The notes under the pieces are model-generated. The model was not told the origin of the DNA. It saw only the letters and a list, made by a program, of their open reading frames with translations, and searched no databases. This document shows positions 1 to 39,374 of a stretch of DNA of 39,374 nucleotides, piece by piece. This stretch comes from a virus. A program made the position numbers and the translations under genes. The stretch spans positions 1 through 39,374 of the IMG/VR virus record IMGVR_UViG_3300045988_104640; one strand, 5' to 3'. The stretch's first letter is position 1; the number at the start of each line of letters is the position of its first letter.

Positions 1-88
1 GCAGATAGGCAGTAGCGGCAATTCCGCGCAGATAGGCAGTAGCGGCAATTCCGCGAAGATAGGCAGTAGCGGCGATTACGCGAAGATA
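1..88 (+). repeat. 27-bp in-frame tandem repeat GGCAGTAGCGGCAATTCCGCG(C/A)AGATA, units at 8-34, 35-61, 62-88; same array as 39298-39374
   Basis: Direct reading. Each unit encodes GSSGNSA(Q/K)I. The third unit is diverged (GAT TAC), followed by a degenerate unit at 89-115. Confidence 0.95.
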
Positions 89-307
89 GATTCAAGCGGT
101 GAAGATAGCGTGATCATGTGTGCAGGATTCAACAGCAGAGCAAAAGCTAAAAAAGGTAGCTGGATAACGCTTGCGGAGTGGAAATACGATGAAGACAAGG
201 AAAGGTGGGCTCCGGATTGCGTTAAGACCGAACAAGTGGACGGAGAAAGAATCAAGGAAGATACATTCTATCAGTTAATTGACGGAGAATTTAAGGAGGT
301 AGAGTAA
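2..307 (+). CDS. C-terminal part of a repeat-containing phage protein split by the window ends (joins 38935-39374)
   Basis: The frame is open from nt 2 with no stop. It reads QIGSSGNSA repeats, then GEDSVIMCAGFNSRAKAKKGSWITLAEWKYDEDKERW..., with the stop at 305-307. Confidence 0.8.
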   Translation, partial: QIGSSGNSAQIGSSGNSAKIGSSGDYAKIDSSGEDSVIMCAGFNSRAKAKKGSWITLAEWKYDEDKERWAPDCVKTEQVDGERIKEDTFYQLIDGEFKEVE

Positions 308-329
308 TGCAAAAGGTAGGTGATAATGG

Positions 330-539
330 ATGGTTTTTGTAGCGAGAACTGACGACCCGTTTTATGACGCAGATAGGTATCTCGACGCTTTAGAACATGA
401 GTACGACCATAGACCTATATGCTGCGAATGTAATCAACATATCAGGGAAGATTATGCATACGAAATAGACGGGAAATACATTTGTATTGAATGCATGGAA
501 GATAACCACAAAGATAATATGGACAAATATGACGGTTGA
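330..539 (+). CDS. small zinc-ribbon protein, 69 aa
   Basis: SD-like AGGTAGGTG lies upstream. Two Cys pairs (CCEC ... CIEC). Paralogous in its core to the next ORF. Confidence 0.6.
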   Translation: MVFVARTDDPFYDADRYLDALEHEYDHRPICCECNQHIREDYAYEIDGKYICIECMEDNHKDNMDKYDG

Positions 540-557
540 AAAAAGGGGGAAGCAGAG

Positions 558-743
558 ATGGATAGAGTACCCGATAACTATGACGCATGGAAAATCCATG
601 AACGTAGGAAGGAATTAGATTTGGAAAAACAGCCGTTATGTGCATGGTGCAATGAATATATACCTGAAGATTACGGCTACAGAGTAGGAAACGATTTAGT
701 ATGCGAAGAGTGCATAAATAATTTGAAAGAGAGGATAAACTGA
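558..743 (+). CDS. small zinc-ribbon protein, 61 aa (paralog of 330-539)
   Basis: SD GGGGGAAG upstream. CAWC ... CEEC with the same (I/E)xEDY(A/G)Y spacing as the preceding ORF. Confidence 0.6.
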   Translation: MDRVPDNYDAWKIHERRKELDLEKQPLCAWCNEYIPEDYGYRVGNDLVCEECINNLKERIN

Positions 744-1312
744 TGGATTGGCAAGAATTAAAGAAGATTAACGAAAATCTCAAGGGCGTGGATGTTAAAG
801 GAAAGAAATACATCGAAGTTAATAAGCGCGTTATGGGATTTAGAGAGTTAGAGCCAAACGGTTCTATTGTTACTGAAATAGTTGACATTCAAAACGGAAT
901 CGTTGTGATGAAAACTACAGTATGCAATGGAGATGGACAAGTATTAGGAACCGGGTTTGCATACGAAAAAGAGAGTTCGTCTTACATCAATAAAACATCG
1001 TATATCGAAAACTGCGAAACATCAGCTGTTGGCAGGGCTTTAGGATTCTGCGGGATTGGCGTTGATAGTTCGATTGCGTCAGCCGAAGAAGTCACGAATG
1101 CAATTCATCAGCAAGAAATCATTAAAGAGGGCGAAAAGCTCGCAACAGCAGTCGAAAAGAAAACATTTCTTGAATTATGCAAAAAATTTGAAGTAGATTA
1201 CAAAAAGATTTTAGCGGAAGTCGGGTGCAAAGGTCAAATGACGAAAGAACAACACGGCAAAGCTATGATTATCCTAAAAGACATTGAGAACGCGAGGGCG
1301 ACGGAACAATGA
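743..1312 (+). CDS. putative Rad52/Sak-like single-strand annealing protein
   Basis: TGATG start overlap. The motif ENCETSAVGRALGFCGIG resembles the Rad52-family ExxAxxRALxxxGxG helix-hairpin. It sits in a recombination module with HNH, a NinB-like protein and SSB. Confidence 0.45.
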   Translation: MDWQELKKINENLKGVDVKGKKYIEVNKRVMGFRELEPNGSIVTEIVDIQNGIVVMKTTVCNGDGQVLGTGFAYEKESSSYINKTSYIENCETSAVGRALGFCGIGVDSSIASAEEVTNAIHQQEIIKEGEKLATAVEKKTFLELCKKFEVDYKKILAEVGCKGQMTKEQHGKAMIILKDIENARATEQ

Positions 1313-1632
1313 GCATGAAGGAACATACCAAAATATCCCCGGATACCCGACGGAAAGTCAGAAAGAGAGACAAAGACTGCTGCATACTATGCGGCAGACC
1401 GTGGTTCCTCGAATGCGCCCACTACATCAGTAGGGCGCAAGGGGGCATGGGTATTCCCGAAAACCTTGTAATGCTATGTAGGGATTGCCACTTCAAGTAT
1501 GATAATGGCGGGTATCGCGAAGAATTCGGAAGATACATCAGAGACTATCTGAACAGCGCTTATAAGAACTGGGACGAGAAGAAATTGGTGTATGACAAAT
1601 ATTCATGGGTAGGTGGAAACGATGAAGATTAA
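1309..1632 (+). CDS. HNH endonuclease
   Basis: CCILCG ... ECAHYISRAQGG ... ENLVMLCRDCHFKYDNG: HNH ββα-Me motif with flanking Cys pairs. ATGA overlap with the upstream gene. Confidence 0.85.
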   Translation: MSMKEHTKISPDTRRKVRKRDKDCCILCGRPWFLECAHYISRAQGGMGIPENLVMLCRDCHFKYDNGGYREEFGRYIRDYLNSAYKNWDEKKLVYDKYSWVGGNDED

Positions 1633-2185
1633 GGAACAACCCCGGCTCGAACTTCTCTACAGGCAAGACAACTTAATTATACCCCTTGAGAAAGGGCAAA
1701 TTCGCGCCGCACACGAGTTTTTAGACACCGTCGGACAGATAGACCCGACCAAAGATTACACAATCAAAATCGAGCCTACAAAGCGCAAACGGAGCATTGA
1801 CGCAAACAATTACTGTTGGTCTCTTTTGGGCGCGTTGGCAATGGAATTGAGCAAAGAAAAGACCCCAGTAAAAAAAGAGAAACTTTATAGGGAATATGTA
1901 AAAGATTATGGAACATATGAGATTGTACCAATTCGTGAGGACGCAGTTGATAGATGGATAAAAAACTGGGAGCGAAAAGGGCTTGGATGGGTATGCGAAA
2001 GGCTTGGAAAATCAAAGCTTCCCAATTACGAAAACATTGTCTGTTACTTTGGTAGTAGTACATACGACACTAAAGAGATGTCAAGGCTAATTGACGCAAT
2101 TGTAGCGGATTGCAAAGAACAAGGAATTGAAACAATGACACCAGATGAAATCGAAAGGTTGAAGGAGCAATGGAACACACAATAG
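1622..2185 (+). CDS. NinB/Orf-like recombination mediator (putative)
   Basis: SD AGGTGG lies 5 nt before ATG 1622 (the track start 1613 is GTG). KRKRSIDANNYCWSLLGALA and STYDTKEMSRLIDAIVADCKEQGIE parallel lambda NinB RSLDQNRKLWACLGDVS and STSRMRVGEFAELLELIQAFG. Confidence 0.5.
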   Translation: MKIKEQPRLELLYRQDNLIIPLEKGQIRAAHEFLDTVGQIDPTKDYTIKIEPTKRKRSIDANNYCWSLLGALAMELSKEKTPVKKEKLYREYVKDYGTYEIVPIREDAVDRWIKNWERKGLGWVCERLGKSKLPNYENIVCYFGSSTYDTKEMSRLIDAIVADCKEQGIETMTPDEIERLKEQWNTQ

Positions 2186-2367
2186 ACAAATCTTGTCAAG
2201 GGTGCAAGTACCTCTTCCGGGGGCATTACGGAGGCACAAAATGCTTTGACTATTTACTCGAAACCGGACAGCCGAGAGGTTGCCCGGCAGGAGAGGGGTG
2301 CACCAAGAAAGAGATAGGCAACAGAGAAAAAGTAACGCTTAAATTCGCAAAAAAGGCAGGTGGTTAA
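2170..2367 (+). CDS. small Cys-rich hypothetical protein, 65 aa
   Basis: ORF with CQGC ... C ... C ... C. The SD spacing is short and it overlaps neighbours at both ends. Confidence 0.4.
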   Translation: MEHTIDKSCQGCKYLFRGHYGGTKCFDYLLETGQPRGCPAGEGCTKKEIGNREKVTLKFAKKAGG

Positions 2368-3076
2368 ATTGGGAAAAGGCTGGGTCCCGATTAGCAGGCA
2401 GCTCCAAGACCATTGGTTATGGAACGATAAACCGTTCAGCAAAGGTCAAGCATGGATTGACCTCATTATGCTTGCAAATCACGAAGAAGTAAAGAAGCCT
2501 TACAAGAATCAAATAACGACATTTGAAAGGGGGACAGTAAGCCTAAGTTTATCAGAGTTATCTAACCGTTGGGGGTGGAGCAGACACAAGGTGCGTGATT
2601 TCCTAAACACACTCAAAACAGACGCAATGTTGGACATAAAAAGGACAGGCAAAATAACGGCTTTAGTCATTGAAAATTACGCATTTTACAACGATGTGCA
2701 AAACGCAAAAGGACAGAAAAAGGACGAAAAAAGGACAGTTTGCGGACAGTTTGCGGACACAAACAACAATGACAACAATGATAATAATATATATAACAAC
2801 AAAAACGCGCGCGCGCGTGAGAGGTTCGTAGCACCTACAATCGATGAAGTACGAGCCTATTGTACCGAAAGAAACAACAGCGTGGACGCGCAAAGGTTTG
2901 TTGATTATTACACCGCCAACGGTTGGATGGTTGGCAAGAACAAAATGAAAAACTGGCAAGCAGCGGTCAGAACATGGGAGAGACAGGGAACGGCTGAGAG
3001 TGTTCACCACCCTACAAGAACGCAAAGAAGGTTTTGCGAAACACCTGTTGCTGACGATTTAGACGATTTATTTTGA
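2360..3076 (+). CDS. replisome organizer / replication initiator (wHTH N-domain, DnaD-like C-domain)
   Basis: GQAWIDLIMLAN ... LSELSNRWGWSRHKVRDFL is a winged-helix pattern. The C-terminal IDEVRAYCTERNNSVDAQRFVDYYTANGWMVGKNKMKNWQAAVRTWE is typical of phage DnaD-like organizers. It lies upstream of a DnaC-like loader. Confidence 0.7.
   Translation: MVKLGKGWVPISRQLQDHWLWNDKPFSKGQAWIDLIMLANHEEVKKPYKNQITTFERGTVSLSLSELSNRWGWSRHKVRDFLNTLKTDAMLDIKRTGKITALVIENYAFYNDVQNAKGQKKDEKRTVCGQFADTNNNDNNDNNIYNNKNARARERFVAPTIDEVRAYCTERNNSVDAQRFVDYYTANGWMVGKNKMKNWQAAVRTWERQGTAESVHHPTRTQRRFCETPVADDLDDLF
2711..2817. promoter_or_regulatory. candidate origin of replication inside the organizer gene (iterons, AT-rich tract, (CG)6)
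   Basis: GGACAG 2711, GGACG 2722, GGACAGTTTGC 2733 and 2744 (tandem), GGACAC 2755. Then an AT-rich stretch at 2761-2805 and CGCGCGCGCGCG at 2806-2817. Confidence 0.45.
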
Positions 3077-3093
3077 GGCGAAAGAGGTGAAAA

Positions 3094-3900
3094 ATGATTG
3101 AACAGATATCGGACAATGTTCCGAAAAGTCCAAGTGAATACATAGGCGAGGATGGTGTAATGCGCTGTTCAGTATGCGGACAAGCTACCGAAACCACAAT
3201 AAACATACTCGGCGAGGAGCGCAAAGTTCACTGCATTTGCGATTGCAGAAAGAAAGAATTGCAAGCGGCGAGAGAAAAAGAGGACGAAGAGGAAAAACGA
3301 CGCAATCGGGCAATTTGCTTTGGTAAATCCGCATTGAGCGAGTGCAAGTTTGAAAACTCACACGACAGCGAAATGCTTAGAATCGGGAAGAGATATGCGG
3401 AGCAGTTTGATGAGTTTAAAGCTTCAGGAAAAGGGCTTCTTTTCTGTGGAACCGTCGGAACGGGGAAAAGTCATACATCGGCATGTATAGCGAATCGGCT
3501 CATAGATGACGGACACAAAGTTCTGATGACGAATTTTGCAACGATGGTTAATATCTTGCAATCGTCATTCGATGGCAGGCAGGAATACATCGACGGGTTG
3601 AATCGGTACGCATTACTGATTGTCGACGATTTAGGGGCTGAAAGAGAATCAGAATACATGCAGGAACAGGTTTTTAACATAATCGATTCTCGCTATCGTT
3701 CGGGATTGCCGATGATTATTACAACGAATTTGACGACGGAAGAGATAAAAAAGGCTTCGGATATCGGCAAACGAAGAATTTATGACAGAGTCCTTGAACG
3801 CTGCCACCCGGTAGTAATGAACGGACAGTCTATCCGCAGACAGAAAGTTAAAAATGATTTTCCGCAAATGGAAATGGCATTGAAAGGAGAGGAACAATGA
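3094..3900 (+). CDS. DnaC/IstB-like AAA+ helicase loader with N-terminal zinc ribbon
   Basis: Walker A GTVGTGKSH, Walker B LLIVDDLG, and SGLPMIITTNL. N-terminal CSVCG ... HCICDC. SD AGAGGTG. Confidence 0.85.
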   Translation: MIEQISDNVPKSPSEYIGEDGVMRCSVCGQATETTINILGEERKVHCICDCRKKELQAAREKEDEEEKRRNRAICFGKSALSECKFENSHDSEMLRIGKRYAEQFDEFKASGKGLLFCGTVGTGKSHTSACIANRLIDDGHKVLMTNFATMVNILQSSFDGRQEYIDGLNRYALLIVDDLGAERESEYMQEQVFNIIDSRYRSGLPMIITTNLTTEEIKKASDIGKRRIYDRVLERCHPVVMNGQSIRRQKVKNDFPQMEMALKGEEQ

Positions 3901-4181
3901 GACCTATAGAACAAATCGCCCGGCACTACGGGATAGAGCCGCAAAGCCGGCAGACCATTGAAGAGATGGCGGAGCTTACACAGGCGATAACAAAATTTTG
4001 GCGATATACCGGCGACGACGCACAGCAGCTGAAAGGGCTGAAGAATGCGATTGCCGAGGAAATCGGCGATGTTGAAATAATGCTCGAACAGCTGAAAATC
4101 CTGTTCGGGATTGAAGAAGATGTTAGAGAGTGCAGAGCATTTAAGCTGATCAGACAATTGGAGAGGATAAAACATGAATAG
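3897..4181 (+). CDS. MazG-like all-alpha NTP pyrophosphohydrolase family protein (putative)
   Basis: EEMAELTQAI ... AEEIGDVEIMLEQL has an EExxE...ExxD-type helical pattern. ATGA coupling to the upstream gene. Confidence 0.5.
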   Translation: MRPIEQIARHYGIEPQSRQTIEEMAELTQAITKFWRYTGDDAQQLKGLKNAIAEEIGDVEIMLEQLKILFGIEEDVRECRAFKLIRQLERIKHE

Positions 4182-5022
4182 GGTAAAATGTGAGATATTC
4201 AGAGATTCTATGCAAAATTACAAGAAATATGCAATACCGCCCGCCCAGTTAATCATTGCTGATGTGCCTTACAATGTCGGCAATAACTTTTACGGCAGTA
4301 ATCCGATGTGGTACAACGGCGGCGACAACAAAAACGGCGAAAGCAAATTCGCAAAAAAGGCAGCGTTCAATTCCGACTTTAATTTTAACCTTTACGAATA
4401 TTTTCATTTTTGCCACAAAATGATGAAAAAAGAGGACACATCAAAGCAGGGAAGAGGACGAAGCAGCAACAGCCCGTGCATGATTGTATTCTGTTCCTTT
4501 GAACAGCAGTCAACTTTGATAAACGCGGCAAAAAAGCATGGATTTAATAACTACATACCTCTTGTGTTTATCAAGAATTACAGCCCACAAGTCTTAAAGG
4601 CAAACATGCGTGTAGTTGGCGCAACAGAATATGCATTGCTTCTGTACCGAGACAAACTTCCGAAATTCAGAAACGGCTTGCAGATTGACGAAAACGGAAA
4701 AAACATTCGCGGAACGGGGCATATGGTGTTCAACTGGTTTAGTTGGGAAAAAGACGGAAAGGATATTCCGAAAATACATCCGGCACAAAAGCCGGTTGGA
4801 TTGCTTAAGAAGTTGATTGAGATATTCACAGACGAGGGCGACACGGTAATTGACCCGTGCTGTGGAAGTGGTTCAACACTTAGAGCAGCAATCGAACTCA
4901 ACCGAAATGCATATGGATTTGAAATTGACAGAAATTTTTATGAGCGGGCGAAGAATGAAATGCTCGCACGGAAACCATTAGAACAAATGAAATTTGAAGA
5001 TTATTTACAGGAGGCAAAATGA
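4174..5022 (+). CDS. DNA methyltransferase (N6-A/N4-C type, motif IV before motif I)
   Basis: IIADVPYN is a DPPY-like motif IV. HPAQKPVGLLKKLIEIFTDEGDTVIDPCCGSGST is an AdoMet-binding motif I. No cognate nuclease is nearby. Confidence 0.85.
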   Translation: MNRVKCEIFRDSMQNYKKYAIPPAQLIIADVPYNVGNNFYGSNPMWYNGGDNKNGESKFAKKAAFNSDFNFNLYEYFHFCHKMMKKEDTSKQGRGRSSNSPCMIVFCSFEQQSTLINAAKKHGFNNYIPLVFIKNYSPQVLKANMRVVGATEYALLLYRDKLPKFRNGLQIDENGKNIRGTGHMVFNWFSWEKDGKDIPKIHPAQKPVGLLKKLIEIFTDEGDTVIDPCCGSGSTLRAAIELNRNAYGFEIDRNFYERAKNEMLARKPLEQMKFEDYLQEAK

Positions 5023-5414
5023 ATTCAGTAGTTTTAATTGGTCGCCTTACCCGCGACCCGGAAGTAAGATACACATCAGGCACACAGACAGCGGTATGCA
5101 CATTTACCGTTGCCATTGACAGACCCGTGAAAAAAGACGAAAAGAAGCAAGCAGACTTTCCGAGGGTTATATGCTTCGGCAAACAGGCTGAGAACTGCGA
5201 AAGATTCCTTGCAAAGGGAAGATTGGTAGGGGTTCAAGGCAGATTGCAGACCGGGAGCTACACCAATAAGGACGGTGCGACCGTTTACACCACAGATGTC
5301 ATAGCTGACAGAGTAGAATTTTTAGAATGGGGAGACAGACAGGGAACACGACAGGAATATGACGAGCCTATTCCGGAAGGCTTCGCGGCTGTTTCTGAAG
5401 AGGTGCCTTTTTAG
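5019..5414 (+). CDS. ssb: single-stranded DNA-binding protein
   Basis: MNSVVLIGRLTRDPEVRYT ... FLAKGRLVGVQGRLQTGSY ... OB-fold consensus, with an acidic tail ending EEVPF. Confidence 0.95.
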   Translation: MNSVVLIGRLTRDPEVRYTSGTQTAVCTFTVAIDRPVKKDEKKQADFPRVICFGKQAENCERFLAKGRLVGVQGRLQTGSYTNKDGATVYTTDVIADRVEFLEWGDRQGTRQEYDEPIPEGFAAVSEEVPF

Positions 5415-5480
5415 CGAGACAAGCACAGAGGCTTTTAATTCGAGGTATAACGCACTAAAACGAACGCGAGGAGGGAAACG

Positions 5481-5834
5481 ATGATAAACAGCAAATCCAA
5501 AGGCGCGAGGTTCGAGAGGGAGCTTGCGGGCAGACTGAGAGTGTACGGCTATAACTGCCGAAGAGGTCAGCAATACTGCGGAGCAAACGGCGACGCGGAT
5601 GTGGTAGGACTGCCGGGAATCCATATCGAAGCGAAGCACCAAGAGAAAATGCAGCTGTATGAGTGGGTGGAACAAGCCGAGCGAGACGCAAAGCTGGATG
5701 AACTTCCGGCGGTATTCCACAAGAAGAACAACCATGAAATTTTAGTAACAATGACATTTGACGATTGGATGACATTATACGGAGCAAGAAATGACACCAA
5801 AAAAGAACAAATTGACACCGAAAGCCGCGATTAG
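5481..5834 (+). CDS. PD-(D/E)xK Holliday-junction resolvase-like nuclease
   Basis: SKGARFERELA ... GDADVVG ... IHIEAKH gives the E, D and ExK motifs in order. SD GAGGAGGG. Confidence 0.65.
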   Translation: MINSKSKGARFERELAGRLRVYGYNCRRGQQYCGANGDADVVGLPGIHIEAKHQEKMQLYEWVEQAERDAKLDELPAVFHKKNNHEILVTMTFDDWMTLYGARNDTKKEQIDTESRD

Positions 5835-6087
5835 ATGGCTCGAGCGGTTGCGCCGGGCGAGCGAGCGGAGGTCAGGTGCGGACACGATTTATCAGATTCG
5901 ATATATGTTCAAGTACATCGAAAAAATCATGCAGTATCAAGAAGTGATGATACCCGAAGTTGAGGAAAGCGGGCGTTTCATCTGCCCAAGATGTAAGCGT
6001 GGCATGATAGCTGAATCGGGAAGCGTGGACGATTATGCATTTTGTCCGCTCTGCGGTCAGCGGTGGAAGGAGACAGAAGATGATTAA
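5791..6087 (+). CDS. hypothetical zinc-ribbon protein
   Basis: SD GGAG upstream. CPRC ... CPLC. It overlaps the preceding gene by 44 nt, so the start is uncertain. Confidence 0.45.
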   Translation: MTPKKNKLTPKAAIRWLERLRRASERRSGADTIYQIRYMFKYIEKIMQYQEVMIPEVEESGRFICPRCKRGMIAESGSVDDYAFCPLCGQRWKETEDD

Positions 6088-6307
6088 ACAATGCAAAAAC
6101 TGTGGAGTAGAGTTTGAAGTCTTGCGGGGCAGAAAATACTGCTGTGATGAATGCCGAGAGAATTTTCACAAGCCGAACAAGCGAGAGACGCATATACCCG
6201 ACATCAACGAGCAAGCAAGACTTCGGCGGCTGACATATGGGCAGTATCAGGCGCAAAAATTCATAAAGAGAGTCAAAGGATGGGGCAGTGTAAATGAAAC
6301 AGTATAA
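6080..6307 (+). CDS. hypothetical zinc-ribbon protein, 75 aa
   Basis: SD GAAGGAGA before ATG 6080 (track start 6035 lacks an SD). CKNC ... CCDEC. Confidence 0.55.
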   Translation: MIKQCKNCGVEFEVLRGRKYCCDECRENFHKPNKRETHIPDINEQARLRRLTYGQYQAQKFIKRVKGWGSVNETV

Positions 6308-6581
6308 ATTCCCCAAGTACCATTGTTGGGATATGGAGCTGTCGAACATCACCGCCTATGTAGTAGACAGCAAAATCAAAGGACTGCACTACATTGTAGA
6401 CGGTGAGCAAATGACGATGGTTCGGCACTATGACATGATAGTGTGGAATATCCAAGACACGCCGACAGAGGCGGAGAAGTTTATTGAAAGAGTAAAACAG
6501 GAGATACTGGACATCTACGCAGATATCAAGAGCCTGCGCAGCATGGCGGTAAAGTATGAAGAGGTAAAGCTGAATGCCTGA
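6294..6581 (+). CDS. hypothetical protein, 95 aa
   Basis: ORF on the operon strand, tightly packed with its neighbours. Confidence 0.5.
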   Translation: MKQYKFPKYHCWDMELSNITAYVVDSKIKGLHYIVDGEQMTMVRHYDMIVWNIQDTPTEAEKFIERVKQEILDIYADIKSLRSMAVKYEEVKLNA

Positions 6582-6594
6582 AAGGAGAAGGAGA

Positions 6595-7026
6595 ATGAGT
6601 ATGACAAATTATGAAAAATACAAAAACGAGATTAACAAGATTACAAGAATGGGGCGAAGAGTTGCAGTCGAAACAGATACAAATAAAATCTGCACATGTG
6701 ATGAATTGTCATGCGGCAAATGCTTGTTCGCGGATTCTGTTCTTCCATCATGTAGCATGGAAGCCCTAGAATGGGCTGATGCCGAATACATTGAGCCAGA
6801 GGTGGACTGGTCGAAAGTGCCAGTTGATACACCAATACTGGTATCGGATGATAATAAACGTTGGTATCGCAGTTATTTTGCTGAATATAACAACGAAGAC
6901 CATCAAGTTTGGACATGGCGAGGTGGTCGCACGAGCTGGAGCATTAATTATGATGGTGCTTATCTTGTGAGTAATAGAGAAGCTTGGAAATATGCAAAAT
7001 TAGCGGAGGTGGACAATGGAATTTAA
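6595..7026 (+). CDS. hypothetical protein
   Basis: SD AAAGGAGAAGGAGA immediately before ATG 6595. Confidence 0.55.
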   Translation: MSMTNYEKYKNEINKITRMGRRVAVETDTNKICTCDELSCGKCLFADSVLPSCSMEALEWADAEYIEPEVDWSKVPVDTPILVSDDNKRWYRSYFAEYNNEDHQVWTWRGGRTSWSINYDGAYLVSNREAWKYAKLAEVDNGI

Positions 7027-7393
7027 TTATTTAGTTGAAAAGAGGCGGATGTTGGATAGCTTAGGACGAATGAGGGATGAGGCAATAAGTTGTCTTAATG
7101 TAGATTGCACACTTTGTCCACTCAGTAAATACGCTTCAGGTTCAGGATTTAATTGTAGAGTGTTTGAAATTGAATGTCCTATTGAAGCCACCAAAATCGT
7201 CCGCAAGTGGGCTGAGGAGCACCCGCGAAAGACGAGAAGAGATGTACTCTTGGAGAAGTTTCCGAATGTAGTGCTAAACAAAAAAGGACAACCATGTGTT
7301 TGTGCGCAAATGCTTGGATTGCGTGATTTTGACTATGTTTGCGAAGATAAAGAGGAGTGTTCGAAATGTTGGAACACGGAGGTAGAGGAATGA
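7016..7393 (+). CDS. hypothetical Cys-rich protein
   Basis: SD GGAGGTGG before the ATG, with multiple Cys clusters. Confidence 0.55.
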   Translation: MEFNYLVEKRRMLDSLGRMRDEAISCLNVDCTLCPLSKYASGSGFNCRVFEIECPIEATKIVRKWAEEHPRKTRRDVLLEKFPNVVLNKKGQPCVCAQMLGLRDFDYVCEDKEECSKCWNTEVEE

Positions 7394-7746
7394 GCAAAAG
7401 GCTAACCCAGAGAAACGAAAAAGGCGAAGCATATGTTCAGCTTTATGCTGACCCGGATAGAGTTGCGGAGGTAATTGTTGAACAAGCCAAAAAAGAAAAA
7501 GAAGTTATAGAACGCCTTGCATACTATGAAGATTTAGAAGAACAGGGCAAGCTAATTGAGCTGCCATGCGCTGTAGGAACTAAGGTTTACTGCATACATC
7601 GAACACCTACGAAGCCTGTCATAGCTTGTACGATTGCAGACGAATTTATACTGACCCTATGCATACTTGAAGGGAGATTTGGTAAAACCGTATTTTTGAC
7701 ACAAGAAGCCGCAGAGGCGGCACTAAAGGAGCGTGAGCAGGAATGA
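7390..7746 (+). CDS. hypothetical protein; ends in the first junction repeat (..KEREQE)
   Basis: SD GGAGGTAGAGG before ATG 7390 (track start 7357 is less likely). Confidence 0.55.
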   Translation: MSKRLTQRNEKGEAYVQLYADPDRVAEVIVEQAKKEKEVIERLAYYEDLEEQGKLIELPCAVGTKVYCIHRTPTKPVIACTIADEFILTLCILEGRFGKTVFLTQEAAEAALKEREQE

Positions 7747-7937
7747 GTAAATGTTTGGCATCGCAAAACGGAATTTGCAGAAATGCATATGCTTTTGGTA
7801 TTCCATGCAACGGATACAGCAAAGAATGCAAACTGAAACCAGCGTACGACAATTTAGAAGCCGTACGAAATGCGGTAATAAATTCAATCAGGAAAAGCTT
7901 CGGAATCGTAAGTGATAAGGCAGGTGAGCAGGAATGA
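7743..7937 (+). CDS. hypothetical protein, 64 aa
   Basis: Starts and ends inside junction repeats. ATGA start/stop overlaps at both ends. Confidence 0.55.
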   Translation: MSKCLASQNGICRNAYAFGIPCNGYSKECKLKPAYDNLEAVRNAVINSIRKSFGIVSDKAGEQE

Positions 7938-8161
7938 GTAAAACATACCACTACAGAGGTAAGGCATATTGTGAAGGAATGGACACTGGTAATAGACCTT
8001 GCGAGGGAGATTTGCTCGACCTTTACCTACGCTTGAAGGACGAAGGCAAAGTGGATGAAGAAACTACATACTACTTTGATTGCGAATGCTACAGCAGTCC
8101 TGAAGAACTAATTAAGGATAATCTCGAAGAATTAGGTATTGAGGCAGGTGAGCAAGAATGA
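7934..8161 (+). CDS. hypothetical protein, 75 aa
   Basis: Bounded by junction repeats, ending ..EAGEQE. Confidence 0.55.
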   Translation: MSKTYHYRGKAYCEGMDTGNRPCEGDLLDLYLRLKDEGKVDEETTYYFDCECYSSPEELIKDNLEELGIEAGEQE

Positions 8162-8343
8162 ACGAAAGATATACAGAAATTGAAAAATGTCCGTTTAGAA
8201 CAGTGATAAAAAAACAAGTGATACAACATGTAAATGTGGAGACAACAGATTTCATGGAGTGCTCGAAAGAAAAATGCCCAGCATTTGAAAAGTTTGAGGG
8301 GCATACATTTAGCCATGAAATTTGCAAGATGATTGGCAGGTGA
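8158..8343 (+). CDS. hypothetical Cys-rich protein, 61 aa
   Basis: Bounded by junction repeats. Here the repeat is read in a different frame, with the stop at the TGA within GGTGAG. Confidence 0.55.
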   Translation: MNERYTEIEKCPFRTVIKKQVIQHVNVETTDFMECSKEKCPAFEKFEGHTFSHEICKMIGR

Positions 8344-8349
8344 GCAGGA

Positions 8350-8490
8350 ATGACCTATGAAGAGGCGAAATTAGTTGATGCATTAAAATATTGGTGCGAT
8401 ACAAATACAGAGTGTGGTGTAACTCATATACCGAGTAGTTTGTTATTAAAAGCTATCGAAGCACTTCAAAAGGCAGGTGAGCAGGAATGA
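8350..8490 (+). CDS. hypothetical protein, 46 aa (below the ORF-track cutoff)
   Basis: ATG 8350 lies inside a junction repeat. Translates to MTYEEAKLVDALKYWCDTNTECGVTHIPSSLLLKAIEALQKAGEQE and ends in the next junction repeat with ATGA coupling to 8487. Confidence 0.55.
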   Translation: MTYEEAKLVDALKYWCDTNTECGVTHIPSSLLLKAIEALQKAGEQE

Positions 8491-8777
8491 CTACCAAAGA
8501 AGCAATTCAAGAACTTAAGTGGGTTAAAACTCATGGATTTGTTTTAGATAAAGAAATTGTAGGAACCGATAGAATATTAAGTGCTTTAGATATAGGGATT
8601 CGTGCAATCGAAAGTAGTATACCAAAACAAGTAATTCATAGAGAATATACATCTGCAAAATGTCCTACTTGCGGAGAAAATCTATCGGAATCTTTGGGTG
8701 ACGGATATTATAAGCATTGGGAAAATTTAGATGTGTGTCCGAATCCAAATTGTAGACAAAGGTTAAAATGGAGGTGA
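8487..8777 (+). CDS. hypothetical protein with C-terminal zinc ribbon
   Basis: CPTC ... CPNPNC. Starts in a junction repeat. Confidence 0.55.
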   Translation: MTTKEAIQELKWVKTHGFVLDKEIVGTDRILSALDIGIRAIESSIPKQVIHREYTSAKCPTCGENLSESLGDGYYKHWENLDVCPNPNCRQRLKWR

Positions 8778-8783
8778 GGAAGA

Positions 8784-9032
8784 ATGACATACGAAGAAGT
8801 GAAAAAGATAAGGAACAATGGGCAAGTAGAACATCCCAACATCAGAGAATTACAGGAGTTAATAGATATTGCGATAGAAAAACAGATTCCGAAGAAACCA
8901 AGTGACACGCTAACGATTTCGGGCGTATCAAGGTACAAAAGCGGGAATTGCAAATGCGGAACTGCAATTCTACAGATTTATAAATACTGCCCTTCTTGTG
9001 GACAGGCTATAGACTGGGAGGGGATAGAATGA
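8784..9032 (+). CDS. hypothetical protein with C-terminal zinc ribbon
   Basis: CKC ... CPSCGQAIDW. Same architecture as 8487-8777 (helical N-part, IPKKP linker, Zn ribbon). Confidence 0.55.
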   Translation: MTYEEVKKIRNNGQVEHPNIRELQELIDIAIEKQIPKKPSDTLTISGVSRYKSGNCKCGTAILQIYKYCPSCGQAIDWEGIE

Positions 9033-9409
9033 GATGTTATTTTTCGCCGTCAGTATCGGCGGTAGACAACGAAGAAATGACGAGCAAAGAAAACAGCCCG
9101 AAAATAGTGGAATTGACAGAGGAACAGAAAGAAAGAGAAAACGACGCAAAGGAATGTATTTACTGGACAATATGCAAGGAGTTATTCGAGACCTATAAGG
9201 CTAAAAATGCTGATTACGGAGACAGTTTCGCACAAGTCAGGGATAAATACCCGAATGCCATTCTAATTAGGCTGAATGACAAACTGAACAGGTTAGAAAC
9301 GCTGATGAACGGGGCAGAACAGCATGTCAACGATGAATCGGTGAAAGATACATTGTTGGACTTGGCGAATTATTGCATAATGGAGCTGGTAGAAAGGAGA
9401 TATGGATGA
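9029..9409 (+). CDS. DUF1599-like (nucleotide-modification-associated domain 1) protein
   Basis: SD GGGAGGGG before ATG 9029, ATGA overlap. KNADYGDSF ... RLNDKLNRL ... ESVKDTLLDLANYCIM matches my recollection of this family pattern. Confidence 0.5.
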   Translation: MRCYFSPSVSAVDNEEMTSKENSPKIVELTEEQKERENDAKECIYWTICKELFETYKAKNADYGDSFAQVRDKYPNAILIRLNDKLNRLETLMNGAEQHVNDESVKDTLLDLANYCIMELVERRYG

Positions 9410-9846
9410 TGGAAAATGTGATTATTGATACAGAAGAAAAAAGAAAGACACTGATGATGGATGTTGCAATGGCAGCTGTTATGCGACTATTAGGCGACGA
9501 AATGTATTTTTTTAGTTACAATGCAAGAAGAGAGCTTCAAGATATTATTTGCCTAAAAACTACAAGTTTTATATTTTACTATGATGGAAGTAAACTTGTA
9601 AAAGGTGAATATATGGAATGTGGGAGAAAGTACAATATTTGCATAAATTTTTGCCAACTTGGAAGAACACTATTTTTCACAAGGGAAGAGGCAGAAAAGG
9701 CACGCGAAAAGGAGCTTAACAAGGAGAAAAGCAATGATCAAGACGAAGAAGCCTTTCAAATCGAACTTAAAAAAACTAAAAATATGGCTGACAAAGAACT
9801 TAAAGAGTACATAAAAGCTATGGCAGGGGAGACAGACGATGATTGA
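9406..9846 (+). CDS. hypothetical protein
   Basis: SD AGGAGA 6 nt before ATG 9406, overlapping the upstream stop. Confidence 0.55.
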   Translation: MMENVIIDTEEKRKTLMMDVAMAAVMRLLGDEMYFFSYNARRELQDIICLKTTSFIFYYDGSKLVKGEYMECGRKYNICINFCQLGRTLFFTREEAEKAREKELNKEKSNDQDEEAFQIELKKTKNMADKELKEYIKAMAGETDDD

Positions 9847-10126
9847 AAGCGATTTTTACGAAAAAAGCATGGAGAGAAAGGAACGATTCTACAAGCTGAT
9901 AAACGATTTCATATCAGAATGCGAAAAGAAAGGAATAAGGACGGATTTTATTGACGATCCCCACGCAAGGGTAATAACAATAGGCATAAAAAAAGATGGT
10001 GCCGCCGCTGCGCTTTCTTATCCGAAAAAAATTGCGTATTTTGAATATGACATTGCAGATATAGAGCAAGGCTTGTCTGATATGTTTCAGTTATTTGCGA
10101 AAAAATACGAGGAGAAAAACCAATGA
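9839..10126 (+). CDS. hypothetical protein, 95 aa
   Basis: SD GGGGAGA, tight packing. Confidence 0.5.
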   Translation: MIESDFYEKSMERKERFYKLINDFISECEKKGIRTDFIDDPHARVITIGIKKDGAAAALSYPKKIAYFEYDIADIEQGLSDMFQLFAKKYEEKNQ

Positions 10127-10551
10127 TTGAGAAATACTATAATTTCGATGTTGACAGATTCCTGGCGGACCATACCGAGCATATAACACGGCTTGCAGAA
10201 TTAAAAGCCGAGAAGCAAGCCGTAGCCGATTCGGGCGGCATGGAGTACGGACACATCCGGGGAAGCGGAATATCTGACCCGACCGCTAGAAGGGCACAAA
10301 AAAGAGAATCTATTGATTGGAAAATCAAAGAGTATGAGGAGTGCATAAGAGGTTACGACAAGCTGACGGCAGACTTAACCGAAGAGGAAAAAATGATGAT
10401 AGAATATCTATCAATCCGTAAGGGAAATGCAAACAGACGGAGTGCCTTTATCACCCTCTCAGAGGCTCTCGGGTACTCGGAATCTAACCTTTACGCATTA
10501 CTTAACGAACTGAGACAAAAACTCCGTAAAATCGCCGATTTTGGGGCATAG
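10123..10551 (+). CDS. ArpU/RinA-like late transcription activator (sigma-70 region-4-like HTH), putative
   Basis: ~140 aa, last gene of the early operon. The C-terminal LTEEEKMMIEYL ... TLSEALGYSESNLYALLNELRQKLRKI resembles sigma region 4. Confidence 0.5.
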   Translation: MIEKYYNFDVDRFLADHTEHITRLAELKAEKQAVADSGGMEYGHIRGSGISDPTARRAQKRESIDWKIKEYEECIRGYDKLTADLTEEEKMMIEYLSIRKGNANRRSAFITLSEALGYSESNLYALLNELRQKLRKIADFGA

Positions 10552-10557
10552 AAAGGG

Positions 10558-10587
10558 AAAAAGCAAGGTGTTATGCCTTGCTTTTTT
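10558..10587. terminator. bidirectional intrinsic terminator between convergent operons
   Basis: AAAAAGCAAGG-TGTTAT-GCCTTGCTTTTTT: a stem flanked by an A-run and a T-run. Confidence 0.8.
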
Positions 10588-10595
10588 CACTTACA

Positions 10596-10796
10596 CTACA
10601 GCCCAATATAACGTCTCACTGCTCCGCCAACTGGCGTTTTGACGGTTTCGGCGAATGATTCTTCGCACTTGTCGATATATTCCGTCCCTCGCCAGGAAGC
10701 AAACGCGATTTCTCTTTCGATCATCGCTTTGCGATTGATTTTGTGGTCAACCGACTTCAAAATAACATCGCTGCACGCCGTTCTTTCTCTTTTCAT
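10596..10796 (-). CDS. hypothetical protein, 66 aa (last gene of the accessory operon)
   Basis: SD AGGAGG 8 nt before ATG 10796 (MKRERTACSD...). The track start at 10859 lacks an SD. Confidence 0.5.
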   Translation of the reverse strand: MKRERTACSDVILKSVDHKINRKAMIEREIAFASWRGTEYIDKCEESFAETVKTPVGGAVRRYIGL

Positions 10797-10851
10797 TTTC
10801 TCATCCTCCTGTCGCAATTCTATCATTTTGTATTCGCTCAAGTCAATCGTA

Positions 10852-11055
10852 TTAAGCAATCTGAACGCAAAACCTATACTGTTCTATGCCGAAAAGCATG
10901 TAGACACCTGTCATGTCATCATCGAAGTAATTACCGTAATAGGTTAAATTACCCTCTTCAGCTCTAACCTTGTTAAGTTTTACGAAATCAATGTTTTTTG
11001 CGCTACAATGCATTTCATCATGAAAATGGATTGTAGAATTTTCTGAGTATTTCAT
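10852..11055 (-). CDS. hypothetical protein, 67 aa
   Basis: SD GGAGGT 7 nt before ATG 11055 (MKYSENSTIHF...). Confidence 0.55.
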   Translation of the reverse strand: MKYSENSTIHFHDEMHCSAKNIDFVKLNKVRAEEGNLTYYGNYFDDDMTGVYMLFGIEQYRFCVQIA

Positions 11056-11066
11056 CTTTTTTACCT

Positions 11067-11112
11067 CCGTTTCGCTCTTGCTCATCAGTGCCGGACTTGT
11101 ACCGGCAGACGG
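11067..11112 (-). ncRNA. type III hammerhead ribozyme motif
   Basis: Minus strand reads CCGUC UGCCGG-UACAAGU-CCGGCA CUGAUGA GC-AAGA-GC GAAA CGG. The complete invariant core is present, with a 6-bp stem I, 2-bp stem II and 4-bp open stem III. Predicted cut after C at 11108. Confidence 0.6.
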
Positions 11113-11163
11113 GGCGGAAAGTGCCGCCGTTTATTTAATTCTTCTTGTCATGTTTTGAACCTC

Positions 11164-11316
11164 CTAAATTCTAACCCCTAACAACATACAAGTTCGTTTT
11201 GCCTCACAAAACTTAACCCAATTCTCTTTACATGGGCTTTTAATGTAGTCAGCCCTTGCCTTCTTGTATGTTTCTAATGCCTTTGGCATCGCTGTTTTCA
11301 AATCTTCGTATCTCAT
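11164..11316 (-). CDS. hypothetical protein, 50 aa
   Basis: SD AGGAAG before ATG 11316 (MRYEDLKTAMPK...). The longer track ORF would start inside the palindromic element. Confidence 0.45.
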   Translation of the reverse strand: MRYEDLKTAMPKALETYKKARADYIKSPCKENWVKFCEAKRTCMLLGVRI

Positions 11317-11375
11317 TTTTCTACTTCCTTTCTTGGTTGGCATACCGTCGGGTATGTTATGATTGAGGGTTGATG

Positions 11376-11558
11376 TCAACCCTCTTTTAATTTTCTAAGT
11401 GCGTCCCGGAAAACCTCCGTTGTGCTTTCGCCGTTGTGCTTTCGCCGTTCTACCAACGCGATTAGGTCGCTGTCGGTATCTTTTCGCAGGTTCACATGAT
11501 ACTCTGCATAGTTGGCTTTTTTCCAACGGGCTTTTACTTCGCTCGATGTCTTGCCCAT
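11376..11558 (-). CDS. ribbon-helix-helix (Arc/CopG-like) DNA-binding protein, putative operon autoregulator
   Basis: MGKTSSEVKARWKKANYAEYHVNLRKDTDSDLIALVE ... TEVFRDALRKL fits a beta-strand, helix, helix pattern of RHH proteins. Confidence 0.55.
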   Translation of the reverse strand: MGKTSSEVKARWKKANYAEYHVNLRKDTDSDLIALVERRKHNGESTTEVFRDALRKLKEG

Positions 11559-11998
11559 TATTTGAAATCCTCTTCAGTGAAATATGATGTTGCGTTATAC
11601 TCATCTTTTGGGTAGACTTGGAAGATGATATTTTTTTCTTCTTCCGGTTCTAATCCGTTCCAAAACTCTTCGGCTGCTTTGTACGCCGTGCGCGCCTCGG
11701 TGGTACCCATCGTCTGATATTCGTTGACTTGCTGCACATTTTCACCGTATCCAAAGGCTACTGTGAACTTTTGCAAATACGGGAAGTCTACAATGCTGTC
11801 GATGAAGTCTATTTCTTCTCCGTCCTCGTCAACTTCGCATTCATAAACTTCTTCGTGCATGTTGCGCAAATCATCTTTTTCGTACCAATCGTTTTCGGCT
11901 TTTTCTTTTGCCGCTGCTCTTGCTTCCTTTTCTGTGTCAAAGTAGGTGGCTGCTCCTCCGTCCTCTCCTGTCATTGTTACGATCGCATATTTTTTCAT
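11558..11998 (-). CDS. strongly acidic hypothetical protein, 146 aa (first gene of the accessory operon)
   Basis: SD AGGAGA 6 nt before ATG 11998. 37 D/E against 14 K/R by direct count. The track N-terminus (TTG at 12082) lies inside the promoter. Confidence 0.6.
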   Translation of the reverse strand: MKKYAIVTMTGEDGGAATYFDTEKEARAAAKEKAENDWYEKDDLRNMHEEVYECEVDEDGEEIDFIDSIVDFPYLQKFTVAFGYGENVQQVNEYQTMGTTEARTAYKAAEEFWNGLEPEEEKNIIFQVYPKDEYNATSYFTEEDFK

Positions 11999-12052
11999 TT
12001 TCTTTCTCCTTTCAATCGCCCTTGTGGCGTTCCGCTCTTTCGTTGTACCCAT

Positions 12053-12082
12053 GTTATAGCATACCGTCGGGTAGGTTGTCAA
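12053..12082 (-). promoter_or_regulatory. sigma-70-type promoter of the accessory operon with an embedded palindromic element
   Basis: Minus strand: TTGACA (12082-12077), 18-nt spacer, TGc-TATAAC (12058-12053). The spacer contains CCTACCCGACGGTATGC, a near copy of the palindrome at 11340-11356. Confidence 0.6.
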
Positions 12083-12235
12083 CCCCTTTTTTAAATTTTT
12101 TTCAAACTTTTTTCGGCAAAACTAGCAAACCGTTGAAATTTCAATAAATTCTTAATAAAAAAAACAGCGAAACAATGCTATATTAAGTATAGGCAAAGGC
12201 CTTTTCATGGCATACTTTCATCTTTTGCCTCCTTT

Positions 12236-12261
12236 CAAATCAAAAGCCCCGGAAACGGGGC
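12236..12261 (-). terminator. intrinsic-terminator-like hairpin reading on the minus strand
   Basis: Minus strand: GCCCCG-UUUC-CGGGGC followed by UUUUGAUUUG. Confidence 0.45.
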
Positions 12262-12446
12262 AAAGGTTACTACCGGCAGGACCCGCAGCGCAGGCGGCCG
12301 GATAACAGCGCAGCATGTGCCGCGGACGCGCGGGGAATACTGCTGCCATAGACAACCCCGGAGCGCAGGACGGGACACGTTACCGAAACCACGCAGACGG
12401 GGAACGACACTATCGCGCGGATAAATGAACGCAACCGCGCGGATAT

Positions 12447-12529
12447 CGGGAATCGGTGCAGCGGGTGATGCACATCAGACTGTAAATCTGACGCTTACGG
12501 CTTAGCAGGTTCGAATCCTGCATTCCCGA
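12447..12529 (+). tRNA. tRNA-Tyr: tRNA-Tyr (anticodon GUA), class II long variable arm, no encoded CCA
   Basis: - Acceptor stem: CGGGAAU/AUUCCCG.
- D arm: GUGC-AGCGGGUGAU-GCAC.
- Anticodon arm: UCAGA-CUGUAAA-UCUGA.
- Variable arm: 13 nt, with a GCU/GGC stem.
- T arm: GCAGG-UUCGAAU-CCUGC.
- Discriminator: A73. Confidence 0.85.
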
Positions 12530-12587
12530 AATCGGGGGAAACTATACAGGAACACCCTTAAACAGTAAACCAAAACTATATTTTCAT

Positions 12588-12615
12588 AGACAGTCTTATG
12601 CAGGCTGTCTTTTTT
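12588..12615 (+). terminator. intrinsic terminator downstream of the tRNA
   Basis: AGACAG-N11-CTGTCT followed by TTTTT. Confidence 0.6.
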
Positions 12616-13163
12616 CGTGTGTAAAAAGGAAGGGAAAACGGGCAGACATTAGAAGAGGAGGCAAGCCCTCACAGGTTCCACCGCCCCAAAAAGCCGACTG
12701 ACACACGGCGCACAAGCCATACTGGCACACGCAACTATTCCGTAAATGCTATTTTTAGGAATAGTTAGGTAAGCCGCGAAGAACCCTTGCAACCGTTGAA
12801 ATTCCAACATCGTAACGCAGTACAAACAGGGCTTGCATTCCCCTGCACACACGGGCGCACAGCCCCTCGCGCTACATATAGTGGCGTGCTACCCTGCGGC
12901 GGTGATGGTCGGGGTGAATCGTAAACGCACCCACTCGCGCGCGCTTCCCCCCTATACAGAGTACCCGCACCTCTGACCTTGAATCGTAAACACCCCCACT
13001 ATTCGAAAGCAGTCTAATTTCCAAAATTAGAAAAAAATGGGCGGGATTTTGATACAGAAAATGGAAAAAGGCAACTTTGCTCACGGGCGGGATACCCGAA
13101 AAACCGACGAAATGACCTAAAATGTAATATATTAACTGTAAAATGACGAAAAGGGGATAAAAA

Positions 13164-13880
13164 ATGGCAGAAGAGAAAAGGGGAAGAGGCAGACCTAAAG
13201 AGGATGAATTGGTCGTAAAACCGTTTGTACCTCATGTGAGACCTCAAATCAAAGAGAAGAACAAGGAAGCTTATGCGAAGAAAGCAATCCGCAGAGCTGA
13301 CCAACTTTATAAACAGTATGCACAGCCGAGACCGAATCCGCTTAACCTTGAGGATAAGGACTTGACCAAAGAAGCGAAAGAGATGTGGGCTTATATCTTC
13401 TCCACACGGGAAAATCTCAGCGCGGCATTTAATGCAAAGACATTCGAGAATTGCGACGAGATTTTGACCGCCTTTGAGGGGTTTTGCGCATATATCCGCA
13501 ATAACAATTTTATTAAGCAATTCAAAAGACCCGACGGTGGGGATGGTGTAATGCCGATTGTGCCAAATGTCACAAACCTTGCTTTGTGGCTTGGCATTTC
13601 GCGTCGCTCCATGCGTGAGCACCTTGCAAATATGTCACCGTCGCAGGAAGCGGAGTATAAGTCAATGCTTGGCGACTTGCTGTCAGATGGGGCGTTGGTC
13701 GGTGCGTATAATACCTCAAGTGCGATTTTCACGCTAAAGAATCTTTGCGACTGGGCGGATAAACGCGAAGACCGAATCACGAAGGTAGAGGACACCTCTT
13801 CAATCGACGAAGCAAAGAAGAACTTAGAAGAACTCGGATATGTGAGACCTCGGTTATTAGAGGGTGGAAAAAATGAATAA
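13164..13880 (+). CDS. terS: terminase small subunit
   Basis: Immediately upstream of and overlapping terL. Basic N-terminus (KRGRGRPK) and HTH-like NVTNLALWLGISRRSMREHL. Confidence 0.65.
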   Translation: MAEEKRGRGRPKEDELVVKPFVPHVRPQIKEKNKEAYAKKAIRRADQLYKQYAQPRPNPLNLEDKDLTKEAKEMWAYIFSTRENLSAAFNAKTFENCDEILTAFEGFCAYIRNNNFIKQFKRPDGGDGVMPIVPNVTNLALWLGISRRSMREHLANMSPSQEAEYKSMLGDLLSDGALVGAYNTSSAIFTLKNLCDWADKREDRITKVEDTSSIDEAKKNLEELGYVRPRLLEGGKNE

Positions 13881-15330
13881 TGTTTTAAAGCTCTATAACG
13901 ATGTTTTGAGGACGGATTATTGCGCGTATGTAAAACATACCAACAATGACTACAAAGTCAGCAAATTCCACCGTTTTTTGTGTGATACGGTGCAAGATTT
14001 TCTTGAAGAGGACACAGGACATGCATACGATATTCTGATTTTATCGACACCGCCGCAGCACGGCAAGTCTGTAACGGTGACAGAGACGCTTCCGAGTTGG
14101 TATCTTGGACGGAATCCGGAAAAGTCTGTAATTGAAATTTCTTACGGACAAGACTTTGCACAGCGTTTCGGTAGGCGAAACCTTAGAAAAATCCAAGAAT
14201 ACGGCGGAGAAATCTTTGGCATTCGTATTGGCAGCCCGGCTAATGCCACAGAATTTGAACTGGAAGGACATCGCGGCGGAATGACAAGCTGCGGACTTCT
14301 TACAGGCGTAACCGGACGGCGATGTGACTTGATGATCATTGACGACCCTGTTAAGACCCAACAAGAAGCGGATTCCGAGAGTTATCGTAATCGAGTGTTT
14401 GATGAATGGCTTTCGTCGTACAAGACAAGATTATATGCCGGGGCGAAAATAATCTTGATTATGACGCGTTGGCATGAAGATGACCTTGCAGGCAGACTGA
14501 TAGAGACAGAGGAAAATGTAAAAGTAGTCAATATCCCGTTAGAAGCTGAACCAAACGATATCTTAGGCCGAAAGGTAGGCGATGCGCTTTGCCCCGAAAT
14601 CGGCAAAGATAATGTTTGGCTTGCCGACTTCAAGAAGTCATATACCAGCGTGAGCGGTTCGCGTGCATGGAATGCATTGTTTCAAGGACACCCGACAGGG
14701 CTTGAAGGTAACCTTATCAAGCGCGAATGGTGGCAGTATTATGATACGCTTCCCGAGATTGTAACTTGGGGAATGAGTGTTGACGCGACTTTTAAAGACG
14801 GAAAAGACAACGACTTTGTCGCAATTCAAGTATGGGGAAAAAATGGCCCTGATATGTACTTGATAGACGCGGTACGAAATCACCTTGATATGCCGTCAAC
14901 CATGCGTGAAATTATCAGACTTCGGGCAATGTACCCGAAATGCAAAACGACTTACATAGAAGATAAAGCGAACGGCTCTGCCATAATCAAATATTTGCGC
15001 ACACATATGACGGGAATTATCGCAGTCAACCCCGACGGCGGTAAGGTATCTCGTGTAAATGCGGTTATAGGTGCAATCGAAAGCGGAAACTGCTTTCTTC
15101 CGAGAAATAAACCGTTTACAGGTTCTTTTATAGACGAATGCGCAGCTTTTCCGAACGGAAAACATGACGACCAAGTTGACTGTATGAGCCAAATGCTGAA
15201 TAAATTCATCTATTCGAGCGCGAAAATAGCGAAAGTCATAGAGGAATCACCTTTAATTCGTAATTTTCCGGGCTTGAAGAAAAAAAGAGGGAAAAAATTC
15301 GACAAAGGAGACAAAATTCATGTTATCTAA
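13873..15330 (+). CDS. terL: terminase large subunit
   Basis: Walker A-like STPPQHGKS, Walker B CDLMIIDDP, coupling motif MTRWHEDDL, and a C-terminal RNaseH-like nuclease (VDATF ... DDQVDC). SD GAGGGTGG before ATG 13873. Confidence 0.9.
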   Translation: MNNVLKLYNDVLRTDYCAYVKHTNNDYKVSKFHRFLCDTVQDFLEEDTGHAYDILILSTPPQHGKSVTVTETLPSWYLGRNPEKSVIEISYGQDFAQRFGRRNLRKIQEYGGEIFGIRIGSPANATEFELEGHRGGMTSCGLLTGVTGRRCDLMIIDDPVKTQQEADSESYRNRVFDEWLSSYKTRLYAGAKIILIMTRWHEDDLAGRLIETEENVKVVNIPLEAEPNDILGRKVGDALCPEIGKDNVWLADFKKSYTSVSGSRAWNALFQGHPTGLEGNLIKREWWQYYDTLPEIVTWGMSVDATFKDGKDNDFVAIQVWGKNGPDMYLIDAVRNHLDMPSTMREIIRLRAMYPKCKTTYIEDKANGSAIIKYLRTHMTGIIAVNPDGGKVSRVNAVIGAIESGNCFLPRNKPFTGSFIDECAAFPNGKHDDQVDCMSQMLNKFIYSSAKIAKVIEESPLIRNFPGLKKKRGKKFDKGDKIHVI

Positions 15331-15574
15331 CCTTACGATTTTGATTTTAGCCGTTATGACACCATTCTTGAGTGTCTTTTGTTTTATAAAAGGCTACAAT
15401 ATCGGCGCAAAAGAGACGAATAAGCCCGAAATAAAGCTTGAAACACCAATCGAAAAGATTGAAAAGGCAAAAGAACAGAAAAAGACAAAGAAACGCAACG
15501 ATAGACTTAATGCAATTCTCGACAATATAAACAATTATCATGGCGACAGTACAGGTCAGAGGGAGATTTCGTAA
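15320..15574 (+). CDS. small membrane protein, 84 aa
   Basis: N-terminal TM segment LTILILAVMTPFLSVFCFI, then a K/E-rich tail. SD AAAGGAGA. Confidence 0.55.
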   Translation: MLSNLTILILAVMTPFLSVFCFIKGYNIGAKETNKPEIKLETPIEKIEKAKEQKKTKKRNDRLNAILDNINNYHGDSTGQREIS

Positions 15575-17241
15575 TGGAAAACAAAGTATACACCAAAATA
15601 TGGATGATGTACCAAAAATGCAAAGATTATCTTGATAAAAAAAGACTTGTCAAGAAAACCGAGCGAAACTGGAACTTCTATATTGGCAACCAGTGGGTTG
15701 GATGTAATACCGGGGGAGAGGAACTTCCGGTTATTAACTTTATTTCCCCGATAGTGAGGTACAAAACGGCGATTGTGTCGCAAAATTCAATGACTGCCAA
15801 GTACTCTGACATCGAGGAAAGAGCCGACTTGCAGCCGATATACGAACTTCTAAACCAAAATTTCTCTAAAAACTGGGAAAAGGCCAAAATGGATTCAAAA
15901 ACATGGGATATCATCAAGGCTTCGTGCATTCAAGGTGATTCTTACGCATATTGGGGCACTGATAGAACGGACATGCCACCAAAGATATTGCCAAACACGG
16001 CGGTGCTTTTAGGAGATGAAAACATCACCGAACTGCAAGAGCAGCCATTTATCATTATCCGCGAAAGGCTTGAGGTTGAGGCAGTAAGAAGCGTAGCAAA
16101 GGCGAACGGAATCGCGAAAAAGGAAATAGAATTGATTGTCGGAGACGATAATGCGAACTCAAATAACGGTGTTATCCTGAACAACGACGAAGTTTCTAAT
16201 AAGGTAACCTCGCTTTTATACATGACAAAGGAGAATGGCATTGTCAAAGTGGCACGTTCCACCTCACAATGCATATACGAACCTCTTCATGCGATTGAGG
16301 GCGATGTAACAGGACTGCACTCGTACCCGATTTGCTCCATGATATGGGAGCCGGTACCATACAACGCAAGAGGAATTTCGGAAGTTGCACAAATGATACC
16401 GAACCAGTTAGAGGTCAACAAGACGGCGGCAAGACGAGCAATCACCGTAAAACTGTGTGCATTCCCTCGTATTGCGTACGATTCGAGTACCGTACAGAAC
16501 CCCGAAGACTTAGACACGGTTGGAAAGCCGATTCAAGTCAACGGCGGCGGTGCACAGTCGGTAGCACAGCAAGTAGCATACCTTAACGCAACGAACATTT
16601 CAAGCGACGCAAAGAACTTGCAAGATGATTTATTGCAGACGACGAAAGACCTTGCCGGAGCGAGTGATTACGCAATGGGTAATGTCAACCCTGAACAAGC
16701 GTCCGGACAAGCTATCATAGCAGTAAGAGATAGTGCGCAAATTCCATTGAATGAGAATGTGGCAAGATTCAAACAGTTTGTAGAAGATGTTGCCTTGTTA
16801 TGGTTCGACATGTGGGTGGCTTATCATCCCGAAGGGATTAACGTAACCTCAATTAACGATATGGGAGAGGAAGTGCAGACCTTAATTGACCAACAGCAAT
16901 TACAAGAATTAAAGCCTACCGTAAGGATTGATGTATCACAGGATAACCAGTGGACGAAACTTTCCGAACAACAATGGCTTGACAATATGTTTGACCGTCA
17001 GCAGCTTTCCTTAGAGGAATACGCAGAGCTTGCACCGGATAACGGCTCCGTGCCAAAAGGCAAGTTAAGAGCGGTTCTTTCAAAGCGAGAAGCAATGATG
17101 AAGAAACAGCAAGAAGACAGCGGTGCGGCCTTTGCAAGGCAGGTGCTTGACCTTGTATCGCAAGGCATACCGCAAGAAGAGGCAATCGCCTTAGTACAAC
17201 AGAATATCAGTCAAGAGACAGCCCAAGAGGTTGTTTTTTAA
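15574..17241 (+). CDS. portal protein
   Basis: 555 aa, directly after terL. N-terminal NWNFYIGNQWVG is typical of SPP1-type portals. Confidence 0.8.
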   Translation: MENKVYTKIWMMYQKCKDYLDKKRLVKKTERNWNFYIGNQWVGCNTGGEELPVINFISPIVRYKTAIVSQNSMTAKYSDIEERADLQPIYELLNQNFSKNWEKAKMDSKTWDIIKASCIQGDSYAYWGTDRTDMPPKILPNTAVLLGDENITELQEQPFIIIRERLEVEAVRSVAKANGIAKKEIELIVGDDNANSNNGVILNNDEVSNKVTSLLYMTKENGIVKVARSTSQCIYEPLHAIEGDVTGLHSYPICSMIWEPVPYNARGISEVAQMIPNQLEVNKTAARRAITVKLCAFPRIAYDSSTVQNPEDLDTVGKPIQVNGGGAQSVAQQVAYLNATNISSDAKNLQDDLLQTTKDLAGASDYAMGNVNPEQASGQAIIAVRDSAQIPLNENVARFKQFVEDVALLWFDMWVAYHPEGINVTSINDMGEEVQTLIDQQQLQELKPTVRIDVSQDNQWTKLSEQQWLDNMFDRQQLSLEEYAELAPDNGSVPKGKLRAVLSKREAMMKKQQEDSGAAFARQVLDLVSQGIPQEEAIALVQQNISQETAQEVVF

Positions 17242-17263
17242 TATTCAAAAAGGAGATTAAAAC

Positions 17264-17965
17264 ATGGAAACAGAAACTTTGAACCCTCAAATTGAGGAAA
17301 GCGCAGAAATGACGGAAGTCGCTGAACCGTCGGAAGTGGAAGTTTTAGGCGAAGAAGAGCAGGAAGTCGCCGAAACTGCCAAAACAGAGCAGGATGCAGC
17401 ATTTGCACAGATGCGAAGACACAATGAAGAACTTGAACGACAGTTAGCCGAAGCACAGAAACAGTCCAAAGAGTACGAAGACGCTTTAGGGCTGTTTTTT
17501 GATGGTGAGGACAAAGCAATAAAGGCACAAGCCTATTACAATGAGCGACCGTTTGAGGAAGTCAAAGCAGAAACGGAAATGCAAGCACAACTTGCCGCAC
17601 TCCAAAACGAAAAAGAGAACTTAGAGCAGCAGCTTTTAGAGCAGCAGGCTCAAGCACAAATGGATGCGGATTTAGCAGAGATTCAGAAATCACATCCCGA
17701 AGTAAAGTCCATTGACGAGTTAGGACAGGAATATTTAGCGTTCCGCTTTAATCCAATGGGCGAAATGGGAGCAGAGCAAGCATTTCAAATGATGATGGCA
17801 TACAAAGGCAACATAACACCCAAGAAACCGCCAATCATCGGAAATGTCTCAACCACAGACAAACCTCAAAGCGATTATTACACGCGTGAGGAAGTTGAAG
17901 CGATGTCTCCTGCGGAAGTGAAAGCGAATTATGACAGAATCCGCGAATCAATTCCAAAATGGTAA
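17264..17965 (+). CDS. scaffolding protein (putative)
   Basis: Acidic, E/Q/A-rich, coiled-coil-like. Located between the portal and the major capsid gene. Confidence 0.6.
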   Translation: METETLNPQIEESAEMTEVAEPSEVEVLGEEEQEVAETAKTEQDAAFAQMRRHNEELERQLAEAQKQSKEYEDALGLFFDGEDKAIKAQAYYNERPFEEVKAETEMQAQLAALQNEKENLEQQLLEQQAQAQMDADLAEIQKSHPEVKSIDELGQEYLAFRFNPMGEMGAEQAFQMMMAYKGNITPKKPPIIGNVSTTDKPQSDYYTREEVEAMSPAEVKANYDRIRESIPKW

Positions 17966-17979
17966 AGGAGAAATAACAA

Positions 17980-18810
17980 ATGTCATATCAAAATTTTATT
18001 CCGACAGTATGGGCGGAAGCAATCAACAGAGAATTAGAGAGAAGTCATGTATTTGTAGAGGACACCAACAGACAGTATGAGGGCGAAGTAAAACAGCAAG
18101 GTGACTCCGTAAGAATCCTTGGTGTAGGAAAGCCAACAATTAAGACGCAGACAGGAAAGAACATTACGCTTGGAAAAGTGGAAAAAGTTGCTGATCAGTC
18201 CATCACATTAAACATCAATCAGGTTTCATTCTTCAATTACGGAGTTGGAGATATTGACAAAAGACAGGCAGTCGGCGGACTGATGGAAGCACTGTCAAAA
18301 GAAACATCGGAAGGGTTAGCCGACGAAATGGATAAATTTGTTGCAAATATGTCCCTAAGCAAACAGGCTGTTGTGTTCAATTCTGCGGCAACCACGATTA
18401 CCAAGGACAACATCCTTGAAACAATCGACAATATGCTTGTTAAATTACTGGAGAACGATGTCAAGAGGAATTCAAACATCACCCTGACGCTTCCGCCGAA
18501 GCATGTAATGTTGTTAAAGCAGGCATACACACACCTTGATACCGATAACTCCGCAATGCTGAAAAATGGTGTTGTTGGAAGATATAATGGTATCACGATT
18601 AAAGAATCCAACAACTGTGCAAAGGATTCTTCCGGAAACTACATGGTACAGCTGAAGACCAACAGAGCGATTGCTTTTGTAAATCCAATGACGCACATCG
18701 AGCCGTACAGACCGGAAGAGGATTTTATCGATGCAGTTAAGGGATTTATCTTGTATGATGGCATCATCGCAAGACCGAAAGAACTTATCGTAGGAAAATG
18801 GGCAGCATAA
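17980..18810 (+). CDS. major capsid protein
   Basis: The position, the strong SD AAAGGAGA, and the N-terminal FIPTVWAEAINRELERSHVF ... GDSVRI pattern are typical of P22-coat/HK97-fold capsid families. Confidence 0.8.
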   Translation: MSYQNFIPTVWAEAINRELERSHVFVEDTNRQYEGEVKQQGDSVRILGVGKPTIKTQTGKNITLGKVEKVADQSITLNINQVSFFNYGVGDIDKRQAVGGLMEALSKETSEGLADEMDKFVANMSLSKQAVVFNSAATTITKDNILETIDNMLVKLLENDVKRNSNITLTLPPKHVMLLKQAYTHLDTDNSAMLKNGVVGRYNGITIKESNNCAKDSSGNYMVQLKTNRAIAFVNPMTHIEPYRPEEDFIDAVKGFILYDGIIARPKELIVGKWAA

Positions 18811-18823
18811 GGAGGTGTGAACA

Positions 18824-19177
18824 ATGGCGAAAACAAAAATTACAGCAGATGCGTTAAAACTTAACAACTGGGGAGTGCTGACTTTTACAGCAGGAACAAC
18901 CGATGGATTCCAAGTACCGGCAGTGAACGGTGATTGGAAAAGAGTTGTTTTAGTGCAGAATACGGACACTTCCGCAGCGGTTACTGTTACTGTTAAACAG
19001 GGAAACGGCATTCAGGGAGTAAAAGACCTTGACGCATTTTCGATTCCAGCCGGAAAGACTGCTGCAATCAGACTGGACGACGGAAGATACAAGAATGTTT
19101 CCGGAGAAGACAAGGACTATATTCTTATCGTACCGTCCTCGACAAAAGCTTCAATGTCTGTTGTCGAATTACCGTAA
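18824..19177 (+). CDS. small beta-rich virion protein (head decoration candidate)
   Basis: Strong SD TAAGGAGGTG, immediately after the capsid gene and followed by a terminator. Confidence 0.5.
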   Translation: MAKTKITADALKLNNWGVLTFTAGTTDGFQVPAVNGDWKRVVLVQNTDTSAAVTVTVKQGNGIQGVKDLDAFSIPAGKTAAIRLDDGRYKNVSGEDKDYILIVPSSTKASMSVVELP

Positions 19178-19183
19178 TGAATA

Positions 19184-19208
19184 GGGGGCTTTACGCCCCC
19201 ACTTTTTT
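19184..19208 (+). terminator. intrinsic terminator/attenuator after the capsid gene pair
   Basis: GGGGGC-TTTAC-GCCCCC followed by ACTTTTTT. It lies inside the N-terminus of the track ORF at 19177, arguing for the 19222 start. Confidence 0.7.
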
Positions 19209-19221
19209 AAAGGAGAGAACT

Positions 19222-19641
19222 ATGACATGGGGAGAATTAAAAAATCAAATACGAGATTTAGGATTTGAGGATGATTCTGCAATGCAGGAGTATGATTCTA
19301 TCGTAAGAAACGCGGTAAACCATGCAATTCATATTATCAATACAACGGTGGTAATGCCTCTGAAAGCATACTTTAAAGTTGAGCTTTCGACGGATGAAGA
19401 GGAATGGAGTATGCCAGTCATTGAAGACATCACAGAAAATACTCCAACAGACTTTGAAATACAGCTTCCGCTTATTGTGCAACCTCTAATTAAACTTTTG
19501 GCAGCGCATTATGTGTGGATGGACGATGATTTATCAAAGTCAACCTATTATTACAATGAATATGACGATTTGTCGAATCAAATTAGGCAAGCGTGCCTTG
19601 CAACAACGAGAGTAAAGATAGGGCAGGGATTAAGACTATGA
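19222..19641 (+). CDS. virion protein (head-tail adaptor/completion candidate), 139 aa
   Basis: SD AAAGGAGAG before ATG 19222. Position between head and tail genes. Confidence 0.5.
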   Translation: MTWGELKNQIRDLGFEDDSAMQEYDSIVRNAVNHAIHIINTTVVMPLKAYFKVELSTDEEEWSMPVIEDITENTPTDFEIQLPLIVQPLIKLLAAHYVWMDDDLSKSTYYYNEYDDLSNQIRQACLATTRVKIGQGLRL

Positions 19642-21719
19642 AATTGACTATACCGGCACAGCCGACATACAGACATATATATTACGAAAATCTGCGCGGC
19701 GCGGACTTTTCGAGAGACCGAACGGAGGTAAACGGGCGGAGAAGCCCGGACATGCTCAATCTCATTTCTGACAATGGAGGCAATCCGATTAAGCGTCTTG
19801 GATGGCGAAAAGTAACGACTTTTGAGAATAGTGGCAAGATTGAAAAAATCCTGTTACATAAAGAAAGCGTTGGTGCAGTCAAGTATGTATTAGCCGAAAA
19901 AGGAATTTTCGCTGTTTACAACAATTCAGAGGGCGCAGAAACTATTACCACCCTTGTATCATACAATACTTTAGATTGCGCAGATTTATTCCTGTATAAT
20001 GACACTGTTTATGCATTTGCGAACGGAAAATTATACAAATTCAAAGACCTCGTGGCAGAAGATGTAATCGCTGCCGGGACAGCAAAAATCCCAGAGGTTT
20101 CAATATCCCGAAATCCCGACGGAAGCGGAGGCGTTTCTCTTGAAGGTGTAAACTTATTAACTCCAAAGAGAATATTTTCATTTTTGGGCAACAGCAGCGC
20201 AAAGGAATATTCCCTTGTACCGGAGAAGCTCAAAACCAACGACTTTTACAAATACATTGTAGCGGATTCTATCAAAGTTGAAGTCATGGATAAAGACGGA
20301 GAGTTTAAAGAACAAACAAAAGATACTGATTACACGATTGGCGAAATAACAGTGCTCAAGGGGAAAAATGTTCTTGGGGAAGTTACTGATTTCAATGTTT
20401 GTGCTCCTAAAATCACTTTCACAGCCGCGCATGCTCCGACGATTACAGGACAAGACAATGTCAAGATTACATTTGAAAATTTCGACGCAACAGAAGACCA
20501 CAAAGAGACAGAGGGAGAAACGGAGACCATTATTTACAAAGGGCAGTACAAAGAAAATCGTGCAGACCTTTTAAAGACCTTTATCACAAAGGCTTATGGC
20601 TACTCTAAAACAGACCGAATTTTTGCGGTTGGAGGAGTAAATAAAAACCGCGTTTATTATACGGGAGTAGATGACCCAACATACTGGCCGGATAACAACT
20701 ATTTTATCGCAGGGCAGGACGGCAACGATATTGTAGGACTACATGTTTATTCGTCTTATTTGGCTGTTATAAAAGGCGATACCAACACAGAAACAACGGT
20801 TTATTTGGCATACGGTCAGATTTTAAATAACGAAACCTATTTCGCTGTCAAGCCGACAATGGGCGGCGAAGGTGGAATCGCACCCAAGACTTTTGCAACT
20901 TTAGGTGATGACCCTTTATTCCTAACAAGAAACGGCGTTTTTGCGATTACGAATGTCTTTGCCACAACAGATAATGTCCTAAGAAACCGTTCTTATTTCG
21001 TGGATAAAAGACTGATTGAAGAAGATAACTTGGAATCTTCGGCAGCTGTTGTATGGAGACGGTATTATATCCTTTGCGTGAATGGACACTGTTATGTGTT
21101 AGACGGGCGGCAAAAGTCGACGGATAACAATAATACCACGAACTACTCATATGAGTGCTATTACTGGGAGAATATACCGGCCACATGTTTCTTTGTGTAC
21201 GAGAATGAATTGTGGTTCGGCACCGCAGACGGATATTTGTGTAAATTCAACACAGATATTTCGGATAATACTGCATATTGTGACGATGGAACGCTGGCAC
21301 TTAGCACACAGGGAGAAAAGATTATCACCGGAGGAACGGCAATTTCGTGTAGATGGTCAACGCCGCTTGACGATTATCGTATGCCACAGTATTTCAAAAC
21401 TCTCAATAAAAAGGGTTCCTTGTTGACATTGCTACCATATGACAAAACATCCGCAATCGTAACGCTCATTGCTGACGGAGATAGAGAATACCCGCTCGGT
21501 ATTTTTTATGCGGATATTTTCACATGGGACCCAGTTGATTTTGACCGATTCACATTCAGCAGCAATGAAACAGCACAAGACGATTTCTTCAATAAGAAAG
21601 TAAAGAGGTACAGACGACTTCAAGTTATCGTTGAAAACACGGCGATTTATGAACCGTTCGGGCTTCTGAAAATAACAGAAACCTACACAGTAGGAAATTT
21701 CAGTAAGAATAGGGGGTAA
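19638..21719 (+). CDS. large virion structural protein (tail/nozzle candidate), 693 aa
   Basis: ATGA coupling at 19638. The size and the position after the adaptor support the call. Beta-rich sequence. Confidence 0.5.
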   Translation: MKLTIPAQPTYRHIYYENLRGADFSRDRTEVNGRRSPDMLNLISDNGGNPIKRLGWRKVTTFENSGKIEKILLHKESVGAVKYVLAEKGIFAVYNNSEGAETITTLVSYNTLDCADLFLYNDTVYAFANGKLYKFKDLVAEDVIAAGTAKIPEVSISRNPDGSGGVSLEGVNLLTPKRIFSFLGNSSAKEYSLVPEKLKTNDFYKYIVADSIKVEVMDKDGEFKEQTKDTDYTIGEITVLKGKNVLGEVTDFNVCAPKITFTAAHAPTITGQDNVKITFENFDATEDHKETEGETETIIYKGQYKENRADLLKTFITKAYGYSKTDRIFAVGGVNKNRVYYTGVDDPTYWPDNNYFIAGQDGNDIVGLHVYSSYLAVIKGDTNTETTVYLAYGQILNNETYFAVKPTMGGEGGIAPKTFATLGDDPLFLTRNGVFAITNVFATTDNVLRNRSYFVDKRLIEEDNLESSAAVVWRRYYILCVNGHCYVLDGRQKSTDNNNTTNYSYECYYWENIPATCFFVYENELWFGTADGYLCKFNTDISDNTAYCDDGTLALSTQGEKIITGGTAISCRWSTPLDDYRMPQYFKTLNKKGSLLTLLPYDKTSAIVTLIADGDREYPLGIFYADIFTWDPVDFDRFTFSSNETAQDDFFNKKVKRYRRLQVIVENTAIYEPFGLLKITETYTVGNFSKNRG

Positions 21720-21722
21720 GAC

Positions 21723-23207
21723 ATGGCATTATCCGATACAAAGACACTAACCAGTGAACGGAATGCGGCATATGTTAAGTCCAATCCTGGGCGAAGGCTC
21801 ACCGGAACCGTAGAAGAGAACAAGAACGCATTTGACAAGTTTCCACAACTGAACATGGACAAGCATAATGCGCTTGTTGACCTCTTGATTACACTGGGGA
21901 TTGATTCTATTGTCGATGATTTAGATTCTCGGTACACCAAGACAGAGACAGACACTAAAATATCGACAGAAACTAACAATTTAATCGAAAAAATAGAATT
22001 CACCGTTGACGATGGCAAATTCAAGATAACGACGAAAGGCGGAAAAAAGACGGTGATTGATACCGTCCTTGAAAAGGTTCCGGCTTCGTTTGAGCTGGTA
22101 ACCGAATCGGGAAAACAATACCTCAAGGTTACAAACCAAGACGGCACATCTTCAAAGACAGATGTTTCCGCATTATTCAATGTGTATCGGTTTGAAGATT
22201 CTGATACGATAGATTTCACAGAATCACCGACCTATACAGTTACCGCAATCATCAAAAACAATTCAATTACCTTAGACCACTTGTCACTTGCCGCGGTGTC
22301 AACTTTAGAAGGTTATGTTTCATCAGCGGCAGGGAGCGCAACTGCGGCGGCAGGGAGCGCGACAGAGGCAGAAACGAGCGCAAACAATGCAAGTACATTT
22401 GCGCAGTCCGCAAAAGGATATTCCGAATCGTCAGCAAGCTCTAAAAATGCGGCGGAGGCAAGTGCGACAGCAGCGGCGAATGCCGCACAGACCGCAAACA
22501 GCAAGGCGAATGCGGCAAACGGTTCGGCAATAACTGCCCAGTCCTACGCAGTAGGCGGCACCGGAACCCGACAGGGAGAAGATACCGATAACGCAAAATA
22601 CTATTATCAGATGGCAAAGGAAGCCGTCGGCGAAGACTTCGTAACGCAAAGCGAATTAGCGACAGCCCTCGACGGCAAGGTCAATAAGGAAACAGGTAAA
22701 GGCCTCAGTACGAACGACTATACCACAACCGACAAAAACAAAGTGGCAAATGTTCCGTCAAATACGAACACGGCATTAGCAGGAAAGGTAGATAAAATCG
22801 CAGGCAAAGGTTTGTCAACAAACGATTACACTACGACGGAGAAAAACAAGGTTGCCAATCTTCCGGCGAACACAAACACAGAGCTGAATAAAAAGGCGAA
22901 TACATCCGATGTCTACAACAAATCCGACGCAGACGAAAGGTTCGCAAAAACAGTAACCTACACCGCTACTGTAGGCACAGCATGGACAGCCAAGACAGGC
23001 TATGTGCAGCAGACAATCACGGTAAACGGCATTCTGGCAACGGACAACCCTATCATTGACCTTGTGGCAACCACGGCGGATTTTGAAGCCCAGCAGGAAG
23101 CATGGAGCAAGGTTTTCAAGGTCACAACAGCGGCGAATTCAATCACGCTGTACGCTTCGGAGGCAACGGAAAAAGCAATCAGTCTGCAAATAAAGGTGGT
23201 GAGATAA
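21723..23207 (+). CDS. tail fiber / receptor-binding protein
   Basis: Ala/Ser-rich coiled segment (SAAGSATAAAGSATEAETSANNAS...). Two ~36-aa repeats GKGLSTNDYTTT(D/E)KNKVAN(V/L)P(S/A)NTNT, typical of phage fiber repeats. Confidence 0.8.
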   Translation: MALSDTKTLTSERNAAYVKSNPGRRLTGTVEENKNAFDKFPQLNMDKHNALVDLLITLGIDSIVDDLDSRYTKTETDTKISTETNNLIEKIEFTVDDGKFKITTKGGKKTVIDTVLEKVPASFELVTESGKQYLKVTNQDGTSSKTDVSALFNVYRFEDSDTIDFTESPTYTVTAIIKNNSITLDHLSLAAVSTLEGYVSSAAGSATAAAGSATEAETSANNASTFAQSAKGYSESSASSKNAAEASATAAANAAQTANSKANAANGSAITAQSYAVGGTGTRQGEDTDNAKYYYQMAKEAVGEDFVTQSELATALDGKVNKETGKGLSTNDYTTTDKNKVANVPSNTNTALAGKVDKIAGKGLSTNDYTTTEKNKVANLPANTNTELNKKANTSDVYNKSDADERFAKTVTYTATVGTAWTAKTGYVQQTITVNGILATDNPIIDLVATTADFEAQQEAWSKVFKVTTAANSITLYASEATEKAISLQIKVVR

Positions 23208-24055
23208 TGGGAGAAGCATTATTAGTTAGAAAAGGCGGCGGTGGCAGTAAAAGTCCGATAGAATATGAATACACAGGAAGTTCAAGGCTGTTATATGAAG
23301 CGGATGAAGGCGAAGCTAAAGCGTTTGCACTTGAATTGCTTACAAGCGGAACCTTGAATATTCGAAAAAGTACTGCGAAAAGTTTCGACATATTCCTTGT
23401 AGGTGGCGGCGGTGGTGGCAGCGGTTATGCAGCAGATAGTAATGGTAACTATAGTGGTGGCGGTGGCGGTGGCGGCGGCTACACCACAACAGAAATTAAC
23501 GCAAACCTTGAAAAAGGGAGAAATTATTCTGCCATTATAGGCGCAGGTGGTGCAGCTGGAAACGATGGCGGAAATACCAGTTTTTTAGGAAAAACGGCTT
23601 TAGGCGGAAAAGCAGGAAGCTCATCTGGGGCAGGTGGAGCAGGCGGTTCTGGTGGCGGTGGTTCTGGTGGCGGAAAGATAGGCGGCACAGGCGGAAGTAA
23701 AAGCACAAAAGCATTTGAGGAAGAAAACGGCAAAATTTATGCAGGCGGCGGTGGCGGCGCAGGCATTGGCAGTGGCAAATTTGGTTCTCGTGGTGGAGCA
23801 GGCGGCAGTGATGGAGCAAGCGGAGCAGAAGGAACATCAAGTTCTAGTTATACAGGTGCAACAGGTGGAGCAGGCGGTTCTGGTGGCGGTGGTTCTGGAG
23901 CAAATTCAGCTAATAACTACGGGGAAGCGTCGAATGCCACAAATGGAGAGACGAACTCTGGTGGCGGTGGCGGTGGCAGTGGCAGCACCGAAGGATTTAA
24001 AACACCAGGTTCCGGAGGTTCTGGTATCATAATTATTAGAGGGAGATATGTATAA
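23207..24055 (+). CDS. glycine-rich virion protein (Gly-rich beta-helix-like domain), 282 aa
   Basis: TAATG start at 23207. Contains FLVGGGGGGSG, GGGGGGGGYT, and repeated GAGG/GSGGGG tracts interspersed with short beta-like segments. Confidence 0.6.
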   Translation: MGEALLVRKGGGGSKSPIEYEYTGSSRLLYEADEGEAKAFALELLTSGTLNIRKSTAKSFDIFLVGGGGGGSGYAADSNGNYSGGGGGGGGYTTTEINANLEKGRNYSAIIGAGGAAGNDGGNTSFLGKTALGGKAGSSSGAGGAGGSGGGGSGGGKIGGTGGSKSTKAFEEENGKIYAGGGGGAGIGSGKFGSRGGAGGSDGASGAEGTSSSSYTGATGGAGGSGGGGSGANSANNYGEASNATNGETNSGGGGGGSGSTEGFKTPGSGGSGIIIIRGRYV

Positions 24056-24309
24056 TGAATTATGCGCTAATTGAAAACGAAATTGTGACAAATATCATCT
24101 ATCTGCATCCAATGAATGCAGATGAATTTCCATCAGCGGTGGCAATCAATAATCTGCCTGTTGCGATAGGCGATTCCTACACAGACGGAAAATTCTATAG
24201 AGACGGAAAGGAAATCACATTGATAGCAACCCACACACTGGATGAAGCAAACGACATCGACACCGTATTAACAGAATTAGAAAATGAGGTGGGAATCAAT
24301 GAACAGTGA
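24055..24309 (+). CDS. hypothetical protein, 84 aa
   Basis: TAATG coupling, SD GAGGGAGA. Confidence 0.5.
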   Translation: MNYALIENEIVTNIIYLHPMNADEFPSAVAINNLPVAIGDSYTDGKFYRDGKEITLIATHTLDEANDIDTVLTELENEVGINEQ

Positions 24310-24655
24310 ACAGACAGCAAGATTAGAAGCAATCAAGGAAGCAATCAGAGCCGACAAGAAAACGATTGCTGTTGTGGAAGAGGTGGGAATTACCATCGAA
24401 GATAAGCCGTCCATCGTTACACCAAGACCGGGGTTTAAGTGGGTACCGCATCAAGCAAAAGCCGGAGGAGCAATCACATGGATTGAGGAGGCAGACGCGA
24501 ACGCGGAAGGAACAGCAGACAAGCCAATCACCTTTAAAGTAGGTATGGAAGTTTACCCTAACTACTATTACACCGATGGTGTGAAAAGATATGTTTGCGT
24601 ACAAGGCGGTTTCCCACCGGAAATTGCTGAAGGCGAATATTTCACAGAATTCTAA
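24299..24655 (+). CDS. hypothetical protein, 118 aa
   Basis: SD GAGGTGGG before ATG 24299. Confidence 0.5.
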   Translation: MNSEQTARLEAIKEAIRADKKTIAVVEEVGITIEDKPSIVTPRPGFKWVPHQAKAGGAITWIEEADANAEGTADKPITFKVGMEVYPNYYYTDGVKRYVCVQGGFPPEIAEGEYFTEF

Positions 24656-24671
24656 ACGAGAAAGGAGAAAT

Positions 24672-26018
24672 ATGGCAAGCACAATCTATAGACAAGGGCA
24701 AGCATCATCCACTGATGTAAGAGAGATGCAAAAAGCATTAAAAGACCAAGGTTACTATAAAGGAAATGTCGATGGTATATGGGGCAATCAAACATCGTCC
24801 GCGCTATCCAACTACAAGCGAGACACAGGCGGCTCGAATACAGCCGGCAATTCATTCGGAAGAGAAACAATCGTAAAACTGTTTGGTAATCCACTACCGG
24901 GAAGCTCCGGCAGTTCATCAAGTAGAGGAAGCTCGTCCGGCAGAGGAGGTTCGTCAAGCAACAGAGGAAATTCAACCGGCAGTTTAATGAAAGGCGTTCT
25001 TGGTATGGTGTCGAATATTGCAAAAAACCCCTCACAAGCGTCACAGGCATATCTGAAATACCTACAGTCCGGAGGCAACCCAATAGGCTCTGAAAACTTA
25101 GTTGCAGACCCTAACATTAAACAGCAATGGGATGATGCACTTGCTGCTTCACAGCAATATTATGATAATGGAATCGGACAGCTTGGAAATATATACAGTT
25201 CAGGCGCAGAACAAGCAAACTTAAATGCTGACGACATGGCAAGACAGCAGTATATTATCTACAAGCAGAATAAGAATAGACTTGCAGAACAGCTTTCCAC
25301 GAACGGAATCACAGGTGGGGCGAGTGAAACGGCATTAAACAGCATATTAAATGCCTATTCTTCTAACTTATCACAGAATGAAGCTGCACGACAAGCTGCG
25401 CTTGCGAGCCTTAGAAATGAGTACCAAAGCGGTATGTCTGACCTTTTAGGACAATTACAGCAAAATCAGGCGAATATCAACTCGCAATACGGACAGCTCC
25501 AGCGTGAGGACTTGGCGAATCAGAGAGAACAGCTCGCCGAAGCGCAAAGGTCAGCGTTTGAATCTTATCTTGAGAATAAGAGTGCAAATAACACAAGTAA
25601 TTGGAATGCAAGAGTCAGTGCGAACATTCAAGCAAAGAATCCGAGATTTGTATATACGGATAATAACGGCCGACTGCATTACACCAATTCTCAGACTACT
25701 GCGGCGACTGCAAAGGCTCAAGGTTACACCGTGGTAGACAGAACAAGCTATGACAAGAAAAAGTCATCGGGAAAATCCAGCAGCTCAAAATCAAGTAGTA
25801 CGAAAAATTCAAATGAAATAGATATGTCCGTTTGGGGCGGAAGCACACCAACTAACTCCAAGCAAAGCAATTACAATGATGTCTACCGTAACGCTGCTGC
25901 ATGGAGACAACAAAAAGATGGACAAACAAAAACCGTAGATTATATAAGTAAAATGGTATCGAATGGAACAATAACAGAATCCGAGGCAAAGAGAATGCTT
26001 AAGGCTCTTGGCTTATAA
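24672..26018 (+). CDS. virion protein with an N-terminal peptidoglycan-binding domain and a Q/N/S-rich body
   Basis: SD AAAGGAGA before ATG 24672. DVREMQKALKDQGYYKGNVDGIWGNQTSSALSNYKR is a PG_binding_1-type repeat. Confidence 0.65.
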   Translation: MASTIYRQGQASSTDVREMQKALKDQGYYKGNVDGIWGNQTSSALSNYKRDTGGSNTAGNSFGRETIVKLFGNPLPGSSGSSSSRGSSSGRGGSSSNRGNSTGSLMKGVLGMVSNIAKNPSQASQAYLKYLQSGGNPIGSENLVADPNIKQQWDDALAASQQYYDNGIGQLGNIYSSGAEQANLNADDMARQQYIIYKQNKNRLAEQLSTNGITGGASETALNSILNAYSSNLSQNEAARQAALASLRNEYQSGMSDLLGQLQQNQANINSQYGQLQREDLANQREQLAEAQRSAFESYLENKSANNTSNWNARVSANIQAKNPRFVYTDNNGRLHYTNSQTTAATAKAQGYTVVDRTSYDKKKSSGKSSSSKSSSTKNSNEIDMSVWGGSTPTNSKQSNYNDVYRNAAAWRQQKDGQTKTVDYISKMVSNGTITESEAKRMLKALGL

Positions 26019-26031
26019 GGAAGGTGTGGAT

Positions 26032-29000
26032 ATGGCTATCAACTGGGATAAACTTAGAAAAAAGGCGGAAGAGGGAGACAAAGTTGCGAAAACAAGAGTT
26101 TTGACCTTAAATTCTTCCACTCAAAAGGCGAATAAAACTCCGCCTAAAAAAACAAACACAACGAAGTTACCCCAAAAGAAGGGAAGCAATGGTAACAAAA
26201 TCACACAAAATAATAGTGTCAAGTCTCGAAAATTACCTAAGGCAGGGAAGGAAGCGCAAAAAGAAGTATTCCGCACAAATCCTATTGCAGCAGGATTAAA
26301 AAGTTTTAATGAAACAGTCATTAACGATGTTGCTTTAGCACCCGTGAGCATACCGTATCAAATCATAAAAGGAAAAAAACTGGTTGATTTTGGGCTTGAC
26401 GCAAAGACAAAAAGTGCAAAGAAAGGGGAAGCCGTTGGAAAACTTTTGGGCGAAGTAGCAGGCTATGCGTCGGGCTATGGGGCAGCCGGAAAAGCTACAT
26501 CGAAAGCGGCAAAAAAAATACTTTCTACCAAAACAGGTAAAAAAATTGTAGAAAAGGCAATATCAAGTAAGGCTGGAAAAAAACTCGGCAAAGATGTTGT
26601 TGATAAAGTCTTGAAAAGTGCAACAAAGAGTGCGGTGGCAGACGCAACCGTGGGAACAACTTTAAATCTCTCTCATGCGCGTGGCGAAGGGAAAAAGGGA
26701 AAGGAACTTGCAACAGATATTGCACAAAATGCGGCACTTGATTTTGGATTAGGTGCGGTTGGTGAGGCACTTCCGCTTGCAGGCAAAGGCTTATCAAAAC
26801 TAAAAGGCAAACTGAAAGACACGCATTTAGAGACGCGTATTGTCGATGGGAAAGTGAAAAATGTGCGTGTTGAGGGCAAAGCTGACACTGCAAAAAAAGT
26901 AGCTGAAAGCGGAAATTTAAAGGTTAAGACAGGCACTCCGAGAAAGACAAAACTTCCTACAAAGAGTGAAAAGGCTGCATTAGAGGCCGTGTCAACCGCA
27001 GGGAAGGTCAGAAAAACTACATCTAAAAATGCTGACGAAATTGCCGACGAAATACTTAAAGGTGACTTGCGTTCGGCACGCGGACAACAGGAATTTGCAG
27101 ACGAATACTTGTACGAGTTAGAGCGACTTAAAGAAAGAAATCCTATTCCAATGCCTGAAAGGAGACCTAAAACAAGCGAAATCAAAGTGAAAGCCCCTCC
27201 GCCAATCAGACAAGCACAAAATGAAATCAAAGTCACTCCATCAGGCAGAGAAACCAAAGTCGGCGGATTCGATGTTGAAGGAAGTCAAAATCTCGGTATT
27301 ATAAATCCTGATATAAAGACGGTTCAAGAAGCAATGGAAAGCGCAAGCGGAAAGTTTGATAGGTTCTACAAGGCTACTGTGAACCAGCAACACGAAATTG
27401 ACAGGCTTTCTAAGGCTTCCGGTGACAGGAGAGCGGCAAACGCCGTGCAAGCGGTGCGCAGCTCAAGCGGAACATCAGAATACATATTCACTAAAAAACT
27501 CGTAAATCCAAAGGGTGATGTCATTGATAACCGTTCATTTAAGGAGGTGTTTCAACCAGTATCAAAAAACTCAAAAGAGTTCAATATTTATGCTCAAAAT
27601 CTGAACAATATTTCACGATGGAAACAGGGGAAACCATTAGATGTGAATGTGTCGGCGGAGGAATCTCAAAGAATTGTCAATGAAATCCTTTCGAGACACC
27701 CCGAATTTGCACAAATAACCGAAAACATCAACGATTATTGGAGAAAATTTACGCATTCATGGCTTGTTGACACGGGAAGAATGAGTGAAAACGCTTGGCA
27801 AGCGATGATTGACAAGTATCCGAATTATGTTCCGGCGTTCATGAAAGATAAGGGTGTAAAGGTAGGCGGAAGCAAGTTTGCTGTTGACGCAGGAACTAAG
27901 GGAGCGAAAGCAGGCACTACGCTTGACCGTGTACCAATTGAGGATGCAATGATGGAACAGGTACAGCAGCTTGTAAACTCCACGCGCAAGAACGATATGT
28001 ACCTGAGTGTAATTGATACGCTTCGTAAAGACCCTGAAAATCTGAAACGGTTTGGCGTTGTAAAAAGCGAGACTTCGCCTGTCACGGGAACAGATATTGA
28101 CGAGTTTTTATCTCTTGCAGACCAAGAAGCACTCAAAGAGGTAAATTCCAAAGTTTATACCATCTCAGCAATGGAAAACGGACAGAAAGTTACTGCTTAC
28201 ATCAATAAAGATTTGGCAGAAGCATTTGGAAAGCTTGGAAATGTTATCGGCTCACCGAATATGCAGATTGCGGCAAATGTTGGCAAGAAAATCACCAACC
28301 CAATAAAAGCAGGAATCACAGGGTATAACCCGCTTTTCGCAGTAGCTAATGCTACAAGAGACATTCCTACTGCCTTAATTCAGTCTGAATATGGTATGCT
28401 TAAAACCACAAAAAATATGTTTCGTGGCATTAAAGAAATGGCTACAAACGGCGAAATGTGGCAGAGGTATCTTGCTTTAGGCGGAAGGTCATCGGGGTAC
28501 ATCAGTGCTCACAAAGGTTTTGAAAAGTCTCTTGCCTTTAGCAAAAACCCAATAAGGGGCATTTGGGAAGGCATGAAAACCGTTTTAGGTGCTGTAGGTG
28601 AAGCGACGGAATCTATTCCAAGATTTGCCGAGTTTATGTCCTCTATGGAAAAATACGGAGATGTTTCAAGAGCATTAACAGAATCAGCAGAAGTAACGGT
28701 CAACTTTTCAAGAGCAGGTGAAGTTACAAAATTCCTTGACGCATGGACTTTGTATCTAAATGCAGCAGTGCAAGGTATTGATAAGTTTGTCAGAACCGCA
28801 AAGGCACACCCGGTAAGAACCGCGGCGAGAAGTCTTGAAGTCGTCGGTGTACCTTATGCACTTCTGATGGCAAATAACTGGTCGAATCCTCATTACCAAG
28901 ACCTCAACGACAGAACCAAGCAGAATTATTTCTGTATTCCGAACATGGCAGGAGAATATGACGAAGACGGGAATGCGAAAACCTTTATCAAAATTCCACT

Positions 29001-30348
29001 TAATAGGGAATATGGTACTATTTTCGCTTCAACAATGGATGTTATCGCAGGATATTTGAGCGGGGAAGCCAATCCGTGGAACGGATACGCAGAAACGGTT
29101 CGAACAAACTTCTTGCCGCCGAACCATCTAACAGACAATGTTTTAGCACCGCTTGTCCTCAATTTACCGCAAAACAAGGACTTTGCGGGGCGTTCTATCG
29201 TTCCGAAGAATCTTGAAAATGTTTCTCCGCAGCTTCAATATGACTACTCCACAAGCGGACTTGCTAAAGGCATCGCAAATGTAGCGAATAACCTTAGAAT
29301 ACCGTCAGACACCTTAAAAAGTCCGATGAAAGTCGATTATCTTCTTGACAGTTTCGGCGGATATTTAGGGCAAGTAGGTCAAGCGGTAACTGACCCGCAG
29401 CTGCAGGGTATCGGGGAAAGAATCAAAGGGGCTACGATTGACCCGTTTGTTGATAGATTTACCGCAGACCCGCGTTTTTCTTCGGGGGTAGTATCTAACT
29501 TCTACGATGAAAAAGAAAAAGTTGAGCGAGCTGCCAATGACGAAAAGATTTTGACCGGGGGAAAAGGAAAAGGCTACATCGAGAATAAGACATACACGGC
29601 AATTCAGCAAGAACTTTCTGACCTGTCAAAGAAGGAGCGGGAAATCCTTTCCGGGAACTTATCAAAGGCAGAAAAGGACAGACAAATAAAGGCGATTCGT
29701 GAGCAAAAAAATGAAATCGCACGAAGTGCAAGTCAAAGAGCGCAAAAGGCTGTCAGCGATTACAACGAGGCACCGACTTATGAGACAGAAATGAGCAAAC
29801 AGCAGAAGGATAGCTATGAAAAGAAGTTTAAACCGCTTGGAGTTAGTAAAGAGGAATATGCAAGCGCAAAAGCTATTGCGAGTGATTATGACAGCAGCGT
29901 TGCAAAAGCGTATGCACTTTTAGAAAACGGACAGTCTGAGGAATTGACAAAAGCAATGACCTCACAAAATGCTATCGAACAGGCTACCTTGTTAAAATCC
30001 AAAGGAGTTACACTCGAATCTGTGAATGAAGCAAAAACCATTCTCAAAGAAAGCGGATATAAAAAGTCCATCGGACAAGCATATGCGCTTCTTGATAACG
30101 GACAGTCCGGGGATGTGGCAACCGTTTTAACATCAGAGCGGGCGGTTCAGCGTGCAACCTGGCTGAAACAATCCGGTGTGACACCAGACCAGCTTGATAG
30201 TATCGCAGATACTATTGACGCAAACGGAAATGGAAGTTATAGCAAAGATGAGATTATAGCTTTCTTCAATCAGTACGGCGGATTTACCACCGCACAAAAG
30301 AGAGCCATTTTCTTGGCACTTAGTACGGCGAAAAACAGTCCATACTAA
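26032..30348 (+). CDS. very large virion/ejection protein, 1438 aa
   Basis: SD AAGGAAGGTG before ATG 26032. Lys-rich N-terminus, a large central domain, two ~58-aa C-terminal repeats and an EF-hand-like loop DANGNGSYSKDE. Confidence 0.6.
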   Translation: MAINWDKLRKKAEEGDKVAKTRVLTLNSSTQKANKTPPKKTNTTKLPQKKGSNGNKITQNNSVKSRKLPKAGKEAQKEVFRTNPIAAGLKSFNETVINDVALAPVSIPYQIIKGKKLVDFGLDAKTKSAKKGEAVGKLLGEVAGYASGYGAAGKATSKAAKKILSTKTGKKIVEKAISSKAGKKLGKDVVDKVLKSATKSAVADATVGTTLNLSHARGEGKKGKELATDIAQNAALDFGLGAVGEALPLAGKGLSKLKGKLKDTHLETRIVDGKVKNVRVEGKADTAKKVAESGNLKVKTGTPRKTKLPTKSEKAALEAVSTAGKVRKTTSKNADEIADEILKGDLRSARGQQEFADEYLYELERLKERNPIPMPERRPKTSEIKVKAPPPIRQAQNEIKVTPSGRETKVGGFDVEGSQNLGIINPDIKTVQEAMESASGKFDRFYKATVNQQHEIDRLSKASGDRRAANAVQAVRSSSGTSEYIFTKKLVNPKGDVIDNRSFKEVFQPVSKNSKEFNIYAQNLNNISRWKQGKPLDVNVSAEESQRIVNEILSRHPEFAQITENINDYWRKFTHSWLVDTGRMSENAWQAMIDKYPNYVPAFMKDKGVKVGGSKFAVDAGTKGAKAGTTLDRVPIEDAMMEQVQQLVNSTRKNDMYLSVIDTLRKDPENLKRFGVVKSETSPVTGTDIDEFLSLADQEALKEVNSKVYTISAMENGQKVTAYINKDLAEAFGKLGNVIGSPNMQIAANVGKKITNPIKAGITGYNPLFAVANATRDIPTALIQSEYGMLKTTKNMFRGIKEMATNGEMWQRYLALGGRSSGYISAHKGFEKSLAFSKNPIRGIWEGMKTVLGAVGEATESIPRFAEFMSSMEKYGDVSRALTESAEVTVNFSRAGEVTKFLDAWTLYLNAAVQGIDKFVRTAKAHPVRTAARSLEVVGVPYALLMANNWSNPHYQDLNDRTKQNYFCIPNMAGEYDEDGNAKTFIKIPLNREYGTIFASTMDVIAGYLSGEANPWNGYAETVRTNFLPPNHLTDNVLAPLVLNLPQNKDFAGRSIVPKNLENVSPQLQYDYSTSGLAKGIANVANNLRIPSDTLKSPMKVDYLLDSFGGYLGQVGQAVTDPQLQGIGERIKGATIDPFVDRFTADPRFSSGVVSNFYDEKEKVERAANDEKILTGGKGKGYIENKTYTAIQQELSDLSKKEREILSGNLSKAEKDRQIKAIREQKNEIARSASQRAQKAVSDYNEAPTYETEMSKQQKDSYEKKFKPLGVSKEEYASAKAIASDYDSSVAKAYALLENGQSEELTKAMTSQNAIEQATLLKSKGVTLESVNEAKTILKESGYKKSIGQAYALLDNGQSGDVATVLTSERAVQRATWLKQSGVTPDQLDSIADTIDANGNGSYSKDEIIAFFNQYGGFTTAQKRAIFLALSTAKNSPY

Positions 30349-30363
30349 GGGAAAGGAGAGAAT

Positions 30364-30978
30364 ATGTATAAACCAAGACTGAAAGCCCCGGCACCGAATA
30401 ATGTGCTGTGGACGAAAAAGAATCCGTTTTTTAGAGCGGGGTACGGGCTGCCGAATTGTACGGCTTATGTATGGGGGCGGTGGTATGAGCTAATAGGAAA
30501 AGCACCTAAATTGTCACTTAGCAATGCGGGTGACTGGTATAAGAACATCAAAGACGGCTACGAGCGGGGCGATACGCCAAGACTTGGAGCCGTTATTTGT
30601 TGGTCGAAAGTCGGCGGCGAAGCACAGGGCAAAGGGCATGTTGCTATCGTTGAGAAAATCAATCCCGACGGCTCTATTGTCATAGGAGAGAGCGGATATA
30701 AGAAATTCCGCTTCCGTACAATGACCTTAAAACCTCCGTATACCTATTTCACAGGTTATAAACTGCAAGGATTTATTTATTGTCCTGCCGTGAAAGAGCG
30801 TACTTATGATGTTCTTTCGACGCTCAATATCAGAGCAAAGCCATCTCTTACAGGGAAAGTGCTTGATAAACTGAAAAAGGGAGAATGTGTGACAGGTATT
30901 CCGTCCGGTACATGGCTGAAAACCGAAAAGGGATATGTACGAATTAGAGGAATTAAAGAATATCTTAGGGAGATTTAG
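30364..30978 (+). CDS. endolysin: CHAP peptidase/amidase domain plus SH3b-like wall-binding domain
   Basis: NCTAYVWGRWYE (catalytic Cys) ... GHVAIVE (His). The C-terminal YDVLSTLNIRAKPSLTGKVLDKLKKGE is SH3-like. Confidence 0.85.
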   Translation: MYKPRLKAPAPNNVLWTKKNPFFRAGYGLPNCTAYVWGRWYELIGKAPKLSLSNAGDWYKNIKDGYERGDTPRLGAVICWSKVGGEAQGKGHVAIVEKINPDGSIVIGESGYKKFRFRTMTLKPPYTYFTGYKLQGFIYCPAVKERTYDVLSTLNIRAKPSLTGKVLDKLKKGECVTGIPSGTWLKTEKGYVRIRGIKEYLREI

Positions 30979-30979
30979 A

Positions 30980-31270
30980 ATGAACACAACTTTAATACTC
31001 GGACTGTTCGGAGCGGTATTCGCCAGTAGTGGTTTTTGGCAGTTTTTACAGGCTAAAATGCAAAGAAAAAGCCCACTTGAGAAAGCGGTGCTTGCAATGC
31101 TTCATGACAGGCTCATGCATTTACTGGCTTGTTATATGGAAATGGACGAAATCGAACCGGAAGAGTTTGAGAATCTAACAGAATTGTTTGAAGCGTATTC
31201 ACTTTTAGGCGGAAACGGAACAATTAAGCGAATGTATAACCAATTATTAAACAGTGTCAAAATAAGATAG
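30980..31270 (+). CDS. membrane-anchored lysis-cassette protein, 96 aa
   Basis: ATG 30980 follows the endolysin stop. N-terminal TM segment LILGLFGAVFASSGFWQFL. Confidence 0.5.
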   Translation: MNTTLILGLFGAVFASSGFWQFLQAKMQRKSPLEKAVLAMLHDRLMHLLACYMEMDEIEPEEFENLTELFEAYSLLGGNGTIKRMYNQLLNSVKIR

Positions 31271-31281
31271 GAGGGGAACTT

Positions 31282-31476
31282 ATGAAAACGATTAAAGAAG
31301 CAGTAGTCGGATTGATGAAGGTTAAATCAATCGTCACAATTGCGCTCACACTCACTTTTATTTACCTTGCTGTTGTGAATCAGCTTACAGACCAATTCAT
31401 GTTGATTTACACGACAGTAATCGCATTCTATTTTGGAACGCAGAAAGAACGCAAGGAGCAAAACAAGACAGAATAA
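31282..31476 (+). CDS. holin (two TM segments, charged C-terminus)
   Basis: VKSIVTIALTLTFIYLAVV and FMLIYTTVIAFYFG, with tail KERKEQNKTE. Adjacent to the endolysin. Confidence 0.7.
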   Translation: MKTIKEAVVGLMKVKSIVTIALTLTFIYLAVVNQLTDQFMLIYTTVIAFYFGTQKERKEQNKTE

Positions 31477-31486
31477 GGGGGGTGTC

Positions 31487-31687
31487 ATGTTAATATATAG
31501 CTTTACAAAGCCGGAGCTTGATTACTTACGACAGCATTGTAATTTTGTCAACAATGAAAGAGAAGTATTCGAAATGCGAAGCCGGGGCATTCCCTTGTCA
31601 GAAATTGCCGAAAGCTTACATATATCAATAGACACTGCAAGACGCGTATCACAAAAAGTAAATAAAAAAATAGGGAAAATGATTTAG
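31487..31687 (+). CDS. small sigma-70 region-4/LuxR-like HTH protein, 66 aa
   Basis: SD GGGGGGTG before ATG 31487. GIPLSEIAESLHISIDTARRVSQKVNKKI. Confidence 0.55.
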   Translation: MLIYSFTKPELDYLRQHCNFVNNEREVFEMRSRGIPLSEIAESLHISIDTARRVSQKVNKKIGKMI

Positions 31688-31709
31688 CCGTCCGTTTGGG
31701 CGGCTTTTT
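31687..31709 (+). terminator. intrinsic terminator ending the late operon
   Basis: GCCGTCC-GTTT-GGGCGGC followed by TTTTT. Confidence 0.75.
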
Positions 31710-31735
31710 CGCATTTTTTGTGCATTTTTGTGCGA

Positions 31736-31764
31736 TTGAGAACCGCTCTTGCAAGACTTAAAAT
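31736..31764 (+). promoter_or_regulatory. sigma-70-type promoter of the cargo cluster
   Basis: TTGAGA, 17-nt spacer, TAAAAT, about 25 nt upstream of the 31789 gene's SD. Confidence 0.5.
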
Positions 31765-31788
31765 TAAGGCATAAGGGGGGATAAAGAT

Positions 31789-32118
31789 ATGTTTAATTCA
31801 ATGTACCCAATGCCGCCTATGCAGGCAATGCAACAGCAGACACAACAGAGCATTCAATATGTGAACGGCATAGAAAGCGCAAACGCTTATAGGGTTATGC
31901 CGAATCAACAAGTTATGCTCATGGATTCTAATATGCCGAGATTTTACATAAAGACGGCAGACGCTTCCGGCTTTGCCACCGTCAAAGCGTATGACTTTGT
32001 AGAAGCAAAGCAGGAAAAGCCCGAAGAATATGTCAAAAGAAGCGAGTTTGAAGATTTAAAGAGCTATTTATCAAAAATACTTCAAAACCCGTCCACAGGC
32101 GAAAATAAAGACGATTAG
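31789..32118 (+). CDS. hypothetical protein, 109 aa (M/P/Q-rich N-terminus)
   Basis: SD AAGGGGGG. First gene after its own promoter. Confidence 0.55.
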   Translation: MFNSMYPMPPMQAMQQQTQQSIQYVNGIESANAYRVMPNQQVMLMDSNMPRFYIKTADASGFATVKAYDFVEAKQEKPEEYVKRSEFEDLKSYLSKILQNPSTGENKDD

Positions 32119-32129
32119 GGGGTATCGGA

Positions 32130-32378
32130 ATGAATCCTATATTACAAAATGCAAAAATCGGACAAGTGCTTCCGATAGTAGGACAGATTAAACAAATGAT
32201 GAGCATGATTCAAGCTGCTCAAGACCCGATGGGCGCATTCAATCAGATGTCTCAAAACGACCCAAGAATCAAAGAAGTTATGGATATGGTAAAGGGGAAA
32301 AATCCGGAACAAGTCTTTTACGACAAGTGCAAGGAAATGAATATCAATCCGGATGTGATTCTTGGTATGCTTCGATAA
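32130..32378 (+). CDS. hypothetical protein, 82 aa
   Basis: SD TAGGGGG. Confidence 0.5.
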   Translation: MNPILQNAKIGQVLPIVGQIKQMMSMIQAAQDPMGAFNQMSQNDPRIKEVMDMVKGKNPEQVFYDKCKEMNINPDVILGMLR

Positions 32379-32418
32379 AATTGCAATTTTATAATAAATT
32401 AAGAAAAGGGGAACTACT

Positions 32419-33009
32419 ATGGAAAACTACAGTTTAGCTGACATCAGCGCAGTAACAGGCAAAGAAAACACCGGTATGTTTGGCGGTGGAATATGGATTT
32501 TCGCACTGTTAATCTTGCTGTTAATCGGTGGCGGCGGATTCTTCGGCGGAAGAAACGGGGAAGCGGTAACAGAAGCAGGACTTTGCAATGCTATGAACTT
32601 TAACAATCTTGAAAACTCGATCGGGAGATTGAGTGACAGCTTGCAGTCTGATTACATGGGTATTCAGAACGGACTTTCCAATCTCGGATACGAAACGCTT
32701 CGCAACTTCGGCACGACACAAAGTCAGATTGCGCAGTGCTGCTGCGAAACACAGAGAGCGATTGACGGCGTAAACTACAACGGAGCAATCAATACTGCGG
32801 CAATCAATGCAAACACAACTGAACAGACGCAGAAGATTCTTGACGCTTTTACTGGAAACAGAATGGCAGAAATGCAGAATCAAATCAATCAGTTACAGCT
32901 TCAGGCGGCTTTATGCGGTATTCCAAGAACGAATCCGTATGGCTATTACATGGCACCGATTGCCTATGGTAACGCCTGTACTGGTATGACTGGAACTACT
33001 TTGGTATAA
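32419..33009 (+). CDS. membrane protein with Gly-zipper TM segment and Cys/Gln/Asn-rich ectodomain, 196 aa
   Basis: FGGGIWIFALLILLLIGGGGFFGG TM segment, then QCCCETQ and Q/N-rich coiled-like sequence. Confidence 0.55.
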   Translation: MENYSLADISAVTGKENTGMFGGGIWIFALLILLLIGGGGFFGGRNGEAVTEAGLCNAMNFNNLENSIGRLSDSLQSDYMGIQNGLSNLGYETLRNFGTTQSQIAQCCCETQRAIDGVNYNGAINTAAINANTTEQTQKILDAFTGNRMAEMQNQINQLQLQAALCGIPRTNPYGYYMAPIAYGNACTGMTGTTLV

Positions 33010-33026
33010 CGATAGGTTAAAGAATT

Positions 33027-33050
33027 GGCGGGGCAACCCGCCTTTGTCTT
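33027..33050 (+). terminator. terminator/attenuator hairpin within the cargo cluster
   Basis: GGCGGG-GCAA-CCCGCC followed by TTTGTCTT. Confidence 0.55.
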
Positions 33051-33065
33051 GGAAAGGGGAAACAA

Positions 33066-33458
33066 ATGTTAAAAGCAAATATTACAACAGCAACGACAGT
33101 GGCGGCAAATACAGATATTCCGCTTAATCTTGTCTTTAATACGAATTGCCGTACCGGAATGAATGGCAATCGTATAAAAATTAACTCTTGTGGAGCATAT
33201 GACATAGAAGCATTGTTCAACATTACAGGTGTTGCAGCTGGAGACATCTCTTTGCAGATGTTTAACAACGGAGTTGCAATCCCGGACGCAGTCGTTGGCG
33301 CAACTTCGGCAGCAACCACGAATCAGATTTCATTAAATCTCACAGACATCATCCGTGCACTTAGGAACAACATTGGAACGGATATCGCATTATCGTTCAG
33401 ATTGTCCGCTGCTGCAACAATAAATAATGCGATTGTAACAGTCGAAAAGATTCAGTAA
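33066..33458 (+). CDS. beta-rich protein resembling BclA-C-terminal/C1q-TNF-like jelly-roll domains, 130 aa
   Basis: The alternating beta pattern CGAYDIEALFNITGVAAGDISLQMFNNGVAIPDAVVG ... IALSFRLSAAATINNAIVTVEKIQ parallels the BclA C-terminal domain layout. This is by-eye similarity only. Confidence 0.4.
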   Translation: MLKANITTATTVAANTDIPLNLVFNTNCRTGMNGNRIKINSCGAYDIEALFNITGVAAGDISLQMFNNGVAIPDAVVGATSAATTNQISLNLTDIIRALRNNIGTDIALSFRLSAAATINNAIVTVEKIQ

Positions 33459-33469
33459 GGGGTGAGCCT

Positions 33470-33910
33470 ATGGAATATATGGAGCTTATAAACCTTATTG
33501 CGGAGAAAAAGGAACCTGACTGGGATAAGGTGCACTATGCAATAGACGAAGGCATGGAACGCTTAAAAAAGTATGACCCGTCATGCTATGAATCAGTAAT
33601 GAACGAAATAGGCGCAGTCGCGTATCATATCTGCGATGAAAAAGCAAGAGAGATTGTGCGGAGCATGAGACCGTACGGAGAAAAGTGGTCGCAAGATGTC
33701 ATACGGGATTTTGTACGGGCAAAAGGAATTACCGAAAACTGCGTGTCGTGGTATTTAGTTATGAATATGGCGTATAACGATTACCACGACACAGCGGCGA
33801 TGGTCGGCATGTCAGAGGACGCAGAATTCTATTACAGCATAGCGAACAACTTCATCAATGATATTGACGGGAAAAAGTACAAAGTATCAAAATATTTTCT
33901 TGACAGATAG
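33470..33910 (+). CDS. hypothetical protein, 146 aa
   Basis: SD TAAGGGGTG. Last plus-strand gene before attP. Confidence 0.5.
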   Translation: MEYMELINLIAEKKEPDWDKVHYAIDEGMERLKKYDPSCYESVMNEIGAVAYHICDEKAREIVRSMRPYGEKWSQDVIRDFVRAKGITENCVSWYLVMNMAYNDYHDTAAMVGMSEDAEFYYSIANNFINDIDGKKYKVSKYFLDR

Positions 33911-33938
33911 CAATGATGTGACACTTAGTGTGACACAA

Positions 33939-33969
33939 ACGGCTATAACCGTTGGAAAATAGCCGTTTT
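33939..33969 (+). terminator. intrinsic terminator after the cargo cluster
   Basis: ACGGCTAT-N12-ATAGCCGT followed by TTT. Confidence 0.55.
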
Positions 33970-33994
33970 GCTTCCCTCTACGAATGCGAAGGTT

Positions 33995-34022
33995 GGGGGT
34001 TCGAGTCCCTTATGGCGCACCA
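33995..34022 (+). other. attP core candidate: 3' fragment of a tRNA gene (T arm, acceptor 3' strand, CCA)
   Basis: GGGGG-TTCGAGT-CCCTT-ATGGCGC-A-CCA. No matching 5' acceptor strand (GCGCCAT) is present upstream. Adjacent to the integrase. Confidence 0.65.
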
Positions 34023-34029
34023 CATTGAA

Positions 34030-34062
34030 AACGCTGAAATTTCAAAGGTTTCAGCGTTTTTT
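34030..34062. terminator. bidirectional terminator between attP and the integrase 3' end
   Basis: AACGCTGAAA-N9-TTTCAGCGTT: a 10-bp stem with a T-run on the plus strand and TTTTC on the minus strand. Confidence 0.7.
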
Positions 34063-34111
34063 ATTGCCTTGATTTTTGTAAAAAAGTGTAAAAAAATAAG
34101 GCTAAATGGTG

Positions 34112-35185
34112 CTAAATAGTGGTATTAGGTGTGACACTCGGTGTGACACTTTTTGCGATTAGCTGTGCCGCTTCAATTACATCGGAATTATCGACATGGG
34201 TGTAAATGTTTGCGGTTAATCGAATGTCTGAATGCCCCATGAGGTATTGAGCGATTCTGATGTCAACTTTTTTTCTGCATAGGTTTGTACAATAGGTGTG
34301 CCGCAGACAATACGGTACAATATCATCAGCAAGAGGGTACGGCGGCATGAGTTTGTTCCGATACACCTCACAGCCCATAGCAATGTTCATTTCCCGGCGC
34401 AGAAAATTGAACGCGCGTTGAAAACTCTTATCGTTGTGCTTCTTTCCTGCTTCGTTTGGGGCGATATACGACGATTTGGGAGTGTTTTTAATCTTTTGAT
34501 ATAGTTCGTCGGGTATCGGAATGTTCCGCTCGGCATTGACCGTTTTCGTGCCTCTGACATGGAAAACATTATATTCTTCATCACCGTCTTTTAGTGTAGT
34601 GATGTCTTTTCCCATCGCTTCCCGTGCTTCCGAAGAGCGCAGACCTAAATAATACATGAGCTGAAACGCAAGAAATCTTTCATTATCACATACAGACAAA
34701 AAGATTTCCTCTTCTTCCGGCGTGAGCGAACGGCGTTCTTCCTTTGTGCCAGAGCGCATTTTGTAAAGGGCTTCCGTTGGATCGTCTAAAATCAGCTTAT
34801 TTTCCTTCGCCGTTCGGAATATGAACCGCAAGCCCTGGTACACTTGATTTATTTGATATTGTGAATTTCCGTTTTGATAAGACAATACTGTCTGAACATC
34901 TATCGGCTTTATGCTCTTTAGGGTTCGGCTGCCGATGTGCTCCAATATGCAATGATTCATTCGATACTCATACCGCTTGCGTGTTTCTTCGTTCTGTCCT
35001 GTTTTGTAGGTAGCAATGCACTTCTCCGTCCAGTCTCTTACGGTCATATCACCCGAAACAACAACCTTTCCCTCTTGCAAATCCCTTTGTTTATTTGCCA
35101 GCTTCATAATGGCTTCTTTTTCTGTTTTTCCTCTGACAGTGTATCGTTTACCCTCATAGGTAAATGTTTTTCTTATGTATTCCAC
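34112..35185 (-). CDS. int: tyrosine integrase
   Basis: LRSSEAREA (Arg I), LRHTYCTNL, GHSDIRLTANIYTHV (H-x-x-R ... Y). GTG start with AGGAA SD. Confidence 0.95.
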   Translation of the reverse strand: MEYIRKTFTYEGKRYTVRGKTEKEAIMKLANKQRDLQEGKVVVSGDMTVRDWTEKCIATYKTGQNEETRKRYEYRMNHCILEHIGSRTLKSIKPIDVQTVLSYQNGNSQYQINQVYQGLRFIFRTAKENKLILDDPTEALYKMRSGTKEERRSLTPEEEEIFLSVCDNERFLAFQLMYYLGLRSSEAREAMGKDITTLKDGDEEYNVFHVRGTKTVNAERNIPIPDELYQKIKNTPKSSYIAPNEAGKKHNDKSFQRAFNFLRREMNIAMGCEVYRNKLMPPYPLADDIVPYCLRHTYCTNLCRKKVDIRIAQYLMGHSDIRLTANIYTHVDNSDVIEAAQLIAKSVTPSVTPNTTI

Positions 35186-35189
35186 AATT

Positions 35190-35582
35190 CTATTCCTGCT
35201 CTTCTTTCATTTTTACACCAAGGAAAAGAAAAGACGCTTGACCGACAACGGATAATACAATAGCTATCCATGATGCAACAATGGCTGCAGAAAAATCGTT
35301 GTGTATAGTTAATTGTGCATTAAAATATATAGTTTGAGCTATGCACAAAAGAGATGTTATTATAGCACTTGTTTTTGTTCCGATTCCATAAGAAATAGCA
35401 TAGCAAAACAAAGAGAAAAATCCATATAGCACTAACAATCCAACTCCAAAGCTTACCACAACAAACATTCCTGATGTGAAGAAATCACCTATAAATGTTG
35501 CCACACGATAAATCAAAGGTTGTGCAAAGCTTAAAACTACAAAGCATATAACGATTTGTGCGATACCTTTTAATACTTTCAT
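35190..35582 (-). CDS. polytopic membrane protein, 130 aa (superinfection-exclusion candidate)
   Basis: SD GGAGGT before ATG 35582. About four hydrophobic segments. Lies in the lysogenic operon between ImmA and int. Confidence 0.55.
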   Translation of the reverse strand: MKVLKGIAQIVICFVVLSFAQPLIYRVATFIGDFFTSGMFVVVSFGVGLLVLYGFFSLFCYAISYGIGTKTSAIITSLLCIAQTIYFNAQLTIHNDFSAAIVASWIAIVLSVVGQASFLFLGVKMKEEQE

Positions 35583-35601
35583 TTTGTACCTCCTGTATTT
35601 C

Positions 35602-35838
35602 CTAAATAGTAGCATGTCTAATAGCTTCAATCTCTCCGATTGGCATATCACTGTCAAAGTCATTATGTGCGATATGTGCTATTTCATGCCTAAAAGTTCT
35701 ATATTGCACTTCTGCATTAAATGCGGTATTCAAGCAGATGGTGTAAAATGGTTCTCCGTTATCGTCGAATGTTTGGGTTACGAACCCCCTTATTGATAGC
35801 GGCAAAGGGTGATAGATAATATTAACTCTTTCTTCCAT
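35602..35838 (-). CDS. ImmA/IrrE-family metallopeptidase (short form)
   Basis: HEIAHIAHND contains the HExxH motif. Immediately downstream of the XRE repressor. Confidence 0.8.
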   Translation of the reverse strand: MEERVNIIYHPLPLSIRGFVTQTFDDNGEPFYTICLNTAFNAEVQYRTFRHEIAHIAHNDFDSDMPIGEIEAIRHATI

Positions 35839-35847
35839 AGCTCCCTC

Positions 35848-36210
35848 CTATTTTTTATTGCCTAACCTCCTGACTAAATCATTCACATATTGTAAGTCTG
35901 TGTCAGGAAGTTTTCTTGAGGCTTCTAACAATGTTTTCATTCCCGGTCTGTTTGCAATTTCTTGTGCAATGGTATTTGCTTCTTCATCGAAATAATATTC
36001 ATCTTTGAAGATACCATTCTCTTCTCCTGTAAGAATGTAATCGGTTGATACGCCGAAGTATTCGGATAGCTTGAACAGAGTGTCGCTTGCAGGGCTATAC
36101 TTTTTCCATTTATACGATGCGTTCTTTCCTATACCTAAAATTCTTTCCAATTCACTTATTTTGATTCCATTCTCATTACAAAGGTTCTTTACTCTGTCAA
36201 AAGCTGTCAT
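35848..36210 (-). CDS. XRE-family CI-like repressor
   Basis: IKISELERILGIGKNASYKWKK ... LSEYFGVSTDYILTG is the HTH_3 pattern. Divergent from the cro-like gene. Confidence 0.9.
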   Translation of the reverse strand: MTAFDRVKNLCNENGIKISELERILGIGKNASYKWKKYSPASDTLFKLSEYFGVSTDYILTGEENGIFKDEYYFDEEANTIAQEIANRPGMKTLLEASRKLPDTDLQYVNDLVRRLGNKK

Positions 36211-36224
36211 TCTATTCCCCCCTA

Positions 36225-36410
36225 TAAAAAAATATAGAAAATTATAGAAAAAGCATTGACAATTATAGATACTTATAGTAATATCGAAGTATAAGTTATA
36301 GAAACTTATAAAAAATGGCTTTTTCTATAAAAACTTATGAGATGTGGTGTCTATATAATAAGTCTTTTTTATAGAAAAGTCAATAAAAAACTATAAGTAT
36401 TTATAGTTTT
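36225..36410. promoter_or_regulatory. genetic-switch region with an array of TTATAG(A/T)A operator-like half sites
   Basis: Sites at about 36232, 36242, 36263, 36273, 36296, 36304, 36323 (inverted) and 36369. Perfect palindrome AAAACTATAA-GTAT-TTATAGTTTT at 36387-36410. One more TTCTATAA at 36801. Confidence 0.7.
36256..36284 (+). promoter_or_regulatory. early rightward promoter (PR-like)
   Basis: TTGACA, 17-nt spacer (containing two operator half sites), TAATAT. Confidence 0.7.
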
Positions 36411-36821
36411 AATGCAAAAGAAAAACGGCACATCTTACACTGTACCGTTCTTCTTCCGAATTGTTTACCTTTCGTACCTTGCACAACTTACAAACAATTT
36501 CATCGTGAATCAGTTTCTGCGCTTCCAAGCGAACGATGGGATTTCTGCGCTATTCCCAGCGGTGAGTTGCAAAATGTTGGCGTGTAAGCACCAATCTAAA
36601 GGGGTACGCTTCGACTTTAGCAGTTCGGTTTGCTTAGGCTTTCCAGCCTTAATGCAGTCGGGTGGCAAGTATCGGTATAACCGATGTTGTCACAAAGGCA
36701 CACGAGAAATAAAAAGCTGTCCACACAGGGAAATCAGCCCCCTTTCTCGGGCATAACTGACAAGCTACTCTGCTTGCCGCCTCGATTGCATTATACCACA
36801 TTCTATAAGAAAGGAGAGACA
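36411..36821 (+). other. long untranslated leader / candidate structured RNA upstream of cro
   Basis: No SD-preceded ORF. The only ORF (36412-36756) has atypical F/C/S/R-rich composition. Stable hairpins at 36636-36649 and 36662-36693. Confidence 0.45.
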
Positions 36822-37019
36822 ATGATTTTCGAAAATATCAAGTATTACGCAAAGAAGCGTGGGCTTACAGTAAAAGAAGTAGAACGCAGAGCAGGAATTG
36901 CCGAAAACGGCTCGTACAAGTGGAAAAACGACTACACTCCGAGCCTCACCAGCCTGCAAAAGGTCGCTGACGTTTTAGGAGTAACAGTCAACACGCTGAT
37001 TAAGGAAAGGAAAGAGTAA
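36822..37019 (+). CDS. Cro-like XRE-family HTH protein, 65 aa
   Basis: SD AAAGGAGAG before ATG 36822. LTVKEVERRAGIAENGSYKWKN ... VADVLGVTVNTLI. Confidence 0.85.
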   Translation: MIFENIKYYAKKRGLTVKEVERRAGIAENGSYKWKNDYTPSLTSLQKVADVLGVTVNTLIKERKE

Positions 37020-37030
37020 TTAACAACTGA

Positions 37031-37157
37031 ATATCCCTTGCATAGGCGGCTCACCCGGGGTTTTTCATCATTTTCTCCCCGTATATAAAATCTTACATCT
37101 TTCACTTTGGAACGCCTCCTACAGTTGCAAATACCGAGCCGCCCATGCAGGGGATAT
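37031..37157. repeat. 22-bp inverted repeat (20/22 match) bracketing an 83-bp segment and overlapping the lipoprotein gene's SD and ATG
   Basis: Left arm ATATCCCTTGCATAGGCGGCTC at 37031-37052. Right arm GAGCCGCCCATGCAGGGGATAT at 37136-37157. Confidence 0.9.
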
Positions 37158-37566
37158 GGAAAGAGAGGAAGAAAAATTGAAAAAAATAATAATTATTACG
37201 CTTTCATTGATACTCGTGTTTGCTCTTTGCGGGTGCCGAGAATCAAACAGAGTATCCTACAATTTGTCTCTTGAGGCAGATAATTTCAATGATGTGCGTC
37301 AAATCACAGTCATTAACTGCATTCAAGGAGATGTACTTTTTCAAATGACAGGCAAAATGTCAATAACAGCAGATATGGAAGACAATCAGCTCGAAGTCAT
37401 AGTTGAAGATGAAAATGGAGAGTACAAGAAACACTTTATTGGTCTTAGTAACAATGTGACATATGTTGTCGAAGATATTACCGCTGGGGATGTTGAAAAG
37501 TACAAATACACATTGAATTTCAACCCGAAAATGTGGGTCCCGGTTGAGTTCAAAACGGTGGATTAG
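37156..37566 (+). CDS. lipoprotein, 136 aa
   Basis: Signal peptide KKIIIITLSLILVFALCGC with an L-x-G-C lipobox. Confidence 0.7.
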   Translation: MEREEEKLKKIIIITLSLILVFALCGCRESNRVSYNLSLEADNFNDVRQITVINCIQGDVLFQMTGKMSITADMEDNQLEVIVEDENGEYKKHFIGLSNNVTYVVEDITAGDVEKYKYTLNFNPKMWVPVEFKTVD

Positions 37567-37567
37567 T

Positions 37568-37810
37568 ATGGACAAGCAGGAAATGATTCGGCGCATGTCG
37601 CAGCATGTAAAAGCGTCGCTAAGCGAGGACGGCGAATCCGTCAAGGGTGCTCCGCAGTTCATCACAAGAATGCAGCTTGCGGAGTACATGGGCTACAAAG
37701 ACCCACACTCGGTGGACAAGTTCCTGTCGGGGCTTGAAAGGATTGCAAAACTTTATTTCATCCCCGATGTAGTAGAGAAATTAAAGAAAGGATGTGAGAC
37801 AAGATGTTAA
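37568..37810 (+). CDS. small HTH-like DNA-binding protein (excisionase candidate), 80 aa
   Basis: ATG 37568 follows the upstream stop. FITRMQLAEYMGYKDPHSVDKFL resembles Xis/MerR-type HTH. Confidence 0.4.
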   Translation: MDKQEMIRRMSQHVKASLSEDGESVKGAPQFITRMQLAEYMGYKDPHSVDKFLSGLERIAKLYFIPDVVEKLKKGCETRC

Positions 37811-38076
37811 AGGATGAACTAGTCAGATTGGCAAACGACTATGACTATCTTTACGGAAAAGTTGACGGACTTTGCGGGGTTGGCTATCTAGGCGTACAGC
37901 TTTACATTCAGCTTTTGAAATCGACATTTGATGAAATGTTCCCCAATGAAACCGTTGAATATTACGGAGAAGAGGAAAGCGACTACTACAGAAAATGTGT
38001 CGAGTATGACGAAGTTGTATTCATGTGCCTAATAGAAAAAGAAGAATATGAGGAGCATTGCAATGAAGAAGTATAG
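37804..38076 (+). CDS. hypothetical acidic protein, 90 aa
   Basis: Overlaps the upstream stop, on the operon strand. Confidence 0.5.
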   Translation: MLKDELVRLANDYDYLYGKVDGLCGVGYLGVQLYIQLLKSTFDEMFPNETVEYYGEEESDYYRKCVEYDEVVFMCLIEKEEYEEHCNEEV

Positions 38077-38578
38077 GAAAACAGGCGGCGGACTGCTTGG
38101 AGTGCTCAACAGGGCAAAGAAGCCCTTAATCTGTCTCACGGTATCGGCTGCCATGCTCGGAGCATACAGCTTTGCATGTGCGGACGATTTGCAGACACGG
38201 CAGCTCCAGGGCGGGGGAATGACCGTAGAATACATACCGTTTGAATCAGAGTATACGCATAAAATGGACAAGCTGATTGAAGCGGAGTGCATGAAGTTGG
38301 GCATTGACGAGACAACCGCAATCGCCATTGCAAGACTGGAAACAGGGCATTACACTTCCCGGTTGTTCACCGAAAGCAACAACTTCGGGGGCATGGGCGA
38401 CGGCAAGAGATATTACACCTACAAAACCCCGGAGGACGGAGCAAAAGCGTTCGTCAAGATGATTAAAGCCTATGCCGACAAGGGCATGGACACACCAAAG
38501 AAAATGCAGAAAACATACTGCCCGAATAACGAAGCATGGGCGGATATGGTAGAAGAACTGAAAGGAGAATTAAGATGA
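38063..38578 (+). CDS. secreted (possibly lipid-anchored) glucosaminidase-family peptidoglycan hydrolase, 171 aa
   Basis: SD GAGGAG before ATG 38063. Signal peptide ending AYSFAC. IARLETGHYTSRLFTESNNFGGM is the FlgJ/LytD-type glucosaminidase motif. Confidence 0.65.
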   Translation: MKKYRKTGGGLLGVLNRAKKPLICLTVSAAMLGAYSFACADDLQTRQLQGGGMTVEYIPFESEYTHKMDKLIEAECMKLGIDETTAIAIARLETGHYTSRLFTESNNFGGMGDGKRYYTYKTPEDGAKAFVKMIKAYADKGMDTPKKMQKTYCPNNEAWADMVEELKGELR

Positions 38579-38859
38579 TTAAATGTGAATTAAACACGAA
38601 AACTGGTCGTGAGCAAGTATGTATTGATGGCAAGCTTCCACACATACTTACAGAACTTGAATACCTGCTTAGAGGGTTCAGAGAAGTTATGGGAAACAAC
38701 CATATGCCGGAAGAGGTACAAGATGAATTATTGGAAACGGCTTTTGAGAACGCGAAGCTTTCCCAAGAAGATTCTATTTTAAAAACTATGGAGAAAATAG
38801 AACTCCCTGATTCTTTCAAGAAATTTGTAAAAGATTTACTTGATAAGGATGAAGAGTAA
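38575..38859 (+). CDS. hypothetical protein, 94 aa
   Basis: SD AAAGGAGA before ATG 38575. Confidence 0.55.
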   Translation: MIKCELNTKTGREQVCIDGKLPHILTELEYLLRGFREVMGNNHMPEEVQDELLETAFENAKLSQEDSILKTMEKIELPDSFKKFVKDLLDKDEE

Positions 38860-38934
38860 AGAAAAAGCTCCCGAAGGAGCCCACATCATTTAAAGTATAC
38901 ACCATTTTTATTTGAATGTCAAAGGAGAGAATAG

Positions 38935-39374
38935 ATGAAAGGTTTTAAAGCATTTGAGCCCGGGCTAATCTGCAAGGGCAAACAATATGAGGAAAACGCT
39001 ATAGCAACAGAGGAGAAAGCGATACCGTGCGATTGTGGTCTTCACTTTTGCAAAAATCCTTTCGATGTATTAGATTACTACCCATTGATAACAGAAAACG
39101 GAAAATTTTCAGAATTTGCTGAAGTTGAAGCATTGGACGAGCCTGTAACAAACGATAAAAAGAAGTATTGCACAACTAAATTAAAGGTTGGTGCAAAGTT
39201 AAGTTTCGAGGGATTCGTGAGGGCTTGCATAGATTTCGTTTTTGTGAGAACAGTTAAGAGTATGCCGGATAATAGTCACGGCTATTCCGCGAAGATAGGC
39301 AGTAGCGGCAATTCCGCGAAGATAGGCAGTAGCGGCAATTCCGCGCAGATAGGCAGTAGCGGCAATTCCGCGCA
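38935..39374 (+). CDS. N-terminal part of the repeat-containing phage protein that continues at nt 2-307
   Basis: SD AAAGGAGAG before ATG 38935, with no stop to the window end. The N-domain MKGFKAFEPGLICKGKQYEE ... CDCGLHFCKNPFDVLDYYP is followed by (I)GSSGNSA(K/Q) 9-aa repeats. From memory, it resembles a widespread phage family with this layout. Confidence 0.75.
   Translation, partial: MKGFKAFEPGLICKGKQYEENAIATEEKAIPCDCGLHFCKNPFDVLDYYPLITENGKFSEFAEVEALDEPVTNDKKKYCTTKLKVGAKLSFEGFVRACIDFVFVRTVKSMPDNSHGYSAKIGSSGNSAKIGSSGNSAQIGSSGNSA

Follow-up and report, generated by a model that had tools for sequence, protein, structure and literature searches.

What does a 1.16-kb gap between genes do when it directly precedes the terminase genes of a gut phage? 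The gap (11999–13163) lies in a 39,374-nt stretch of viral DNA, here called the window (IMG/VR record IMGVR_UViG_3300045988_104640), and its left edge is set by the ATG of a leftward gene at 11998. An initial annotation had described the region as a GC-rich, helix-dense island around a tRNA and had proposed a large structured RNA of the ROOL/GOLLD type, with a cos/pac site and late-promoter region upstream of terS as the alternative. We compared the window with 25 related contigs from human-gut and other metagenomes (given L numbers below).

Genomic setting

Genes identified in the window include those for TerL, the portal, an integrase, a repressor and replication; this is a temperate phage of human gut origin. 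Its nearest prophages lie in Ihubacter and Clostridia MAGs, which makes a Clostridia bacterium the probable host. The gap is followed by the first late gene, which overlaps terL (Terminase_6N/6C, phrog_38):

13164–13880, plus strand: terS-like gene with a weak GP3_package match, an AT-hook-like RGRGRP N-terminus and an HTH

As the annotation had stated, there is no coding signal in the gap: every one of the six frames contains 11–21 stop codons, and indels between relatives have lengths that are not multiples of three. The 200-nt GC peak of the whole window starts at 12241 (0.64 versus a mean of 0.429, sd 0.049), with 41 G or C among the 60 nt of 12241–12300, in agreement with the earlier count. 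Across about 20 related gut phages, the GC-rich part is present, absent or reordered. Outside the tRNA part, no relative of the region was found among GenBank phages, and a search of GTDB genomes with terS found nothing. Two short probes against IMG/VR were set aside as uninformative: a 16-mer from the invariant core described below gave two additional matches attributable to chance, and a 17-mer from the GC-rich module gave 12, nine of them outside the known relatives, which is about the number we estimate for chance.

A large structured RNA?

The helices noted earlier are all present: GCCCCGGAAACGGGGC at 12246–12261, CGCGCGG/CCGCGCG at 12414–12420 and 12435–12441, AACTATTCC/GGAATAGTT at 12733–12741 and 12758–12766, and GCGCTAC/GTGGCGT at 12869–12875 and 12881–12887. 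The proposed long-range pairing of GCAAGCCCT (12661–12669) with AGGGCTTGC (12828–12836) can also be drawn, but the helix is unconserved, being paired in 48% of cells. Helix density is mostly an effect of composition: against dinucleotide shuffles, folding z-scores were −2.45 for the plus-strand leader (12190–12446), −1.35 for its minus strand and −1.25 for 12616–13163.

The ROOL/GOLLD-type reading fails on the very grounds that the annotation had named for rejecting it. A cmscan against Rfam returned only the tRNA in the window and 24 relatives. ROOL (RF03087) and GOLLD (RF01998) matched nowhere, whether in 11900–13300 at E ≤ 10, across the window and 16 relatives at gathering score, or across eight further loci at E ≤ 1. 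Compensatory changes, expected of a large RNA, were absent where sequence is conserved. None of 13 pairs was compensated in the GC-rich module; over the 647 columns of an alignment of 18 relatives, RNAalifold placed 39 weak pairs at −20.9 kcal/mol, and covariation contributed only −1.28 kcal/mol in the right half of the region.

A new RNA of this kind, about 0.4–1 kb long and transcribed around the tRNA, is therefore very improbable. It would share with ROOL and GOLLD a phage context and a neighboring tRNA; the region is ORF-free and GC-rich, the closest prophage relatives of the phage are in Clostridia genomes, and the plus-strand leader folds slightly better than its shuffles. Unlike those RNAs, however, the region has neither a covariance-model match nor a conserved multi-helix fold, is interrupted by an intrinsic terminator, and varies by whole segments that are mosaic, optional and reordered. 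Its best-conserved helix-like element (IR-34, below) behaves as a DNA operator. The GC-rich island thus appears to be exchangeable cargo rather than a conserved fold, and the signals of the gap would come from such cargo together with protein-binding DNA. This removes a false lead: GC-rich, hairpin-rich, tRNA-adjacent phage gaps need not be ornate RNAs. A CsrA sponge was also considered and rejected, GGA and AGGA not being enriched over Markov shuffles.

Divergent promoters and the rightward unit

The left part of the gap contains two promoters that would fire divergently, along with several other elements; the second palindrome box, listed with its partner, lies in the terS-proximal module:

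12053–12082, minus strand: leftward sigma-70-type promoter, TTGACA-N18-TATAAC (with TG), found by regular expression; serves the accessory operon from the ATG at 11998
12084–12113, unstranded: phased T-tracts between the divergent promoters, kept in all relatives including L036–L043
12128–12144, unstranded: palindrome box copy 1, AACCGTTGAAATTTCAA, direct-repeat family D3
12791–12807, unstranded: palindrome box copy 2, AACCGTTGAAATTCCAA, direct-repeat family D3
12176–12184, plus strand: extended −10 promoter P_R, TGCTATATT, of conserved pattern
12183–12236, minus strand: GAAAGGAGG with an ATGAAA start and a 12-codon ORF, equivalent to CCUCCUUUC in the plus-strand leader

Among 19 relatives, TGTCAAC and the −10 of the leftward promoter are invariant, and the palindromic spacer varies symmetrically (TACCGTCGGGTA, TACAGGCTTGTA, CACTGCAATCGGTG). 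The motif CCGTTGAAA has only two occurrences in the window, one in each palindrome box, and the pair of boxes recurs in L038, L040 and L043. The extended −10 had been read correctly: in the same 19 relatives TGnTAnAAT is kept while the free positions vary (TGGTACAAT, TGTTAAAAT, TGGTAAAAT, TGTTATAAT, TGATATAAT), and distant relatives retain P_R as TGCTATAAT (L036), TGGTAAAAT (L040), TGATATAAT (L042) and TAGTATAAT (L043 and L047). On the minus strand, CTCCTTTC is invariant in 19 relatives with TTTCAT 0–11 nt away, and the mini-ORF itself is unconserved in sequence and length (12, 5, 14, 39, 4 and 21 codons among relatives). CTCCTTTCAA is also the Shine–Dalgarno sequence of the real gene at 11998 (direct-repeat family D10). 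This conserved minus-strand Shine–Dalgarno sequence and ATGAAA (12221–12236) is without explanation under the late-promoter model presented below.

From P_R, a short non-coding plus-strand RNA would be made, with a GNRA-hairpin leader, exchangeable cargo and a terminator. The cargo would be GC-rich filler, joined in about half of the relatives by tRNA-Tyr:

12246–12261, plus strand: leader hairpin with GNRA loop, in 17 of 19 relatives
12262–12446, plus strand: GC-rich, T-poor variable filler (cargo), 64% GC and 17% T
12447–12529, plus strand: class II tRNA-Tyr (anticodon GTA), no encoded CCA; RF00005, 50.6 bits versus a gathering score of 29
12588–12615, plus strand: intrinsic terminator, nine pairs followed by TTTTTT, ending the P_R unit

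The closing pair of the leader hairpin flips from G-C to C-G, with a G-U pair in one sequence, and its loops on the plus strand are GAAA, GCAA, GAGA, GCAAU or UGCG. Because these loop types favor the plus strand, we dropped a reading of the minus-strand hairpin plus TTGAAAG as a solitary CRISPR-like repeat. The terminator at 12588–12615, correctly called in the annotation, recurs in 17 of 19 relatives, where its stem and loop differ (−10 to −11.5 kcal/mol). A scan also recovered the minus-strand terminator-like hairpin that had left the transcribed strand ambiguous, but only the plus-strand terminator is conserved as such in relatives; terminator-like sites found by the scan are no more numerous than in shuffles. 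Promoter, leader and terminator stand directly before terS in two prophages (L043 and L047).

The filler is a mosaic across relatives, without compensatory pairs: it is missing in L021 and L022, shortened in L005 and L008, located 3′ of the tRNA in L020 and replaced in L001, L040 and L042. Its ATCGGGGGAAT repeats, with a period of about 110 nt, resemble a tRNA 5′ end; an origin from decayed tRNAs is unsupported, there being no tRNA-like covariance-model match at E ≤ 1.

Rfam supports the tRNA that had been called well-formed, but the gene is less so than claimed, because ARAGORN misses it at default, finding it only at a lowered threshold (-ps), and draws a D stem of 3 bp and a long variable arm with poor pairing. 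About 10 related loci carry the tRNA (6 of 16 scanned by Rfam, more by T-arm motif). A 5′ stub remains in L004 and L028 and a remnant fused to the hairpin in L031, and the gene is dispensable, being deleted in close relatives. As in D29-type cargo, a lone tRNA-Tyr(GUA) has its own promoter and terminator, and the 3′ 55 nt are 86% identical to D29-like tRNA-Tyr genes; unlike D29-type cargo, the window copy is dispensable, scores below the ARAGORN default, and has C1-G72 and no encoded CCA. In this phage group tRNAs turn up repeatedly just 5′ of the terminase genes, and the site resembles a recurrent tRNA landing pad.

The terS-proximal module

Positions 12733–13010 are near-invariant among relatives and contain the following elements:

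12733–12766, unstranded: IR-34, AACTATTCC-N16-GGAATAGTT, a 9-bp inverted repeat with a 16-bp spacer; candidate operator
12869–12887, unstranded: CTACATATAGTG palindrome resembling a single NrdR box; core kept in 18 relatives, outer pairs broken
12915–12935, unstranded: direct repeat R1, TGAATCGTAAACGCACCCACT, 21 nt, near-invariant, family D2; CCCACT in −35 position
12947–12978, unstranded: invariant core, CCCCTATACAGAGTAC...CACCT, with −10-like TATACA at 12953–12958
12980–13000, unstranded: direct repeat R2, TGAATCGTAAACACCCCCACT, 21 nt, found by direct-repeat search; followed by an A-tract

IR-34 is invariant in 18 of 18 relatives. In 21 loci it precedes terL by 293–589 nt, and its spacer keeps one polarity throughout (A-rich, then T-rich). 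Variants have one arm changed and uncompensated, and the spacer lacks covariation; IR-34 therefore behaves as a protein site. Positions 12869–12884 match 12 of 14 positions of the NrdR consensus. An NrdR operator, as PMC13584703 describes it, consists of two 16-bp NrdR boxes 15–16 bp apart; the window contains no second box 31–32 nt from 12869–12884 and so has no operator of that form. In other phages, paired NrdR-like boxes lie beside IR-34, and related CACTATATATAGT pairs adjoin it.

R1, the core and R2 include a promoter-like pair (CCCACT, 17 nt, TATACA) embedded in the repeats. A CCCACT-type hexamer 15–17 nt 5′ of TA[TG][AG][CT]A occurs in the window, L036, L038, L040, L042, L043, L160 and L161, although this −35-like hexamer departs from the sigma-A consensus. 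R1 and R2 shift in concert between phages (CCCACT, CCCCTC, GGGACT), and an AGTAC/GGTAC core persists in phages with TerL only 53–67% identical. In L160-type phages, a tRNA separates R2 from the terL ribosome-binding site and has no space for a promoter of its own; a promoter in the core is therefore needed there.

Late-gene control or DNA packaging?

The anatomy of the region, its conservation pattern and its distribution are observations. The explanation that we favor, at about even confidence and from sequence evidence, is that the gap is a modular control junction between the leftward accessory operon and the late terS–terL–portal operon, with a late promoter/operator acting together with an activator encoded at 10123–10551. 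The alternative offered in the annotation thus comes close, with the late promoter/operator favored and possibly overlapping pac. The module at 12733–13010 would be double-stranded DNA read by proteins at IR-34, as an operator of two half-sites spanning 34 bp, at the TTGAAATTTCAA-type palindrome (which also occurs beside P_R) and at the promoter-like pair in the repeats. It would be served, in the manner of RinA, ArpU and Ltr, by the candidate activator:

10123–10551, plus strand: closes the rightward early operon; candidate late activator of the Ltr type (sigma-70 region-4-like) by fold match

Transcripts from a putative start near 12965 would carry R2 and a leader of about 200 nt into terS. 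We infer which protein binds which motif, where transcription starts and whether read-through of the 12588 terminator is also required for late transcription. If correct, this would chart the late-gene entry point concretely for a common group of uncultured human-gut Clostridia phages.

The position and size of the 10123–10551 gene fit an Ltr activator. All relatives encode the protein at 53–61% identity, the Ihubacter prophage at 31%. Its AlphaFold2 model (pLDDT 78) matched phage sigma-70 region 4, ECF sigma, DUF1492 and transcriptional activator proteins in a Foldseek search of BFVD; the matches are weak (E 1e-3 to 0.2, TM up to 0.69), and against the PDB nothing was significant. The window protein has no Pfam, NCBIfam or PHROG match; among its homologues, one matches HTH_11 at 7e-5 and one Sigma70_r4 at 0.07. 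Its predicted recognition helix reads SESNLYALL in the window and DRTATYDRL in relatives with identical R1 and R2, which argues against this protein reading those repeats.

In Gram-positive siphoviruses, activators of the RinA/ArpU/Ltr kind (RinA, ArpU, LtrA/B/C) bind direct repeats that precede terS (Quiles-Puchalt et al. 2013, PMC3753634). Like the Ltr late promoters of that study, the window has direct repeats 5′ of terS, in a temperate phage whose late operon runs from terS. The differences are several: Ltr repeats lie just after the ltr gene, whereas here 1.4 kb of leftward genes and the P_R unit intervene; no HMM places the window protein in RinA, ArpU, DUF1492 or Sigma70_r4; and only two repeats are present, one on each side of the −10-like core. 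R2 would fall 3′ of the point where transcription begins, an unusual place for activator binding. Unlike Ltr systems, most related phages carry the module between terS and terL, so that terS there would stand outside a module-driven operon.

Two further explanations bear on the same elements. In one, the P_R leader (CCUCCUUUC, the GNRA hairpin and the next small hairpin) would be a cis-acting antitermination or attenuation element, with late genes expressed by read-through of the 12588 terminator, comparable to lambda P_R'-tR'/Q, nut/boxB and HK022 put. Antitermination by lambda Q or N combines a dedicated antiterminator protein, a promoter-proximal site and a terminator before the late genes. 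A strong conserved promoter followed by a conserved terminator 5′ of the late genes, in all relatives, agrees with this, as do hairpin loops of GNRA or UNCG type on the plus strand only and a −10-like ATAGT kept after the P_R −10 in all relatives. In the L043 and L047 prophages, moreover, the terminator lies 35–45 nt before the terS start with no intervening promoter, and therefore terS expression there requires read-through. Yet searches recognized no protein resembling Q, N or LoaP, L031 lacks the hairpin, which is weak in L001 and L024, the leader sequence is unconserved in L040 and L042, and covariation is confined to one or two pairs; we consider leader-mediated control improbable.

Terminase recognition is a more substantial candidate, although on balance unlikely: IR-34, R1, the core, R2 and the A-tract would form pac (less likely cos), with TerS on the repeats and TerL cutting the AGTAC core or IR-34. 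In SPP1, pacL and pacR flank pacC, and SPP1 and P22 pac regions share with the module repeats around a conserved core near the terminase genes, an A-tract, and a headful-type terminase/portal set, here a Terminase_6N/6C TerL, a P22-like portal and a weakly gp3-like TerS. The module always accompanies terL, on either side of terS, and conservation of its core is highest where TerL itself is conserved. The two repeats co-vary in phages with TerS only 22–54% identical, and the TerS HTH is unchanged among relatives that have identical repeats; L042 and L043, however, have similar TerS helices and different repeats. HNH genes adjoin the module in L019 and L043; TerS has its AT-hook-like RGRGRP motif, and R2 is followed by an A-tract. 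Set against pac are the −35/−10-like geometry, which has no role in such a site, and the occurrence of IR-34 in about 50 phage contigs lacking a detectable TerL relative nearby, often in tandem and with LexA-box-like and NrdR-box-like palindromes around it, a setting more suggestive of regulation than of packaging. The window sequences are also unrelated to those of SPP1 and P22. The ends of the assembled contigs scatter; two come close to the module, at 316 nt (L003) and 320 nt (L029) before terS, but they differ in aligned position, 30 nt apart at a mosaic junction, and were rejected as physical termini.

IR-34 beyond the terminase genes

An exact IR-34 occurs in 78 IMG/VR stretches, compared with 0 for a scrambled control. 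We tentatively suggest, as a possibility still open to considerable doubt, that it is the operator of an undescribed regulator, perhaps host-encoded, common to many gut and rumen Firmicutes phages. With its fixed distance and polarity relative to terL in one large phage group, and its position flanking LexA- and NrdR-like palindromes, often in tandem, in other phages, it could couple late and packaging gene expression to a common cellular signal. Among microviruses, one near-complete copy (Dulem virus 198) and otherwise half-sites were seen, matches too weak to use. A literature search on the IR-34 arms returned primer coincidences only. Contigs from about 40 metagenome samples contain the 34-bp motif, which the literature searched does not mention, and its binding protein, if found, would offer a handle on packaging timing in these phages.

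Genomic setting

The window is the ~39-kb genome of a temperate phage from an unstudied group. As a whole, the gene-free region examined here is of an ordinary kind: a junction for late-operon control and packaging that also carries a cargo tRNA. The left part of the genome encodes recombination and replication functions (a NinB/Orf-like mediator, DnaD-like and DnaC-like loaders, a methyltransferase and SSB), and the right part an integrase, a repressor, a second HTH regulator and an RDF. Both ends (1-120, 39255-39374) lie inside a 27-nt tandem repeat, GCAGATAGGCAGTAGCGGCAATTCCGC, and overlap by 30 nt, so the assembly is probably circular and broken within the repeat. The genes around the junction are:

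10596-11998, minus: five small leftward genes
13164-13880: terS-like gene, overlapping terL
13864-15330: terL (Terminase_6N/6C, phrog_38)
15574-17241: P22-like portal gene

Because the leftward genes reach 11998, the gene-free stretch reported in the initial annotation is real but extends over 11999-13163, a divergent junction. Each sequence element named there was found in place, and the GC-rich island is the window's highest GC peak (0.64 per 200 nt at 12241). For comparison, we gathered ~20 distinct homologous regions from human-gut and other metagenomes, and remoter ones via TerS homologues (53-79% identity). The closest prophages by TerL belong to Ihubacter sp. (67%) and Clostridia MAGs; GenBank phages yielded no relative beyond the tRNA part.

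A large structured RNA is rejected

The initial annotation had proposed a large ROOL/GOLLD-type RNA around the tRNA. Rfam models searched at E<=10 returned the tRNA as the sole family in the region, with no match to ROOL, GOLLD, a ribozyme or any other family, and none of these non-tRNA families appeared at gathering score in 16 relatives or at E<=1 in 8 more. The GC-rich filler (12262-12446) and the tRNA proved to be exchangeable segments: both are missing from L021 and L022; the filler sits 3' of the tRNA in L020, is truncated in L005 and L008, and gives way to unrelated sequence in L001, L040 and L042; the tRNA is cut down to a 5' stub by deletion in L004 and L028, and L031 carries a tRNA-hairpin fusion. 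RNAalifold found 13 pairs and 0 compensatory changes in the GC-rich module among the relatives that share it, and the consensus fold of 12604-13166 across 18 relatives held 39 pairs in 647 columns (-20.9 kcal/mol, covariation term -1.28). The suggested long-range 9-bp helix was paired in 48% of cells, the 12869/12881 helix kept its inner four pairs and lost the rest, and the 12733/12758 helix showed no variation at all among relatives. Most of the apparent helix density reflects base composition, because folding was only marginally better than dinucleotide shuffles (z-scores: plus-strand leader, -2.45; minus strand of the leader, -1.35; right half, -1.25). With no covariance-model match beyond the tRNA, segment mosaicism and almost no covariation, we therefore reject the large RNA; a missing model match and conserved sequence lacking compensatory changes are outcomes that the initial annotation itself had named as counting against it.

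Divergent promoters and the P_R unit

Two promoters face away from each other, and the rightward one (P_R) heads a short transcription unit:

12082-12053, minus: leftward promoter TTGACA-N18-TATAAC, upstream of the SD and ATG of a 146-aa gene
12176-12184, plus: extended -10 TGCTATATT (P_R), TGnTAnAAT pattern
12246-12261, plus: GC hairpin, ~55-70 nt 3' of the -10, in 17/19 relatives
12588-12615, plus: intrinsic terminator at the end of the P_R unit, in 17/19 relatives with differing stems and loops

The palindromic spacer of the leftward promoter changes symmetrically from phage to phage, and phased T-tracts adjoin this promoter, followed by P_R. TGnTAnAAT is kept in all relatives with its free positions variable, including the distant L036, L040 and L042 and prophages L043 and L047. 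In the leader hairpin, the closing pair flips and one sequence has a G-U pair; loops of GNRA or UNCG type occur on the plus strand only, which favours a plus-strand RNA. Ihubacter and DFI.6.37 prophages carry the same promoter-leader-terminator 35-45 nt 5' of the terS start. The P_R unit is thus the ancestral entry point of the packaging genes, to which the window lineage has added cargo.

Within the leader, CCTCCTTTC at 12228-12236 is invariant among relatives, with TTTCAT 0-11 nt 5' of it. On the minus strand (12183-12236) this reads as an invariant GAAAGGAGG, a perfect SD, then ATGAAA after 0-11 nt; the ORF behind it has 4-39 codons, lacks conservation and overlaps the P_R -10. The plus-strand counterpart, CCUCCUUUC, is a copy of the 16S 3'-end anti-SD located in the leader.

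The terS-proximal module

Conservation across 12733-13010 exceeds that of the neighbouring terS DNA. The module contains:

12733-12766: IR-34, AACTATTCC-N16-GGAATAGTT
in module: second copy of the AACCGTTGAAATT(T/C)CAA box, the sole other copy adjoining P_R
in module: CTACATATAGTG palindrome
12915 and 12980: R1 and R2, two 21-nt direct repeats flanking the invariant CCCCTATACAGAGTAC...CACCT

IR-34 has exact matches in 78 IMG/VR stretches from ~40 samples, versus 0 for a composition-matched scrambled palindrome. Where a TerL homologue is present (21 loci), IR-34 is 293-589 nt 5' of terL and invariably oriented so that the A-rich half of its spacer comes first. A terS homologue precedes IR-34 in ~8 of these, giving a usual order of terS, IR-34, R1-core-R2, optional tRNA, terL. 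IR-34 variants carry uncompensated changes in a single arm, GGCATAGTT being recurrent, and none showed covariation in the spacer, which fits a candidate two-half-site protein operator rather than a hairpin. Neither IR-34 nor its constant placement relative to terL is described in the literature searched. HNH endonuclease genes are inserted beside the module, just upstream of terS and after the module in L019, and between terS and the module in the Ihubacter prophage (L043 3637-3915).

At the remaining loci, no TerL relative was detectable nearby, and IR-34 is often tandem, with copies 75 or 105 nt apart. Around IR-34 at these loci, and enriched versus background, are GAACATATGTTC palindromes of the LexA/Cheo-box type, CGAAAACGTTTTCG and paired NrdR-box-like CACTATATATAGT palindromes. 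Across L132-L202 (e.g., L150 3410-3548, L136 8873-8981), tandem IR-34 brackets a paired NrdR-box-like or TTGAAA palindrome, with LexA/Cheo-box-like GAACATATGTTC sites alongside; adjacent genes are mostly of unknown function, with phrog_20187 recurrent and one HNH gene. A near-complete IR-34 (one arm mismatch, 17-nt spacer) occurs in the gut microvirus Dulem virus 198 (L203 1201-1238), in the noncoding gap between peptidase and replication-initiator genes; the remaining microvirus matches are half-sites only.

Promoter/operator or packaging site

From comparative evidence, we give roughly even chances to the module being a promoter/operator. In eight diverged phages, the spacing from the CCCACT-type end of R1 to a downstream TA[TG][AG][CT]A hexamer stays at 15-17 nt. 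L160-type phages have a tRNA placed between R2 and the ribosome-binding site of terL, where there is no space for a separate promoter of that tRNA. The last early gene (10123-10551), kept in all relatives, also argues for this reading; the predicted fold of its product resembles phage sigma-r4, ECF and DUF1492 proteins, the matches being weak. In the Ltr paradigm (PMC3753634), late activators bind direct repeats located 5' of terS, and the 10123-10551 product, as a candidate activator, would match that pattern. Against a promoter, the fold matches are weak, and the recognition helix predicted for the 10123-10551 protein is not the same in the window as in its relatives, whereas R1 and R2 are.

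A pac site, as the initial annotation had considered, is a less probable alternative. In its favour, the terminase set is of the headful type, and the module accompanies terL whether it sits before or after terS. Relatives with invariant repeats also share an invariant TerS HTH, and where TerS has diverged, R1 and R2 change together; yet the TerS helices of L042 and L043 are similar and their repeats differ. The promoter/operator and pac readings are not mutually exclusive.

The tRNA slot

The tRNA, described initially as well formed, matches Rfam at 12447-12529 (anticodon GTA, 50.6 bits), but ARAGORN misses it at default and recovers it at a lowered threshold only, its D and variable arms being weak. 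This tRNA-Tyr has a C1-G72 first pair, where bacterial tRNA-Tyr normally has G1-C72, and a long variable arm; the encoded CCA, present in relatives' copies, is missing. By eye, other tRNAs (Tyr, Gln, Ile-like UAU and others) lie between the module and terL in L160, L165, L147 and L047. The noncoding slot upstream of terL thus serves this phage group as a recurrent tRNA landing pad.

A hammerhead-like motif in the leftward operon

A hammerhead type III-like motif lies at 11064-11115 on the minus strand (RF00008, 29.6 bits, below the gathering score of 48.5; E=0.002 for 4.1 kb searched). Its CUGAUGAG and CGAAAC cores are intact, as is the GUC cleavage site, and CGGAGG, which forms the 3' strand of stem I, also serves as SD for the ORF downstream (ATG at 11085). 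The motif recurs in L024 and L033 (29-30 bits), and 11055-11123 forms an island of ~85-95% identity amid differing flanking genes in relatives.
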